IMG/VR virus record: IMGVR_UViG_2698536681_000004
Reading direction: 5' to 3' (one strand)
Source of the DNA: a virus
Taxonomy: Duplodnaviria; Heunggongvirae; Uroviricota; Caudoviricetes
DNA length: 42,656 bases
Notes under the pieces: generated by a model
What the model was told of the DNA's origin: nothing
What the model saw: the letters and a program-made list of their open reading frames with translations, nothing else
The model's database searches: none
Part shown: positions 1 through 42,656 of the stretch, piece by piece
Layout of the letters: each line of letters starts with the position of its first letter
Position numbering within the stretch: position 1 is the first letter of the stretch
Position numbers and translations under genes: made by a program

Positions 1-792
1 GCCAACACCTTTTCCGCGTTCCTTGACCGCCTTTCCGATACCGTCTCTGCACGCAATACCTCCGGATTCCGTGAACAGGTCGCTGCATGGCTGGAAAAAC
101 TCAGTGCCTCTGCGGAGCTTCGACAGCAGTCTTTCGCTGTTGCTGCTGATGCCACTGAGAGCTGTGAGGACCGTGTCGCGCTCACATGGAACAATCTCCG
201 GAAAACCCTCCTGGTCCATCAGGCATCAGAAGGCCTTTTCGATAATGATACCGGCGCTCTGCTCTCCCTGGGCAGGGAAATGTTCCGCCTCGAAATTCTG
301 GAGGACATTGCCCGGGATAAAGTCAGAACTCTCCATTTTGTGGATGAGATAGAAGTCTACCTGGCCTTCCAGACCATGCTCGCAGAGAAACTTCAGCTCT
401 CCACTGCCGTGAAGGAAATGCGTTTCTATGGCGTGTCGGGAGTGACAGCAAATGACCTCCGCACTGCCGAAGCCATGGTCAGAAGCCGTGAAGAGAATGA
501 ATTTACGGACTGGTTCTCCCTCTGGGGACCATGGCATGCTGTACTGAAGCGTACGGAAGCTGACCGCTGGGCGCTGGCAGAAGAGCAGAAATATGAGATG
601 CTGGAGAATGAGTACCCTCAGAGGGTGGCTGACCGGCTGAAAGCATCAGGTCTGAGCGGTGATGCGGATGCGGAGAGGGAAGCCGGTGCACAGGTGATGC
701 GTGAGACTGAACAGCAGATTTACCGTCAGCTGACTGACGAGGTACTGGCCCTGCGATTGTCTGAAAACGGCTCACAACTGCACCATTCATAA
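1..792 (+). CDS. ipaH: IpaH-family type III effector, C-terminal NEL E3 ubiquitin ligase domain (5' partial; gene starts upstream of window)
   Basis: Frame 1 is open from base 1 to the stop at 790-792; translation FLDRLSDTVSARNTSGFREQVAAWLEKL...ESCEDRVALTWNNL...LALRLSENGSQLHHS matches the conserved IpaH/SspH NEL domain including the catalytic Cys in the CEDR motif. Confidence 0.85.
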   Translation, partial: ANTFSAFLDRLSDTVSARNTSGFREQVAAWLEKLSASAELRQQSFAVAADATESCEDRVALTWNNLRKTLLVHQASEGLFDNDTGALLSLGREMFRLEILEDIARDKVRTLHFVDEIEVYLAFQTMLAEKLQLSTAVKEMRFYGVSGVTANDLRTAEAMVRSREENEFTDWFSLWGPWHAVLKRTEADRWALAEEQKYEMLENEYPQRVADRLKASGLSGDADAEREAGAQVMRETEQQIYRQLTDEVLALRLSENGSQLHHS

Positions 793-828
793 TCACATCG
801 CATAAACCACAGACCGGACTGACTCCGG

Positions 829-855
829 AAAAACAGAGGCCCGCCCCCGGGCCTC
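829..855 (-). terminator. Intrinsic terminator hairpin between convergent ipaH and tail fibre assembly gene
   Basis: Perfect 8-bp GC-rich stem GAGGCCCG/CGGGCCTC (836-843, 848-855) with CCCC loop; on the minus strand it is followed by a TGTTTTT run. Confidence 0.45.
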
Positions 856-971
856 CCCGGATTCATCCGTTTCCCTGTTCAGCCTGACAGCACGCCCCCG
901 CGGCCGGATGACAGACTCCGCTTCGGTAAGCAAAGCGGTCTTCTGTGATTCCGCCAGTTGCGGCTTATTCA

Positions 972-1535
972 TTACTCAACGTCAAACGCCCGAATTGAAG
1001 CCAAATCATCCAGACCGCTCAGCTCCTCTTTCATTTCACGCTGACGGCGATAAATCTCATCGTTGCGATCGACCTGCGCCTGCACCATTGCTGCCGCCAG
1101 TTCTTCCAGTTCCGGCATCGACAGTTTCACCTGCTGATTATCGGCATCGCTCCACGCCATATGTGTTTGTGCTGTGACAGATTTTGCCAGCATGACTACC
1201 GGGGACAGGCGGCCCAGTGAGTTGGGGCCAGCATTCCAGATACGACCGTTCCATTCAAACGTGAACGGCTTCGCCTCCTGTTCTGTGCGCCATGCTTCAA
1301 TTTCCTGACGTCTGGCCTCTCTGGCCGCTTCCAGCATTTCTGGTGTCACAGTGAATGGGGCTATCTCACCCCATTTGCCACTTTGCAGTTCCTGCCAGAT
1401 TCGCTGACCCGTCGGTGCGACATCATCAGCGGTGGCTGTGTAGGGGACTGCCTGGTCCCTGTCGTCAAAAAAAACGTCACAGTCTACTGCGCCACTTTCG
1501 GTATAACGGGGATTAATGATTTTTTTAATTTCCAC
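972..1535 (-). CDS. Putative tail fibre assembly/chaperone protein (lambdoid remnant)
   Basis: ORF immediately downstream of the side tail fibre gene on the same strand; GTG at 1535 preceded by GAGGAA; longest ORF extends to 1595 but would overlap the upstream gene by 50 nt; family call by position and composition only. Confidence 0.5.
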   Translation of the reverse strand: MEIKKIINPRYTESGAVDCDVFFDDRDQAVPYTATADDVAPTGQRIWQELQSGKWGEIAPFTVTPEMLEAAREARRQEIEAWRTEQEAKPFTFEWNGRIWNAGPNSLGRLSPVVMLAKSVTAQTHMAWSDADNQQVKLSMPELEELAAAMVQAQVDRNDEIYRRQREMKEELSGLDDLASIRAFDVE

Positions 1536-1545
1536 GGTGCATTCC

Positions 1546-2718
1546 TCACGATGTGCGAATAAAAAGCCCGGGCATTGCGCCAGAGACATGAGCATCCGGC
1601 ACCCCGGACAGGGCGCAATATGACCCCGGTAATGAATGCTCTGAACATCCCGTAATGAAAAATTGTGGGGATGCTATATACGTTCCGGTGGGAGTACTGG
1701 GCACTGAAATCCCCACCGGTCCCAGTCGTGAGCCTCTGTATGACTGCCCCCTGACAAGTCTGATGACTTTATCACCGTCAGCTTCTCCCTGGTACGCAGC
1801 AATAATCAGCCCGCCAATGTCAGGGTCTCCCCATCTGTTGCAGACAGAGCTCGCCACGATTCTGTAAATAATATCTTCTGTGGTTATATTTATTTTCACC
1901 CAGCCAGTCAGTCTGGATATGGGCCAGTAGCAGTAGCGGGTGTGATAAATGGGGCCGTTAATGCCGTAAAAAGTAAGGGATTTGGCTCTGTACCTCGGTT
2001 CTGTTGTCTCAGGGCGTGCATCAGTCCACCGGATGCTGAGCACCCCTTCAAACCGTGTGTCGGGTATGATGATGTCGTAGGGGCCAGCAACGGAATATTC
2101 ACCTGGCAGCGCATTCCTTACCCAGGCCAGGAAATCACTCTTAGTGTCAAAACGGATAACATCTTCAGGCAGAAAAGCACACCCAAAGCCGAATGCGCCG
2201 GGTATCGCCAGACGGCCTTTTGTCCGGTCGTAAATGTCGCTCTGTGCTTCCATCGTGGCCGCACTTTTCAGCCCCAGATTATCCCGGGACTTCTGTTGTG
2301 CCTTTTCGCCTGCTGCTGCGATTTCAGACAGATGGTTAGCCGTTTTCAGAGTGCCGGTCAGCGCAGCATCAATGTCATTTTTGGCCTGCTCTGCTGCGCG
2401 GGCATAACCTGCGGCTGCCGCCACATCCTGCGCCGTCTGCTGTGCGTTTCCGGCTGCGGCCCCGGCGCTCTGCTGCGCCTGCGCCACCATTTCCTCAAAG
2501 CGTTTGACGACATCCGGTTTCAGGTCGCCCTCATCAGGAGCAATCAGAAAGTCATTCAGCGTGCCGGGCTTTGAGTCGTCGTATACAGCAATGTCGCCAA
2601 CGTTGTACTCGTTGTGCCAGCCCGGTTTCAGATACACACCATATTTTCCAGTCCGCGCATGGAAACAGTATTCACCATCGTTTCCTGTCATCACATCAGC
2701 AACAGTGTGCATCACCAC
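1546..2718 (-). CDS. stf: Lambdoid side tail fibre protein Stf, probably 5'-truncated by the adjacent IS66 end
   Basis: N-terminal region contains the conserved Stf motif VYDDSKPGTLNDFL followed by Ala/Gln-rich repeats; aligns with lambda Stf from about residue 40 onward; IS66 terminal repeat begins 17 bp upstream. Confidence 0.7.
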   Translation of the reverse strand: MVMHTVADVMTGNDGEYCFHARTGKYGVYLKPGWHNEYNVGDIAVYDDSKPGTLNDFLIAPDEGDLKPDVVKRFEEMVAQAQQSAGAAAGNAQQTAQDVAAAAGYARAAEQAKNDIDAALTGTLKTANHLSEIAAAGEKAQQKSRDNLGLKSAATMEAQSDIYDRTKGRLAIPGAFGFGCAFLPEDVIRFDTKSDFLAWVRNALPGEYSVAGPYDIIIPDTRFEGVLSIRWTDARPETTEPRYRAKSLTFYGINGPIYHTRYCYWPISRLTGWVKINITTEDIIYRIVASSVCNRWGDPDIGGLIIAAYQGEADGDKVIRLVRGQSYRGSRLGPVGISVPSTPTGTYIASPQFFITGCSEHSLPGSYCALSGVPDAHVSGAMPGLFIRTS

Positions 2719-2734
2719 TTCCGGGGTGTTTACC

Positions 2735-3300
2735 GTAAGCGTGCAGCAAGAACCGTATTGACGGGAATGTGTTATTCAGTCGGCAGTGCTACGCGCCAGG
2801 GGAGCAGTTCGCCGACCCGGTTTATCGGCCAGTCGGCTATGACGTCAAGGACATAGCGGAGGTAGCTTTCTGGCTCCACTCCGTTCAGTTTGCACGTCCC
2901 GATCAGGCTGTACAGCAGCGCTCCCCGCTCTCCTCCATGATCCGAACCGAAGAACAGGTAGTTTTTGCGGCCCAGACTGACCATCCGCAACGCATTTTCA
3001 GCGATGTTATTGTCCGCCTCAGCCCAGCCATCATCTGCATAGTACGTCAGCGCCGGCCACTGGTTCAGGGCATATGCGAACGCTTTCGCCAGTTCTGAGT
3101 GTCGCGACAGGGTTTTCATCTTTTCACGCAGCCAGCTTTCCAGGGATTTCAGCAGCGGTTTCGTTTTCAACTGACGTTCGGCAAGGCGCTGTTTCAGCAG
3201 GAAGATGTCGTCAGAAGAGATGTCGTTCATAAGCCCGTATTTTACCGGGCTTATTCTGTGACAACCAGGATAAAGAGATTTACAGCATGGTCAGGGAGGT
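2735..3300 (-). mobile_element. IS66-family element, 3' portion (terminal repeat starting GTAAGCG at 2735 plus tnpC C-terminal region)
   Basis: IS66-family inverted repeats typically begin 5'-GTAA; GTAAGCGTGCAGCAAG at 2735 lies just beyond the transposase C-terminus; upstream boundary with the prophage end is not resolved. Confidence 0.55.
2772..3230 (-). pseudogene. tnpC: IS66-family transposase TnpC (orf3), C-terminal fragment only
   Basis: Translation ...GRKNYLFFGSDHGGERGALLYSLIGTCKLNGVEPESYLRYVLDVIADWP...ELLPW matches the conserved C-terminal region of IS66 transposases; the N-terminal two thirds are absent and the frame closes at a stop at 3291-3293. Confidence 0.7.
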
Positions 3301-3337
3301 CAGCAGCCGCTTAGGCTGTCTATAGCGCGGCGATTTT

Positions 3338-3405
3338 TTTGATACCGATTTGCATTTCATTTGATACCGCTGAAAAACGCCGATACGCAACTTATTTGAT
3401 ACTAA
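3338..3405. repeat. Prophage right end (attR-like): three closely spaced TTTGATAC(C/T) motifs, putative transposase binding sites
   Basis: TTTGATACCG at 3338-3347 and 3360-3369, TTTGATACTA at 3395-3404; the same motif occurs three times in reverse complement at the other prophage end. Confidence 0.6.
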
Positions 3406-3448
3406 ATCGGCGCTTTTCTTTTGAGTTTTAGAATGAGTTTTTAAGCGT

Positions 3449-4186
3449 TCATTCACTCTCTTTCAAACCAGTTTTAACTGTTTGTGGTTTTGGGTAAGGC
3501 TGGACTTTGAATAGCTTTGTGTTAAGGCGTTTTCTGGCTCTCTTGTCCAGAAACCGGATGTAACGAAACTGACGGAATTTATGAACACTGGCTCTGTCGA
3601 TATTAGCCCGCAGATGTTCACCTCGCTGTCCTCCTCGTTTGATTGCATTCTTGCAAATCTCGTGATACCACTCGCCATCAAGTTCATAGAATGTTGTTTC
3701 ATGACTGCCTACATAATCAAAATTGCTTGCCTGGTACACGACACCAAGACAGCCACAACGCTCATCTGCAAACGACTGAACCCACTGCACCTGCGGATAA
3801 AGTTGTCTGATTAGTTTGAGCGCGTAACTGATTGCCCTTGATTCGGAGTTTCTCGGCATACAGTCATGCAGCCATAACCGGTTAAGCTCCATATATTCGC
3901 GGTTCTGCGTGCCAGTTACGACGCGTGCACCATTGTTTGGATTAAGGGCATAACCCCATTGCATTACGCCAACCAGCTCCCGTTCTGAAAATATGCCCAG
4001 ATGAAGGTAGGAATTATTTACGAAACGATGGCTGTAATGTTTATTGACGACGACCAGCCGGGCCAGCCAGCAACTTATTGTCTCAACCCGTAACTCACGG
4101 GAGCCATAACCGACGATATTGTCGTTATAGTGAATAAGTTCAGGCGTGCTGATGATACGGGATGTAACTTGCTTTCTGTTCCCCAC
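3449..4186 (-). CDS. mom: Mom-like DNA modification protein (start internal to the long ORF, approximate)
   Basis: ORF overlaps the 3' end of com exactly as mom does in Mu and is the last gene before the prophage end; the longest ORF (to 4381) would run through com so the true start is internal, candidate GTG at 4186; Mom family assigned by synteny. Confidence 0.55.
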
Positions 4187-4340
4187 GACAGGATTTCCTT
4201 GTGTATGTGGGGTGCTCTGTGGCGCTCTGAGATGTGATTTGATTGAGGGTTTTACAGCGCGGACATTTAACTTCCAGATAACTGAAGCTGGCTCGTGCCA
4301 GTAGCTTGTTACAATGTCGGCACCGTATGTTTCGATACAT
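4140..4340 (-). CDS. com: Com-like zinc-finger translational activator of mom
   Basis: ATG at 4340 preceded by AGGAGG; product [27 protein letters not shown] has the CxxC...CPRC zinc finger and strong similarity to Mu Com as recalled (IRCKNCNKLLFKA...IEIRCPRCK). Confidence 0.75.
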
Positions 4341-4383
4341 GGCCGCATAACCTCCTGCTTTGTTGTTGATATCTTTATCACTC

Positions 4384-4408
4384 AATCGATCGACAAAAAC
4401 GATCGATT
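4384..4408. promoter_or_regulatory. Perfect 9-bp inverted repeat with a GATC Dam site in each arm, upstream of com-mom
   Basis: AATCGATCG (4384-4392), 7-nt spacer ACAAAAA, CGATCGATT (4400-4408); GATC at 4388-4391 and 4401-4404, a third GATC at 4470-4473; sits about 45-70 bp upstream of the com ATG. Confidence 0.4.
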
Positions 4409-4596
4409 TGATTTATTTAATTGATACAACAAATAACACGAAATGTCATTAGCGAAAATTTATGAGTTTGATCACTAATTTTAAACGGTGCTGTAACGCA
4501 TAAGTGCTGAATGATTGTACATTTGAATACCGCAAAGCAAACAAATCAACTAATTTATAGAAGTCAATTGGTTAATTGCCAGCGTAAGAGGCTGCT

Positions 4597-4890
4597 ATGG
4601 ACAATCATGTAACGACGAGAAATCGAAAAATGATTGAAAATGCGGAAATCTATAATGATTATTTTTCCGATTATTCAGATGCCTGCAAATACAGTTCGAG
4701 TGCGGGAGAGTTCATATGCTTCAACTTTTTTATTAAATCTTATGTTTTTCCTCCACAGCAAGAAGATGGAGGTGTGCCACCTCCTGAAATCACTTTGCAC
4801 CGTATAGCCTCCGTCTCAATGATGGAGCAACAGGCTAATGAGCTGTATAGCATTCTGGGAACGATTCTACAAAAGCGTGAATCGGACTAA
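4597..4890 (+). CDS. Hypothetical protein, AT-rich ORF divergent from com-mom
   Basis: 97-codon ORF with AAGAGG 6 nt upstream of the ATG; AT-rich composition unlike the flanking phage genes; no family recognised. Confidence 0.4.
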   Translation: MDNHVTTRNRKMIENAEIYNDYFSDYSDACKYSSSAGEFICFNFFIKSYVFPPQQEDGGVPPPEITLHRIASVSMMEQQANELYSILGTILQKRESD

Positions 4891-5057
4891 TGATACCGGT
4901 TCATTTGCCTGCCCGGATGGGGAAGCAGGATTGACTGCTCCATAAGCAGCTATATTTCTGAATACGAAATACTATCCAGCGATTACATATGGCTGGATAG
5001 CGGCAAAGATGTTTTCATTAGTGTCAAACCGGCAGAGGACACCACCGGTTTGTATTG

Positions 5058-5312
5058 TTACATCATGGTACTGTCAGTTCCGGGCTGAGCCGGGTCTGGT
5101 TGCTCTGGCTGCGCGTCGGTTTTCGGCTCATTATCAGCATCACTGGCCGCAACTGCTGGCCCAATAAGTTTTGCCAGCACTTCATCAACGTAAGTGTCGA
5201 TTTGTGCCTCAAAATCCTTGCGGACCTGCGCTTTCAGCAACTTATTTACTTCACCGGAATACAGTGCCTGTTTTACCAGGTCTTCAGTGACGGTGCCTTT
5301 AATTTCTGGCAT
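5058..5312 (-). CDS. Hypothetical small acidic protein
   Basis: 84-codon ORF with AGGAGG 6 nt upstream of the ATG at 5312; no family recognised. Confidence 0.5.
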   Translation of the reverse strand: MPEIKGTVTEDLVKQALYSGEVNKLLKAQVRKDFEAQIDTYVDEVLAKLIGPAVAASDADNEPKTDAQPEQPDPAQPGTDSTMM

Positions 5313-5347
5313 GTATATCCTCCTTATGCGGGAATAAAGCCCTGCAA

Positions 5348-5530
5348 TCAGGGCTGGGTCGGGTCTTTTGGGAGCGGAGTTACCTGCGCTGTTTTACTGA
5401 GTTTTTCAGCTGCTGCGTCCTCAATTTTGCGGCGAACATAATTTCTGATGGCCTTATAACCACCACTCACCAGATATAACGCACATACTGCCGTGCAGAA
5501 ATACAATAAAATAAGCTGTAAAAATGTCAT
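5348..5530 (-). CDS. Hypothetical small membrane protein (single N-terminal transmembrane helix)
   Basis: ATG at 5530 preceded by GGGAGGG; product MTFLQLILLYFCTAVCALYLVSGG then a basic tail; no family recognised. Confidence 0.45.
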   Translation of the reverse strand: MTFLQLILLYFCTAVCALYLVSGGYKAIRNYVRRKIEDAAAEKLSKTAQVTPLPKDPTQP

Positions 5531-5579
5531 TATCCCTCCCAATTATTGACATGGTGTTGACACCGGTAATATCTGTTAG

Positions 5580-5667
5580 GTAAAAAGGTGCACTGCATTT
5601 TTTGCTTTGGATATAACGATCTTTTTGCCGCCGGTTTCTTGTTTTCCCTTACCGGCGGCATTTTTTT
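5580..5667 (+). ncRNA. Candidate small RNA (promoter-like hexamers plus strong intrinsic terminator, no ORF)
   Basis: TTGACA at 5546-5551 and 5557-5562, TAATAT at 5567-5572, then about 85 nt downstream a terminator; lies in the intergenic space between two minus-strand genes. Confidence 0.25.
5626..5667 (+). terminator. Rho-independent terminator, plus strand
   Basis: Perfect 10-bp stem TGCCGCCGGT (5626-5635) / ACCGGCGGCA (5651-5660), 15-nt loop, followed by TTTTTTT (5661-5667). Confidence 0.6.
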
Positions 5668-5674
5668 ATCCTGC

Positions 5675-7729
5675 TTACGCGTTATTCACTTCCACCACGA
5701 TACTGTCAATCAGTACCGGGTAAGTCGCATTTTTAGTGATATCGGTCACGCGCAACTTGTCTGCCGTAAACGTGCCGACCGGAGACTGCGACAGCATGAA
5801 TGGTGTCCCGTCCTTACCATCAATGACCGGCGTCACCTCAATACTGTTGTTACCGGCAAAACGGAAGCCCAGCGTATGCCATTCGTTATTAAATGCGCCG
5901 AATGACCCCAGCTTCGTGTTCTGCGCCGTGTTTCCTTTGTGATACATCACGTTAAGGTCTGTGGCATCGCTCTGTACGTAGAACGATGCCAGCAGGTTAT
6001 GACCGGCATTTCCTTCCAGAGTAACCCCTTGCGGCAGGGCAGAAACCGGCCAGTACAGCGCCAGTGCGTACTGATTAGCCGTAAGCGCGCCATCGAGTTT
6101 AAAACGACAACTGACAAGACCACCTTTACCCAGCAGGTCCGCACCATTACCAGCATCATGCTCAAGGTACCAGGGGGCTCTTCCTGTTTCCTTGGTCAGT
6201 TTCATTGCCTTACCCCCGCTGGCTCCGGCATCATCCACGATTTGAGCCTTGCCACCTCCGGCAGCCCAACCCTGTGGTGTCAACCGTCCTTCAGACTCAG
6301 ATGCCCGGTAAGCAAATAGCGTACTCATCGTCGTGGTGTCTGCGGGTGGCGTGGACGGTTTTGATGGTGTATCAGGTGACGGCTTCTCATCCGGTGGTGT
6401 CACGGTCTGCCCACGCATCAGTTCAGCCGTGCGCCCTGCATGGAGCATAATAGCTGAGGCCAGACGGTCTGAAATGACGCCCCTGCGTGCCCATGAGCTG
6501 AAATGGCTGTCACGCTGTGTCGAAACAAAACTGCCCTGGGTTCGGGATGCTGCACCGTAATACCCGACAGCCACAATATCCGGGTCTTCCGCCGGAGCAT
6601 TCGTTGGCGTGCTCTGTCCATTCTCATCCGTCAGGAACGGTACAAAGAAAATTTTCTGTGCTTCCTTGCCTTTGTAGCCACCGTATACTGCCTCATATTT
6701 ATCGGTGCCAGCGTTTTTCCAGTAATACGTGGTATCACCGCAAATCCACGGCACCGTGGTGGCATTTCCACTCACGCACTGCGCAGCAAGCGGAGCCAGG
6801 TCAGTTCTGAACTGCTGAACCATGGCCGTGAATAAACTATTATGCTGCTGGCTTCCTGAGGCAAGGTCTGCCTCTCCCTGCATCCAGACCACAGCCAGAA
6901 GTTTGTTTTTCGGGTTTTTCGCCAGCGCGACTTTGGTGCGGCTTACCAGGTCCTGATACAGAGGTTTACCGGCCCCCCAGCGTGAAGAATCAGCGGAAGC
7001 ACCGCTGGCCTCACTGAATGAGCCGTCGGCTCCAGTGGTGAATGCTGACCCGCCACGACAACAGGGCACCAGAAGTATCCCGGCATTCTGTGGGATATAG
7101 GGAAGCAGTTTTTTGGCAATATGCAACCCCTGACCGACAGTCCCGTACTGGCCTTTTGCCAGATCAGCTTTCGGGTGGTTTATCCCGCTCATATCCTGAA
7201 CATCATGCAGGCAGTGGTCTGCCGGAATGATGTCGTTGTATGTACACGACGTACCGTTGGGCGTTACCGTACTGCGGCGTGCCAGTTGCTTAATGCGTGG
7301 GTCCGGGCGGTCAAACGAATCCGGTAACGGCAGCCCCTCGCCGTAGGCCATGCCATTTGACTGACCCGCGAGAATGACAACAAAGTAATATTCCGGCTCT
7401 GAACTGCTGCCATTCGTGCTACCGGAAGGCCCGGCGTTATCCGGTGCATTCCAGTCGGAGGGCGTGAGCGTTCCGGCCACGTCAGATGTGATTGGAATGA
7501 TGCCAGTCACGCCTGAACTGGTGATTTCTGCACTGGGATTACCGGATACCGGCATTACCCATAATGGCTCTTTCGTGCTGAAGCGGATCACGCAGTCTGC
7601 GAAGGTGATCCCCCCTTTATTACCCGAAGGGCGGAAAGGGCTTTCAATAAATGCCACCGTGCCACCGGCAACCTTGACTGAAAACTCTCCGGGCATGGCG
7701 GAGAGCATTTTCCACTTGGAGTCTGACAT
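5675..7729 (-). CDS. NanS-p-like sialate O-acetylesterase family protein (SGNH/DUF303 esterase with C-terminal lectin-like domain)
   Basis: Catalytic-type motifs VVILAGQSNGMAYGEG and VVWMQGEADL typical of SASA/DUF303 esterases; 684 aa, comparable to prophage NanS-p esterases. Confidence 0.65.
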   Translation of the reverse strand: MSDSKWKMLSAMPGEFSVKVAGGTVAFIESPFRPSGNKGGITFADCVIRFSTKEPLWVMPVSGNPSAEITSSGVTGIIPITSDVAGTLTPSDWNAPDNAGPSGSTNGSSSEPEYYFVVILAGQSNGMAYGEGLPLPDSFDRPDPRIKQLARRSTVTPNGTSCTYNDIIPADHCLHDVQDMSGINHPKADLAKGQYGTVGQGLHIAKKLLPYIPQNAGILLVPCCRGGSAFTTGADGSFSEASGASADSSRWGAGKPLYQDLVSRTKVALAKNPKNKLLAVVWMQGEADLASGSQQHNSLFTAMVQQFRTDLAPLAAQCVSGNATTVPWICGDTTYYWKNAGTDKYEAVYGGYKGKEAQKIFFVPFLTDENGQSTPTNAPAEDPDIVAVGYYGAASRTQGSFVSTQRDSHFSSWARRGVISDRLASAIMLHAGRTAELMRGQTVTPPDEKPSPDTPSKPSTPPADTTTMSTLFAYRASESEGRLTPQGWAAGGGKAQIVDDAGASGGKAMKLTKETGRAPWYLEHDAGNGADLLGKGGLVSCRFKLDGALTANQYALALYWPVSALPQGVTLEGNAGHNLLASFYVQSDATDLNVMYHKGNTAQNTKLGSFGAFNNEWHTLGFRFAGNNSIEVTPVIDGKDGTPFMLSQSPVGTFTADKLRVTDITKNATYPVLIDSIVVEVNNA

Positions 7730-7800
7730 CGTCTTTTCTGCCTGTTTCTGAATTAAACAGAGTCAGAATAGCGACCGCTGAAAAATATGTGTTTTGCGGA

Positions 7801-7834
7801 AATTCAAAAAAGCGTCACGGTACTTTTGGTGACG
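7801..7834 (-). terminator. Intrinsic terminator overlapping the invertase stop codon
   Basis: Stem CGTCAC (7813-7818) / GTGACG (7829-7834) with a 10-nt loop; on the minus strand followed by CTTTTTTGAATT. Confidence 0.5.
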
Positions 7835-8391
7835 GAGCTGGTGAGGCAGGAAAATAACGATAAAGGGTGGAAAGGCCAATATCAAATATCAGTGCGATTT
7901 GTTTACGGGACTCGCCATTAGCCAGCAAACGGGCGATTTGCTCCCGCTCTTTCTCTGTCAGTTTCTGAGGTCTGCCGCCATGACGCCCCTGAGCACGGGC
8001 AGCAGCAAGACCCGCGCGTGTACGTTCAATAATGAGTTCCCGCTCCATTTCCGCCAGCGCGCCCATTATATGGAAAAAGAAACGTCCCATGGGAGTGGAT
8101 GTATCAATATTGTCCGTAATGCTGCGGAAGTTAACGCCGCGTTGCCGGAGTTCTTCTGTTAAAAGGACAAGGTGCTGCATACTGCGTCCAAGGCGATCCA
8201 GTTTCCAGACCAGCAGGGTATCCCCTGGCCGGAGTCGCTTTAATGCGCGTTTAAGTCCGGGACGCTCCCTTGTCTTACCGCTTATTCTGTCTTCGAAAAA
8301 CAGCTCACATCCTGCACATTCCAGCGCATTTCTTTGTAGCGCCGTATTCTGGTCATTTGTTGACACCCTGATATACCCAATNNNNNNNNNN
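7815..8391 (-). CDS. gin: Serine recombinase, DNA invertase of the Gin/Pin/Hin family (first codons lost in the assembly gap)
   Basis: Translation IGYIRVSTNDQNTALQRNALECAGCELFFEDRISGKTRERPGLKRALKRL...GRFFFHIMGALAEMERELIIERT is near-identical in pattern to Gin/Pin; reading frame runs into the N-run at 8392. Confidence 0.9.
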
Positions 8392-8723
8392 NNNNNNNNN
8401 NNNNNNNNNNNNNNNNNNNNNNNNNNNNNNNNNNNNNNNNNNNNNNNNNNNNNNNNNNNNNNNNNNNNNNNNNNNNNNNNNNNNNNNNNNNNNNNNNNNN
8501 NNNNNNNNNNNNNNNNNNNNNNNNNNNNNNNNNNNNNNNNNNNNNNNNNNNNNNNNNNNNNNNNNNNNNNNNNNNNNNNNNNNNNNNNNNNNNNNNNNNN
8601 NNNNNNNNNNNNNNNNNNNNNNNNNNNNNNNNNNNNNNNNNNNNNNNNNNNNNNNNNNNNNNNNNNNNNNNNNNNNNNNNNNNNNNNNNNNNNNNNNNNN
8701 NNNNNNNNNNNNNNNNNNNNNNN
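8392..8723. other. Assembly gap (332 N)
   Basis: Uninterrupted run of n characters. Confidence 1.
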
Positions 8724-8883
8724 CAGGCAGGTAATGTACGGTGGGGCATATTACTCTGCGTACGGTAATGTTATGGCAGGCCTGCAGATTGACAGTAAAG
8801 TTGATGCTTCAAACGATTTTATAGCATTCAGACCCCTGCAAAAATTAGTCGGAGGTACATGGATTACGGTATCTCAGTTATAA
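8724..8883 (+). CDS. C-terminal fragment of an alternative tail fibre variable domain (5' part in gap)
   Basis: Last 52 codons before TAA at 8881-8883 end ...FRPLQKLVGGTWITVSQL, homologous to the C-terminus of the minus-strand tail fibre (...[18 protein letters not shown]). Confidence 0.45.
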
Positions 8884-8934
8884 ATAGTCAGTAAATAATA
8901 TATTTTAAAACAGATTTATTTCCAGGAGGATTTT

Positions 8935-9456
8935 ATGGAACTAAAAAATATAACCCGTTATTATCCTGAAAATATGCCATATGGTAATAATGTTCAGTAT
9001 TTCCAGAGTGAAGATGGTAAGGATTTCTACGAATCCCTGCCATTATTCACCAAAAAATATAAACTTTGCATAACACCTGACAGCGGCGTTATCTGCTCAA
9101 TATCACAGGACGCCTCGGCGCTGTATCCTGCGGGGTTTTCTGTGGTTGAGGTCGATGAACTCCCTGAAGGCACGGATATTTCAGGAAACTGGAAGTTTGA
9201 TAATGGCATAATCTCCCGTATTCCGGTTAACTACGCAAGAAAACTGGAAGCAATGCGCCAGTCATATCTTAATCAGGCATATGAAAAAATTAATGACTGG
9301 AGAACGGAGCTACAACTGGGCACCATCAGCGATGAAGACAGAGCAGCACTTACCCAATGGATGGCATACATCAGTCAGGTGAAGAAAATGGAACTACCCG
9401 CCATTAAAACAGAAGCTGAATTTAACGCCATTAAATGGCCTGAGCAGCCACAGTAA
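8935..9456 (+). CDS. tfa: Tail fibre assembly protein (Tfa/U-like)
   Basis: CAGGAGG 7 nt upstream of the ATG; C-terminal region LTQWMAYISQVKKMELPAIKTEAEFNAIKWPEQP resembles the conserved Tfa C-terminus; follows the alternative fibre tip on the same strand. Confidence 0.75.
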   Translation: MELKNITRYYPENMPYGNNVQYFQSEDGKDFYESLPLFTKKYKLCITPDSGVICSISQDASALYPAGFSVVEVDELPEGTDISGNWKFDNGIISRIPVNYARKLEAMRQSYLNQAYEKINDWRTELQLGTISDEDRAALTQWMAYISQVKKMELPAIKTEAEFNAIKWPEQPQ

Positions 9457-9459
9457 TAA

Positions 9460-9479
9460 AGAAGGCCGGAAGGCCTTCT
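9460..9479. terminator. Hairpin between convergent tfa and tail fibre genes
   Basis: Perfect 8-bp stem AGAAGGCC/GGCCTTCT with GGAA loop; weak flanking T-runs. Confidence 0.35.
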
Positions 9480-9487
9480 GAATATCA

Positions 9488-10369
9488 TTATATACTTGCA
9501 GCCGTCACCCATGCTCCATTTAACAGATACTGCAACGGCCGGTAATACACGCCGCCGACGTTATCTGCCGTATTCTTACCGACATCCTGTACTTTAATTC
9601 CGGTAAGAACATTGCCGCCCCCCAGATTCAGATCCCAGCTTTCCCATGTTCCGGGCATATGTGCGGTCACCGACCCCAGTCTTATGGCGGTTACTGTTCC
9701 TGATGAGATAGTGATATCCTGCGTCCCGTCAAAGGGAACACCATTAATTGTGTGGGCATTTGCCAGCCTGTTCGCGGCAACGGCGGTGCCGTCCGATGGC
9801 AGGGCATTCGCCGCCCTGTTTACCGTTTCCCGTAAACCGACGTTATCGATAAAAGCCCCTTTATCCGGAATGTCTGCGCCGTTCTGCTCCCTGCGCAGGT
9901 AACGGTTATCACCTTCGCTTTTGCTGTAAACATCCAGATTATTACGGGCGGTTCCCTTATTCTCCAGGTCGGCGAGATTCTGATCCTTCGCCAGGGCATT
10001 AACGTCAGCGGGACCAAGACTGTTTTTTGTGGCAAGCGTCCCCAGACCAAGATAACCACGGGCCAGACGCTGGGCCTCCGCACCGGCATCAGCAATTTCT
10101 TTCAGGTTATTTTTCCGGGAAAAGGCATTCGCAGCGATAATGGCTTTAATGGACAGCGTAAGCTGGTTTAACTGCGCCTTATCCGGCTGAATACTGGCTT
10201 CAGCCAGAATATTCAGCAGTTCGGCCTGGAGAATATTCAGCCAGTCCTGACCAATCCAGCTGATACCTTTTTGTCCGTCACCTTCGGTAAACCAGGTGGT
10301 GGTATTACTCTGCGCCGGTGCCAGCGCAGGCATATTCGCCACGCCGGAATTATTATCAACATGAAACAT
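9488..10369 (-). CDS. Tail fibre protein (Mu S-like; constant N-terminal part joined to a variable C-terminal part)
   Basis: Last gene of the tail/baseplate operon, followed by tfa and invertase; contains an internal gix-like recombination site. Confidence 0.75.
9827..9852. other. Candidate Gin/Pin-type recombination site (gix-like) inside the tail fibre gene
   Basis: TTCCCGTAAACC GA CGTTATCGATAA compared with gixL as recalled TTCCTGTAAACC GA GGTTTTGGATAA; encodes residues about 171-180 of the fibre. Confidence 0.55.
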
Positions 10370-10929
10370 TAAATAGTCTCCTCTTCATGGCTGTTTGCAT
10401 AAACGTAAATAAACGTCTGCCATGCAGGCTTATAACGGTTCAGAATACATTCCAGCGCACCGCCTTCATAAATACGCAGCGGCGTGAGAATATCATCCAG
10501 CACATTCATATTCCGGTAGCCGGTTTCACTGTTAATCGTGACAATACTGACCCACTGCGAATCCGGTGAGGGCTGAATGTCAATCTGATAACCAAACTCC
10601 GCCGCAAACCGGATATAAAATTCACGGTTCAGCGAGGGCTTCATCCGGTATTTATTTCCGGCATAACGCTGTCGCTCCGTGAGGGTGGCTCCGGCCATAT
10701 CACACTCGGGAAGCCCGAGATAACGCTCCCAGTCTTCCAGCAGCAGGCGCGACGTGTCAGGGAAACGCTCGGCAAGCAGCTGTTTACCCGTCCAGGATAC
10801 ACGCGCTGTCGAATGACTGAGGCCCAGACATAATGATGCCAGTACGGATGACGGACGCTTGTCCCATGCCAGCCCGTCAGGCAGTAACTGCAACAGGGCG
10901 CGCTGATGCGGGGTCAGGGTTACAGCCAT
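10369..10929 (-). CDS. Mu gp48-like tail protein (DUF2313-like)
   Basis: Position between baseplate J-like gene and tail fibre; overlapping start/stop with neighbours. Confidence 0.6.
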
Positions 10930-12002
10930 GTGATTTCTCCTACCGTCAGCAGCTCACTGTCTCCCGCCTGAACTGACGTCAGCGGACTGCGCACTTCAAA
11001 ATCCTCCAGATTTTTCACCCCTGCCACCGCCCGCCAGAAAGACGACGGCAGAACCAGACCGCCGGGCCGGGATTCGTTATACAACAGGTCGGTCAGCGCC
11101 TGTTTTACGGCCGCCTGATTCTCCGGTGTTTTCGGGATGATCCTGATGCTGAAGGGCACCGGCTTATTGGTCAGTTTAAACACGGTCACCGTCGGCCCCA
11201 GAGGCTGTCCGACAGGCTGGCCGGTCGCCGGATCATCATGACTGCGGATATAATCCGCCACCCGCTGAACATCACCGTCACCGGGGAAAATATCCGGGTT
11301 ATTATCCTGAACAAACGTTACCCCCACGCTGCCCGCCTGCGGCCATTCCGGGCGGCACCATGCCCGCGTCACGCCCGGCACTTCACGCGCCCAGCGTTCA
11401 AAATCATACTGCGTGCCGCCGGACGGTGGATTCTGCACCCGGAAAACCAGACGGGAAAGCAGCTCCGGCACGGTTTCCACATCCGCACCACCGGTGATCC
11501 CCGTTCCGGTCACCGTGGCCGTCTGGTTGATCCCCGCCTGCGGTGTGATAAATGTCAGTTTTGTCCCTGCCGGGGCATTCCCCGCACGACCGGCACTTTC
11601 GGCTTCCACACTGACATTCAGCGTACCGGCCTTACCGGTCAGGGAGGTGGTGATACGGTAAACCACGCCATCACTTCGCTGGAGAAGCACACCTTCCTTG
11701 ATCCCCGCATCCGTGGTCAGCATCAGCTGAACCGGCCCGTCCCCCCGAGAGGCAGGCTTACGCATGACGCCCCAGAATGCACAGTGTTTCAGCAGTTCGG
11801 CTTCATCGGCTTCGGTCGGGATGATCTGACGCGCAATCCAGGCCAGATGCTCATGCTCCTGAGCAGATAACCCTGCCTGAGCGTAAGCAATGGCATTCAG
11901 GGTGGTTTCATTCACACCCGGCTGCGAGCCGGGCAGGCGCTGGCTGATATCCTGCTGTGTCTGCGTGATTAACTGTGCCAGCGGTAAAGGCTGATAAGGC
12001 AT
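10920..12002 (-). CDS. Baseplate J-like protein (Mu gp47-like)
   Basis: 360-aa product in the conserved position of the Mu baseplate module; overlaps neighbours. Confidence 0.7.
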   Translation of the reverse strand: MPYQPLPLAQLITQTQQDISQRLPGSQPGVNETTLNAIAYAQAGLSAQEHEHLAWIARQIIPTEADEAELLKHCAFWGVMRKPASRGDGPVQLMLTTDAGIKEGVLLQRSDGVVYRITTSLTGKAGTLNVSVEAESAGRAGNAPAGTKLTFITPQAGINQTATVTGTGITGGADVETVPELLSRLVFRVQNPPSGGTQYDFERWAREVPGVTRAWCRPEWPQAGSVGVTFVQDNNPDIFPGDGDVQRVADYIRSHDDPATGQPVGQPLGPTVTVFKLTNKPVPFSIRIIPKTPENQAAVKQALTDLLYNESRPGGLVLPSSFWRAVAGVKNLEDFEVRSPLTSVQAGDSELLTVGEITWL

Positions 12003-12439
12003 TACTCCCCCTTAAGATCAGCATAAAAAATCATGGGCCTCACTGAACCATCAGGCAGGGTTATGCGCACCGAAAGCGCCAGCCGCGCGTGTCCCACACG
12101 TTCTGCATGACAGACCACGGATGACGCCACGCCATCCTGACTGAGCCAGCCCAGCGCCTCATCCGCGTAAGCACGGGCACGGCTTATCACCGAGGCCAGC
12201 GTTTTTTCCCGGCTGAGAAGCCACAGACGGGAGCCAATGGGGCGCGGGCGAAAACTGTCTCCCCACCATCCCCGGCGGTCGCGCGTACCGTCAGGGATTT
12301 CATCCGATGCCAGCGCCCGGCGGTCAGTAAACAGCGAAATCAGAACGGCCGTCAGCAGACTGTCATCCGTCAGCAAGTCGGCACCGTTCAGTTGCAGCGA
12401 ACCGCACCCCTGATCCCATACAATTGCAATATCAGCCAT
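12002..12439 (-). CDS. Mu gp46-like baseplate protein
   Basis: ATG at 12439 overlaps the stop of the upstream gene (ATGGCTGA); longest ORF to 12583 would overlap it by 150 nt. Confidence 0.65.
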   Translation of the reverse strand: MADIAIVWDQGCGSLQLNGADLLTDDSLLTAVLISLFTDRRALASDEIPDGTRDRRGWWGDSFRPRPIGSRLWLLSREKTLASVISRARAYADEALGWLSQDGVASSVVCHAERVGHARLALSVRITLPDGSVRPMIFYADLKGE

Positions 12440-13046
12440 TCTCCGGCGCTCCTGTCTTACTGCCTTTGCCGTTATCCTGATGCACATGGCCGGAATAGGT
12501 GATCCCGGCAATAACGGCATCAGACATCGTGAACAGCCCGTCTGATTTACCTGTACCATCAAGCACGAAATTACCCTTAACATGCAGGTTTTTATCCACC
12601 GTCACATTGCCCGTAAAGGTGGCCTCCGGCGTATCCACCCGCATCCCCTCATCGGCGTAAATCTCCAGCATTTTGCATGTCACAATAATGCGACCATCCT
12701 TTGTTAACCGTATCCGGTGCCCCTCATGGTGATACACCCCCGTATCTCCGGCTGTGAGTCCGGTCGGGCGGCTGCGCCGGTCTTCCACCACAAGCACCAC
12801 AGTCTGATCCCGCTGTCCGCCCAGACAGGCAAAAAAGGTTTCCGCACCCGGCAGGGGAACGCTGATCTGCCCGTACTGCTGGGGACGCTCCACATCATCA
12901 AAGGTTTCGCCGTCCATGCCGGTGAGCTGCACATTCTGCATTTTCAGTTCGTCATGTGTGCCGGTCAGAACGCCCCGGCCAAACAACAGGCGAATACCGC
13001 GCGTTACCGGGGCAATCAGGCGGCTGAACACTTCATCATTCATCAA
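12432..13046 (-). CDS. Baseplate assembly/spike protein (Mu gp45-like, gpV family)
   Basis: 204-aa product in the conserved baseplate position. Confidence 0.7.
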   Translation of the reverse strand: MMNDEVFSRLIAPVTRGIRLLFGRGVLTGTHDELKMQNVQLTGMDGETFDDVERPQQYGQISVPLPGAETFFACLGGQRDQTVVLVVEDRRSRPTGLTAGDTGVYHHEGHRIRLTKDGRIIVTCKMLEIYADEGMRVDTPEATFTGNVTVDKNLHVKGNFVLDGTGKSDGLFTMSDAVIAGITYSGHVHQDNGKGSKTGAPENG

Positions 13047-14160
13047 AGCTGATCCCCTGTTTTTTCATCTGCTGGCGAATAAAGGCATCAACATCGTCAC
13101 CGGAACCACCCCGGCCCTTACTGTCCGGCTCTGCCGGAACGATAAAGCCGTCACGCGGTGCCAGTACCAGCCGGGTGACTTCCCCGTTATGTTCATCAAG
13201 TAAAAACTCCACCTGACAGACCAGCAGTTCAGTCTGTTCTATACCGAAACGCAGGGCTGAAACACCGGTCAGCAGATTGACATCCCATAACCGGCCATCA
13301 TCCCGGAACCAGCCACGCACGGTGGCAGAAAACCGTTCTGAACGGGCAATCGCACGGCGCATTTCACGCAGGGCACGCTGCCGTGCACCGGTGGTGTCTG
13401 TCTGTTGATCGGCGAGGATGATTTTCGACCGGTAGCGGCCGATCTGCTCATCACTGATGACGCCCACAGGTGCTGCCAGACGGGCGGCGGATTCGCTGTC
13501 TCCCCGTTTGCCACCACCGCGCCCGTGTCCCCGGACACGGTATTCGCTGTATCGTCCTCGCCAGTCCGTGTTGTAATCGGCATCAAGCAGGTTATCTCCC
13601 AGCACCAGTCTGTCCGTCTGCTGGCTTCCTGCCTGGGTGAACACCAGATCGCCGTCAGCATTACTGGTCACCAGCACCCCGCGATGCCGGGCAGCACGGG
13701 TCAGCGCATCCGCCACGGTTTCTGAGTTTTCCAGCGTAAAAGAGCTGAAGGGGCGTGCAGCCGTGTCGTCGTTAACCTGCCAGCGCACGGCTATCCCGAA
13801 GGGCGCACATAAATCTGCGGCAATCTGTGCCAGCGTCCGGTTGCGCCACTGGCTGCCGGGATGGATGGCGGCACAGTCCACCAGGTCGCCGGTTTTATCC
13901 CGACCGCTGATGCTGATCTGATGACGGGTTGCACTGATCCGCTGACTGACCTGATCCAGCCAGCCACTGATGACCGTCTGCCCGTTAATTCTGAGCGTCA
14001 GGGACTGACCGGTTCGCAGGGCTGAGGGGATGCGCTCACCGGGCAGCATCAGCCCCAGTTCAAACGACCCGGCCAGATGCTCCAGCGAGCGACGGACGCT
14101 GACCGTCAGCCAGCCGGAAAAAATACTGCCACCGATATACAGTTCAATCCTGCTGCTCAC
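13036..14160 (-). CDS. Baseplate hub protein (Mu gp44-like, late control gene D family)
   Basis: 374-aa product following the DNA circularisation gene. Confidence 0.7.
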   Translation of the reverse strand: MSSRIELYIGGSIFSGWLTVSVRRSLEHLAGSFELGLMLPGERIPSALRTGQSLTLRINGQTVISGWLDQVSQRISATRHQISISGRDKTGDLVDCAAIHPGSQWRNRTLAQIAADLCAPFGIAVRWQVNDDTAARPFSSFTLENSETVADALTRAARHRGVLVTSNADGDLVFTQAGSQQTDRLVLGDNLLDADYNTDWRGRYSEYRVRGHGRGGGKRGDSESAARLAAPVGVISDEQIGRYRSKIILADQQTDTTGARQRALREMRRAIARSERFSATVRGWFRDDGRLWDVNLLTGVSALRFGIEQTELLVCQVEFLLDEHNGEVTRLVLAPRDGFIVPAEPDSKGRGGSGDDVDAFIRQQMKKQGISFDE

Positions 14161-15502
14161 TGATCACCTCCACGCTGCGGCCACCCGGAACAAAAACCGG
14201 ATCGGGGATATTGTTTCTGCGGACAAAATACTGCCAGCGACTGCTGTTGCCGGTGGCACGGTACAGCGTGACCAGTGCCGGTTCGGTGGTGCGAACCATG
14301 ACCTGAAAAGCACCGGGAAGATGCACGCTCCGTGTGGTTAAATCTTCTGTCAGCGCAAGCCCTGCATCACGTAATGCAAGGGCAGTCCCGGTATAGCCCT
14401 GTGCGGACAGATCCAGCACCTGTTGTTCCATGGCATCGCTCAAATCCCGGTTGATACGCTGCACATCAGCAGAACTTTCCAGCCAGGCCAGTCCGCCCGA
14501 ACGGTCAGTATCCTGAACGTGCGTCGTATTCTGCCGGATGACCTGATCCAGCAGTTTTCCGAGCGTCTGTGCCTGCGACACCAGGGTTGCACTCTGCATC
14601 ACGCTCCGCAGCAGACGGATATTTTTCTGTGCCGCAGGCGTCAGGCCAATCAGGCGCTGTGGATCATCCTGTTCGCTGAGGGTGTAACGCAGGGAGGAAA
14701 GTGTGCGGTACAGCTGCGGCATGGCCTGCTCTGCCATGCTGTCACGGTTTGTGGTCAGGCTGCCGGACGGCGTTCCGGCTTTTCCGGTCAGAGACAGGGA
14801 AGGATCGCCGGGCAGCCCGGTCAGCACGGCAAACATTCCGGCCAGCGATTCAGCCATGCGACGGGGCGCATTAATCAGGGCGGCGGCATTGCCTTTCAGG
14901 GCAGTAAAACTGGCCGTAAAGGCACTGATATCCTGCACAATCCCCATCCCCGAAACGGCATTCTCCAGTGCATCAATCTTATCGCTGATGGTGTCGGTCA
15001 TGGCCTGTACATCATGCAGACCGTCTGAAATCACCGTCCAGCCGTCTGAAAGCGTGTTAAACAGCTGATTCATTGCTGAGCCGCTTTTCTGCTCCAGCGC
15101 AGCTGCCGTATCTTCTGCCACCGCAGGGGCGGTATCGTCACTGGCGGGGATCACGTTGATCGTGAACTCAACCGTTCCCTGCTCGCTGGCGTTATAACGG
15201 CTTTCAAAGCTGTTTATCAGCACGTTTAACGTGCCGTAATCCGGGTGCATCAGTTCACCGGCACCGGGTGCACGCAGCGCATCACGCAGGCGGCTTCGCT
15301 GTGTCTGAAGATCGTCTCCGGTCACCAGAACCGTGAATGTGAACTCCGGGAGTTTTGGCCCCAGATCATCCGCACCGCCGCTTTCACGCAGTGGGTATTC
15401 ACGGCGCACAATGTTACGTCCGCCCCGTTCCCGCTGCTCCTGATAAACCAGGAACGGTACGCCACGAAAGGAGCCACGCCCCGGCGTGTCAGTAGAGGCC
15501 AT
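14144..15502 (-). CDS. Mu gp43-like protein (DNA circularisation protein N family)
   Basis: 452-aa product directly downstream of the tape measure gene. Confidence 0.7.
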   Translation of the reverse strand: MASTDTPGRGSFRGVPFLVYQEQRERGGRNIVRREYPLRESGGADDLGPKLPEFTFTVLVTGDDLQTQRSRLRDALRAPGAGELMHPDYGTLNVLINSFESRYNASEQGTVEFTINVIPASDDTAPAVAEDTAAALEQKSGSAMNQLFNTLSDGWTVISDGLHDVQAMTDTISDKIDALENAVSGMGIVQDISAFTASFTALKGNAAALINAPRRMAESLAGMFAVLTGLPGDPSLSLTGKAGTPSGSLTTNRDSMAEQAMPQLYRTLSSLRYTLSEQDDPQRLIGLTPAAQKNIRLLRSVMQSATLVSQAQTLGKLLDQVIRQNTTHVQDTDRSGGLAWLESSADVQRINRDLSDAMEQQVLDLSAQGYTGTALALRDAGLALTEDLTTRSVHLPGAFQVMVRTTEPALVTLYRATGNSSRWQYFVRRNNIPDPVFVPGGRSVEVISEQQD

Positions 15503-17546
15503 AGTTCCCTCCGTTCCAGACGTTCACATCCAGGCCATGCTGTGCGGTATCATCCACATCAATACTGCGCGCCCGCCAGCCTTCAGGGGCAACAAGCTCC
15601 ACCCGTGCGGCGGTTTTCGCGGTGGCCTGTCCGCCGTTTTCGTCACTGCCGCCACGCAGTTTCTGCCAGGCCTGCGTCAGCCAGCCCCCCAGATAATCAC
15701 CGAGATAGCTGCCCACCGTGGAACCAATGGCAACCCCGACCGGACCGGCAGCCGCCCCCAGCGCGCCACCGGCGATACTTCCGGCAAGGGAACCCACGGC
15801 ACCGGCTTTATCGGCTGCACTGGCGCTGCTGTCCAGCAGTACAGGAGCCGCCATGGCACCGGCCCACAGGGCACCACCACCCAGCCGACCGGCACCACGG
15901 AACAGCCCGGCAAAACGCCCCAGCCCCATGCGGTTTCCGGCCGCCGTTAGCAGACCACCGGCACGGCTCATCATACGACCGAAGAAGCCCTGTTTACCGG
16001 CACTCTCCGCCAGTTGCTCACCGGCAGTCACGACGGTCGTGACACCCCGTCCACGTCCGGGGCCGCGTTTTTTACGGCCGCGCACGGTTTTGCCGTCACC
16101 GCTGACCACCACATCCCCGCCACCTGAGGCCAGGCCACCCGCAGGCCAATTGGTGACCAGCACGGGCTGAACGGCAGCCGGATTTACCCCGGTAAGGAAA
16201 TTCAGGAACCGGCCAGCGCGTCCGGGCTGCGTTCCCGGTACAGTGGTCTGCGGTTTGCGGAAGGGCGACGTCAGCACGGAGGTCATCGCCATGCCATAGC
16301 GTAAGGGGGTTGCGCCGAGACGTAATGCCCCCGTCCCCGCAAACCTGAGCACCTTCAGCGCACGGGAGGCGAGATACATATACATCAGGTACTTTGCGGC
16401 GGTCTGCGCACCCTGACCAATGCGATCCAGCGCATCGCCATAACCGGCGTCGCGCAGTGCCTGAAGCGTTTCCCTGACTTTCTGAATGACCCGGTAAAAG
16501 CCGGTCGCAGCGTCTCTGGCATACTCAAATCCCTGATTCAGGGCTGAGGCCGTCTGTGTGGCCAGCTTATCCTGTAAGCCGCTTTTCTGTGCCGCATCAG
16601 CATAATCCAGAAAGCCTTTCAGGCTCTTTTTCAGGCTGTCAAACGGTCCCTTTGCCATCACCTCGCGGGCAAATCCGTCCCAGACATCGCCCATCATGGA
16701 CGTCATTCCCGTCCAGGAATTCATGGCGTTTTTCTGGGCACCTTTTGCCTGTTCGGCCATCACCTGAAATAACAGGCGAATGCTGTCCGGTCCCAGTTTT
16801 CCTTTCTCGCCTTTCTCACGGATGATCTTCTGGTTTACACCCAGCTTATCGGCCAGCAACTGGTAAACGTTAATCCCGTATCCGGTCAGAATATTGGCGT
16901 CCGCTGCCTGGATACTCTGGCGGGCAAACATCTGTTTGAGTTGCAGGGACGCACCCTGTGCATCTGACAGTGACCAGCCGTGATAGCCGCCCTGATCCTG
17001 AAGCATGGTAATAAAGCGACGGGCTTCCCTGTCACTCATACCGAACCCGCGACTGGAGGCGTATTCCTGCATAACCCCCGCCAGCCCCCAGGTGGTGTCT
17101 TTGGCGTTCTGTACCGCCCAGGCTTTCACTGCTTCCGTTTTTGCCGTATCGCCATGATTAATGGCGTTGAGACGCAGAATATAGTTCTCCATCTCTGCGG
17201 CCGGGCGGATAAAGGCTTTATTAAACCCGTAGACCGCAGCCCCTCCCGCCAGCATCCCGTAAAGGTTGCTTATCCGCCCGATGGTGCCGGTAATGCTGCC
17301 CTGAAGGCGGTCAAAATCTGACGTCACCGTGCGGATACTGCCACGAACACCGGCAAGCGTTCGCTGCATACGGGAGCCGACAAGTTCTGTCTCCTGACCG
17401 GCACGACGTGCTGCATTTCCAAGACCACCCAGCCCCGTCCTGCCGGAACGGGAGAATGCCCCCAGCTCCTGTGACCACTGGCGGGATTTGGCAGAAATAT
17501 TGCCGAGTAAATCGACAATCAGGGAGGCTTTCAGGTTTTTTGCCAT
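15489..17546 (-). CDS. Tail tape measure protein
   Basis: 685-aa Ala/Gly-rich product with long predicted helical regions between tail chaperone and baseplate genes. Confidence 0.8.
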   Translation of the reverse strand: MAKNLKASLIVDLLGNISAKSRQWSQELGAFSRSGRTGLGGLGNAARRAGQETELVGSRMQRTLAGVRGSIRTVTSDFDRLQGSITGTIGRISNLYGMLAGGAAVYGFNKAFIRPAAEMENYILRLNAINHGDTAKTEAVKAWAVQNAKDTTWGLAGVMQEYASSRGFGMSDREARRFITMLQDQGGYHGWSLSDAQGASLQLKQMFARQSIQAADANILTGYGINVYQLLADKLGVNQKIIREKGEKGKLGPDSIRLLFQVMAEQAKGAQKNAMNSWTGMTSMMGDVWDGFAREVMAKGPFDSLKKSLKGFLDYADAAQKSGLQDKLATQTASALNQGFEYARDAATGFYRVIQKVRETLQALRDAGYGDALDRIGQGAQTAAKYLMYMYLASRALKVLRFAGTGALRLGATPLRYGMAMTSVLTSPFRKPQTTVPGTQPGRAGRFLNFLTGVNPAAVQPVLVTNWPAGGLASGGGDVVVSGDGKTVRGRKKRGPGRGRGVTTVVTAGEQLAESAGKQGFFGRMMSRAGGLLTAAGNRMGLGRFAGLFRGAGRLGGGALWAGAMAAPVLLDSSASAADKAGAVGSLAGSIAGGALGAAAGPVGVAIGSTVGSYLGDYLGGWLTQAWQKLRGGSDENGGQATAKTAARVELVAPEGWRARSIDVDDTAQHGLDVNVWNGGNYGLY

Positions 17547-17673
17547 GGGTTACTGCTTCGTTCTGAGAATTTTTTCGGTCTGTCGGCAGTGCCGGTAAAG
17601 CTGCGATAAGGGGAGGTTAAGCGCCCACTCCGGGCCGCTTTTTGTCACCATCCCCAGCACAATTGCGGCTTCT

Positions 17674-18150
17674 TCAATCTGATCCCGGCACTGCATCTGG
17701 TCGCCCCCGTTCAGCGACCAGCTTTCCGGCCATCGCGGAATCAAGCAGGCTTACTGCCGCCATCAGTCGGGAGAGATCGCGCTCGCTGAGCTGTCCTATC
17801 TGACGCGGAGACAATGGCCCCTCAATCTGGCCGACAGCGGCAATCTGACGGCGCAGCAGCGCAATGCCGCGCAGTGCCGGTGAGGCCACAAGAACCGGAC
17901 CGTTTCGGGTTTCCATAAGACGCTCGGCCTCGCTCTCCGCATCAATGCTGTCTTTTGCCGTCAGTTCGCGGAAGGTGACGCGGTATTCACGGGATTCCCC
18001 GAACGGCAGACCGTCGAGCAGATCCACATAGCCGTTCGCCAGTTGTTCAGCCAGCCCGGCGGTGCGGGGATCGCCGTCTTCAAGTGCATCCCGGATAGCC
18101 TCCATCACGGCCTCGTCAGAAACCGCCGTTTTTTTCTTACGTGTGCTCAT
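17674..18150 (-). CDS. Tail assembly chaperone (Mu gp41-like)
   Basis: Acidic 158-aa product between tail tube and tape measure; an overlapping +1-frame ORF fills the gap to the tape measure start. Confidence 0.6.
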   Translation of the reverse strand: MSTRKKKTAVSDEAVMEAIRDALEDGDPRTAGLAEQLANGYVDLLDGLPFGESREYRVTFRELTAKDSIDAESEAERLMETRNGPVLVASPALRGIALLRRQIAAVGQIEGPLSPRQIGQLSERDLSRLMAAVSLLDSAMAGKLVAERGRPDAVPGSD

Positions 18151-18164
18151 TACATTTTTCCTGA

Positions 18165-18530
18165 TTACTGGACACGGGTACTGGTGGCGCTGGCGAACTT
18201 CGCGGAGATATCACCACCACCGTCAAGCGAGGCCGGTTCACTGCTCCAGGCCTTCGTCATCATGTGGACTTCACCGGTATCGGCCACGAACTCAATCGTG
18301 ACCGCAGTCCAGGTGTTGATTTCATCGGCAGCCGGTGAACCTTCTCCGCCCGCCGGGAATTTACAGTCCAGCGTCGCCTCACGGGGTTTCTCGCGATAGC
18401 CGTAAACTTTCGCGCCTTTCACCACTTCACGCTCAAAGCCGGACGGGGAGAACGTGGCCCCCTCAAGGGTGTCGTACTCCTGCCCGTTCACACGGATGGT
18501 GGCCGTGCCCTGATACTGTTTTCCGCTCAT
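18165..18530 (-). CDS. Tail tube protein (Mu gp40-like)
   Basis: 121-aa product immediately downstream of the sheath gene. Confidence 0.75.
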   Translation of the reverse strand: MSGKQYQGTATIRVNGQEYDTLEGATFSPSGFEREVVKGAKVYGYREKPREATLDCKFPAGGEGSPAADEINTWTAVTIEFVADTGEVHMMTKAWSSEPASLDGGGDISAKFASATSTRVQ

Positions 18531-18538
18531 GCCTTACC

Positions 18539-20041
18539 TCACAAAATGAAACGGATCTGCGCGGCCATGAAGCGGAACTGGTTAACCAGATCCGGTGTAC
18601 ACATCACATCCAGACGGTTACGGTCTTTTGTGTTGCGCTCCACGAGCAGATTCTTTTTAAAGGTGTCCAGATTTTCGACCAGTCCCAGATCCACCCATTC
18701 TTCCCCCAGCGAAATTAACTGAAGTTTCATGATCTCCGGTGTCACGATATTCTGACCGGCACGAACGGGCGTCCCGTCATCAGCCAGTTTATGGCGCGGA
18801 AAACGCTGCGTGATAAAGGTGCGCAGGGAATAACGCAGATATGACAGGGTGTAGATGGTTTCCACATCCAGATAGCTGGGATCGATTTCGCCGTATGCAT
18901 TCTGACGGTACATCGTCACCTGACGTTCAATCTGCACCACATCCGCGGCCGCGACGGTCACCGTGGACATGCCGGTATAAAGCAGGCTGTTTCGCTCTTC
19001 CCGCGTCAGACGATCCGGTGCTTCAGGTGCCATACGGGCAGGCAGCGCCAGTGTCTGTAATGGTCGGGCCGGATCCGTTGACAGGGAGGGCGCACAGACC
19101 GCACAAATGGAGGCAGCCCAGACATAATCCGGCTCTGGTGCTTTAGGAATAGAAGTGCAGGTAAACAGGAAGTCATTACGGGATTCACCAAAACTGGTTG
19201 CCGTACCGAAGGTGCCGGTATGCGCCATCCAGACCATACCGTCCGACATTTTTACCGGTCCCCAGCGTTTCAGCAGTTCATCCGCCAGAATTTTGAGATT
19301 TGCCGCATCCTTATAGGGCATGACGATGTAGTTGTACTGACGATTCCCCATCCCTGAGACGCTACGGGTGATATCGGGGTTTGTTGCCTTCTGTGTTGGC
19401 GCGACGAGCTCCAGCGTAAGACCGGCCGGTGTAGTTTCACCGTCATAATAGTTCACCCGTAAATCATGAGCTGAGCATTCACCGATAAAGCGGGCGTTAA
19501 CCCCCATGCTGCCTTTAAGTCCTTCAGCATTATCACCACTGACTTCAGCTGCGATAGCAGTGAATGGCGCATCAGTGTCAGCGTTAATGACCTTAGCCAG
19601 CTCTTCCACAAGCTCTTTACCTTTTTTCCCCTTACTGACGGGCAGGAGGTAACGGCGACCGCCGATGTAAACACTTAACACCCCGTCTGCCAATGCTGTT
19701 CCAATGATATTCATCACGCATGCCCTGGACTGACCTGTTCCAGCCCCCTGTGCAATGGCATATAACTCTGTGTCAGGGTTAATGGCGATAAATTCCTCTA
19801 CCATCAGTGCAATCATGGAACCTCGCCCCCAGAGTTCTCTTGCTTGTGAAGCTCGGGTAATACGTACTGGTACATCAAGCTGACCGCGCCCCTGAATGGT
19901 AGTGTCTTTCATTGCAGCCTGACCAAACAACAGTACCGCCTGACGCTGTGGTGGAGTGCCGGTCACGGCCATTGAATTATTGATTTCAATCTGTACCAGC
20001 GGAATGCGATTGTTATCGCCGATATAATCAAAGTTAATCAT
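18539..20041 (-). CDS. Tail sheath protein (Mu gp39-like)
   Basis: 500-aa product in the conserved sheath position. Confidence 0.8.
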   Translation of the reverse strand: MINFDYIGDNNRIPLVQIEINNSMAVTGTPPQRQAVLLFGQAAMKDTTIQGRGQLDVPVRITRASQARELWGRGSMIALMVEEFIAINPDTELYAIAQGAGTGQSRACVMNIIGTALADGVLSVYIGGRRYLLPVSKGKKGKELVEELAKVINADTDAPFTAIAAEVSGDNAEGLKGSMGVNARFIGECSAHDLRVNYYDGETTPAGLTLELVAPTQKATNPDITRSVSGMGNRQYNYIVMPYKDAANLKILADELLKRWGPVKMSDGMVWMAHTGTFGTATSFGESRNDFLFTCTSIPKAPEPDYVWAASICAVCAPSLSTDPARPLQTLALPARMAPEAPDRLTREERNSLLYTGMSTVTVAAADVVQIERQVTMYRQNAYGEIDPSYLDVETIYTLSYLRYSLRTFITQRFPRHKLADDGTPVRAGQNIVTPEIMKLQLISLGEEWVDLGLVENLDTFKKNLLVERNTKDRNRLDVMCTPDLVNQFRFMAAQIRFIL

Positions 20042-20319
20042 CAGGACGTCCCCTTATCTGATGCTGCGGTTTTTTCAGCCACCGCCGCAGTTTTTTCTGC
20101 TACCGCTCCCGCTGGTTTTGCCGCCGCGCCGGTATTAGCAGTTGTGGCAGCCGGGGCAGGCTCCGCCGTTTTATCCACCACAATGACGTCGCCATCATTA
20201 AGACGGCGGCACCAGAACGGAGTGAAGGGTTTCTCTTCCCCGTCCTGAGAGAGCGGAGTCATCGTGTCGGGATCGCGGATCAGGCATCCCGGCGCAGGTT
20301 TAATAAAAATGGTTGTCAT
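20041..20319 (-). CDS. Mu gp38-like small protein
   Basis: Conserved position between head-completion genes and sheath. Confidence 0.55.
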   Translation of the reverse strand: MTTIFIKPAPGCLIRDPDTMTPLSQDGEEKPFTPFWCRRLNDGDVIVVDKTAEPAPAATTANTGAAAKPAGAVAEKTAAVAEKTAASDKGTS

Positions 20320-20322
20320 CTG

Positions 20323-20886
20323 TTATTCCTCTGACAGTCCGGCGTTTTCACCGGCGGCAGTTGCACCAGGCAGACGGATGTGTGCCTTAAATTCCGGCGT
20401 GCCTTCCGGTTCGGTAAAGGTTTCGTAATGGCGCAGGAAATCATCCAGCGAGCTGATATCCGTCAGCGGGTCGATCATTTCCTCGCATGAGAAATACAGG
20501 GCGTACATCACGGCACCGCTGCCTGCCTGCGTTTCGGTGTAACCGTTGACCGCCTTTTCAAAGTAAAGCGGTGAGGTTTTTTCTGCTCTGAAGCCGTCCA
20601 GCACGGTAATCAGGCGGGCCACAATCTGATAAAGCCCGGGACGGCTGACCTCACGGCCATTGAGCATGTCGCCGATGACGTAGAACACCCAGTGACTGAC
20701 CAGACGCCCACGGGTACGCCCTTCACCGGCACCCAGCCAGGCAACATAGATAGCCGGGGCGTTAATCAGCATGGTGCGCAGTACGCTGTCGCTCCAGTCG
20801 CCGGGATGTGTGTCAACAGACACCAGTTCATTCCCGAAATACTCACGGATACGGGCGATGTACGCCTGCTCGGTTTCCGTAATCAT
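20323..20886 (-). CDS. Mu gp37-like protein
   Basis: Conserved position; start/stop overlaps with neighbours. Confidence 0.6.
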   Translation of the reverse strand: MITETEQAYIARIREYFGNELVSVDTHPGDWSDSVLRTMLINAPAIYVAWLGAGEGRTRGRLVSHWVFYVIGDMLNGREVSRPGLYQIVARLITVLDGFRAEKTSPLYFEKAVNGYTETQAGSGAVMYALYFSCEEMIDPLTDISSLDDFLRHYETFTEPEGTPEFKAHIRLPGATAAGENAGLSEE

Positions 20887-21302
20887 ATAAAGCCCTTCTG
20901 GTTGCGCCCGAACACCGCCGCATCAGACTGCACCTGCGGTAAATCCCCGGATTCAGGGGCCGCACCGTCTGTATCCACGCCGACCGGCACGTTACCGTTC
21001 ATGACATCTTTCAGCCAGGCCAGCGCCTCACGGTAACGGTCACGCGCCTGATCGGATGCCCGCTGATCGCACAGGTAATAAAAGGCAATCGTGCAGCAAT
21101 GCTGAACAAGGACCGCCGGAACCACCGCCAGCGGCAGCGTGTAACGGGAAGACAGATAGCTGTCGATAAGGGCAGACGCGTCCGTCAGTGCCCGGTTCAG
21201 CTTGCGCGTGTCCGGTTCATCCGAACGGGGCACGGCCAGTAATGGCCTGAGCAAATCCTCGCGGTAACGTGCCCGCATATCGGTTTCGGTGGCGTAATTC
21301 AT
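20883..21302 (-). CDS. Mu gp36-like protein
   Basis: Conserved position; start/stop overlaps with neighbours. Confidence 0.6.
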   Translation of the reverse strand: MNYATETDMRARYREDLLRPLLAVPRSDEPDTRKLNRALTDASALIDSYLSSRYTLPLAVVPAVLVQHCCTIAFYYLCDQRASDQARDRYREALAWLKDVMNGNVPVGVDTDGAAPESGDLPQVQSDAAVFGRNQKGFI

Positions 21303-21658
21303 GCGCGCGCCTTTTTCGCCTGTCTGGCGTTATTGCCGGTCTTTTTCCGGGGAGCATCCTGTACGGTTTCGGCTTCGGCTAAATCTGCACCGGTCTCTGC
21401 ATGAACCACACCCGCCACGGCTCCCGCATCATCACCAGGCGTCTGTAGTATTCGTACAGTGAGGCATGGCTCCGCTTCCAGTCGGGCAAGCTGCTCCGGG
21501 GTGACGTCAACCTGCTGGCGTCCCCGCATGAACAGGAACCCCGCACGACGAAAATGCGTACGACTGCAACGCACTTCTGCCAGTACCGTGACAGGACTGT
21601 CACCACTGACCTGAAGGCCTGAATCATCTGTTGCTGCCACAGTGTGATGTTCATTCAT
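21299..21658 (-). CDS. Hypothetical head-associated protein (Mu gp35 position)
   Basis: Plausible composition; the overlapping alternative-frame ORF 21379-21654 looks non-coding. Confidence 0.5.
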   Translation of the reverse strand: MNEHHTVAATDDSGLQVSGDSPVTVLAEVRCSRTHFRRAGFLFMRGRQQVDVTPEQLARLEAEPCLTVRILQTPGDDAGAVAGVVHAETGADLAEAETVQDAPRKKTGNNARQAKKARA

Positions 21659-21701
21659 ATTTGCCCTCCGCAGGGGCCGGGCCGTAAGCCCGGCTCACCG
21701 T

Positions 21702-22649
21702 TTACAGATAATCCGCGACAACCAGCTCCAGCTTGCCCTTCATCTCGTTAGAGACTGTGGCGTTACCGTCTGCGAACAGCTCGCGCTCCAGCAGCTGCAC
21801 CGCCTGTTTTTCCAGCGAGGTGGGGACAACAATATGGGTGGGTTTGATGCCGAGTTTGCGGCCACCGTCAGCCTTAAAGTCACGCATGGCTGACCAGCCG
21901 TGCCACAGCGCATCCAGCGTCAGCGGTGACTGCATCATGTAGGCCATCTGCCAGAAGCCGTAGCCCACATTGCGACGGGCGGAAGCACCGAACACAAACT
22001 CGTTATCAGTAAACGCACGGCCTTCATCGACTTTTGTCTGGGCAACCAGTTCGGCTTTGCGGCGATCCTGATAAATCAGCGGTTTTACCGCGCGGGAGCA
22101 GTCAAGCAGATACCAGGCCGGGCCGCTGTAATCCGCCTGTGCACCGACAGAGCCGGTTTTTGCCACAAACATATTGCTGACCATCTGTGCATCACCGGAG
22201 CCATCCACTTTGGGGTAAACAGGGTGTTCGGTATCAAAGAAGTTCTGGCCGTCATAGCAGGCCGCATTCAGACCATCACGCAGTGCAGCAAAGACCAGTT
22301 CATCCGGTTGTGCCGCAGCGGCACGACCCATTTCCTGGAATAACGGGGAGTAGATGCCGAGATTGTCGTCTTCAAAGTCATCGCGGCTAATGGCAACGGT
22401 GCCTTCAAAGGTTTTGTTCACGATGGCGTAGCCATAGGCTTTCATCTTCTCGATGACGCGGGAGCCGATCCACTCACGGAACTGCGGGAACTGCCCCAGC
22501 CAGCCGTAGGTGTTGGATTTCGAGGTGGACGGCACGGTCATCGCAATTTTCTGGTACTGCGACGGAGCCATGGACATCCCGGCCTGAAAATCAGAACGGT
22601 AGCCCGTCATCAGGGCGGTGATCATCGCCGGTGTAATCGGGGTAGGCAT
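21702..22649 (-). CDS. Major capsid protein (Mu T/gp34-like)
   Basis: 315-aa product downstream of the protease/scaffold gene. Confidence 0.8.
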   Translation of the reverse strand: MPTPITPAMITALMTGYRSDFQAGMSMAPSQYQKIAMTVPSTSKSNTYGWLGQFPQFREWIGSRVIEKMKAYGYAIVNKTFEGTVAISRDDFEDDNLGIYSPLFQEMGRAAAAQPDELVFAALRDGLNAACYDGQNFFDTEHPVYPKVDGSGDAQMVSNMFVAKTGSVGAQADYSGPAWYLLDCSRAVKPLIYQDRRKAELVAQTKVDEGRAFTDNEFVFGASARRNVGYGFWQMAYMMQSPLTLDALWHGWSAMRDFKADGGRKLGIKPTHIVVPTSLEKQAVQLLERELFADGNATVSNEMKGKLELVVADYL

Positions 22650-23782
22650 TATTGCATTTCCTCTTTCATTTTCAGGAACTCGGCTTCGGTTTTACCCAAC
22701 AGACGTGCGGCGGCGATATCTTCAGCCGACAGCACAGCGGTGGCGGTCTTTTTATCCGGCACGGTTACGGTGTCGGTCTGAAGAGTGGTCAGAGCCGCAA
22801 CCGGCTGGCGGGCGTCAAGCTGTGCAGAAAGTGCCGCGACGCCAATCTGTTGTCCGAGTCCTTCCATGTATCCGCGTTCGCTTTTGAAAATGCGTCCTTC
22901 GGACTCGGCCTTATCCAGCAACTGCTCCAGCGTGGTGCTGCCGTGTTGTGCCGACAGCGCGGCATATTCGGTACGCAGGGCGTTATACGTCTCAACGGGC
23001 ACATATTTCGTCAGATCAATAGTGCCGCCAGTTGGTGTGCCTTTTGCGGTTTCCAGTTCTGCCGACAGGCTGGCAACCTGCGTTTTCAGGGTGTCGTGCG
23101 CATCCGCACGGGTTTTGATCCCGGTAAGGGCAGACAGCGCCGCCGTGCCCAGTTCCGGTGTAAATTCGTCACCGTCAGCCACGGTCAGACCGAGCGCCGT
23201 CAGCAACTGGCGTAATTGCTCATTCATGGGGGATTGCTCCTGAGAAGGGGAAACGACATAGAGATCATCAGCACTGAGTGCCGCGACAGGGTTCATACCC
23301 GTAATACCCGGATCATTCGTCAGGGAAGCCATGCGCAACAGGTAGGGTTCCCCGGTGTCAGCGAAATAATGCATATATGCAGACAGATAGGCATATTCAC
23401 GGTCATCAATATGTTTTTGTGCCTGTGGTGTCCATTCAGGTTTAATGAAAATCCCCTGACCCTCACGCCATTCGATGTTTTCCGGCTTAACCCATCCTGC
23501 AGCAATAGCCTTGAATCCGTTTTTCTGCGCATTCACGGAGTGATGGTCATAATCAATCAGTAACGGCTGATGCAGGGCGGAAAGCCCGGCTTTCATCCGG
23601 TTACAGGCGGATTCGTTAATCAGCCAGCCTTCAGTCGGTTTTTCCGGGCGACCGTCACGGGCCTTTACCCGACCGGCTGGCAGTAACTGACACCATCCGT
23701 CGCCGGATGCAGTCAGCGAAGCTGAAAGCACGGCTAAACCGGAGGGGCGATTTGCGTCTTTTGGGTGATTTTCTGTCTTCAT
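22649..23782 (-). CDS. Head maturation protease/scaffold protein (Mu I/gp32-like)
   Basis: 377-aa product with an Ala/Leu-rich C-terminal scaffold-like region, upstream of the capsid gene. Confidence 0.75.
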   Translation of the reverse strand: MKTENHPKDANRPSGLAVLSASLTASGDGWCQLLPAGRVKARDGRPEKPTEGWLINESACNRMKAGLSALHQPLLIDYDHHSVNAQKNGFKAIAAGWVKPENIEWREGQGIFIKPEWTPQAQKHIDDREYAYLSAYMHYFADTGEPYLLRMASLTNDPGITGMNPVAALSADDLYVVSPSQEQSPMNEQLRQLLTALGLTVADGDEFTPELGTAALSALTGIKTRADAHDTLKTQVASLSAELETAKGTPTGGTIDLTKYVPVETYNALRTEYAALSAQHGSTTLEQLLDKAESEGRIFKSERGYMEGLGQQIGVAALSAQLDARQPVAALTTLQTDTVTVPDKKTATAVLSAEDIAAARLLGKTEAEFLKMKEEMQ

Positions 23783-23959
23783 ACCGGCAGCATAAGCCGG
23801 GTATTTTTGGGGCTGGTTTTGCGGGACTTCAGAAAGTGCTGACAGGGGGGGAATGAGAAAGGCGCTTCACGCAGATTTTAAAGCCCGTTAAATACAGGTT
23901 AGAAAATCACGACACGCGCCTGAAGGGGGTAAGGTAATACGTTTGCATACCTTAAACCA

Positions 23960-24433
23960 TTACGGCGTTTCTGTGGCCTTTTTAAAGCGTTTTCTGATTT
24001 CGTCCATGATCTCCTGTTCTGCCACCTGATCAAAGCCCATATACGGACGTGCGCCAATGGCCGCCGGTCCCGGTGGCATACCAGGCAGGCCACCCCACTG
24101 ATGAATGGCTGCATAAGGTTCATTTGATCCAATCAGCGCCCAGGTATCGCCATAATCCGTGGTCAGGCGGCGGGCCAGATCGCCGTTCAGCGTCAGGATT
24201 TTGCCGGGCGTGTATCCCTTACGGGTACGCCACTCACGGTAAGGATCTGACCAGTCATGCCAGCGTTCACCATCCGGCTCTTTTTCCTGCTCAAACGCCA
24301 TTTCTGACGATGACAGAAGACTCGCCGCCACACTGCGGGCCAGGTCTTTTCCGCCGCCCACAAACTGAAGCCGGGCAAACACTCGCTGGAGACGCGTAAC
24401 GTCAACAACGACAGCTGCATCAATGGATGACAT
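23960..24433 (-). CDS. Virion morphogenesis protein (Mu G/gp31-like)
   Basis: 157-aa product between F and I as in Mu. Confidence 0.7.
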   Translation of the reverse strand: MSSIDAAVVVDVTRLQRVFARLQFVGGGKDLARSVAASLLSSSEMAFEQEKEPDGERWHDWSDPYREWRTRKGYTPGKILTLNGDLARRLTTDYGDTWALIGSNEPYAAIHQWGGLPGMPPGPAAIGARPYMGFDQVAEQEIMDEIRKRFKKATETP

Positions 24434-24554
24434 ATTGCCTCCGCATAAAGGATGAATATAAAATAAACAGGCGGTCAGTGTACGCTTAACTGGTAAAGTC
24501 GGTGCCTGCCTCCGGGTGGATCATGTATGCGGGTTCGACCCCCGCCACTGACCG

Positions 24555-25886
24555 TTAATCAATTTGTCCTTCCAGCACCTCAAGCATTCCGCCCCGGATA
24601 TCCGATTTCAGCTTATCCATATTGATAACCCGGTAAGCATTCACAATCACATCCAGTTTGTCGGGCTGACGTTTCAGACTGTACGGTGCATTAACGGCAA
24701 TCTGCACACTGCCATCCTGATTTTCCACGATATACATCAGATTGTTGTGCCGTTTGTCCCACAGTACCGCTTTTGGCCTTGCCAGCATTGCCGGTAAGCG
24801 CCCGAAGTCCTCCGGCGTCAGAGCGATGCCGTCATTCTGATGTTTCACACTGTCCGCATGGAGCACATTTTTACCGCTCATCGCCAGCAGGCGGGCCGGT
24901 GGCGTTCCCGTCCGGCTTTCCACTGCCTGCGCAATGCTTTCAGTCATAAAGCCCAGCGTGCGGATATCGTTACCACCTCGCCGGGTCTGCATGATGTTTT
25001 TTGCCCAGATGCGGAACGCCAGCTGCCGCTCCGGGCTGTTGTTCATCTCCTGAACCACCATTTCCCGTAACGCCGGGCTTTTCACCTCGATCAGTTTGCG
25101 GATCAGCGCCTGGTCTGTGCCGAACGCTGCCGAGCCGGGGTTATATGACCAGCCCACATCCGGTGTCATGGTTCTGGCGCCATCTGAATATGTGGTCACC
25201 GGCATTTCTCTGACTTCTCCGGTCTGTTTATCCACGCCAGCCTCAACATTGCGGGTGGAGAGATGATCCTCACCGGATGAAACGGATAACCCCATTGCAT
25301 CCAGACGGGCCTGAGACAATGGCCGCACACGGCAGCGGCAGTTCCAGCCATTGGGCGGGTAGTGTGTTTTCCAGAACGGATCGTCATAGCGGAATACCAG
25401 ACCGTTAAGGGCGGAATGCGACGGGCGGGTACGGCTGTCCATGACCGCCACATACTGCCAGAACGGATGCGTGTCCGTGTTGTTCATCATCTGCGTGTAA
25501 CGCCCGGCATTGTAAGCCACACGGGTGTTCACGTTGTAAATCAGCGCCAGACGACGGGGACTGCCCTGCTGCACTTCTTCCGCGTTACCGTCGCTGTCCA
25601 CCACAATCTGCTTTCCCCACCATCCCAGCTTTTGCAGGCGTGGCGTCAGTGTGCGGATAAATTCTTTCTGTGAAATCCCCTCATCAATGGCCCGCTGCAC
25701 TTCGGCCTGTAATGTGGTTACCACATCCAGCCGTGCCGTTTTTGCTGCCGTGAATGAGCGGGCATGAACATCCGCGTCTGTTTCGAACCAGTTCCAGCTG
25801 ATATGCGCCCCTTTGGCGCGGAAGTATGCCACCGTCTCTTTTGAGGGAAGCGTGGCGGCATAACCTAAATCAATCCCCTGAGCCAT
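24555..25886 (-). CDS. Head morphogenesis protein (Mu F/gp30-like)
   Basis: 443-aa product immediately downstream of the portal gene. Confidence 0.75.
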   Translation of the reverse strand: MAQGIDLGYAATLPSKETVAYFRAKGAHISWNWFETDADVHARSFTAAKTARLDVVTTLQAEVQRAIDEGISQKEFIRTLTPRLQKLGWWGKQIVVDSDGNAEEVQQGSPRRLALIYNVNTRVAYNAGRYTQMMNNTDTHPFWQYVAVMDSRTRPSHSALNGLVFRYDDPFWKTHYPPNGWNCRCRVRPLSQARLDAMGLSVSSGEDHLSTRNVEAGVDKQTGEVREMPVTTYSDGARTMTPDVGWSYNPGSAAFGTDQALIRKLIEVKSPALREMVVQEMNNSPERQLAFRIWAKNIMQTRRGGNDIRTLGFMTESIAQAVESRTGTPPARLLAMSGKNVLHADSVKHQNDGIALTPEDFGRLPAMLARPKAVLWDKRHNNLMYIVENQDGSVQIAVNAPYSLKRQPDKLDVIVNAYRVINMDKLKSDIRGGMLEVLEGQID

Positions 25887-27459
25887 CCAGCATCCCCTTC
25901 ATTTCCGCAGCAAACATGGCATCACTGAGCAGCGTCATCAGGCGGGAATCATCCATTTCACGGTAAAGGGCAGGCAGGTCTGCCAGTGCCTCCGCCAGCC
26001 CCCGCGTTCTGATGACATCAATGACCGGCTCCAGCACCGGATCGATGGCCTCCTGTAAGCGGCGGGCAGGCACCGCGTCCCCCATGTCGTCCAGTTCATC
26101 ACGCGGCGTGTTTTTCGCTTCCGGCAGTCGGGCTGAAAGCGCCGTCTGTTCTGTCTTTTCCTGTTTTTCCGGTAGCGTTTCCCTGTCAGGCATGGCCGGT
26201 TCATTACTGCTCTGACGGACACGGAATATGGCTTCACCGGGCGTGGGCTGTGGAATACCGGTCTGATCCCGTACCCAGGGATCAGGAATATCCATCCCCG
26301 CACTGAGTTGCATCACCGCACTGGCTATTTTGGTGATATCCCCCGGTTCTTTGGTCTGGAAACAGATACGCGGCAGGCGACGGATATCAATGGCGTGGGC
26401 GGTGTTCAGGGCATACAGCGGATACACCAGATCGCGGTTCAGGGTTGCAGCCAGCTGGCGTAAATCAGAATCCCTGATTTCCCGGCGCACCTCGTTATGC
26501 ACCTCACCCAGCGAGCGCGCGCCTTTGTCTCCGGCTTCTGTGGTCAGCGTGCCGCCGAGTATTGCTTTGGAGATGGAACGCTCACCCCACGAAATCATGG
26601 TTTCAAACGGATCGGCCTGACCGTTCGCTGCCGCCTGAAACTCCAGCGACATCCCGGCCGGGATGATCCCGCCTGTACGTCGCCCGATATCCATCACCGC
26701 CCGCATCAGGGCACTTTTCTGCTCCGGTGTTGCCCCGGACGGGTATTTCCCGACCTTCATTGGCAGGCCGTACACCTCCAGAAATTCCGCCAGATCGCGC
26801 ACGGAATAGTTTTTGAAAATGAACGGCCAGATAAGCGTTCTGACAAGCCCCGTCGCACCACCGTAGCCGGTGCGTGAACGCGACTGATGCACTATCCAGC
26901 CAAAGGGCTGAAACGCCACCCCGGCATGGCTGCCGTCACGCAGCCGCAGTTCGCTCAAATCATCCGGGTTAAGGCAGAAATGCCCGCTGTCACGCCAGCG
27001 GATGGCGCGGATGATGTGCATTTTACCGAGCATCCCGTGCTCAATTTCCATGCAGGAATAGCCCTTCAGGATGGCATCCGTGGCGTCAAACAGCATGGCA
27101 TCAAACCAGTCTGCGGAATGCAGATATTCGTCGAGCATTTCCGCGTCCTTTTTCTCATTCGCGCTGGCGTTCGGTGGCGGCTCAATACTCCATGGCACCC
27201 CCTGAATGGCAAGACGTCGCTTGCCCAGCTCCGCAAAAAGGTGGGTGTCCTTTTCTTCAATATCAGCGGCCAGATCGGACTGGGCAATCAGATCGCCACG
27301 TTCAGCCCCGCGAAGGCACTGCGCCGCCCGGTTCGGGGTGATACCCGAAGCCGGATGTTCAATATAACGGCTGGCAATCTGCGGAATATCCAGCGCGGCA
27401 CTCTGCATCTCCGGGTCAAAGGAGAAAGGTTTTCCGTCAGTATCAATGATGCGTCCCAC
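25870..27459 (-). CDS. Portal protein (Mu gp29-like)
   Basis: 529-aa product immediately downstream of the large terminase gene. Confidence 0.8.
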   Translation of the reverse strand: MGRIIDTDGKPFSFDPEMQSAALDIPQIASRYIEHPASGITPNRAAQCLRGAERGDLIAQSDLAADIEEKDTHLFAELGKRRLAIQGVPWSIEPPPNASANEKKDAEMLDEYLHSADWFDAMLFDATDAILKGYSCMEIEHGMLGKMHIIRAIRWRDSGHFCLNPDDLSELRLRDGSHAGVAFQPFGWIVHQSRSRTGYGGATGLVRTLIWPFIFKNYSVRDLAEFLEVYGLPMKVGKYPSGATPEQKSALMRAVMDIGRRTGGIIPAGMSLEFQAAANGQADPFETMISWGERSISKAILGGTLTTEAGDKGARSLGEVHNEVRREIRDSDLRQLAATLNRDLVYPLYALNTAHAIDIRRLPRICFQTKEPGDITKIASAVMQLSAGMDIPDPWVRDQTGIPQPTPGEAIFRVRQSSNEPAMPDRETLPEKQEKTEQTALSARLPEAKNTPRDELDDMGDAVPARRLQEAIDPVLEPVIDVIRTRGLAEALADLPALYREMDDSRLMTLLSDAMFAAEMKGMLDGSGD

Positions 27460-29126
27460 TACCAGCCCCCCCGATCAAATTCATGATATGCCTCATCGTC
27501 ATCACGATAACCGCCCTCCATTGCCCGCGACCGCTCCTGTAGCGCCTGACAGGCTGATTCATCCAGGATGAAGCCCTCCATGTATGACGCCCGGTTTGCC
27601 ATACAGAGCGCCACGGCAAAATCACCATGGCGGCGGGCGTTCGCAGCCGTTGCGTTCTGGTCCTTCGTGCGCCCCTTGTCGATTTGCGGGATACCATTCA
27701 CTACCTTCACATGGCGCAAATCATCAAGCGTGGTCTGATGGCGGGCGACGAGGATATTCTGATCTTCAAACTCGGCTTTCAGTTTTGGCATCCACTCGCC
27801 GTACCACTTCGGCGACAACATCACGCAGTCGATGATGTCCGGGCCAAAGGCCAGCAGTGCGGCCTCTGCCAGATAGCCGCCGTTACCGGTGGCGTCGAAC
27901 GCCGCACCGACCAGCGCCGGAACGCGGGTCAGGATGTACATCATCACCTGTTCCTGCTGGGCATACGGCAGGTTGCGCAGCTCCACGCGAAACACCTCGC
28001 GCTTTGCCAGGGATTCGGTGATTTCCAGCAGCACAAAGCAGGACAGGTCACCGGTGCGGGCAAAGTCTTCCCCGAAGCTGAAGCGGGAACGGGGATTTAA
28101 TTTCTCTAAAAGCGGTTTTAAATGTTCTTCACACCAGGTTAAAACTTCCGATTCACGCAGCCATGCGGCACGGCTGATGAAGTTGTCCGGGGCTTCAAAC
28201 GTCAGAATCGGGATGTCGCGGATCATCGCCATTTCAATAAGCGCGTGGGGGATATAGGCACCGCCGGATTTTTTCGGGATACAGCCGTATTCCTCGTCGG
28301 CATCCTCACGGGTCGGGGCGTTTTTGTAGAGATCATCACGCCATTTCTGCTCGCTTTCCGGTGACCATTCCTGATCGGTGACGTAACAGATACGACGGTA
28401 CAGCCCGTCCGCAATGGCATCATCCAGGGTTATGCGGTGGACGCTGTAATCCTTGCGCCCCTCGCGGGCTTCCTGAATGTACTGATTAAACAGATTATCG
28501 ACGCCGTTATGCGTGGAGATAATACGCACGCGCGCGCCCCACATAGTGAGCGCCATTGCCGCCTTGAGAAGCTCATCCAGTGACTCGTGGAACGCGGCTT
28601 CATCAATCACCACATCCCCCTGAAGGCCGCGCAGGTTTGACGGACGGGAAGACAATGCCTGAATTTTGAATCCACTGTTCGGAAAGCGGATCATGTAGGT
28701 CAAAATTTCTTCTTTTTTATCCCGATCCCAGAATGTCTGCTCATACACATCAGCATCTGCCAGCTGGTTAAAGGCACGGGAGAACAGCGCGCAGGCAGAA
28801 ATATATTCCAGCGCCATCTCCTGCTTTGATCCCACATAAAACACATTGCGGCCACCACGACGCTTCGGTTTTGCAGCAGTAATGACGTTACGCCCGGCTT
28901 CCGCCCAGGTAAGACCGGTGCGGCGGGATTTCTCCGCGATGCAGACCTGACTTTCATCTGCAAACCAGCGGGCCTGATAATCCAGAAACACCGGCATATC
29001 ACCGGGCAAATCAAGGCTGTCCGGCACATCCACGCCCAGCAGGGCTTTTTCACCTGACAGATCAATTTTGCGGGGAGGCGTCATTTGCATCAGTGAAGGC
29101 GACGTTTCTCTGGCTTTGTTCATCAT
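27459..29126 (-). CDS. Terminase large subunit (Mu gp28-like)
   Basis: 555-aa product; first large gene of the head module. Confidence 0.8.
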   Translation of the reverse strand: MMNKARETSPSLMQMTPPRKIDLSGEKALLGVDVPDSLDLPGDMPVFLDYQARWFADESQVCIAEKSRRTGLTWAEAGRNVITAAKPKRRGGRNVFYVGSKQEMALEYISACALFSRAFNQLADADVYEQTFWDRDKKEEILTYMIRFPNSGFKIQALSSRPSNLRGLQGDVVIDEAAFHESLDELLKAAMALTMWGARVRIISTHNGVDNLFNQYIQEAREGRKDYSVHRITLDDAIADGLYRRICYVTDQEWSPESEQKWRDDLYKNAPTREDADEEYGCIPKKSGGAYIPHALIEMAMIRDIPILTFEAPDNFISRAAWLRESEVLTWCEEHLKPLLEKLNPRSRFSFGEDFARTGDLSCFVLLEITESLAKREVFRVELRNLPYAQQEQVMMYILTRVPALVGAAFDATGNGGYLAEAALLAFGPDIIDCVMLSPKWYGEWMPKLKAEFEDQNILVARHQTTLDDLRHVKVVNGIPQIDKGRTKDQNATAANARRHGDFAVALCMANRASYMEGFILDESACQALQERSRAMEGGYRDDDEAYHEFDRGGW

Positions 29127-29371
29127 GCTTTACCTGTCAGAATGCTTTTGATTCGGGACTCAAGCTCTTCAGTCATCACGTCCACGCCGCTCAACTCATC
29201 AGTGGCAGCCTCTGCCAGCAGCGAATGCAGTTGTTCCAGGGATATTTCCCCGGCAATGCTGAGTTCAGTCAACTCACGACATACCTTTATGGTTTCAGGA
29301 GGTAACTGTGTTGCAAGACTGAATGCTTTCTGATGGGCACTGCTCATCAGTGAGCGGTTATCTGTTGCCAT
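29123..29371 (-). CDS. Small protein whose C-terminus duplicates the C-terminus of the upstream gene
   Basis: Ends ...ELSGVDVMTEELESRIKSILTGKA versus upstream ...ELRGVDGMSEQIEFRIRQMLLGKA. Confidence 0.45.
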   Translation of the reverse strand: MATDNRSLMSSAHQKAFSLATQLPPETIKVCRELTELSIAGEISLEQLHSLLAEAATDELSGVDVMTEELESRIKSILTGKA

Positions 29372-29381
29372 GATTCACCTC

Positions 29382-29963
29382 CTACGCCTTACCCAGCAGC
29401 ATCTGCCTGATACGGAATTCGATCTGCTCGCTCATGCCATCCACGCCGCGCAACTCATCGGTGACCGCATTCGCCATCTCTTCAGCAAATGCGGCCCGGA
29501 TTTCTTTTTCACGCTTAATGCTGCGCTCGGCGGCACTTTCTGCACGCTGTGCCGACAGGAGGATGTCCTTAATAAGGCGCATATCCACATCGCTGTCGCT
29601 GTTCAGGGATTCGGTGGCGGCACGCAGACGGCGGTACATCAGGGCACGGGACATCTCCAGAATCAGTGCCGTGGTTTCACCGGTCGGCTTATCCCCCAGT
29701 TCGGCCATCATGGCTTTTGTCTGCTCGCGTAAATCACGCAGATTACGGGCAATCAGCTCATTACGGGAGGCTTCCCGGCTGATGGCCGCCGGTGAGAGCT
29801 GCTGCTCTTCCGGCAGACCTGCTTCACGGATCAGACGGTTGATTTCCTCGCGGATCTGGACCTGCGTCAGACGTTTTTCACGCAGCATTTCCAGCAGCGG
29901 CTTACGGATGCTGTCGGGGAGCAAATCCACCTTGCGTACACGGCCACGCGCTGGCTTATCCAT
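29382..29963 (-). CDS. Mu gp27-like protein (putative small terminase subunit)
   Basis: 193-aa helical charged protein directly upstream of the large terminase. Confidence 0.6.
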   Translation of the reverse strand: MDKPARGRVRKVDLLPDSIRKPLLEMLREKRLTQVQIREEINRLIREAGLPEEQQLSPAAISREASRNELIARNLRDLREQTKAMMAELGDKPTGETTALILEMSRALMYRRLRAATESLNSDSDVDMRLIKDILLSAQRAESAAERSIKREKEIRAAFAEEMANAVTDELRGVDGMSEQIEFRIRQMLLGKA

Positions 29964-29965
29964 CG

Positions 29966-30256
29966 TTACCCCCTTGCGCGTGGTTTCTTCACACCCGGAA
30001 CGGTGGCGCGGCCTTCCGCCACATCCTGACCCCGGCCGGTCAGTTCAGCGATGAAATAACCGTTAACAAGCGTGCGCTTACGCACCAGTCCCTGCTCGGC
30101 AAGCCAGGCAATGTGGGTATGAACGGTGTCGCGGGACACGCGGTGACCGTAATCATCCAGGCAGTCCTGAAGCACGGATTCGCCCAGTTCGCCGTTGTAA
30201 TCCGCCAGCGACCGCAGAATGACAAGACGCTGATCTTCAGTAATGAAATCACTCAT
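29966..30256 (-). CDS. Hypothetical protein, possible winged-helix DNA-binding
   Basis: 96-aa ORF in operon context. Confidence 0.45.
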   Translation of the reverse strand: MSDFITEDQRLVILRSLADYNGELGESVLQDCLDDYGHRVSRDTVHTHIAWLAEQGLVRKRTLVNGYFIAELTGRGQDVAEGRATVPGVKKPRARG

Positions 30257-30560
30257 TGTGTTTTTTCCTTACAGCCTGCTCCAGCAGCAGTTCGTTCTGA
30301 TGGGAGACGGATTTCAGGGTGGCATTGGTGGCCTTAAGCTCACCGCGCAGGGTGGTGATTTCGATATTGAGTCTGTTCACCTCCTGCTGCGTGGGCAGGC
30401 CGGAAATCCGGCTCTCCACCCGCTCAACCCGGTCGGAGAGTTTTTCAAAGGCCTCGCGGGGGACAAAGGTTTTGCGCATCAGCGCCATGAAGATCCCCCC
30501 GGCTGTGGCCGTTGCCGACAGGATCGGCACGACATAATCTTTAACGATGCTGACCCACAT
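30249..30560 (-). CDS. Membrane-anchored coiled-coil protein (possible lysis accessory or holin-like)
   Basis: N-terminal hydrophobic segment VVPILSATATAGGIFMALM followed by coiled-coil sequence; lies next to the lysis genes. Confidence 0.45.
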   Translation of the reverse strand: MWVSIVKDYVVPILSATATAGGIFMALMRKTFVPREAFEKLSDRVERVESRISGLPTQQEVNRLNIEITTLRGELKATNATLKSVSHQNELLLEQAVRKKHNE

Positions 30561-30768
30561 GACCGGCCTCCATGATGTTCTGGCAGTTCACACAACGGAT
30601 GGCATCCGGCACGGCAACCAGACGGGCAGCCGGAATGTCACCCCCGCAGTCCGCGCATACACGCCTGCCCGGTGTCTCCGCCACCCGGCGCTTACGTGTC
30701 AGCCGGTCACAAAGGGCGCGTTCTGTTGCACGCTCCATGACTGCCTGAGCACAATCTGAATCATCCAT
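30541..30768 (-). CDS. TraR/DksA-family C4 zinc-finger protein
   Basis: ATG at 30768; CADCGGDIPAARL...AIRCVNCQ matches the TraR/DksA four-cysteine zinc finger. Confidence 0.7.
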   Translation of the reverse strand: MDDSDCAQAVMERATERALCDRLTRKRRVAETPGRRVCADCGGDIPAARLVAVPDAIRCVNCQNIMEAGHVGQHR

Positions 30769-30778
30769 ACCTTTTTCC

Positions 30779-31150
30779 TTACTTCGTCTTTCCTGCCGGA
30801 ACAGCAGTCGTTCCGGCCATATCAGTAAATTCATGCTGTCGCTGTGTCTCCAGACGGCGGATGCTGGCCTTGTCCACGTTGCAGTTTTTAATCACCGCCA
30901 GCAGTTGCAGGTTGTAAGTGACCGATGCACCAAACGTGAACGGCTGCGGCGCGGGAGGGACCAGGCAGTCAGCCAGCCATTCAGCGGGGATCGGCACCGG
31001 CTTCACCGGCACGTATTTCACAGACGGCCCGCCGCACCCGGTCAGCCACATCATCAGGCACAGGCACAGCGGCAGCAGGCACCGTTGCCAGTGACCGGCG
31101 GACAATGCTCTGCTGTTCCTCGCTGTGCTGCATGTTCTGCTGTTTTTCAT
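30779..31150 (-). CDS. Spanin outer-membrane subunit (Rz1-like lipoprotein); start approximate
   Basis: Lipobox LTGC followed by a proline-rich segment (PVKPVPIP, VPPAPQP); overlaps the i-spanin in a different frame. Confidence 0.5.
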   Translation of the reverse strand: MKNSRTCSTARNSRALSAGHWQRCLLPLCLCLMMWLTGCGGPSVKYVPVKPVPIPAEWLADCLVPPAPQPFTFGASVTYNLQLLAVIKNCNVDKASIRRLETQRQHEFTDMAGTTAVPAGKTK

Positions 31151-31322
31151 TCGTGGCCGCCTTGCTGATTTGTGAAATGAGTTGCAGGGTGCGTTGCTGG
31201 TTTGCCAGCACCAGACGGGCTTCGTCCCGTTCACGCACAAGCACATGATTATTGTCCTCAAGGCGCTGCGTCTTCTGGTGCATTCCCCATACCACGGCAG
31301 CCAGCACGCTCATCACCCCCAG
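30981..31322 (-). CDS. Spanin inner-membrane subunit (Rz-like)
   Basis: ATG at 31322; N-terminal transmembrane segment AALGVMSVLAAVVWG then coiled-coil; downstream of the endolysin. Confidence 0.55.
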   Translation of the reverse strand: MGVMSVLAAVVWGMHQKTQRLEDNNHVLVRERDEARLVLANQQRTLQLISQISKAATNEKQQNMQHSEEQQSIVRRSLATVPAAAVPVPDDVADRVRRAVCEIRAGEAGADPR

Positions 31323-31443
31323 CGCCGCCATACAGCCTCCGGCAATCAGGGCCGGTAAGGGATTGTTCACCGCAGACACAGCACACCCCGCAGCAGCACA
31401 ACGGCACACAGCAGCGCAATCATGAGCGGTCGCCAGAAGCGGT

Positions 31444-31944
31444 TCAGACTTTCGGCAAATCGTAACGACATAACCATTCATCCGCCGAACGGCGGGCCTC
31501 AAGACCGGGGAGTTTTACCCCCTTTGAATAAATCCAGCGGATATACTGCTTACAGGACGCGGGCATCTGCCCGGCATTGATAAGGCGCAGGAGCGTGGAG
31601 TTGCGAAAGTTCGTTTCACCGGCCCAGAAAATCCAGGAGGCCAGCGCCACCGTCTGACCACGGGTAAGCGGCACCTGAACATGACGATCGATAGCCGCAA
31701 AGGCCCATTTCATGTCCTTTTCCAGCAGCTCCAGACACTCTTCATCAGTTTTTGTCATCCCCGGTTTCACATCCGGGCCGGTATGGCCGTAACAGATGGT
31801 GGGGGTGCCGGTGGGATCAATGTACGTGGTGTTTTCTTTCCCTTCCCAGTAGCCGGTGTAGTGCGTGGCAATGGTGAACGTCCCGGCTCCGGCCAGAACA
31901 AGGGCAATCAGCTTTTTACGCAGGGGTGCGGGGAGTTTTGGCAT
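31444..31944 (-). CDS. lys: SAR endolysin (phage lysozyme with N-terminal signal-anchor)
   Basis: N-terminal hydrophobic segment KKLIALVLAGAGTFTIA then lysozyme motifs GYWEGKENTTYIDPTGTPTICYGHTG and NFRNSTLLRLIN, as in phage 21 R. Confidence 0.8.
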   Translation of the reverse strand: MPKLPAPLRKKLIALVLAGAGTFTIATHYTGYWEGKENTTYIDPTGTPTICYGHTGPDVKPGMTKTDEECLELLEKDMKWAFAAIDRHVQVPLTRGQTVALASWIFWAGETNFRNSTLLRLINAGQMPASCKQYIRWIYSKGVKLPGLEARRSADEWLCRYDLPKV

Positions 31945-32015
31945 TGTTACGCTGTCTCATGGTGTTCTCTGAGTCAGCGTAACCGTGAGGAAAAGGGGGC
32001 AGGATTTGCGGAATA

Positions 32016-32438
32016 TCAGAAAAGCCGTGGCTGCGTGCGTTCCTGATGCAGGCGACGCTGGTTGCGGATAACGGAGTAAATCTGCGTCTCTGACATCTGG
32101 TAGTGGCGGCGCAGGGTTTCAATTTTTTCGCCCTGGCTCCAGCGGGAAAAAATTTCATTATTGCGCAGTTCGGTGAAAAGGGATTCACCGACCGGGAGAT
32201 AATAACCACGCCCGCCCATGTACCCGGCCTGTGCGGCTGCAACCTTACGGGCAAGCATTCCCGCCTGAGCAGGTTCAATCCCCTGACGGTGCAGTTCAGC
32301 ACTGATCACATCAACCAGGTCCCGCAGCGTGCCGGGCCAGTTCTTTTTCAGCTCATCATCAGGAATATCATCCAGACGGTCAATCAGCGCGTGCAGCTGT
32401 TCGCTGTCACCAAACATGCTCATCTGTGTTTCAGCCAT
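32016..32438 (-). CDS. mor: Mor/C-family transcriptional activator
   Basis: C-terminal region GGRGYYLPVGESLF..NNEIFSRW..ETLRRHYQMSETQIYSVIRNQRR fits the Mor/C family pattern; sits between gemA-like gene and lysis genes. Confidence 0.65.
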   Translation of the reverse strand: MAETQMSMFGDSEQLHALIDRLDDIPDDELKKNWPGTLRDLVDVISAELHRQGIEPAQAGMLARKVAAAQAGYMGGRGYYLPVGESLFTELRNNEIFSRWSQGEKIETLRRHYQMSETQIYSVIRNQRRLHQERTQPRLF

Positions 32439-32508
32439 ACCCGCCTCCGGTCATCATTACACAGGGCAAGTTTAAAATAAAAATCCCGCGCTGTGGCGGG
32501 ATTTGGGG

Positions 32509-33021
32509 TTAACGGGGGAATGATTTTTCATACAGCCTGCAAACACGCTCATAACTCATCACTGCACGTTCCGACATATCCAGGGCTGCCAGCATTTTGC
32601 GGCGGTGCCAGCGTTTGAGACGCTCCAGCACATCAGAGGCCAGCGCGGGTTGTTGCTCCAGCCACTGCCAGTTAGCCACACCTTCGCCGTCGTTCTGCGC
32701 GGCCGTCTGCGATTTCACCCAGCGGTTAAGGGCCGTTTCCCCGCCATCAGAGATAAATCCCTGCCGGTGCATCACTTTCCAGATGGCGCGAATTTTGGCG
32801 GTCACCGTACCCGGTTTTAAGGCCCGGTTAACCGGCTTCTGACGCACTTTAAAACCGCGTTTTTTGAAAACATCCAGCACGCGGGATAACTCACCGGGTG
32901 ACATATCACGGCAACTGGATTTGCCGGTGGCTGCCAGCAGCGCGGATGTATAGGTATCATGGTCAAGCTGTAGATCGCGTTTTGCGACATGTATTAAGGT
33001 AATCAGGGAAGCGCGATTCAT
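32509..33021 (-). CDS. gemA: GemA-like protein (Mu gp16 family)
   Basis: N-terminus MNRASLITLIHVAKRDLQLDHDTYTSALLAATGKSSCRDMSPGELSRVLDVFKKRGFK fits the gp16/GemA family pattern; directly upstream of mor. Confidence 0.6.
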   Translation of the reverse strand: MNRASLITLIHVAKRDLQLDHDTYTSALLAATGKSSCRDMSPGELSRVLDVFKKRGFKVRQKPVNRALKPGTVTAKIRAIWKVMHRQGFISDGGETALNRWVKSQTAAQNDGEGVANWQWLEQQPALASDVLERLKRWHRRKMLAALDMSERAVMSYERVCRLYEKSFPR

Positions 33022-33033
33022 TATCGTGGCTCC

Positions 33034-33063
33034 ATAAAAAATGGGCGGTGTTACCGCACCGCC
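33034..33063 (-). terminator. Intrinsic terminator or attenuator just upstream of gemA
   Basis: Stem GGCGGTG (33044-33050) / CACCGCC (33057-33063), loop TTACCG; on the minus strand followed by ATTTTTTAT. Confidence 0.45.
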
Positions 33064-33091
33064 ATGTCAATTAACATAAAAGGAAAAATCT

Positions 33092-33331
33092 ATGTCAGAT
33101 ATAAAAAATGCACTTGATGTTGCCGCATTCACAATGGCTGGAAATCTTATGGTAACCCTGTTCGATAAGGGGCTGATTTCCCGTGAGGAGGCAATACATA
33201 TTATCAATCTCGCTCAAAAAAACTCTACCCCGGAAAATGCAGAAGATATCCAGGATGGCTCATATATTAATACCGACTGGCATTTCGACAATCTCCGGGC
33301 CTGTATGGGGATTACCGCTGAAAAAGATTAA
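33092..33331 (+). CDS. Hypothetical protein encoded on the opposite strand within the early operon
   Basis: 79-codon ORF with AAGGA upstream of the ATG; AT-rich; 3' end overlaps the 3' end of the convergent minus-strand gene by 20 bp. Confidence 0.4.
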   Translation: MSDIKNALDVAAFTMAGNLMVTLFDKGLISREEAIHIINLAQKNSTPENAEDIQDGSYINTDWHFDNLRACMGITAEKD

Positions 33332-33599
33332 AAATTTTTGCATAATGTTCAGATGTAAGAATTGCTGAACCATCAACACCGAGCCTACGGCGAACGTATT
33401 CCTCGCGGGCTATTTTATTATCCAGAGATACAGCATCCTTAATCAGGTTAATCTCCCGCTCCATTATCAAAAGGGCTTCTCTGGCTGCAAGATTTTCTTT
33501 TATCGCATATTCGATAATGTCCCGCATACGTTCAAGCATGCCGATTTTAGCCAGTTCTTCGTCGATAGATTTAGGCGCAAATTTGATTTCTTTTTCCAT
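33312..33599 (-). CDS. Hypothetical coiled-coil protein
   Basis: ATG at 33599 preceded by GAGGA; AT-rich; longest ORF extends to 33614 with a GTG. Confidence 0.45.
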   Translation of the reverse strand: MEKEIKFAPKSIDEELAKIGMLERMRDIIEYAIKENLAAREALLIMEREINLIKDAVSLDNKIAREEYVRRRLGVDGSAILTSEHYAKIFNLFQR

Positions 33600-33600
33600 A

Positions 33601-33744
33601 TTATTCATCCTCACAATTTATACATGCAGTGTCGTCGCCCATATCGCAGTGGTTACATTTTATCTCACCACAATGTGGGCACTCTTTCAGATACTCCGGG
33701 TCCTCATTTCCACAGGTGGGACATTCAACAATTTGCTCATCCAT
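33601..33744 (-). CDS. Small zinc-ribbon protein (47 aa, four CxxC pairs), not in the ORF track
   Basis: Product MDEQIVECPTCGNEDPEYLKECPHCGEIKCNHCDMGDDTACINCEDE; AGGGGA upstream of the ATG, which overlaps the stop of the upstream gene (ATGGATGA). Confidence 0.5.
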   Translation of the reverse strand: MDEQIVECPTCGNEDPEYLKECPHCGEIKCNHCDMGDDTACINCEDE

Positions 33745-34069
33745 TATGTATCCCCTGTAATTCCGGCAAGGCCGAAAGATGGCACCAGTGCGTCACCTGT
33801 CCGTCCTCATCTTCAAGGCAGGCTCCGGTTTCTTCATCAATAAAAAAGCCTTCATACCCCATATGGCCGATGCGCAGTTCCTGTTGGTCACCATACTGAA
33901 CAATCAGCACGACAGCCTCCATATCAGGCGGAAATGCGTCATCCAGTGAATGCCAGGGATAACCGCGCAAATCCCCGAAATAAACGCCGGTCAGCGTTCC
34001 GCCACAGAGCGGCATTCCGGCGGCACACACAAGAGGTTCATCTGATTCAACAAATAAGGTCGTTATCAT
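33737..34069 (-). CDS. Hypothetical protein
   Basis: 110-codon ORF in early operon with overlapping start/stop. Confidence 0.45.
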   Translation of the reverse strand: MITTLFVESDEPLVCAAGMPLCGGTLTGVYFGDLRGYPWHSLDDAFPPDMEAVVLIVQYGDQQELRIGHMGYEGFFIDEETGACLEDEDGQVTHWCHLSALPELQGIHNG

Positions 34070-34617
34070 GGCGTTAACTCCCGTAATACAGCGTCCTCGG
34101 CAGTCCGGCGACGGTAATAAACTGCGTGAGCAGAATGTTCAGATATTCCAAACTTTTCGCCAATTTCCCGGAATGACAGACGGCGTGGGTAATCGGAATC
34201 ACGCAGCTCACGTATAAGACGTACATCATCATCAGATATGCGCGTGCCGGGGCGTAACTCTCCGCACTTTGTTAATCCAGCACCAATCATTCCTGCCCGA
34301 CATCTGACAGAATCTTTATTACGTCCGAGATATTCTCCCATTTGCTGGCAGGTCATTGTTCTGGCATTTTTTCGAATAAACTTATCTTCATCAGGTGTAA
34401 ATCTTGGGTGTTTATATTTCAGTAACTCCGGGTATGAACTGCGCAATACACCAGTCCGGTTATATACAGCCCAGACAGTTCTTTTTATTCTGGCAGCAAT
34501 ATCCTTAACCGGGGTGGATGAATAAAGCGCAATCAGCAGCGCATCTTCTTCAGGTGTCCACGGACGGACATGAGCGGGGGCGCGACCTTTTAGTCCCATG
34601 GGTTGTAATTTCATCAT
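34066..34617 (-). CDS. Hypothetical DNA-binding protein with possible Mor/C-like C-terminal helix-turn-helix
   Basis: C-terminal VRLIRELRDSDYPRRLSFREIGEKFGISEHSAHAVYYRRR resembles the Mor/C HTH region. Confidence 0.4.
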   Translation of the reverse strand: MMKLQPMGLKGRAPAHVRPWTPEEDALLIALYSSTPVKDIAARIKRTVWAVYNRTGVLRSSYPELLKYKHPRFTPDEDKFIRKNARTMTCQQMGEYLGRNKDSVRCRAGMIGAGLTKCGELRPGTRISDDDVRLIRELRDSDYPRRLSFREIGEKFGISEHSAHAVYYRRRTAEDAVLRELTP

Positions 34618-34620
34618 GCA

Positions 34621-35136
34621 TCACCCCCTGACTCGCTTTTCAGCAGCATAAAACTCATCAGACAGTATTTCGGTCATTTTCTGTTTTGCGGGTTTTACGC
34701 CGCACTGAAGGTAAATCACATCGTCAACGCAGAACCACTTCACAGGGCCAAACAGGATTGCCGAGAAATCAATACCCAACCAGAACAACAGCGCATCGGT
34801 TCTGGCATACGTGACGGGCGAATATTCACGCCACAGACTGTTCAGTTCATCAGAGGCAACACGCAGGGTTTTAGGGATACGTGATGTGCGCGGTGTGCAG
34901 CTCCAGCCATTCGACGCAGTCGGTTTTCGCCATAAGTCGCGATGAAAAGGATATTTGTCCTCCGTAAAACGCAGTCCCTTAAAGTAAAATCCACTGATAC
35001 CGGATACAAATACCGACCGGCACGCAACATTCAGCACGGCCTCAAGGCGTTTTGCCTCATCCTTAACTTTCTGGCAGTCCTGCTGGTATTTTTGCCACGC
35101 AGCCAGCGCGGAAGGGTTTGATGTTTTAAAGAACAT
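34621..35136 (-). CDS. Hypothetical protein
   Basis: 171-codon ORF in early operon. Confidence 0.45.
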   Translation of the reverse strand: MFFKTSNPSALAAWQKYQQDCQKVKDEAKRLEAVLNVACRSVFVSGISGFYFKGLRFTEDKYPFHRDLWRKPTASNGWSCTPRTSRIPKTLRVASDELNSLWREYSPVTYARTDALLFWLGIDFSAILFGPVKWFCVDDVIYLQCGVKPAKQKMTEILSDEFYAAEKRVRG

Positions 35137-35669
35137 TACGCCACCTCCGCAGATATCCCGGCAGGCGCTGCTGTCCGGTCAACAATCAGGTAGCGCAGAA
35201 CATGTTCAGTGATATTCCAGCCGCTTAAACCGCAGATAATGACGCCCAGGCGTATGTCGATATACGCCATCACAAACTGGGGCACGCCTTCTTTCATGGC
35301 CTGCTCATCAACTTCAGCCACCACATAAACGGTTTCACAGGTCAGAACGCCCTGAGCAAATTCCCACGCCATCGACGGAATATCATGCCCCTCAATCCAT
35401 GGCAGGGATTTTCTGAAGCCGCACCACTGAACATCATCAGCCGCAGATTCCTGGCTGCATTTGCGACGAACCGGCTGCACCGGGCGGGGACGCGGAATAT
35501 CATAAAAACCGTTACATTCCGTCAGCACGCCTGCATCAACCGCATCACGCAGAAAATAAACCATGGAGGATGGCGGCATATTCATTTTTTCAGCCAGTAC
35601 ACCGCAGGTCAGGCGGCCATAAATACACAGCCAGTTTTTAACCCCTTCAAGCACTTTTGCATCAATCAT
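35136..35669 (-). CDS. Hypothetical protein
   Basis: 177-codon ORF in early operon. Confidence 0.45.
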   Translation of the reverse strand: MIDAKVLEGVKNWLCIYGRLTCGVLAEKMNMPPSSMVYFLRDAVDAGVLTECNGFYDIPRPRPVQPVRRKCSQESAADDVQWCGFRKSLPWIEGHDIPSMAWEFAQGVLTCETVYVVAEVDEQAMKEGVPQFVMAYIDIRLGVIICGLSGWNITEHVLRYLIVDRTAAPAGISAEVA

Positions 35670-35814
35670 GATTTATTTCCCCACCACATTATTAATGACG
35701 ATATAAACGTATTTCATATTTCTTAACCCTTATTTTCTGTTTTCAGGCGCAAGCAGTCCCCTGACGCGAGCGCCATAATTAAAATGAAGTGATATTTAAT
35801 TGATTAATGCGGTG

Positions 35815-36345
35815 TTATTTATTCAGTCCGGCGTCCTGTTCAAAAGGCTCGACATAAAAACTTTCAGCGCCTTTATTCACCTTGATACCGGCAATGCCTT
35901 TCACAGCATCCGGCTCCGCCAGGACGGCTTCCTTGTTCACTTCCTCTTTCGTGCGGATGAAACGCTCAAGCCCCATACGGCGCAGCATTTCAATCACACC
36001 TTCCACATCACGGCTGACGCTGCATGATGGCGTTCCCAGCCGCCATGACACCGTTCCGGTGGTCAGATTGGCTGTTTTGGTTTTGCCGCCGTTCGTCAGC
36101 TCATCACGGTTGGTTTTGCACCAGTCCTGAATCCCTTTAAAAAGCACTTTGATTTGCTTTTTAAGATTTTCAATCTGCGGCGTATAACGGGCGGTGATTT
36201 CTGCCACTTCGTCATTCATCGCCGTTTCCAGGCGCAGCGCCTCTCGCTGAATATCTCCCAGGGTGCGGATATCACGGCTGACTTCTTCCCGGGTCTGCGG
36301 TGCCGCCTCGGCTGCGGCCTTTAATTTTGTAACGCGTTTAGCCAT
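35815..36345 (-). CDS. gam: Host-nuclease inhibitor Gam (Mu Gam, Ku-like)
   Basis: Translation ...IRTLGDIQREALRLETAMNDEVAEITARY...CKTNRDELTNGGKTKTANLTTGTVSWR...RFIRTKEEVNKEA closely follows Mu Gam as recalled. Confidence 0.8.
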   Translation of the reverse strand: MAKRVTKLKAAAEAAPQTREEVSRDIRTLGDIQREALRLETAMNDEVAEITARYTPQIENLKKQIKVLFKGIQDWCKTNRDELTNGGKTKTANLTTGTVSWRLGTPSCSVSRDVEGVIEMLRRMGLERFIRTKEEVNKEAVLAEPDAVKGIAGIKVNKGAESFYVEPFEQDAGLNK

Positions 36346-36356
36346 TTTGTTTTTCC

Positions 36357-36650
36357 TTATTGCAGTGTGCCTGATGCTTTATGCACGCGGTGGCGTTTAA
36401 TGATGGCATCCGCTCCAAAAGACTGTGCAGATGCCTGAAATTCCGCTGAGAGAAACTGAATAATTGCAGGACTGTGATACTGGAGAATACTTGCATAAAC
36501 GTCACAGAGTGACGTCGGCCTGTTATCCGTATCACGTTCTGTTTTCACATCCACTCCAATCTTTTCATGCACTTCAACACAGTCATTGCCTGCCAACTTT
36601 TCGTCATGCGAAACATGATTAAATTCAAAAATAACGCGTACTTTGCTCAT
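36357..36650 (-). CDS. Hypothetical protein, tandem paralogue A (start at internal ATG)
   Basis: Begins MSKVRVIFEFNH, matching the N-terminus of the adjacent upstream gene. Confidence 0.45.
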   Translation of the reverse strand: MSKVRVIFEFNHVSHDEKLAGNDCVEVHEKIGVDVKTERDTDNRPTSLCDVYASILQYHSPAIIQFLSAEFQASAQSFGADAIIKRHRVHKASGTLQ

Positions 36651-36654
36651 GGAA

Positions 36655-36927
36655 TTACCCCTGTTGATTAAATTCATTACCGTTAATAACCCCGGAAGCC
36701 ATGCCTCTGTCTTTCATGAATGCACTGGCTTTCATTGCCACAAACTCTGCGAAGTTTCTGCTTTCTGCCAGCATAACCACCCCAAAAATCATGGCGGGTC
36801 CATTATCTTTCTTCTTTATTCCGGTTGAACGTATATCCAGACTTACCCCTCTGTGCGTGCTGCCATCAGAGTTTTTGCAGATAACATCTTCCTTGTATTC
36901 GAAAATAATGCGTACGACTTTACTCAT
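36655..36927 (-). CDS. Hypothetical protein, tandem paralogue B
   Basis: Begins MSKVVRIIFEYKED; DNA around both starts is also similar. Confidence 0.45.
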   Translation of the reverse strand: MSKVVRIIFEYKEDVICKNSDGSTHRGVSLDIRSTGIKKKDNGPAMIFGVVMLAESRNFAEFVAMKASAFMKDRGMASGVINGNEFNQQG

Positions 36928-37205
36928 CCTCTGGTCCTCGTTCTGTTTGGATAACTGACCCGGCGTCTAACCTCACGGCAGAACCGAATCATGGCATTAA
37001 AGGCTTCTTCCTCCGTCACCGCTTCCGGTATCCCCGGAACCAGTAACTGCTCCTGTTCATCACGTCCATGACGCGCCATAACCTCAATCACATGCCGTAC
37101 CGTGGCAGGCTTTCCGGCAACTATCGGCAATGCACCTTCCGGCAGGACGTAACCAAACTCAATAAGACCACTCGACCACGCCCATGCAATGAGATTTTTT
37201 TTCAC
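36924..37205 (-). CDS. Hypothetical protein
   Basis: 93-codon ORF in early operon. Confidence 0.4.
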   Translation of the reverse strand: MKKNLIAWAWSSGLIEFGYVLPEGALPIVAGKPATVRHVIEVMARHGRDEQEQLLVPGIPEAVTEEEAFNAMIRFCREVRRRVSYPNRTRTRG

Positions 37206-37206
37206 C

Positions 37207-37473
37207 TCACACCTCCCAGTAAACCGTGCAGCCGCTGATGCGGGTGGCCTTCACACGGCGGCGCAGGCCGTTGGTCTGTATGGTGATTTCAATTTCACCG
37301 GTTCCCTGCACGTTGCCTACCGGCGGCGTGGTTTTCAGTGCAAAACGTTGCGGATAGCGCTTACTGCGTTCCAGTACCGCACCGGCAAGTTCGGTCAGAC
37401 GGCGCGCGCTGTTCAGGGAGTCGAATAAATTCATTTTGTTACCGCAGGATTGCATATTCATATAACACCTCAT
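37207..37473 (-). CDS. Hypothetical protein
   Basis: 88-codon ORF in early operon. Confidence 0.4.
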   Translation of the reverse strand: MRCYMNMQSCGNKMNLFDSLNSARRLTELAGAVLERSKRYPQRFALKTTPPVGNVQGTGEIEITIQTNGLRRRVKATRISGCTVYWEV

Positions 37474-37701
37474 TTAGCTGACTTGTTTCGCACCAACAGA
37501 ACGGCATATTCCGCTGTAAACTTCTGTCGCACCTTCGCGATCAAGTCCGGCAGATATCACCATTCGTGTGCGGTCATTAAATTCAAAAAGTAAATCGCCA
37601 CATTCTTTATTTTCGGCCAGTGAAATCACCTTCACGTTATCGAAATTAACCAGGTAAAAGCGTCCGTAAATATCAGGAATATTAAATACCGCCATAATCA
37701 C
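37474..37701 (-). CDS. Hypothetical protein
   Basis: 75-codon ORF immediately downstream of B. Confidence 0.4.
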   Translation of the reverse strand: MIMAVFNIPDIYGRFYLVNFDNVKVISLAENKECGDLLFEFNDRTRMVISAGLDREGATEVYSGICRSVGAKQVS

Positions 37702-38639
37702 ACCTGTGAGAGTAATTCAGGGTTGGTATAAACCTCTTTAAAGGCCGCATTAATATGTTTTTCTGTCAGCGCCGCGCCTTCACCGCTGGCGGTGAGCCAC
37801 GCCTGGTTAAGCGTATGTGTCAGAACGCGTAACGCTCCCGGCTTTTCAGCGATAGCCTGCATGACGGCCAGCTCGGCCTCACCACTGATCCCCCACGCCA
37901 TGGCAATGGCCAGCACATCCGCCTTTTTGGCCTTGCGAAGTTGTTTTGTACGGGCAAGACGGCTGAACAGGCGCGATAAATCATCAAAGGCGCGGCGTCC
38001 ACCTTTAAACAATCCGCGCGGGTTACCAATAAGCACCATCCCGATCCCCGTGGCGTCCTGAATTGCCCGGAGTTGCTCCAGACCGTCAATACCAAGATGA
38101 TCCGCCTCATCCACAATCACCAGTCCACGCGTTCCCATCAGGCGACGGCGGATGGCGCGGGATAATGCCCCTTTGTTCGCGCGGGTGTAATCAATCCCCA
38201 GCGCATCGGCCAGCTCCAGCAGACACTCCGTGACGCTGGAGTGCGCGGGTGACAGGGTGATCATCCAGGTGTTTGGTTGCTCCTGGCAGTAATTACGGGC
38301 AGTGGCCGTTTTACCCACACCCGGTACGCCCACAATAACGTTAATACAGCCCATCAGGCGAACCGCCTGAAACAGTGCGCGCAGCTCCTGGACTGTCTGA
38401 GTTTCCACAAACTGCGGCGGTTCCGGCAGTGCGCTTTGTTTATTCCAGTTCTCATACCAGGAGCGCAGGGAAGCAGCCACAGCAGCGTTATCGCCTTTAT
38501 ATTTTCCCTTACGGAAAGCCGATAATGTGCCGTCGGAAATTCCCGCCTCTCTGGCGATGGCATACTGCGTCAGTACGCCGCCATCAATAAGTTCATCAAT
38601 GGTCTTGATTACATCGTTAATATCGGTCATATTATTCAC
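37698..38639 (-). CDS. B: Transposition ATPase B (MuB-like)
   Basis: N-terminal helix-turn-helix, Walker A GVPGVGKT, and position directly downstream of the transposase. Confidence 0.8.
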   Translation of the reverse strand: MNNMTDINDVIKTIDELIDGGVLTQYAIAREAGISDGTLSAFRKGKYKGDNAAVAASLRSWYENWNKQSALPEPPQFVETQTVQELRALFQAVRLMGCINVIVGVPGVGKTATARNYCQEQPNTWMITLSPAHSSVTECLLELADALGIDYTRANKGALSRAIRRRLMGTRGLVIVDEADHLGIDGLEQLRAIQDATGIGMVLIGNPRGLFKGGRRAFDDLSRLFSRLARTKQLRKAKKADVLAIAMAWGISGEAELAVMQAIAEKPGALRVLTHTLNQAWLTASGEGAALTEKHINAAFKEVYTNPELLSQV

Positions 38640-38712
38640 CTCGCTTGAGACAGCATTCTCCGAGACTGAAACCTCAAATAACCTGAGTCACCCCTCGGGT
38701 TATTTTTTTATT

Positions 38713-40800
38713 TCAGGCCAGCGGATCACTTTCTTTTAATTTCGCTTCGAGCAGTTGCAATCCCCGCTGGAAATTACGCTCGTATTCTTCATCAGGTTCA
38801 TCGTCAGCGACCGGTTGCTGAACGGTCACCGTATTACCCACAGGGCGGTATATGTTTTCCAGCCAGGGCTCCTGCGGCTTGTGCTCCAGCACGTTGACAA
38901 CCTCATCCTCGGCATCACGGATTTTTTCCTCTGCGCGTTTACGCATGCCTTTAAGGCGCTGCTGCTGTTTGTAGTATTCCGCGCTGACAGGGAAGGCTTC
39001 GCGTTTATTGCCGTCCCATACCGCCTCGCAAATCACGCTGCCATCCGGGCGGCGCACGGTAATTCGTTCGGCATCATGAATGTCATAGCTGATAAGTACC
39101 TTACGGCCATGCTCGTCACGCAGCTCGGGCGCGTAGTAAATATTATTCAGCCAGCGTATTTCACAGCGTCTTACAGGGCGCTCCACCATCGGCCGGAACA
39201 TATCCCGCAGTTCAACATCGGACAGCCATTCAATTTCCGTGTCCTCTTCCGCCAGGCGTTTTTTTCTGAACTCCGCCGGGCTGTAATGTTTACCGTTCGG
39301 CTTCATGGGTAATTCATCGTGCGGCCGGTTGTTGTACCACTCAACACCGTCACGAATGGCATCAATCAGTTCAGACCAGGACGGTAAATCACGCATCGCT
39401 GACTGCTGCCGGGCGTTCAGCCGTTTGCCCTGTTGCAGGGCACTGAATGCCGAGCGTAAATCGCGGTTGGTTTTACGTAACGTCTCGCGATCTGCTCCTT
39501 TCCCGAAATAGGTGCGGTATTTACGGGCTATGCGCATCGGTAATGTGCGGTTAAGCCGTTCGATAATGCCCCGTCCCTGCGGATTACCGGCAATCCCTGT
39601 CGGGTGATTAATCCCCAGTCGTGGCAGTATCCCCACAATCTCCTTATCCAGGACGTCGGCGGTTTCCCCGGAGCCATTATCCGAGTAATACAGAAACGGT
39701 TTGCCATGATGGCGAATACCGTGCTGTATGGCACCGGCTACGGCGAAAACATTTTCAGCCAGGTCAAGGCTCCAGCCCACCACAAAGCGCGTGCCACCGT
39801 CGATAACAAAGGTCACTTCCGGTGCGAATGGCCGCCCGTGAACCGGGTGCGCGCATTTCAGCTTCATGCCGTGACCGTCACCAATCCAGACATAATTCAC
39901 CGGCATTCTGGACCAGTCGCGGCGCGTGAATCCCTCAAGCTGACGGTATTCACTGCCAGTTACCCGGCCTTTTTGTTTCACCACTTCCGGCAGTTTCTTC
40001 ATTGCGCGGCGAATGGTGTCATAAGAGGGCATGATATCGAGCATATAAGGCTCATCAGCGTGCCGGTGCTGCCATTCAGCAACAAAATCCTCGTAAGCCT
40101 CGGTCATTGGTCGGCCGTTTGACTGGCGATACTGCGCCAGAAATTCGGGCAGCCAGTTAATATCTTCGGCTTTTATTTCCTGGCGTTTACCCGGTGCCAG
40201 TAAAAGCAGGCGTTCAGCGGCGTTCTGTGCCTTGTTAAAGGCCGCAATCCAGCGTTTCAGCGTGATTTCACTCAACGCGCGGCTGTTTCCCTTTTTGGCG
40301 TTCGCCGTCTCAACCATTGCCACAATGCGCTCGTCCAGTTGTGATCGTGCCAGGCTGTTAACGAGGAACCGGATAGCTTTAGCGCAGCTGAAACCGGGTT
40401 GTTGCGTGAATTTCAGCACCTCACTGACGATCGCAATGCGTGCGTCTGCCACCTGGCGCTGGTTTTCAGTCAGGGCATTGAGGCGTTCGACCATCAGTTG
40501 TGGTGATCCGCGATATGCCTCCACCGCATCAACCACGGCAGACGAGCGTCTGGCCTTTGTCACCACCGGAGCCGGTGATTCATCGGCTTTTTGCGTCATC
40601 AGTTGCAGGGCATAACGTTCGCGTAATGCCTGCTGTGTCACTTCAGGTAAACAGTCAATGCTGTATTCAAAACCTTTAGCGCCTTTCTTGCGGCGTCTGC
40701 TGGTTTCGCTGGTTGCATACTTCCTGATTGAATAGCGAACGCCTTGCTCCGTTCCCGGCATCCCCGGTAATCCAACCAGTTCTTTAACTGAAGCAAACAT
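38713..40800 (-). CDS. A: DDE transposase A (MuA-like)
   Basis: 695-aa product with N-terminal DNA-binding region and central integrase-like core; follows ner. Confidence 0.85.
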   Translation of the reverse strand: MFASVKELVGLPGMPGTEQGVRYSIRKYATSETSRRRKKGAKGFEYSIDCLPEVTQQALRERYALQLMTQKADESPAPVVTKARRSSAVVDAVEAYRGSPQLMVERLNALTENQRQVADARIAIVSEVLKFTQQPGFSCAKAIRFLVNSLARSQLDERIVAMVETANAKKGNSRALSEITLKRWIAAFNKAQNAAERLLLLAPGKRQEIKAEDINWLPEFLAQYRQSNGRPMTEAYEDFVAEWQHRHADEPYMLDIMPSYDTIRRAMKKLPEVVKQKGRVTGSEYRQLEGFTRRDWSRMPVNYVWIGDGHGMKLKCAHPVHGRPFAPEVTFVIDGGTRFVVGWSLDLAENVFAVAGAIQHGIRHHGKPFLYYSDNGSGETADVLDKEIVGILPRLGINHPTGIAGNPQGRGIIERLNRTLPMRIARKYRTYFGKGADRETLRKTNRDLRSAFSALQQGKRLNARQQSAMRDLPSWSELIDAIRDGVEWYNNRPHDELPMKPNGKHYSPAEFRKKRLAEEDTEIEWLSDVELRDMFRPMVERPVRRCEIRWLNNIYYAPELRDEHGRKVLISYDIHDAERITVRRPDGSVICEAVWDGNKREAFPVSAEYYKQQQRLKGMRKRAEEKIRDAEDEVVNVLEHKPQEPWLENIYRPVGNTVTVQQPVADDEPDEEYERNFQRGLQLLEAKLKESDPLA

Positions 40801-40802
40801 AA

Positions 40803-41033
40803 TTACGCGACCTTACGAATGTAGCGGCTGGGCCAAATCTCCTCGGGCGGCACCCCCAGGCATTCCGCGATAATCCCCTCATACTTGGGAACATGGCGGT
40901 ATACCGCGTTGTACAGATTGTTCTGACCCACGCCAGCTTTACGGGCCAGCGCCCTCATGCTTCCTTCTCTGGCTCTGACTTCCCCCAAAATTCTTTGAGG
41001 ATGCCAATCAGGCTTAACTTCATTTCTCGCCAT
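40803..41033 (-). CDS. ner: Ner-like DNA-binding regulator
   Basis: Translation ...VKPDWHPQRILGEVRAR..SMRALARKAGVGQNNLYNAV...EEIWPSRY parallels Mu Ner as recalled. Confidence 0.75.
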   Translation of the reverse strand: MARNEVKPDWHPQRILGEVRAREGSMRALARKAGVGQNNLYNAVYRHVPKYEGIIAECLGVPPEEIWPSRYIRKVA

Positions 41034-41218
41034 GATTCATCTATCCTAAAAAGTTACGAAATTTGATAACTAAACTTAGTTATCAAGTTTGATATAAGTA
41101 TTGATCCACTTCTGCTTCATGTAAAGCAAAAAAAACATCTTTCTTTTGTCTATTGTGGATCAATGGTTGCTGACAACACTAAAAGTTAATAATTTCAAAT
41201 TGATAGGAAGAAAAGAAA
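41034..41218. promoter_or_regulatory. Divergent early/repressor control region with operator-like palindromes
   Basis: Perfect palindrome TTGATAACTA AACT TAGTTATCAA (41063-41086) and inverted repeat ATTGATCCAC (41100-41109) / GTGGATCAAT (41155-41164), both arms of the second containing GATC. Confidence 0.5.
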
Positions 41219-41764
41219 ATGAACAAGCAAACAACAACATCTCTTTCTTTTCCTGGTGGTAGAAAAGAAAGCATTGCTGAGCGTCTGAAAAGGCTGATTG
41301 GCTCCCGCAGCGTCAGAGCTGCAGCAAGAGATTGGGGGCTTTCATTTTCAACACTAAACAATTATCTGTCTCGTGGCACTGAGCCATCCTTAAGTGTCGC
41401 CCTTCAGATTGCGTCTATCGAAGGAGTAAGTGTTGAGTGGCTATGTGGATTCAGTGATGCATCACAAGTGAATCGGTGTGAGATCAAGGAAAATCAAGAT
41501 GAAAGCAAGAAGATAATTATGACGATTATCAGCGCACTTGATGAAAAAGACTTAGAGCAGCTATCGAAAAATTTGGTTCTGAATGGAGCCAAGTACTTAG
41601 CTCGGTTGTTAGAGCCTGAAAATCAAGATCTAATCCGCTTAGAAGGAAGGAAAAGAATAGCTGCATTACAGCTTGAAGGTATGTCTGACGAACGCGTCAG
41701 AGAGATTTTGGAAGAAACTGAGAGAAGTCGCAAATCTAACGCGGTAGAACCAAAAGCGGGTTAA
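41219..41764 (+). CDS. c: Prophage repressor (c-like, helix-turn-helix)
   Basis: Divergent from ner across an operator-rich region; HTH-like segment WGLSFSTLNNYLSRGTEPSL; last gene before the prophage end. Confidence 0.6.
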   Translation: MNKQTTTSLSFPGGRKESIAERLKRLIGSRSVRAAARDWGLSFSTLNNYLSRGTEPSLSVALQIASIEGVSVEWLCGFSDASQVNRCEIKENQDESKKIIMTIISALDEKDLEQLSKNLVLNGAKYLARLLEPENQDLIRLEGRKRIAALQLEGMSDERVREILEETERSRKSNAVEPKAG

Positions 41765-41836
41765 TAGCATTAGCCCGCATTTTGCACTATATCGAGTATT
41801 TCGCATTGTTTGGAACGCCTTAAAAGACTAAAACCA

Positions 41837-42000
41837 CAGTATCAAATGAGTTGCCGATTTTATAATAAATGACTAATTATTGCACAATCGGTATCAAATA
41901 GACCTTATCCGCACATCTAGCCATCACCTGTTTTATTTCAGTATCTTACAGGTGATTTCACCTCCTTTCACTAAACCCCTTGTCGGTATCAAATGATTCA
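41837..42000. repeat. Prophage left end (attL-like): three spaced copies of the end motif in reverse complement, terminal CA at 42000
   Basis: CAGTATCAAATG (41837-41848), CGGTATCAAATA (41889-41900), CGGTATCAAATG (41985-41996); spread-out spacing contrasts with the compact set at the other end, as for Mu attL versus attR. Confidence 0.6.
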
Positions 42001-42321
42001 CCTGGTTATATGTCGCCAGTCGATACCTTCCAGCAGCATCGCCAGCTGCGCCTGTGTAAGGAACACTTTGCCATCACGGGCTGACGGCCAGGCGAAGCGC
42101 CCACGCTCCAGCCGTTTGGTCAGGAGGCACAGTCCGTCACTGGTGGACCACAGCAGTTTAACCTGACTGCCGCTGCGGCCCCGGAAAATGAAAACATGGC
42201 CGGACATGGGATCGTCTTTCAGCGCCGTCTGTACTTTCGCAGCCAGGCCGTTGAAGCCATTTCTCATATCGGTGATACCGGCAACCAGCCAAATTTTGAT
42301 CCCGGAAGGTAACGGGATCAT
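41998..42321 (-). CDS. tnpB: IS66-family accessory protein TnpB (orf2)
   Basis: Translation MIPLPSGIKIWLVAGITDMRNGFNGLAAKVQ...DGKVFLTQAQLAMLLEGIDWR matches IS66 Orf2; the C-terminus may be altered by the prophage junction. Confidence 0.8.
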   Translation of the reverse strand: MIPLPSGIKIWLVAGITDMRNGFNGLAAKVQTALKDDPMSGHVFIFRGRSGSQVKLLWSTSDGLCLLTKRLERGRFAWPSARDGKVFLTQAQLAMLLEGIDWRHITR

Positions 42322-42548
42322 CGCTTCAGTTCCTGTATCAGCAGAGTCAGGAGCTTTTCGCTGACATTGCCATTGAAGCGGAGCGTCCCGTGCCGGAACG
42401 TTACCTCACAGCTGATACTGAGGGTTTTCGGGTCCTCTGCGAGCGATTCTGGCTGTTCGGCAGCTGCATCGAGAGTCACAGGAAGTAGCTGGGGGCTCTC
42501 TGAAGAAGGTAATAGCTGAGGTGTACTGGCAATAGCGGACACTACCAT
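42318..42548 (-). CDS. tnpA: IS66-family TnpA (orf1), possibly 5'-truncated
   Basis: Overlaps tnpB start as in IS66 operons; ends ...TFRHGTLRFNGNVSEKLLTLLIQELKR; shorter than typical. Confidence 0.65.
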   Translation of the reverse strand: MVVSAIASTPQLLPSSESPQLLPVTLDAAAEQPESLAEDPKTLSISCEVTFRHGTLRFNGNVSEKLLTLLIQELKR

Positions 42549-42559
42549 TTGTTCTTTTT

Positions 42560-42656
42560 TTAAGCAGCCATCTGATGATATTTTTCCCTGAAGGCTGCCG
42601 GGGAGATATTCCCCAGACGAGAGTGACGACGCTGACGATTGTAGAAAATCTCAATG
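42560..42656 (-). CDS. IS3-family transposase (orfB) C-terminal end, partial at window edge
   Basis: Translation IEIFYNRQRRHSRLGNISPAAFREKYHQMAA then stop at 42560-42562 matches the conserved C-terminus of IS3-family OrfB. Confidence 0.65.
   Translation of the reverse strand, partial: IEIFYNRQRRHSRLGNISPAAFREKYHQMAA

Follow-up and report, generated by a model that had tools for sequence, protein, structure and literature searches.

A complete Sp18-type Mu-like prophage of 38,690 bp occupies positions 3321-42010 of the window (the whole 42,656-nt stretch of DNA analysed here) in minus orientation, and has very probably integrated by DDE transposition into a resident IS66 element, within the last 12 codons of tnpB. 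Both prophage ends were mapped, and the limits follow from the split IS66 sequence and from a blastn comparison of its flanks with the intact IS, in which IS66 reference positions 907-910 occur at either end of the prophage. A sequence-only reading had taken this region for the left end of a transposon-like prophage and had placed its terminus at 42000. It is indeed the left end of a transposable prophage, on the repressor side; the true end is 42010, 10 bp further, and IS66 resumes at 42011. The region is the ordinary left end of a well-known prophage type, inside a dead IS66. The closest relatives of the window prophage, 99.4-99.7% identical over 99% of its length, are prophages of two non-O157 E. 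coli strains, 600029 and HH35, of Bangladeshi and Canadian origin. The features are collected in the table.

Table. Features of the prophage, its ends and the interrupted IS66 (positions in the window)
Feature	Position	Strand	Evidence or remark
Rest of IS66 remnant, right inverted-repeat end GTAAGCG at 2735	2735-3279	-	blastn to intact copy
tnpC remnant, 152-aa fusion of N-terminus to C-terminal DDE/IS66_C part	2772-3230	-	Pfam DDE_Tnp_IS66, DDE_Tnp_IS66_C
Displaced tnpB 3' remainder (QPKRLLTSLTML + TAA)	3280-3320	-	far side of prophage
Target-site duplication copy 1, TGTC	3317-3320	.	single in uninterrupted IS66
Complete Sp18-type Mu-like prophage	3321-42010	-	Pfam, end mapping, ~99.4-99.7% identity to E. 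coli prophages
Right end (attR), terminus 5'-TATAGCGCGG at 3321	3321-3405	+	alignments, repeats
R1 TTTTTTGATACCGA	3335-3348		15-28 from right terminus
R2 TCATTTGATACCGC	3357-3370		37-50 from right terminus
R3 TTATTTGATACTAA	3392-3405		72-85 from right terminus
Com/Mom, near right end	3449-4385	-	ORF map
MuB-like ATPase, 313 aa	37698-38639	-	Pfam Phage-MuB_C 7.8e-25 + AAA_22
MuA-like transposase, 695 aa	38713-40800	-	Pfam Mu-transpos_C 2.1e-17, HTH_Tnp_Mu_1 1.3e-08
ner, 76 aa	40803-41033	-	Pfam HTH_35, 1e-21
c repressor, 181 aa, divergently transcribed	41219-41764	+	ORF layout
Left end (attL), terminus ...CACCTGGTTATA at 42010	41836-42010	+	repeats; kept in LC727881, Sakai Sp18
L3 TCATTTGATACTGT	41836-41849		162-175 from left terminus
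L2 CTATTTGATACCGA	41888-41901		110-123 from left terminus
L1 TCATTTGATACCGA	41983-41996		15-28 from left terminus
Chimeric, shortened IS66 tnpB, 107 aa, ...DWRHITR*	41998-42321	-	Pfam TnpB_IS66 1.2e-37, residues 9-105
Target-site duplication copy 2, TGTC	42011-42014	.	blastn
IS66 tnpA 3' part	42318-42516	-	cut at 42516/42517 by IS3-family element

Junctions with IS66 and the chimeric TnpB

The left junction was mapped by a search of complete E. coli genomes with window positions 41990-42656, in which the matching to IS66 starts at query base 22, window position 42011 and not 42001. The uninterrupted reference, a 99.6% identical IS66 copy on NZ_CP027392.1 (the pAA plasmid of E. coli O104:H4), reads ...gccgcttgggcTGTCgccagtcgatacc... 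(...GCTTGGGCTGTCGCCAGTCG) and has one ...GGGCTGTCGCCAG only. In the window, the right side reads ...gccgcttaggcTGTC up to 3320, then tatagcgcggcgattttttt gataccg, and the left side reads ...caaatgattcacctggttata up to 42010, then TGTCgccagtcgatacc, giving the junctions ...GGCTGTC/TATAGCG at 3320/3321 and ...GGTTATA/TGTCGCC at 42010/42011. Alignment to an uninterrupted IS66, which the sequence-only reading had proposed as the means of fixing the left junction, thereby places it at 42010/42011, in agreement with about 20 independent insertions of this phage family.

The ten bases 42001-42010 (CCTGGTTATA) are kept in every independent insertion examined of the Sp18-type phage family, and are absent from the uninterrupted IS66 copy. 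Because related left ends are conserved up to the CA/TA dinucleotide and the flank beyond is variable, these bases are assigned to the phage, with TA as the terminal dinucleotide of the window copy. The string ...ATGATTCA ending at 42000 is present as described, and its ...ATTCA is internal, at positions 11-15 from the left terminus. There is no TG...CA terminus at 42000: the window copy ends in TA, and both prophage ends read 5'-TATA inward.

The break in tnpB falls within codons 103-104 of 115, 36 nt upstream of the native stop codon. Of the two sites originally considered, the C-terminus of tnpB is the right one, and the tnpB-tnpC junction is not. Bases 42011-42321 of the chimeric ORF are IS66 and 41998-42010 are phage left-end DNA; the third base of the His codon (CA/T) is phage DNA, as are the codons ATA ACC AGG TGA that follow it (42009-41998), hence the stop codon is phage-supplied, as had been suspected. 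The TGA, complement of 41998-42000, lies 11-13 nt inside the phage end and not at its tip. Intact TnpB has 115 aa and ends in ...DWRQPKRLLTSLTML (...EGIDWRQPKRLLTSLTML), not in ...DWRHITR, so that the ending named as refuting the sequence-only reading is not found, and the window TnpB has the tail ...EGIDWRHITR; the TnpB_IS66 Pfam domain (residues 9-105) is essentially complete in the 107-aa chimera. This exact 107-aa protein is indexed in 110 blocks of public assemblies (more than 100 assemblies), and has the same repressor, ner and transposase genes as neighbours at each of the four loci listed. CP176614.1 and CWZC01000017.1 are among the records that carry the identical chimeric tnpB. The insertion in tnpB marks a bacterial lineage that has inherited it. 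The genome contigs scanned contain 0 matches for the left-end core and 0 for the exact phage/IS66 junction.

The interrupted element has tnpA, tnpB (Orf2) and DDE tnpC in the order of IS66 (Pfam and 99.6% identity), sharing with the NZ_CP027392.1 copy the tnpA-tnpB-tnpC arrangement, the TnpB_IS66, DDE_Tnp_IS66 and IS66_C domains and the terminal GTAAGCG. An intact IS66 has both inverted repeats and an 8-bp target duplication; in the window the element is no longer intact, its left part being replaced at 42517 by an IS3-family element. This IS66 copy is dead, with tnpB split, tnpC lacking 1080 bp and tnpA cut. The 1080-bp tnpC deletion is in frame and, because it is internal to one IS66 half and lies between 18-bp direct repeats (overlap at 3176-3193), is regarded as an independent event. 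The IS3-family insertion (42517-42656) is placed later than the phage, since some other assemblies with the phage/tnpB fusion (L042 and L043 loci) keep an intact tnpA of 126-129 aa. Outside the IS66 right end, tail-fibre-like ORFs of another phage remnant occupy 972-2718 on the minus strand, and a 170-aa ORF at 280-792 resembles, to the eye, the E3-ligase region at the C-terminus of IpaH effectors; this ipaH-like fragment suggests a Shigella or EIEC host.

End repeats and gene content of the prophage

Of the three CGGTATCAAATGA-like motifs at the left end, that at 41984-41996 is exact, and those at 41837-41849 and 41889-41901 have 1 and 2 mismatches, respectively. With up to 2 mismatches, CGGTATCAAATGA has 7 matches in the window compared with 1.1 expected, a number reached by 0 of 100 shuffles, and the exact 8-mer TTTGATAC also occurs 7 times (0.94 expected). 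Six of the seven TTTGATAC sites lie within 175 bp of a prophage terminus, three per end and mutually inverted (41839-41993 on the minus strand and 3338-3402 on the plus strand, ~38.7 kb apart). The three spaced motifs first noticed at the left end are therefore real, being enriched over expectation and over shuffles, and are mirrored by an inverted triplet at the other end, so that the prophage carries the multiple inverted repeats at both ends (six TTTGATAC sites) that characterize Mu-like phages. The 14-bp repeat consensus, reading inward, is TYATTTGATACYGA. By analogy with L1-L3 and R1-R3 of Mu, the six repeats are putative binding sites of the phage MuA-like transposase. The seventh TTTGATAC site (22229-22241), the only one off the ends, lies ~430 bp from the prophage midpoint; with about one site expected by chance, it is probably nothing. 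Mu itself has a central gyrase site.

Both LC727881 and Sp18 retain the repeats and the outermost 28 bp, although the left-end region as a whole is only ~81% identical to LC727881 outside the repeats. Six putative sites have been cited for Mu, FluMu, Pnm1 and Sp18 by the authors of the KS10 study (PMC2628397). Between L1 and L2, an inverted repeat at 41923-41956 (ATCACCTGT...ACAGGTGAT, 9-bp stem, 16-nt loop, DNA fold z-score -5.25) is identical in LC727881 and Sp18 though adjacent bases differ. It is not an obvious terminator, as no T-run follows the stem; it may serve as an accessory site or bind a host factor. A promoter/terminator scan of 40700-42100 gave no signal beyond shuffle expectation.

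The phage gene map runs from right to left in the window. The repressor and Ner genes are divergent beside the left end and are followed by the A and B genes (ORFs from 41764 to 37698), with both a MuA-type DDE transposase and a MuB-type AAA+ ATPase found by Pfam, as in Mu-like phages. A Gin-like serine invertase is encoded at 7815-8366, and the adjacent 8382-8723 is the sole prophage stretch unmatched in the 99.4-99.7% identical E. coli prophages, probably reflecting variation of an invertible tail-fibre segment. Between the invertase and com/mom lies a 684-aa ORF (5675-7729), apparently a cargo gene of the Sp18 phage group, whose counterparts in related prophages carry no annotation beyond DUF6645. 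ARAGORN finds no tRNA in the window; PGAP annotates an 80-nt 'tRNA-OTHER' amid the head-morphogenesis genes of near-identical E. coli prophages (L004 17674-17753, with equivalents in L005-L007).

Independent insertions and the origin of the junctions

Junctions of related prophages came from four E. coli chromosomes (L004-L007), from LC727881, a Stx-phage record (L002, L003), and from 30 IMG/VR contigs (L008-L037). The left end, used as query, has matches in 234 E. coli records, at many different genes, and these break off at query position 231 (window 42010) to within a few chance bases. Flanks diverge directly after TATAGCG... in 18 right ends and after ...GGTTAYA in ~19 left ends. The right end is always 5'-TATAGCGCGGCGATTTTTTTGATACCGA, with terminal dinucleotide TA in 18/18 junctions examined and a variable base before TATAGCG; the left end invariably reads ...CACCTGGTTA and then CA (~11 distinct sites) or TA (8 sites, so that about half are CA), beyond which the sequence varies. 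Relatives occupy unrelated sites (sgrR, elyC, a diguanylate cyclase gene, sorM and a Stx phage), as is typical of Mu-like phages.

A 4-bp duplication is present in 7/7 paired junctions, including those of CA-left-end copies: TGTC in the window (IS66 tnpB), TGTT in L004 (sgrR), CGTA in L006 (diguanylate cyclase gene), GATG in LC727881 (where the record itself annotates 4 bp), TGTT in L013/L028, TTCT in L009/L036 and TAAA in Sakai Sp18 (sorM). Two ways of recovering a 5-bp duplication were considered and rejected. Shifting either boundary by one base fails for the window, L004, L006 and Sp18. Reading LC727881 as a TG...CA phage with a 5-bp GATGA duplication requires its 'TG' to be phage sequence, whereas the two bases before TATAGCG vary in the 18 right-end junctions, which identifies this 'TG' as host flank. 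A right end in TA, a left end in CA or TA and a 4-bp duplication are a trait of the Sp18-type family. The literature searched yielded no paper that describes a 4-bp duplication for Sp18-like phages, but the trait is treated as known because LC727881 annotates it: the duplication is known to annotators (GenBank LC727881), is not prominent in the literature, and is no discovery about the window.

In the mechanism proposed by analogy with Mu, a MuA-like transposase would bind the six end repeats to form a transpososome, and would join both 3' ends of the phage (each ...TATA-3') to IS66 at positions staggered by 4 bp. Gap repair would then duplicate TGTC, the duplication itself being observed. As a by-product, tnpB now reads 13 nt into the phage end to an in-frame TGA, the native tail QPKRLLTSLTML being replaced by HITR. 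More generally, the transpososome of Sp18-type phages, though of Mu-like build, probably cuts behind a terminal TA, invariably so at the right end and with CA as the alternative at the left, and uses a 4-bp target stagger.

That the phage instead terminates at 42000 in ...ATTCA, as a TG...CA end with IS66 from 42001, has practically no chance of being right. The idea draws on the ATTCA that ends at 42000 and on its complement TGA, which resembles a TG start, and Mu does carry TGATTCA near its own left terminus; yet the IS66 match begins at 42011, not 42001, and the intervening bases 42001-42010 are missing from intact IS66 and conserved in related prophages at any site. It is also very improbable that the junction is secondary, produced by IS66 insertion beside the prophage or by recombination or deletion between two IS66 copies. 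The IS66 remnant is indeed damaged elsewhere, in tnpC and in tnpA, but the tnpC deletion is internal to one half, the IS66 inverted-repeat end is far from the phage (at 2735), and the two IS66 halves meet the phage at consecutive positions of the intact IS with an overlap of exactly 4 bp, the size duplicated in every other insertion of the family examined.

Taken alone, the window copy with its TA termini and 4-bp duplication could resemble a decayed end. Mu needs a terminal CA for efficient cleavage, and about half of the related left ends are CA, which would fit decay of the TA termini from TG...CA in an immobile fossil whose 4-bp repeat is coincidental. We consider this very improbable: none of the 18 right-end junctions examined has anything but TA, the 4-bp repeat recurs in all seven pairs, CA-left-end copies among them, and TA left ends are found at at least 8 different insertion sites, indicating that TA-ended phages transpose. 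TA-TA ends are moreover documented in other transposable prophages (PMC8705779). Integration of an Sp18-type phage into tnpB by DDE transposition is accordingly the reading we retain.

Relation to known transposable phages and implications

With the Sp18 group (E. coli O157:H7 Sakai and LC727881), the window prophage shares six TTTGATAC repeats, the 4-bp duplication, a length of ~38.7 kb and a Mu-like gene order. Alignments show that its ends are those of Sakai Sp18 and STEC Sp18-like phages (Mu_JNE082796 in LC727881), with left TRTAACCAGGTGAATCATTTGATACC... and right ...GGTATCAAAAAAATCGCCGCGCTATA, and these common end sequences place it in the group; the left terminal dinucleotide of Sp18 is CA, in contrast to TA in the window copy. 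The ends of Sp18 were reportedly analysed by Morgan et al. in 2002. The RefSeq feature 'prophage Sp18' (NC_002695.2, 5040971-5079729) starts 1 base inside the left terminus (GTAACC, not TGTAACC) and overshoots the right terminus by 5 bases, into the target duplication and flank (positions L039 572 / L040 630). Mu-like phages similar to Sp18 have been described at variable loci, including the interiors of other prophages (PMC10132054, PMC7430833, PMC2669165).

The c/ner/A/B layout of the left end is shared with Mu (and with D108 and SfMu). A further feature in common with Mu is the pattern of three repeats per end, the putative transposase sites (L1 near the terminus, a ~80-bp gap, then L2/L3, with the right three close together). 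Both phages also carry com/mom at the right end and a Gin-type invertase, insert at random and leave a short target duplication. The positions of the Mu L1-L3/R1-R3 sites are said to have been reported by Craigie et al. in 1984. In contrast, the Mu consensus repeat is unrelated to the window repeat, and Mu has CA termini and a 5-bp duplication where the window has TA/YA termini and 4 bp; instead of the 5'-TG...CA-3' ends and 5 bp of Mu sensu stricto, the window shows TATA.../...TATA and TGTC. A phmmer comparison with the PDB aligns the transposase to Mu transposase chains over residues 2-62 only, the N-terminal DNA-binding domain; the analogy to the mechanism of Mu is accordingly drawn from domain content, gene order and the architecture of the ends.

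High identity to Mu, D108 or SfMu is not observed. Megablast against a phage collection gave no match to Mu or SfMu records, the matches being two Stx-phage records only, both with Sp18-like inserts. SfMu was rejected as the identity of the prophage, as it is close to Mu, with proteins >90% identical (PMC4406740), and the window phage is not. Transposable prophages of Leptospira are reported to have TA-TA ends like those of the window, but with a 6-bp duplication and in an unrelated host (PMC8705779).

The main value of these results lies in correct annotation, the prophage boundary being 3321-42010 and not one ending at 42000. The 107-aa 'TnpB' is a phage-IS fusion artefact and no natural Orf2 variant, and will be annotated as an ordinary TnpB. 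Presuming TG...CA ends and a 5-bp scar leads to misplaced ends of Sp18-type prophages. A 5- or 6-bp duplication is regarded as a recognizable integration scar and a key feature to identify transposable prophages (PMC8705779), and tools screening for such duplications would miss or mis-trim Sp18-type phages, which are common in E. coli and Shigella. If the proposed behaviour of the Sp18-type transpososome is true, its 4-bp stagger falls outside the 5-6-bp scar used to recognize transposable prophages, and the C/T polymorphism at the penultimate position of the left end, which recurs among many insertion sites, would constitute a natural experiment on tolerance at a position that is critical in Mu.
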